Source of the DNA: Pseudomonadota bacterium
GTDB taxonomy: Bacteria > Bdellovibrionota > FAC87 > UBA2466
Assembly: GCA_043718025.1 (NCBI GenBank)
Contig: JAYSWN010000057.1
Coordinates: forward strand, 1 to 13,259
Direction: 5' to 3'
DNA: 13,259 bases
Shown here piece by piece: positions 1 to 13,259 of the stretch. Made by a program: the position numbers and the translations under genes. The first letter of the stretch is position 1. Every line of letters starts with the position of its first letter. Below the pieces are notes generated by a model. The model made no database searches, had not been told where the DNA came from, and saw nothing but the letters and a program-made list of their open reading frames with translations.

Positions 1-114
1 AGAACATCGTCACTTTTGATTTCTTCTGATTTTCGGAAAAACACGCACTCTCATAGCCTGAATTTCGCTTAAAGAAAAGGCTGCGAAAAAAAATGGTAAG
101 CCTTCGTAATTACT

Positions 115-1257
115 TCACTTAATTTTACTGGGCAGGGAGGCGCCCTTGCGCGCCGGAAGCTTGGCGGCGGTAGGCGGCGGGTAGTCGGGGTTTAATGGAG
201 CTACTGGCGCGACTTTGCGGCCGGCCCACCAGTATCCCACGACGAGCCCCAAGAAAATTCCGCCGGTGAAAATCGTGCCGGTGACTTTATTGAATACCGA
301 TTTTTTTTCTTTCGACGGGCGCTTCTTTTGGTAATCGATGGCCGGAGTGAGAATGGCCTCTTGATCTAAGTAGCGAAGAAGAATTTCTTCGGGATGGGCG
401 GCACGTTCGGGCCCTAAAAACTCTTCTAACGCGTTCACCAATTTACGGACCGATTTGTACCGATCCTCGGGGCGGGGCATGAGACAGCGCCTAACGATTC
501 GCTCTAAACCCCGCGGCACGGTGGATTGCATTTCACGCACCGGTACGTAATTGGCCTCACGAATTTTTTGAAAGACTGACTGCCCCTGGCTCTCTTTAAA
601 CGGCTTGGAGCCAGTGAGTATCTCGTAAAACGTAACGCCCAAAAGAAAAATATCGGTTTGAGGTGAGACCTGATCGCCTAAAATCTGCTCGGGCGACAGA
701 TAGGCGGGTGAGCCCACCATAAGACCAGGGCGCGTGAGCCCTTCGTGGCCTAGGTTCAGCGCAATGCCAAAATCCATCAGCTTCACTTCGCCACGTGAAG
801 TGAGGCGAATATTAGAGGGCTTGATGTCACGGTGAACCAAGTCGCGGGTGTGAATAAAATTAGCGCCTTTGGCCACGCCTAGTAAAATGCAAGCGGCCAC
901 TTCGGCCGGCACGTTTCCTAACTTTGCAATCACTTCGGAAACATCTACCCCGTCGATGAATTCCATGAGCAGGTAGGGCTCAGAACCATCTACAAAATCG
1001 TAAACGTGGGCAATGTTCTCGTGCAACACCGAAGCCAGTGCTTTGGCCTCACGACGAAACCGTTCGACCGTTTCGTCCTGATTCAAAAACTCATCTTTCA
1101 ATTTCTTGATGACCACGTAGCGATCTAGCGAAGTCTGCCAGGCCTTAAAGATTTGGGCCATGCCTCCGGCGGCGATGAGTTCTACTTTGTCGAGCTGGCC
1201 ACGGCCGGCCACTTGGTTGGTGAACTGCACTTCGAGGTCGGAGTCAGATCGGTTCAT
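115..1257 (-). CDS. Hanks-type (PknB-like) Ser/Thr protein kinase with C-terminal transmembrane anchor; preferred start ATG 1257 (~380 aa) rather than the ORF-track GTG at 1377
   Basis: Kinase motifs in order: IAAGGMAQIF (Gly loop), VVIKKL (catalytic Lys), RFRREAK (alphaC Glu), HRDIKPSN, MDFGIA, GSPAYLSPEQ, DIFLLG. Hydrophobic VTGTIFTGGIFLGLVVGYWWAG follows a basic patch and precedes a 34-aa Pro/Lys-rich tail. The 1258-1377 extension contains terminator-like hairpins, so it is probably non-coding. Confidence 0.93.
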   Translation of the reverse strand: MNRSDSDLEVQFTNQVAGRGQLDKVELIAAGGMAQIFKAWQTSLDRYVVIKKLKDEFLNQDETVERFRREAKALASVLHENIAHVYDFVDGSEPYLLMEFIDGVDVSEVIAKLGNVPAEVAACILLGVAKGANFIHTRDLVHRDIKPSNIRLTSRGEVKLMDFGIALNLGHEGLTRPGLMVGSPAYLSPEQILGDQVSPQTDIFLLGVTFYEILTGSKPFKESQGQSVFQKIREANYVPVREMQSTVPRGLERIVRRCLMPRPEDRYKSVRKLVNALEEFLGPERAAHPEEILLRYLDQEAILTPAIDYQKKRPSKEKKSVFNKVTGTIFTGGIFLGLVVGYWWAGRKVAPVAPLNPDYPPPTAAKLPARKGASLPSKIK

Positions 1258-1265
1258 GTGGGACG

Positions 1266-1274
1266 ATGATATCA
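1266..1274 (-). promoter_or_regulatory. Candidate extended -10 promoter (TG-A-TATCAT) 8 nt upstream of kinase ATG 1257
   Basis: Minus strand reads ccTGaTATCATcgtcccacATG, with no Shine-Dalgarno in the spacer. An alternative TAAAAT hexamer lies at 1301-1306. Confidence 0.4.
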
Positions 1275-1316
1275 GGCGCGGCCCAATGACATGGCGCACG
1301 ATTTTATACTGCCGCC

Positions 1317-1356
1317 AAAAGGGAAAAGCGGGACTAGGCACCGGCCTGGTCCCGCT
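1317..1356 (-). terminator. Intrinsic terminator-like hairpin with U-rich tail
   Basis: Minus strand AGCGGGAC-C-AGGC-CGGT-GCCT-A-GTCCCGCT (8+4 bp stem with one mismatch, 4-nt loop) followed by TTTCCCTTTT. Confidence 0.65.
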
Positions 1357-1360
1357 ATCC

Positions 1361-1399
1361 AAAAACCTCACCGCCACCTAAATGGCAGCGGCGGGTGAG
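1361..1399 (-). terminator. Second GC-rich hairpin followed by U5, immediately upstream of the 1317-1356 hairpin
   Basis: Minus strand CTCACCCGCCGCTGCC-ATTTA-GGTGGCGGTGAG-GTTTTT; CCGCUGCC pairs with GGUGGCGG (two G-U pairs). Confidence 0.4.
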
Positions 1400-1585
1400 A
1401 GAGGAGTAGTGGTATTATCGCGAAGGTTGCCCCCCGCGCTGCGTCTCCGCAGTCTTTTTCTTCGCCCCCACAGGACAAAGAATCTCTTATAAAGTTCGCC
1501 CCCGAACCCTTGCGACAACACGTTAAGTGTTTCGCGCCCCGACCTTCTCCATTTGCAAGACGTGCCAAGGGTGACAATTTACGGC

Positions 1586-1606
1586 CTGAATTCACTAAGA
1601 ATTCAG
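1586..1606. promoter_or_regulatory. Perfect 8-5-8 inverted repeat, possible transcription-factor site
   Basis: CTGAATTC-actaa-GAATTCAG in intergenic DNA. Confidence 0.35.
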
Positions 1607-1784
1607 TAAGTGATTAATGGCAAAAATGTTTTGGGGATTGAGGCAGTTAACGAATTTACCGGTTGAACTTCTGATTACTGTCTAATTGTCAGACAGCGGG
1701 CGCGGTTGGTCATTTTACACATTTCCTTGTGGCTTTCACAGACAGCGGCGATTGAGCGGCACGAGGGAGCCCGTCAGAAAGGAT

Positions 1785-3428
1785 TTAAGGACGAGCGGGA
1801 CGAAAAGATGAGTTCGGCGCTCGTTTCACATAGACGGTCACCATAAAAGGAAGGCCGCCCGCTCCCGAGCCCAAGTTCAATAATGTTGAAGACAATCGCG
1901 CCTCATACTTGTCTTTAAGCCAATTCTTAATCAGGGGAGACTGATCTTCCCACTGTATCTCGGTTATCGTGAATGCGTTTTGCTCTAATCCGAAGGCATA
2001 AAAGACATCTGGAGGTTCACTCTGAATTCTGTGAAAGAGATCTTGATGAAGGGGCCGTCGTAGCGAAGTGCCAACGTGCGCCCATAGGGGGCCCCCCATG
2101 ACTTTTTCTTTAAGCTGAGGATGACCCAAAACATAGACGCCGGAGGAATAGACTTCCAAAGGATGTCCCAGTTCCCTTTCCCAAATCGGTATGTTCCTAT
2201 CGAGCGCCTCAAAGAACTGAACCGTATCAAGGGAAGAGATAAGACCCTTCATAGGACCACGCTGCACGGCACGGTGAGGCATGCCAAGCAAAGGCTGAAA
2301 TCTTCTACCGAGCAAAACTAGCGATCCCAGCGCCACCAACACCAATGAAACTTCGAAAATAAACCTCTTGGGGCGATTTACTTTTGATAACGAGTGAAGC
2401 GCTTTTCCAGAACCGAGGAAACAAAGCGGAATCCAGTGCAGAATAAGATAGCCACCGCCCACCCCCGAGCTATACTTGGTGACCACCCCGCCCAAGGCGA
2501 GAAACAAACCTCCCACGGCAAACGGGTTCTCATTCACGGCCGACCAGATCCAGTCGGAACGAAACGATCGCGAAGGCAGCCGACGCAAGGTGACAAGGCA
2601 TAAGCCTAAAAGCAGGAGAATCTGCGGCGAAAGAAATCGTTGTACCAACGACAGAAACTCGCGCCACTCCGCCTTTACGAACAATGGCACCCGGGCCAGA
2701 CGGCTATCATATCCCTGCTGGCCGATATTGAGCCATTCCCCCGGGGCCCCGCCGGCCAGCACAGACGGAACAAAAAACAGAATGCTGAAAGCAGCGGTTA
2801 GAACTAAAAACCACAAACTGTTTCTGGCGGCAGACTTCAATCGATCGGAATCCGTGAAAAGATAGATCATCGTAAACACGATTCCGAAAAAAGCGTAATC
2901 CGGTTTGGTTATCAGAGCGGCCGCCGAAGCCAAAGCGATCCAAAATAGATTTCTCCGGGAAGGCCCACCTTTCGATTTTCGTGACCAGTACATCACCAAA
3001 GCAATCGTCTGCAAAGCGACTGGAAACTGGTTGTACCAAAGACAACCGCTGGCACCAAAGAATGCACAATGAGTAATCACGGCAAGACAAGACGTTTTCC
3101 ACCAACTCCATTGCAGATGGTGAATGGCAAAGTAACTGACGAAAAATACGGTAATTCCGTTGAGTAGCGATGCCGAAGTGGAATAGCCCAGAAGGGATAG
3201 CGGAAATAGCCACTCACCGAATGCCTGCACAACATAAATGACGGGGCCGAGCGGCGTTCCGAAATCACGGTAGGGGACAAGTCCAGCCGCAATCATTCTT
3301 CCGCCCTGAGCCAAATAGAACTCATCCCAGGTAACTCCAAGGCGGGCAGCAAGTTGGGTCAGTACCACTGAGCCAATTGCCATCACCGCACACAGGAGCG
3401 GGGCAGGCTTCGCAACGGAGCGGAACAT
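1785..3428 (-). CDS. Polytopic GT-C-fold glycosyltransferase (ArnT/PMT-like, lipid-phosphate-sugar dependent)
   Basis: After TM1, WDEFYLAQGGRMIAAGLVPYRDFGTPLGP (acidic DE pair plus GxxPYRDFxxxxGP); many hydrophobic segments; LITKPD motif; soluble C-terminal domain. The start could be 3428 or 3383; neither has a clear SD. Confidence 0.75.
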   Translation of the reverse strand: MFRSVAKPAPLLCAVMAIGSVVLTQLAARLGVTWDEFYLAQGGRMIAAGLVPYRDFGTPLGPVIYVVQAFGEWLFPLSLLGYSTSASLLNGITVFFVSYFAIHHLQWSWWKTSCLAVITHCAFFGASGCLWYNQFPVALQTIALVMYWSRKSKGGPSRRNLFWIALASAAALITKPDYAFFGIVFTMIYLFTDSDRLKSAARNSLWFLVLTAAFSILFFVPSVLAGGAPGEWLNIGQQGYDSRLARVPLFVKAEWREFLSLVQRFLSPQILLLLGLCLVTLRRLPSRSFRSDWIWSAVNENPFAVGGLFLALGGVVTKYSSGVGGGYLILHWIPLCFLGSGKALHSLSKVNRPKRFIFEVSLVLVALGSLVLLGRRFQPLLGMPHRAVQRGPMKGLISSLDTVQFFEALDRNIPIWERELGHPLEVYSSGVYVLGHPQLKEKVMGGPLWAHVGTSLRRPLHQDLFHRIQSEPPDVFYAFGLEQNAFTITEIQWEDQSPLIKNWLKDKYEARLSSTLLNLGSGAGGLPFMVTVYVKRAPNSSFRPARP

Positions 3429-3437
3429 AAAGTTTAC

Positions 3438-3453
3438 ATCGGTATTATCCGAT
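3438..3453. promoter_or_regulatory. Dyad ATCGG-TATTAT-CCGAT in the 51-bp divergent spacer
   Basis: 5-bp inverted repeat enclosing a -10-like TATTAT hexamer between the two GT-C start codons. Confidence 0.3.
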
Positions 3454-3479
3454 ATTTAGGTGAGGGGAAAATTCCGCCT

Positions 3480-5042
3480 ATGACACATAAAAAAGGTAAG
3501 GCATTGGCGTGGATTGCATTTATTTTCTTCCTCTTCAAAGCGCCACTCACTCTTGCCCCATACCATTTTGAGGAGTTGGTAATGCTCGACGCGGCGACCC
3601 GAGCTTTTTCAGGAGAGGTTGTCTATTTAGATTTCTATTACATCTATGGTCCACTTCCGCCGTATTTTTACGCTATCTTTTTTTCTATTTTGCCCAAGAC
3701 CTTGCTCACCATTCGGCTCGTCACTCTCTTGACCGGATGCGGAGTGGCCTTATTGATTTCATTGGTGTTCGAAAAAAAATCTCTCGGTAAACGGATCATT
3801 ATCACACTGTTGGCAACTTTGCCGGTAGCGATTTACCCGGCCTACGCCCACAATCACACGCTCTCCCTTCTGGGACTCGTCGGCTCAATCACATTTTTAA
3901 GCCGCTTTATTTTCAATCGAAAATTCAACGATCTGATCTACTCTTACGGCTTTCTAATTTTAATTCTACTATCTCGACCCGCCATCGCCGGTTTCGGCGC
4001 CACCCTCGGTTGGCTTTTGGTGGTGCTAACGCTCGGCGAATTAGCGCCAAAAGAGCGGCTCAAAATCACCGCTGGTGGAATCACCGGCTTGGTGATTTTG
4101 TTCGGGGGGCTCTATGCGATTTTCGGTGATCCCTTTTTGTGGGCCCTTACTCCGCGTTTTGATACCCTCGACGTCTGGAAGCCAAATTCGCTGGTATCGC
4201 TGATCAGCGCTTTATATGAGAACTTTGAATTAAAAAACGGATTATGGAACTTCCGTCAGCAAGTCATGGTTCGGGGAGCCTTTCTTTGTTTCGTACTTGC
4301 CCCCGGGATGGTGTTCTACTTCTACCGGAAAAATAGGAAAGTGAACCCGGAGTGTGCCAACTTCGTAATGATTTCCTGCCTTATCGTCTACGGCGGCCAT
4401 TTCGTGGATACTTTTTCGATGGGGGCCGGCCCATTGTTTATCCGTGGTCAGTATTTTTGGACTCCGCTGATCGCCGCAACCCTGGTAATTATCGACGACG
4501 CATTCACAGCCTCCCGTCGAAACTATTCGCTACTCGTACCCTCAGTCATTGTGTTGGGAATGGTTTCCGCGCTCTACTCCTCGTATTTCGTTTTGAATGT
4601 AGAGCGAATTCTGCGCAACGAGCGTTATACCAGCTCGGTTTTAAAGGGGACGGTCAAGTTGAAGGGCCACGATGGCTTTCTTAAGGCAACCGAGTTCATC
4701 AACTCACGGTGCCGGCCCGGGGAGAAGGTACTGGTCGGCGCTTATCACCCGGGGGCCCAACTTTTTCTTAAGTGTGAAAATGTAGTCCAGAAAGACTGCT
4801 GTTTCACACACCGCAATCCCAATTACGTTCCTCGCCAGCGAGAAACCCCCTACTCGCCAAATGGCCGCATTTCGTACCGAGAAATTGCTTACGAAATGGC
4901 GCGGAAAGAAAAGCCAAAATTCAGGTTGGTAAGCTTGGCGCAACATCCCTATTCAAAAACCTACGCCCCGCTTTGCGAGGGGTCCCATGGTCACCAGGAT
5001 TTTCCATGGGAGTTCGGTGAACTGCGCGTGTGCTGGGACTAA
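3480..5042 (+). CDS. Second polytopic GT-C-fold glycosyltransferase (ArnT/PMT-like)
   Basis: After TM1, HFEELVMLDAATRAFSGEVVYLDFYYIYGPLPPYFYA (EE pair plus GxxxYxDFxxxxGP); many TM segments; LLSRPA motif; Cys-rich soluble C-terminus; purine-rich AGGTGAGGGG upstream. Confidence 0.75.
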   Translation: MTHKKGKALAWIAFIFFLFKAPLTLAPYHFEELVMLDAATRAFSGEVVYLDFYYIYGPLPPYFYAIFFSILPKTLLTIRLVTLLTGCGVALLISLVFEKKSLGKRIIITLLATLPVAIYPAYAHNHTLSLLGLVGSITFLSRFIFNRKFNDLIYSYGFLILILLSRPAIAGFGATLGWLLVVLTLGELAPKERLKITAGGITGLVILFGGLYAIFGDPFLWALTPRFDTLDVWKPNSLVSLISALYENFELKNGLWNFRQQVMVRGAFLCFVLAPGMVFYFYRKNRKVNPECANFVMISCLIVYGGHFVDTFSMGAGPLFIRGQYFWTPLIAATLVIIDDAFTASRRNYSLLVPSVIVLGMVSALYSSYFVLNVERILRNERYTSSVLKGTVKLKGHDGFLKATEFINSRCRPGEKVLVGAYHPGAQLFLKCENVVQKDCCFTHRNPNYVPRQRETPYSPNGRISYREIAYEMARKEKPKFRLVSLAQHPYSKTYAPLCEGSHGHQDFPWEFGELRVCWD

Positions 5043-5061
5043 CCCCCCAATCCTAGGGTCA

Positions 5062-5070
5062 TGATACAAT
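5062..5070 (+). promoter_or_regulatory. Candidate extended -10 promoter (TG-A-TACAAT) for the aminotransferase operon
   Basis: TGnTACAAT about 90 nt upstream of ATG 5163; no good -35 visible. Confidence 0.45.
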
Positions 5071-5124
5071 TCTACTAGCGGTAGGCGTTTTTTTAACCAC
5101 GTCTGACGCGCCTTTCCAAAGCTC

Positions 5125-5143
5125 TGAAGAACCCGGTTCTTCA
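5125..5143. promoter_or_regulatory. Perfect 9-1-9 palindrome (operator or leader hairpin)
   Basis: TGAAGAACC-C-GGTTCTTCA, ending 19 nt before the ATG at 5163. Confidence 0.45.
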
Positions 5144-5162
5144 ACCAAACCCCAATAACAAT

Positions 5163-6302
5163 ATGAGCCGCCAAAATAAGCCAGCGACACATGCCCAGAC
5201 GCACGCGTTCATCCCCGTGAGTGAGCCCAACTTATCCCCCAAAGAGACGGGCTACGTTCTCGATTGTATGGAAACGGGATGGGTCTCTAGTCTCGGCACC
5301 TACATCAACCGTTTTGAAAAGGCCTTCGGCGAACACGTAGGTGCAGCCGAAGCGATTTCAATTTGTAACGGAACCGCCGCGCTGCACACCGCACTGCTAG
5401 CTCTAGGTATCGGGCCCGGTGATCAAGTTATTGTTCCTACTTTTACCTACATCGCTTCGGCCAACGCGGTCCATTACACCGGCGCCACGCCAGTGTTTGT
5501 CGACATAGAGGAAGACACTTGGAACATTGATCCAAAAAAAATTGAGGCCGCGGTAACCCCGCGAACCCGCGCAATCATGCCGGTGCATATTTACGGACAT
5601 CCCTGCGACATGGACGCCATTCTCGCCATCGCCAAACGAAAAAATCTCTTGGTCGTTGAAGACGCGGCCGAGGCTTTCGGCACTAAATACCGCGGTCAAC
5701 ATGTTGGCTGTCTGGGCGACGTCGGAGTATTCAGTTTTTTTGGAAACAAAACGATCACCACTGGCGAAGGGGGCATGATCGTTTTGAAGAATACCGCCCT
5801 TGCCAAAACCATTCGTCTTATCAAGGGACAAGGAATGTCCGCCGAACGCCGCTATTTTTTTGAACGAGTGGGCTACAACTACCGAATGACCAACATCGAG
5901 GCGGCGATTGGACTGGGCCAACTCGAAAGGGCCTCCGAGCTCATTTCCGGAAAACGTCGCAACGCTTTGCTCTATCGCGAAGGGCTGTCATCCACTTCGG
6001 GAATAGGGTTACCCATAGAAAAAGACTACGCCTTCAATTCATTTTGGATGTTTAGCATCACCGTAGCGCCTGAGTTCGGACGCAGTCGCGATGAATTGGC
6101 CGAAATTCTGAAATCGAAAGGAATAGAGACCCGGCCCTTCTTTATTCCGCTTCACACCATGCCCCCCTACTTTCAAGGCACCGGAAAGTTTCCGATTGCG
6201 GAGTTCACCTCATCGATCGGTCTAAGCTTGCCAAGCTCCACGCGGCTTAAAACGGATGACATCAATCGCATCTGCGCCGCAATTCGAGCAGCAAAAAAAT
6301 GA
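5163..6302 (+). CDS. perA: DegT/DnrJ/EryC1/StrS PLP-dependent sugar aminotransferase, most similar to GDP-perosamine synthase
   Basis: NGTAALHTAL, VPTFTYIASANAV, PVHIYGHP, EDAAEAFG, SFFGNKTITTGEGG (PLP Lys), GYNYRMTNI, IETRPFFIPLH. The family is certain; perosamine specificity is by recalled motif similarity only. Confidence 0.88.
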   Translation: MSRQNKPATHAQTHAFIPVSEPNLSPKETGYVLDCMETGWVSSLGTYINRFEKAFGEHVGAAEAISICNGTAALHTALLALGIGPGDQVIVPTFTYIASANAVHYTGATPVFVDIEEDTWNIDPKKIEAAVTPRTRAIMPVHIYGHPCDMDAILAIAKRKNLLVVEDAAEAFGTKYRGQHVGCLGDVGVFSFFGNKTITTGEGGMIVLKNTALAKTIRLIKGQGMSAERRYFFERVGYNYRMTNIEAAIGLGQLERASELISGKRRNALLYREGLSSTSGIGLPIEKDYAFNSFWMFSITVAPEFGRSRDELAEILKSKGIETRPFFIPLHTMPPYFQGTGKFPIAEFTSSIGLSLPSSTRLKTDDINRICAAIRAAKK

Positions 6303-6748
6303 ATGCCGTTGTCATACTGGGGAAGGAACACGAGCTGGCGTTCAAAGAATTTCTGGCCCGCCTTCAGCAAGCGGGTATCGACAAATTATTCCACCCCCAC
6401 GCATTTACGAGCGAGATCGCTCACAAGTTATGCCATCGAACTGGGGAGGACGAGTACTTCATTCTCATCGAGCACGAACGCATCGTGGCCTACGGAATGC
6501 TGCGAGGTTGGGACGATGGCTACAAAATTCCTTCCCTTGGTCTTTGTATCGACCCCGCCGAACAGAGGAAAGGCTACGGCACATTCATGATGCATCACCT
6601 AATTGCGGCTGCGAAAAGTAAAAATTCACCGCAAATTATGCTCACGGTAAAAATGCAGAACCAAGTGGCCATTGCCCTGTACCGAAAGTTTGGTTTTGAG
6701 TTTACGCCACTCGATAATTCCACGCTCAAGGGCCTGCTGGCCTTTTAG
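6299..6748 (+). CDS. GNAT-family N-acyltransferase, probably acylating the amino sugar
   Basis: Acyl-CoA motif A (QRKGYGTFMM) and C-terminal V..QNQVAIALYRKFGF; ATGA start/stop overlap with the aminotransferase at 6299-6302. Confidence 0.88.
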   Translation: MNAVVILGKEHELAFKEFLARLQQAGIDKLFHPHAFTSEIAHKLCHRTGEDEYFILIEHERIVAYGMLRGWDDGYKIPSLGLCIDPAEQRKGYGTFMMHHLIAAAKSKNSPQIMLTVKMQNQVAIALYRKFGFEFTPLDNSTLKGLLAF

Positions 6749-6754
6749 GAAAAC

Positions 6755-7498
6755 ATGGAACTCACCATTCTCATCACCACAATCAATGAAGCCGACAACC
6801 TGAAGCTCCTTATCCCCGATCTTCATGCGGCGTTGGTCGTGGAACAAATGAACTACGAGATCCTCATTATTGATGGGCCATCCACCGATAAAACCGCAGA
6901 AGTGGCCAGTTCCCTAAATTGCCGAGTAGAGCGGCAAACTAGTCCTGGTTACGCCCAAGCTATTCGCGACGGAATTCGCTCGGCGAAGGGAAAACGCATC
7001 ATTGTGATGGACGCCGATGGCTCCCATGCTCCAGCCGACGCCGCCAGGCTGTATCAAAATCGCAACCTCGCCGATATCGTCATCAACTCCCGCTATATTT
7101 CCAAAGGAGGAAGCGACACGAAATGGAGTAGAAGTCTGCTCAGTCGCTTTCTCAACTTCTGCTACCGAACGGTGCTAGGACTTCCCTTTCGGGAAATCTC
7201 AGGCGGCTTTCGTATCTACCGCAGCGAAATTTTTCAGCGTTTCGAACTCAAATCCAAGTTTTATGAAGTCCAAGAAGAAATGCTCATTAAACCTTACTGG
7301 CTAGGCTACAGAGCGGTGGAAATACCCTACGTCTACCATGAGCGGGTTCACGGGGTGTCCAAAGCAAAATTAATCACTTACGGCTTCCACCTTCTACTCG
7401 CCATGATGCGATTTCGTCTGGAAAAAGAACGGTTTCTAAAGAGCCTCACCGCATCCGAATCAACCCGTACGGATACCTCGCATCGTATTGGACTTTAG
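6755..7498 (+). CDS. GT2 polyprenol-phosphate glycosyltransferase (DPM1/Ppm1-like)
   Basis: TTINEADNL, IIDGPSTDKT, GYAQAI, VMDADGSH (DxD), SRY..GG, GGFRIYR, EIPYVYHERVHGVSK; AGGA SD; 6 nt from the GNAT stop. Confidence 0.88.
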   Translation: MELTILITTINEADNLKLLIPDLHAALVVEQMNYEILIIDGPSTDKTAEVASSLNCRVERQTSPGYAQAIRDGIRSAKGKRIIVMDADGSHAPADAARLYQNRNLADIVINSRYISKGGSDTKWSRSLLSRFLNFCYRTVLGLPFREISGGFRIYRSEIFQRFELKSKFYEVQEEMLIKPYWLGYRAVEIPYVYHERVHGVSKAKLITYGFHLLLAMMRFRLEKERFLKSLTASESTRTDTSHRIGL

Positions 7499-7549
7499 GA
7501 GCTCTTTTACCTCACCCAGTTTCAAACGAAATGTGCTATTCACCCTCCC

Positions 7550-8071
7550 ATGTCTATGGATTCAGTAGCTTGTTCGGGCTGTTTACGGCCAAAAGTGGTG
7601 GAGAAGTGCGGCTTATGCGAAGCTCCGCTTTGTAAAAAGTGCACCCAATTCGTGAAGCCCAACACCTTTGCCTTTTTGAACCCGCTGCCCGCCGAGCTAA
7701 GCCACAAAGAGTATTGTGAGCCCTGCTATTGGGCAAAGGTAGAGCCAGCCTTAGCCGACTACGGCCAGAAGATGTACCGCGCCAAAAACTTTTTTGTGTT
7801 TCACCGCCACCAAGGCGAAGAGACGCGCCTATGGAAACGAACCGAAAAGCCGCTTAACGTGATTGACTGTACCGATCGCGAAGAAACATTACTGCGTTTG
7901 GCTTTTGCCGCGGCCAAATTGGGAGACTTTAACGCCCTATTGGACGTGACCATCACCCAGAAGCAGAAGCGCAACCAAGGTTACCAAACCTCGCGCTTTT
8001 CCGGCGTGGCGGTACCAGTTAAACTCGAGTCAAAATTGATTGCGGCGATGGAAGCCTCTATAAAGAGGTAG
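7550..8071 (+). CDS. Hypothetical protein: N-terminal 8-Cys zinc finger plus putative YbjQ/UPF0145-like C-terminal domain
   Basis: Four CxxC pairs (C8/11, C20/23, C28/31, C56/59); REETLLRLAFAAAKLGDFNALLDV...SGVAVPV; followed by a terminator. Confidence 0.7.
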   Translation: MSMDSVACSGCLRPKVVEKCGLCEAPLCKKCTQFVKPNTFAFLNPLPAELSHKEYCEPCYWAKVEPALADYGQKMYRAKNFFVFHRHQGEETRLWKRTEKPLNVIDCTDREETLLRLAFAAAKLGDFNALLDVTITQKQKRNQGYQTSRFSGVAVPVKLESKLIAAMEASIKR

Positions 8072-8108
8072 GGCAATAGCCACGTTGCTCGGATACCACT
8101 TTACAAAT

Positions 8109-8146
8109 AAAAAGGCCCAGCAAGTAAGTTCTTGCTGGGCCTTTTT
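8109..8146. terminator. Bidirectional intrinsic terminator between convergent genes
   Basis: Perfect 16-bp inverted repeat AAAAAGGCCCAGCAAG-taagtt-CTTGCTGGGCCTTTTT, giving a U5 tract on both strands. Confidence 0.92.
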
Positions 8147-8186
8147 GACGAATCCCCTTATCCGGAACAAATCGAAATGATTACCA

Positions 8187-9101
8187 TCAACGCGTAGGAC
8201 ACCACCAACAGAAGTTAACGTCGGCGGGACGGTCGTTGTTCATGCCGCGCACTACAACGGTTAATTGGTCGGCCTGAACGTTTTCAGTATTAACTCGACC
8301 GCCGTATCCATACGGGTAAGCGGAAGTGCTCTTAGCCACCAAGCTCGAAAGGTTGCGAGTGACGGTTACCGGCGTGGTGGAGGTGCTCCTAAAACCCGAA
8401 ACCGGGGTCACCACCGCGGTAAGGTTTAACGTTGGCGATTCGGCTTCTACCGTGGCCTTCGTTTTACCGATTGCCGTGGTCAATCTGATAATCGATCCCG
8501 GCACCACGCGCAGTTTTGCTTCTAAACTTTTCCCATCCGCAAGCTTGTTCCAAGCCCAGATAACCGTCTCTTGGCGGCCGTAGGGGCTCCCCTGAAGAGT
8601 GTATCCGTCGTAGTTTGCGTCTTGCGGATAATCGATATCAATGCGGTACTGCATTACGTTGGCGGCCATGGTGAGGACCAAATCATAGACTCCCCAGTTG
8701 CGCGATTGATTGTTATCGCCCCAGAATGAGAATTGGTTTGAGCCTTGATTAGGGTAGAAAAAGTTGGTGAAATATCGGTCGAAGGCGCTCACTTTAATCG
8801 TGGTCGAGTAGACTGCCGAGACTACCGTAGAGTAATTCGAAAAAATCCAGTCGGCGTATTGCATCAACGCGTTGTCGGGACCGTAATCGTTTGATTGCAC
8901 CAACGAGGTTCCGCGAAGCTGAGTTGCGCCCCTTTGGCCCGTGGCGGTTTTTACTAAGAAAGATTTACGATCGTCATCGGGAGCGTAAGAAAACGATTTC
9001 TTTTCGACTTTGGTGGCAAGGTCCATGGCCAGCGGTGGAATGATTTTTCCACAGCCGATAATTCCTAAAGCGATTGATAGCGTTGTGGCGTAGCGAAACA
9101 T
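8187..9101 (-). CDS. Uncharacterised predicted lipoprotein (304 aa); start revised to ATG 9101
   Basis: GGGAGG SD (9107-9112) just upstream of the ATG; signal MFRYATTLSIALGIIG-C with lipobox Cys17; mature region rich in Thr/Ser/Asn/aromatics; ends in NFCWWCPTR. Confidence 0.8.
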   Translation of the reverse strand: MFRYATTLSIALGIIGCGKIIPPLAMDLATKVEKKSFSYAPDDDRKSFLVKTATGQRGATQLRGTSLVQSNDYGPDNALMQYADWIFSNYSTVVSAVYSTTIKVSAFDRYFTNFFYPNQGSNQFSFWGDNNQSRNWGVYDLVLTMAANVMQYRIDIDYPQDANYDGYTLQGSPYGRQETVIWAWNKLADGKSLEAKLRVVPGSIIRLTTAIGKTKATVEAESPTLNLTAVVTPVSGFRSTSTTPVTVTRNLSSLVAKSTSAYPYGYGGRVNTENVQADQLTVVVRGMNNDRPADVNFCWWCPTR

Positions 9102-9341
9102 GGTTGCCTCCCTAGATGCGTTCCAAGTTGAAAATCGTTGTTGCAAATCAGTCAGTATGAATTGGTATTGCAAAGGGGGGACCAAACCGCGACTCAGCTA
9201 GATCCGTATTCTGTGGGGCTTCAGTTGCGCTTGGCTTTCATACGGCGGCCTTCAAATCAAAATCCGACAGCCACGCGGAAACGTAATATAAACGTATAAA
9301 TTCAAATACTTAAATCACATAAAAGCGACAATGTCGAACCA

Positions 9342-9350
9342 TGTTACACT
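9342..9350 (+). promoter_or_regulatory. Candidate extended -10 promoter (TG-T-TACACT) for the CgeB-like gene
   Basis: TGnTACACT 36 nt before GTG 9387, downstream of an AT-rich tract (about 9280-9325). Confidence 0.35.
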
Positions 9351-9386
9351 TGCCTATATTCTGCTGCGGGAAAGGGAAAACCAATC

Positions 9387-10439
9387 GTGAAGACACTCTT
9401 TTTCGGAAGTACCCAAGGCACCCACTGTTCACTGCATTACTTCACGGCCCTCTCCAGGCTGGGCCATCCTGTCTTTGCCTACGATCCGCAAGTCTTCCGC
9501 TGCGATTCGTTAGCCGAAAAAATACGGCTTAAACTCACTCACCAGCCATCGCCGGCCCGCATCGCTCGAGCAAAAAATAGGCTTCTTGCTCTCACCGCCC
9601 AGAACCAGTTCGACTTGGTTTTCGTGATGGCCGAAAATTTTTTGGATGCCGAAACCATTCAAGAGATTCAAAAGGGCAGCGGCGGTAAAACTCGGGTTTG
9701 TTACCACTCTCACGACAACGTCTTTTCCCCCGGCATCCTAAAGCCGCATCATTTTGAACAGACTTTAAAAGCCTACGACTTTCTGTTCACGACCAAGTCG
9801 CAAAATGTCGCCAAATACGTTGCGCTAGGCCAAGCGAATGCCTTTTTTATCGCCTCGGCGTACGAGCCAACTTGCCATCGGCCCATCTCCCGGGCCGAAA
9901 GCTGCCTACCCCGCGACTATCCCGTTTCGTTTGTGGGAACCTTTGATGGTTCACGCTTGCCTGAAATCGAAGCTAGCGGCTGGCATCGCACTTTTGTGTG
10001 GGGCGACGGCTGGCGCCGTTGGCCCGGATACCTAAGCCATCAGGCTAACATTCAACCCGAAGCCATTTACTACCTTCAGTTTGCCGACGTGATAAGCCGC
10101 AGCGCCTGTTCATTGGGCCTGCTGCGGGCTGAAGCCGAAGATCGCCACACCCAACGCACATTCGAAATTCCGGCCTGCGGCGGCTTGCAGTTTGCGCCCC
10201 GTAACGAGGAGATTCAAAACTACTTCGATGAAAATAAAGAAATTGTGCTGTTCGACTCAAACCAAGAGCTAAAAGAGAAGTTAGATTTTTATCTCACCCA
10301 TGAAACCGAAAGAAAAAAGATCGCCCACGCGGGTTACCAACGCTGCCTCAGCGGCAAACATTCATACGTAGATCGTGTTTCGGAAATGCTTCAACTCATC
10401 TCGCCGTACTTTAAGAAAACAGCCGGGCAATCACGGTAA
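9387..10439 (+). CDS. CgeB/YkvP-family (Glyco_trans_1_2-type, GT-B) glycosyltransferase
   Basis: VSFVGT, HTQRTFEIPACGG, YFDENKEIVLFDS..ELKEKLDFYL.HETERKKIAHAG..RC...HSYVDR are characteristic of the family C-terminus; GTG start. Confidence 0.85.
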   Translation: MKTLFFGSTQGTHCSLHYFTALSRLGHPVFAYDPQVFRCDSLAEKIRLKLTHQPSPARIARAKNRLLALTAQNQFDLVFVMAENFLDAETIQEIQKGSGGKTRVCYHSHDNVFSPGILKPHHFEQTLKAYDFLFTTKSQNVAKYVALGQANAFFIASAYEPTCHRPISRAESCLPRDYPVSFVGTFDGSRLPEIEASGWHRTFVWGDGWRRWPGYLSHQANIQPEAIYYLQFADVISRSACSLGLLRAEAEDRHTQRTFEIPACGGLQFAPRNEEIQNYFDENKEIVLFDSNQELKEKLDFYLTHETERKKIAHAGYQRCLSGKHSYVDRVSEMLQLISPYFKKTAGQSR

Positions 10440-11574
10440 GGTGCTGCTTAGGATGCAGTTTTTTTGCCAGCGCCCAGAAATCCGCCGTCAATTCGGTTGG
10501 AGGCTCCACCGCTTTAGATTCTAAGAGAGAACGCAGCTCTGCAAGCGAAGAAAAAAAATGGATGAGCCCTTCGAAGTCTTCGGTCTTGGGCACGCGGGTC
10601 GAGAACACCGGTTTGTGGCGGTGCAGCGCCTCAAGCGTTTTCACGGCAAACGCCCCGTCCTGTGACATCAGCTCGGCGTAGGGGAAAAAGGCCACGTCTA
10701 TCGCATCCCAGTAAGCCAACGCTTCCTCCCTGGGGCACCAAGCGACCCGATGAAAATTGGGATAGCGCGCGAGTTTGAGTAATTTGCTCTCACCTAGCTC
10801 ATCGGTTCGCCCCACCAGCAAAACTCCCCAACTCGGAAAGGCCACCAGAGTCTGTTCGATCAGCGAAAAATCTAGCCCTTCCCCCAGGTGAGAGCCTACG
10901 TATCCCAAGACCTGATTAGGAAAGTGCTTAGGCAATTTTGCCCGCGCCGCAAGCGGTTGTGCGGCCAAACACGCCAAGGATAAACTCACCGGGGGAAATA
11001 CCCGGTGAGTTTTCTGTTTCTGCTTCGTTGAAAACAGGGCGGTGGCAAAAGAATTTTGGCAGGTGATAATCCGGGCTTTGTCGCCAAGCAGCCCATCGGG
11101 AAGATGGCCATACGGATTATCAAACACCGAATAAATGTCGGGCGCGGGCAAAGACTCAAGCAACGCTTCGTCGCAGCCTCCCCAAATCCAAAAGAGTGGA
11201 TTACTTGCGGCCTTCAAATACCCTAAAAGTTGTCGAGCTTCCCAACGCCGACTGAGAACATTCAACTTTGGCACGCGCCGAAGGGGCAGTTGTCTGAGCG
11301 AAGTCACCCTTAGATTGGGTCGGGTGGGGTTAACGGTGGGACGGTACCGGCGCCAGCCGCGGCCATCGATCCAAGTTACGGAAAGGCCCTCGTCGGCCAA
11401 AAGGTAGGCCAGGCTCTGCTGTACAAAACCGTGAGCCTCCCAAAATCGCTCGAGGCTAAACATCACCACGTGGGAATGGCGTTTAAAGAACGGTTTGGCT
11501 CGCTCCCACTCTGACTGGATCGCGTCCTCCCAACCATTTGGGACAAGCGGGAGGTGTGGCGGAGGGTGGGTCAT
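10411..11574 (-). CDS. GT-B glycosyltransferase (GT4/TuaH-like)
   Basis: VLGYVGS, LDFSLI..., FPSWGVLLVG, PNFH, DVAFFPY, AVKTLEALHRHKPVFST (variant of the PxKxxEYLAxGKPVVST donor-binding motif). Confidence 0.75.
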   Translation of the reverse strand: MTHPPPHLPLVPNGWEDAIQSEWERAKPFFKRHSHVVMFSLERFWEAHGFVQQSLAYLLADEGLSVTWIDGRGWRRYRPTVNPTRPNLRVTSLRQLPLRRVPKLNVLSRRWEARQLLGYLKAASNPLFWIWGGCDEALLESLPAPDIYSVFDNPYGHLPDGLLGDKARIITCQNSFATALFSTKQKQKTHRVFPPVSLSLACLAAQPLAARAKLPKHFPNQVLGYVGSHLGEGLDFSLIEQTLVAFPSWGVLLVGRTDELGESKLLKLARYPNFHRVAWCPREEALAYWDAIDVAFFPYAELMSQDGAFAVKTLEALHRHKPVFSTRVPKTEDFEGLIHFFSSLAELRSLLESKAVEPPTELTADFWALAKKLHPKQHLTVIARLFS

Positions 11575-11578
11575 CTTT

Positions 11579-12931
11579 TTATTCGGGATTCACTTCAGCC
11601 ATCGCCTCTTCCTCGACGTCTTCGGTAGGGAGAGTGAGTAAGCTTAGTTTAGCATTGTAGGATAGGAGTTCGGCATATCGACCAAAGGCCACTAAAGTAT
11701 CGAACAGCCGATCGAGCTTTTCATTAGGAAAATAATTCTGCAGTTTGGCCAGAACCGCCTCTTTTTCTATCGCCTTAGATTCGCTCTCCGAAAGCCACGC
11801 CAGCAGGGTCTGAAAAATGCGTAGCCCCCGCACCTGATTAGAGAACAGCTCTTTTCTCTCGAGCGTGTCGCCCCGAACAAAGCGCTTGCCAAGCTCAGTG
11901 AAAACTACCGTCTGTTTCGGAGTGTCAACAAAGTCTAAGATCTCGGCGGTCTTGGTTACGGCCAAAGTGTGACCAAACTCGCTCTCGGTTTCGTTGGCGA
12001 GATTAAAAATATCCATCTTGCCGCCGTGATCGTCCACCACTTCTAGTAACCCAATAATTTCTGAGGGGCCAACCGACGGTAAGCTCTCGAGCCCCTGGTA
12101 CCAGGCGGGCTGCGACATGGTCGGCGGCTTTTCAATCGTTTCGGGAATTAAGGCCTCGGTAATTACGGAATGGATCACATCGATAAGGTCGCGAAGCTTT
12201 TTGTCTTTAGGATCACGCGGGTATGGCAAGCCGTTAGTCAAAACCGTACGGATGTGCCCCGGATCGGTGCCAAAAACAAAAACCCGCTGAGCCATCATCG
12301 CCGCTTCGGTAATATCGTGAGTTATCATCACCACGCTTTTAACGGCCTTTGATTTCTCTTTCCATATGTTGATAACTTCGGCCCGCATGTTTTCCGCCGT
12401 CAATACGTCGACCGCCGAGAAAGGCTCATCCAGACACAAGATCTCGGGCCGTACCGCTAGCGCGCGTGCGATGCCCACGCGTTGGCGCATGCCACCGGAG
12501 AGCTCGCGAGGGTAAGCCTCTTCGAATCCGCCCAATCCCACCATGTCGATGGCTTCGTTGACCCGAATTTTTACTTGCCGGGAAGTCATCGGAAACTGAT
12601 TGAGCCCGAGCCCAATATTTTGCTCAACCGTAAACCAGGGCAATAGCGCAAAGTTTTGAAACACCAATGAGATCTGATGATTGATTCCGTGCAACGGCTT
12701 GCCGTGAGCTAAGACCTGCCCTTCGGTGGGCTGAAGCAGCCCGGCCATGATCTTAAGGGTCGTGGTCTTGCCACAGCCCGAGGGGCCGAGAAAGGCAACG
12801 ATCTCGCCCTCCTGAATGGAAACATTCACGTTCTTCAGAACCTGAAGTTCGCGCCCTTTTTCCATACGAAACCGGTGCGAAATTCTTTCTAAAGAAAGCA
12901 GCGGCTCTTTGTAATTTGACGAGCTGGACAA
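11579..12931 (-). CDS. ABC transporter ATP-binding protein, NitT/TauT (nitrate/sulfonate/bicarbonate) family, with long C-terminal AAA-associated domain
   Basis: Walker [10 protein letters not shown]-loop [10 protein letters not shown], signature LSGGMRQR, Walker [13 protein letters not shown]-loop ITHD; ~170-aa C-terminal extension; TTG start with GGAG SD 7 nt upstream. Confidence 0.93.
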
Positions 12932-12935
12932 GAAT

Positions 12936-13259
12936 TCACTCCAAACGAAAACGCGTTTCGGCTAACCGGTATAGCCGATTCCAAAATAGCCGATTCAATA
13001 TCACAACTGTTGATACCATGACGAGCACGGCCCCGCCTAAACGGGCAAAGTCTCCGGCTTGCGCCGCTTGGGTGATGGTAGCGCCAATGCCGTGGGCAAC
13101 CAATTCTGAATTACCCACCCTAACCACTTCGGCCACGATGCAAGCATTCCACGATCCGCCAGCCGCCGTTATCAAGCCGTTAACCAATGAGGGGAAAATC
13201 GCGGGCAAAATGATCGACTTCCAGTAATGCCAGCCCCTCACTCTAAATATTGCCGCCAA
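12936..13259 (-). CDS. ABC transporter permease, NitT/TauT family; C-terminal part only (5' end beyond the window)
   Basis: EAA-loop-like [56 protein letters not shown]; stop 4 nt before the ATPase start. Confidence 0.88.

Follow-up and report, generated by a model that had tools for sequence, protein, structure and literature searches.

Perosamine, an O-antigen sugar of Vibrio cholerae O1, is as a rule assembled into repeats in the cytoplasm, with the GDP sugar as donor; it is a major O-antigen component also in Brucella and E. coli O157 (PMC5981137). The locus analysed here, in which a predicted perosamine-forming enzyme is encoded beside membrane glycosyltransferases, raises the question of whether this sugar may also be loaded on a lipid carrier and transferred outside the cytoplasm. 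The window, i.e., the whole stretch of 13,259 nucleotides that was analysed, comes from contig JAYSWN010000057.1 of an uncultured bacterium (assembly GCA_043718025.1, here G000). The evidence favours, with a probability of about 0.55, a cassette of an aminotransferase (Per), a GNAT acyltransferase and a GT2 glycosyltransferase that would produce lipid-carried N-acyl-perosamine for GT-C transfer outside the cytoplasm.

Organization of the locus

The Per and GNAT frames overlap by 4 nt as ATGA at 6299-6302, and a 6-nt gap at 6749-6754 separates GNAT from GT2; the coupled arrangement proposed in the first-pass annotation was thus confirmed at both junctions, as were all five genes (Table 1). That annotation also placed the operon beside two GT-C genes: the adjacency stands, but A is divergent from B, with 51 nt between them, and B, on the same strand as Per, stops 120 nt upstream of it, so that only B can share the Per operon. 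A promoter scan gave three matches versus 5.7 expected, which is under the chance level. The GC3 of the five genes lies within the 16th-73rd percentile of the genome and thus gives no sign of recent transfer. An 18.8-kb Logan contig covers window positions 1-7482; the two runs concerned, which may themselves be the source of the window DNA, show 0 and 1 differences, and the gene order is therefore not a join peculiar to this assembly. Two GT-B-type genes, coding cytoplasmic glycosyltransferases, are located about 2 kb downstream, at 9387-11574.

Table 1. Genes of the locus, with positions in the window.
Gene product	Position	Strand	Features
GT-C membrane glycosyltransferase A	1785-3428	-	547 aa; ArnT/PMT-like fold; conserved first-loop Asp35
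Probable GT-C membrane glycosyltransferase B	3480-5042	+	520 aa; distant relative of A
GDP-perosamine-synthase-like PLP aminotransferase (Per)	5163-6302	+	DegT/DnrJ/EryC1 420.7 bits
GNAT, predicted perosamine N-acyltransferase	6299-6748	+	GNAT 61.6 bits; motif YGMLRGW
DPM1/Ppm1-like GT2, no transmembrane helix	6755-7498	+	GT2 80 bits

The three enzymes of the cassette

Among solved sugar aminotransferases, Per is closest to the Caulobacter perosamine synthase, with 390 bits versus 214 for ArnB and at most that score for the DesI-type, WecE and PglE-type chains. It is 50% identical both to a protein annotated RfbE/PerA and to O157 ECs_2841, which is labelled arnB in its record and which we take to be Per. 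The ArnB-type model PRK11658 gave 260.8 bits, below its cut-off of 631, and the top NCBIfam match was the LegC family, at 367.8 bits under a cut-off of 420. As expected for a GDP-perosamine synthase, gmd is also found in the genome: it scores above cut-off in G000 and in G401, is broken into two frames in G129, and is unlinked to the cassette in all three of these genomes, which are those carrying the cassette. The earlier reading of a perosamine-synthase-like aminotransferase is thus borne out, and we infer that Per is a GDP-perosamine synthase, its activity being predicted from the 50% identity to known synthases. The Per tree groups the three cassette members weakly (support 74); L089, the locus lying just outside this group in both the Per and the GNAT trees, contains gmd (441 bits). 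When Per neighbours were inspected by eye in 10 loci of relatives, GNAT or a cassette-type GT2 was seen only in the window itself.

The GNAT protein has weak matches to solved structures (best RimI, E 5.6e-6), and its predicted function as perosamine N-acyltransferase derives from gene linkage. In 80 loci of its family, a DegT-type neighbour scores at least 250 bits to the window Per in 71 and at least 340 bits in 57; gmd is present in 18, the GNAT is commonly accompanied by GT4 (47 loci), Wzt (16), Wzm (11) or Wzx, and 78 loci are devoid of a cassette-type GT2. The GNAT family follows Per-like enzymes, mostly inside ordinary O-antigen-type clusters. In its tree, the three cassette members cluster with two non-cassette rows (support 93), and the protein is found in only one of the 17 genomes of the G401 family. 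According to PMC5981137, other N-acetyl-perosamine producers seem to be without a wbdR equivalent; for organisms lacking wbdR, the GNAT family represents a concrete candidate perosamine N-acyltransferase.

GT2 finds its best solved match in PfDPMS (81 bits, versus 33 for ArnC), and the ArnC-type model PRK10714 gave 41.7 bits against a cut-off of 529. In PfDPMS (PDB 5mlz), R117, R131 and S135 are the lipid-phosphate residues, H94 contacts mannose O3, Asp39 binds guanine and Lys178 contacts mannose O4/O6 (PMC5526996). By alignment and column comparison with the residues given there, GT2 retains R117/R131/S135, the DAD motif with D89 and D91, H94, E12, R202 and K208; unlike PfDPMS, it carries Gly41 for Asp39, Ser for Q93, Phe for G176 and Glu171 for Lys178, and has no transmembrane domain. 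The Gly41 and Glu171 replacements weaken membership in the DPM1/Ppm1 group without naming another donor, because both positions vary across the wider subfamily (118 rows, with G at the Asp39 column in 25 and E/D at the Lys178 column in 36); for the same reason, Glu171 was rejected as a mark of a 4-amino donor. From its sequence, GT2 is predicted to be a DPMS-like polyprenyl-phosphate sugar synthase with the acceptor-phosphate residues kept, in agreement with the first-pass annotation. The argument attached to it, a preference of DPM1-like GT2s for GDP-mannose, carries little weight, since the guanine-binding Asp39 is replaced by Gly and a related clade travels with CDP-sugar genes. This related clade adjoins CDP-3,6-dideoxyhexose genes in 15 of 18 loci, and in L097, L099 and L101 it is found with GtrA and a membrane transferase, which is A-type in L097 and L101; by analogy, it is a parallel case to the cassette.

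The three cassette GT2s are 56-58% identical to each other and form one branch (support 97/92) in a tree that took in 46 of 117 GT2 domains, and all three known members of this clade sit directly behind Per-GNAT. A profile search of 401, 401 and 331 genomes of three phyla, the last being the phylum of G802, returned no further member; the next-best scores were 177, 223 and 241 bits versus 456-488 for the clade members, the latter values being inflated because the model was built from those same three sequences. Similarly, no member was present among the best 80 of at least 439 metagenome matches (identity at most 37%), or in five genomes with conventional Per-GNAT clusters. The window's genome also encodes a canonical Ppm1-like GT2, at C193:8751-9464.

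Recurrence of the cassette and the membrane transferases

Co-occurrence of the genes in other genomes had been set as a check on the first reading, and Per-GNAT-GT2 was indeed found in two other uncultured bacteria, at loci (L014 and L040) retrieved through GNAT and not through GT2. L040, which is on the same contig as G129:C236 and belongs to the family of the window's genome, shows Per, GNAT and GT2 in identical order. In L014 (Elusimicrobiota, genome G401), Per is followed by one 928-aa ORF, free of stops and Ns, which comprises GNAT (53-142), GT2 (166-325) and PMT_2 (477-634; 33.9 bits, above cut-off); an in-frame ATG of this ORF forms an ATGA overlap with the Per stop, just as GNAT does in the window. 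What is conserved is the Per-GNAT-GT2 unit. As GT2-GT-C fusions occur frequently in Elusimicrobiota, where 5 of 12 scanned GT2 ORFs also carry PMT_2, only the GNAT part of the L014 fusion is special; a lipid-linked N-acyl-perosamine donor finds its best support in this GNAT-GT2-GT-C fusion. No cytoplasmic glycosyltransferase was present beside the cassette in the ORF lists of L014 and L040, six proteins of which were Pfam-scanned. The known base of the cassette amounts to three genomes, two of them in one family, with one fusion.

A and B gave no match in Pfam and nothing useful in NCBIfam; in a word-index search for homologs, A had a single relative and B had none, and the A-family profile reached ArnT among PDB sequences only at E 0.25. 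The predicted model of A (pLDDT 82), compared by VIA, gave Z 20.9 with Pmt (rmsd 3.9, 348 aligned) and Z 18.7 with ArnT 5f15 (rmsd 5.2, 433 aligned); the top 20 rows were all GT-C-fold, and the next row had Z 6.2. As A resembles protein O-mannosyltransferases (Z 20.9 and 18.8) as well as ArnT (18.7), the fold does not name lipid A as acceptor. The model of B (pLDDT 64) was built on an alignment of A's relatives and is not independent of A; its GT-C assignment is based on Foldseek, with ArnT 5f15 as best row at E 1.1e-3, none at E<=0.001 and the top 28 listed ranks all GT-C, and on hhalign against the A family (prob 90.5, E 1.3e-6). The acidic pair E30-E31 of B aligns with D35-E36 of A. The models thus agree with the GT-C fold expected earlier, strongly for A and less so for B.

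The claim that both GT-Cs belong to the system fared less well. A and B are tied to GT2 by adjacency in one genome only, whereas in L014 the GT-C is fused to GNAT and GT2; by sequence, this fused GT-C matches nothing in G000 or G129 and belongs to a different family from A/B, so that an orthologue in those two genomes was rejected. G129 has no membrane protein of GT-C type beside the cassette and no A/B-type GT-C in the genome, its three PMT_2 matches being located elsewhere. A/B-type GT-Cs are present in 17 of the 33 genomes of the family, versus one of 33 for the cassette GNAT, and none of the 29 short and 10 long loci inspected had Per or GNAT beside them; G000 itself has at least 12 further PMT_2 matches, and numerous GT2s that could feed A and B. 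Thus, A and B are not a conserved part of the cassette, and the GT-C is an exchangeable part of the system. In the window, B is the best candidate for the local transferase; given the rest of the scheme, B and/or A are the likeliest transferases in this genome, with a chance somewhat better than even.

Proposed pathway, alternatives and known systems

In the proposed pathway, Gmd, encoded elsewhere in the genome, would supply GDP-4-keto-6-deoxymannose, Per would aminate C4, as its identity to known synthases suggests, and GNAT, on account of its linkage, would acylate the amine, leading to GDP-4-acylamido-4,6-dideoxy-D-mannose (N-acyl-perosamine), probably N-acetyl. GT2 would then form the polyprenyl-P-sugar on an undecaprenyl-type carrier, as its conserved residues, clade restriction and fusion indicate; a putative flippase, outside the locus, would move the lipid-linked sugar across the membrane, and the GT-C would transfer it to an extracytoplasmic acceptor of the cell envelope. 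None of the three cassette loci contains a flippase; of the two families searched for in the three genomes, the GtrA family PF04138 is found in none, and PF03706 is present in all, unlinked to the cassette. More tentatively, the cassette may be mobile and its GNAT-fold perosamine N-acyltransferase may represent an uncharacterised family; exchangeable GT-Cs, among them the single-chain GNAT-GT2-GT-C, which would acylate, load and transfer, would then add this O-antigen epitope sugar from the outside to glycans or proteins of the envelope. The cassette might thereby be one arm of a wider GT2 subfamily by which rare deoxysugars (perosamine, tyvelose-type) are diverted to lipid carriers. The literature searched, which covers few subscription papers, contained neither a lipid-carrier route for perosamine nor tyvelose or a dideoxyhexose on a polyprenyl carrier with GtrA or GT-C. 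If the proposal is true, polyprenyl-P-linked perosamine would offer GT-C enzymes a new donor and could serve glycoengineering as a tool to attach one perosamine branch once polymerisation is complete; its reach is limited by rarity (three genomes, all uncultured), and the 928-aa fusion and the soluble three-gene cassette make it directly testable in vitro.

It is rather unlikely that GT2 is a synthase of the common type, supplying the genome's many GT-Cs with polyprenyl-phosphate mannose or glucose, while Per and GNAT serve cytoplasmic glycosyltransferases, such as those at 9387-11574, and the genes merely co-travel as a surface-glycan island. The in-frame fusion of L014 is hard to explain unless the acylated sugar feeds GT2, G000 already has a canonical Ppm1-like enzyme, the L014 and L040 cassettes have no cytoplasmic glycosyltransferase neighbour within the ORFs listed, and the GT2 clade was never found away from Per-GNAT in the genomes searched; yet the match to PfDPMS, with H94, D89 and R117 kept, the 78 of 80 GNAT loci devoid of this GT2, many of them with GT4/ABC/Wzx genes, the two glycosyltransferases downstream of the cassette and the G129 cassette without an adjacent GT-C would all suit such an enzyme. 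A sugar other than perosamine on the same lipid carrier, i.e., another 4-amino-4,6-dideoxyhexose (LegC-type GDP-bacillosamine, or dTDP/CDP-linked), or an acyl group other than acetyl, has the smallest chance of the alternatives: the LegC score, the unlinked gmd, split in G129, the missing guanine-binding Asp and the weak structural matches of GNAT point that way, against the much higher score of Per to the solved perosamine synthase and the gmd of L089.

In the ArnD/ArnT and NaxD/FlmK systems, deacylation follows loading and precedes transfer to lipid A phosphates. A truly Arn-like logic, in which the acetyl would be a temporary mask, an unlinked deacetylase would free the amine and the GT-C would add cationic perosamine to lipid A phosphates, appears improbable. 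All three cassette genomes have lpxC and a YdjC-family deacetylase, and A and B both resemble ArnT structurally; however, no deacylase is found in any of the three loci, the protein O-mannosyltransferase likeness of A is equally good, and the YdjC protein of G000 lies on another contig, in a 726-aa frame that also contains a weak GT2 match of its own, which suggests a separate pathway. Although lpxC and the ArnT-like fold are present, the fold alone does not tell the acceptor. The N-acylated sugar is neutral, and would not mask charge as Ara4N does; for the lipid-carried N-acyl-perosamine favoured here, addition as an uncharged side branch to a surface glycan, the LPS core or a glycoprotein is more probable than masking of the charge of lipid A phosphates.

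The L-Ara4N pathway (ArnBCADTEF) comprises C4 transamination, N-acylation, GT2 loading on Und-P and GT-C transfer, and the same order of chemistry is proposed here. Unlike in that pathway, however, a Per-type enzyme replaces ArnB, GNAT the ArnA formyltransferase, and a helix-free DPM1-like GT2 replaces ArnC; no ArnA, ArnD, ArnE, ArnF or deformylase was found in the locus (ArnA/ArnD sought among 11 window proteins), and the label "Arn-like" used at first does not hold beyond the general logic, formyltransferase, deformylase and flippase all being missing from the locus. ArnE and Ara4N are mentioned in PMC11127046, which describes GtrA/GtrB/Gtr* and the Citrobacter undP-pentofuranose/GT136 system; in these, one sugar is placed on polyprenyl phosphate by a synthase and then transferred by a variable, strain-specific GT-C. 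A polyprenyl-phosphate synthase, as judged by sequence, and a GT-C are likewise found here; the differences are the predicted donor, an N-acylated 4-amino-6-deoxy sugar from linked Per and GNAT, the lack of a flippase in the locus and of GtrA in the three genomes, and the fusion of GNAT, GT2 and GT-C in one member. The system is not Arn, but likely a new donor-sugar variant of three-component extracytoplasmic glycosylation.

WbdR/PerB is a left-handed beta-helix protein. The GDP-N-acyl-perosamine routes to O-antigen, Gmd/Per/WbdR in E. coli O157 and Per/WbkC in Brucella (PMC5981137), share with the cassette the aminotransferase family and the predicted sugar nucleotide; unlike them, the cassette has a GNAT instead of WbdR/PerB or the formyltransferase WbkC, and no Wzx/Wzy/ABC or GT4. 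In Rhizobium, the RgtE system puts an acidic sugar on lipid A; RgtE with RgtD/RgtF, one prenyl-P-GalA synthase serving several transferases (PMC7663294), illustrates how A and B might draw on a single donor.

Gene organization and conservation of the cassette

The window lies on contig C187 of a 4.1-Mb genome, G000, which is 92% complete and contains lpxC; in each of two runs that may have yielded the window DNA, a single contig spans positions 1-7482. The five genes coding for a perosamine-synthase-like aminotransferase (Per), a GNAT, a GT2 and two membrane proteins modelled as GT-C (A and B) have a GC3 typical for G000. The 4-nt overlap between Per and GNAT and the 6-nt gap between GNAT and GT2, described in the first-pass annotation, were both confirmed on the sequence. 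B is located 120 nt upstream of the Per operon, on the shared strand; A is divergent from B, with an intergenic spacing of 51 nt. The host probably belongs to Bdellovibrionota, the label of a cluster member of A's closest relative.

Coordinates of the features discussed (positions refer to the window, unless another locus or contig is named)
Feature	Coordinates	Strand	Remarks
Ser/Thr kinase	115-1377		Unrelated to the cassette
GT-C A	1785-3428	-	ORF
GT-C B	3480-5042	+	ORF; same strand as operon
Aminotransferase Per	5163-6302		ORF
GNAT	6299-6748		ORF
GT2	6755-7498		ORF
173-aa Cys-rich protein	7550-8071	as GT2	51 nt downstream of GT2; no Pfam or NCBIfam match
332-aa protein	8187-9185		Lipoprotein-like start; no Pfam or NCBIfam match
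Two cytoplasmic glycosyltransferases	9387-11574	convergent	PF13524-type (350 aa) and TuaH-like (387 aa); 3' ends overlap
ABC ATPase and permease fragment	11579-13259		Nitrate/sulfonate-type, with AAA_assoc_C; unrelated to the cassette
GNAT-GT2-GT-C fusion	L014:7965-10751		928 aa as called; probable start 7992; directly behind Per-like gene
Split gmd of G129	C66:3828-4872 (L250)		Two frames
CDP-sugar GT2 loci	L097:4471-12225, L099:317-7866, L101:6340-16012		Also L095, L098, L100, L176-L185
Third A-type GT-C of G000	C166:30799-32301 (L251:6800-8302)		
GT2/YdjC frame of G000	C154:20969-23146 (L309:6970-9147)		About 725 aa
Azospirillum GNAT cluster	L245:7953-12866		Plasmid NZ_CP039644.1

Among sequences with solved structures, the best match of Per is the Caulobacter perosamine synthase (390 bits), ahead of an unnamed sugar aminotransferase (313) and ArnB (214); Per also shares 50% identity with O157 ECs_2841 and with a protein carrying the annotation RfbE/PerA. 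A gmd gene over the cut-off is present in G000 at C99:28393-29349, on a contig other than that of the window; in G129, a genome of the same family, gmd is split, through an error of assembly or because the gene is broken.

A GNAT profile scan of GTDB genomes retrieved 152 relatives, and the loci of the best 80 were studied, with neighbour families defined by protein clustering and one representative named per cluster. In these 80 loci an aminotransferase reaches at least 250 bits to the window Per in 71 cases and at least 340 bits in 57, counts that tie this GNAT family to Per-like enzymes; gmd is found in 18. The window GNAT and the protein P0038 share 56% identity. The GT4 cluster (47 loci), Wzt (16), Wzm (11) and two Wzx clusters (13 and 8) are also represented, and most of the loci look like ordinary polysaccharide clusters. 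The perosamine acylation known so far is due to WbdR or WbkC; according to PMC5981137, other N-acetyl-perosamine producers appear to be without a wbdR equivalent.

Two of the 80 loci depart from this type. L040, on contig C236 of G129, contains Per-GNAT-GT2 with unrelated genes on both sides; in L014, from the Elusimicrobiota genome G401, Per is followed by a single ORF comprising GNAT, GT2 and PMT_2, with no stop and no N, whose in-frame ATG overlaps the stop codon of Per, the arrangement also seen in the window. The co-occurrence of the three genes proposed from the window thus extends to two other genomes, GNAT and GT2 being fused in one of them. Neither G000 nor G129 contains a match to the fused GT-C of L014. 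The GNAT is found in 2 of the 38 genomes of the class, and the rarity of the cassette limits the weight of the finding.

The cassette group has a support of 74 in the Per tree, and the GNAT tree contains a group of five rows with a support of 93; the two trees fit, weakly, a shared descent. In the Per tree, L089, a cluster of the gmd/Wzm/Wzt/GT4 type, branches next to the cassette group but not within it, and the GNAT tree has it among the five rows; this suggests that the cassette may have originated when a Per-GNAT pair from an L089-like cluster joined a lipid-carrier GT2.

The GNAT family also occurs in ten viral contigs (L235-L244) of up to 459 kb, three with gmd within the locus, possibly representing virus-encoded amino-sugar glycosylation. 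The Azospirillum plasmid carries a GNAT relative (42%) in a NeuB/nonulosonic-acid-type cluster, together with a longer Per-like aminotransferase (53%); similar arrangements, with aminotransferases of ~486 aa, are present in several GTDB loci. GT2-PMT_2 fusions (L204, L205, L210, L218, L219) are frequent across the phylum to which G401 belongs; this genome alone has 24 PMT_2 matches.

The GT2 and its relatives

The best solved match of the GT2 is the Pyrococcus furiosus dolichyl-phosphate mannose synthase (PfDPMS, 81 bits), ArnC scoring 33. When mapped onto the PfDPMS positions given in PMC5526996, the GT2 retains E12, the DAD motif, H94, the lipid-phosphate residues R117, R131 and S135, and R202 and K208 of the acceptor loop, with D39 replaced by Gly, Q93 by Ser, G176 by Phe and K178 by Glu. 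A Gly in place of D39 and an acidic residue in place of K178 are both frequent in 118 related GT2 rows, so these two replacements say little on the donor.

The three cassette GT2s (window, L040 and L014) share 56-58% identity and form a single branch (support 97/92) in a tree of 46 of 117 rows, namely the 45 best-scoring ones and one G000 paralogue. No further members were found in searches of 401, 401 and 331 genomes, nor among the metagenome matches listed; thus, every known member of this clade is directly behind Per-GNAT.

The same unresolved region of the tree contains an 18-row clade (support 100/100) whose members adjoin CDP-3,6-dideoxyhexose genes at 15 of their 18 loci. RfbF, RfbG and RfbH over the cut-off are among the genes of these loci, as is a homologue of CDP-tyvelose 2-epimerase that scores 477 bits to 1orr; the three long loci, L097, L099 and L101, also have GtrA and a membrane transferase. 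Since this clade travels with CDP-sugar genes, the wider subfamily seems to attach rare deoxysugars to lipid carriers; this supports the general lipid-carrier reading and weakens the initial argument that a DPM1-like GT2 implies a GDP-mannose-type donor. The CDP-sugar loci likely code for a lipid-linked tyvelose-type three-component system, for which no paper was found in the literature searched; the same literature, with most subscription papers outside it, gave no lipid-linked perosamine or dideoxyhexose donor.

GT2-methyltransferase fusions related to the cassette GT2 were observed in L197-L199, L300, L301 and L303-L305, and may charge a lipid carrier with methylated sugars; in L303 and L304 the flanking genes are CDP-sugar-like or code for multi-pass membrane proteins.

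Membrane proteins and proposed mechanism

A and B have no Pfam match; Atlas placed them at 0.99 beside clusters that are partly PMT_2 (34% and 42% of members), and 20 of 34 relatives of A match PMT_2 at E<=0.01. The model of A (pLDDT 82) matched GT-C structures by both Foldseek and VIA, the latter giving Z 20.9 to Pmt and Z 18.7 to ArnT over 433 residues. The weaker model of B (pLDDT 64), for which the alignment of A's relatives was used, has ArnT, PglB and AglB as best rows, at E about 1e-3, and B aligns to A's family with a probability of 90.5. The models uphold the GT-C folds of the system first proposed; A and B as conserved partners are not supported, their adjacency to the cassette being seen in one genome. 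Proteins of the A/B type are present in 35 of 401 phylum genomes and 17 of 33 family genomes; the 29 short and 10 long loci studied around such proteins showed neither Per nor GNAT, and three of them have a weak GT2 neighbour. The tie of A and B to the cassette therefore rests on the one-genome adjacency and on the gene order in L097 and L101, where A-type GT-Cs come after related GT2s. G129 has no A/B-type GT-C and carries other PMT_2 and GT87 proteins, away from the cassette; G000 contains at least 12 additional PMT_2 matches and a third A-type GT-C. The latter lies close to a membrane protein of 513 aa and to a Wzm/Wzt-like pair, and similar neighbours are found in two genomes of the genus.

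The most likely mechanism, with a probability of about 0.55, is a route leading to N-acyl-perosamine on an envelope acceptor. Gmd would form GDP-4-keto-6-deoxymannose, which Per would convert to GDP-perosamine and the GNAT to GDP-N-acyl-perosamine; the GT2 would then produce polyprenyl-P-Rha4NAcyl, to be moved across by some flippase and used by a GT-C, here B and/or A, to add the sugar to the acceptor. The genes, families, folds, synteny and fusion are observed, whereas each of the activities, the sequence in which acylation and loading take place, the identity of the partner GT-C and the nature of the acceptor are inferred. Given the rest, it is somewhat probable that B and/or A are the transferring GT-C in G000. 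No linked flippase was found at the cassette, nor GtrA in G000, G129 and G401; PF03706 proteins exist in the cassette genomes, unlinked. The cassette would work like the three-component glycosylation system described in PMC11127046, and the model could be tested cheaply with the fusion protein and the soluble cassette.

That the GT2 serves as an ordinary mannose carrier, next to a perosamine pathway that runs in the cytoplasm, is unlikely; PfDPMS as its best solved match speaks for this reading, and the separate canonical Ppm1-like synthase of G000 speaks against it. The cassette keeps the Arn order of chemistry, and to this extent the Arn-like description holds, but it did not qualify in the tests for ArnA, ArnB, ArnC and ArnD; a true Arn logic, in which the sugar is deacetylated later and goes to lipid A, is rather improbable, a YdjC deacetylase being present but unlinked to the cassette. 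Another 4-amino sugar or acyl group appears slightly more doubtful still; the best NCBIfam family of Per, LegC, points that way, with a score below the cut-off.

Separately from the N-acyl-perosamine route, one frame on contig C154 of G000 combines a weak GT2 match with a YdjC deacetylase, beside multi-pass membrane proteins, and probably belongs to a separate lipid-linked hexosamine pathway.
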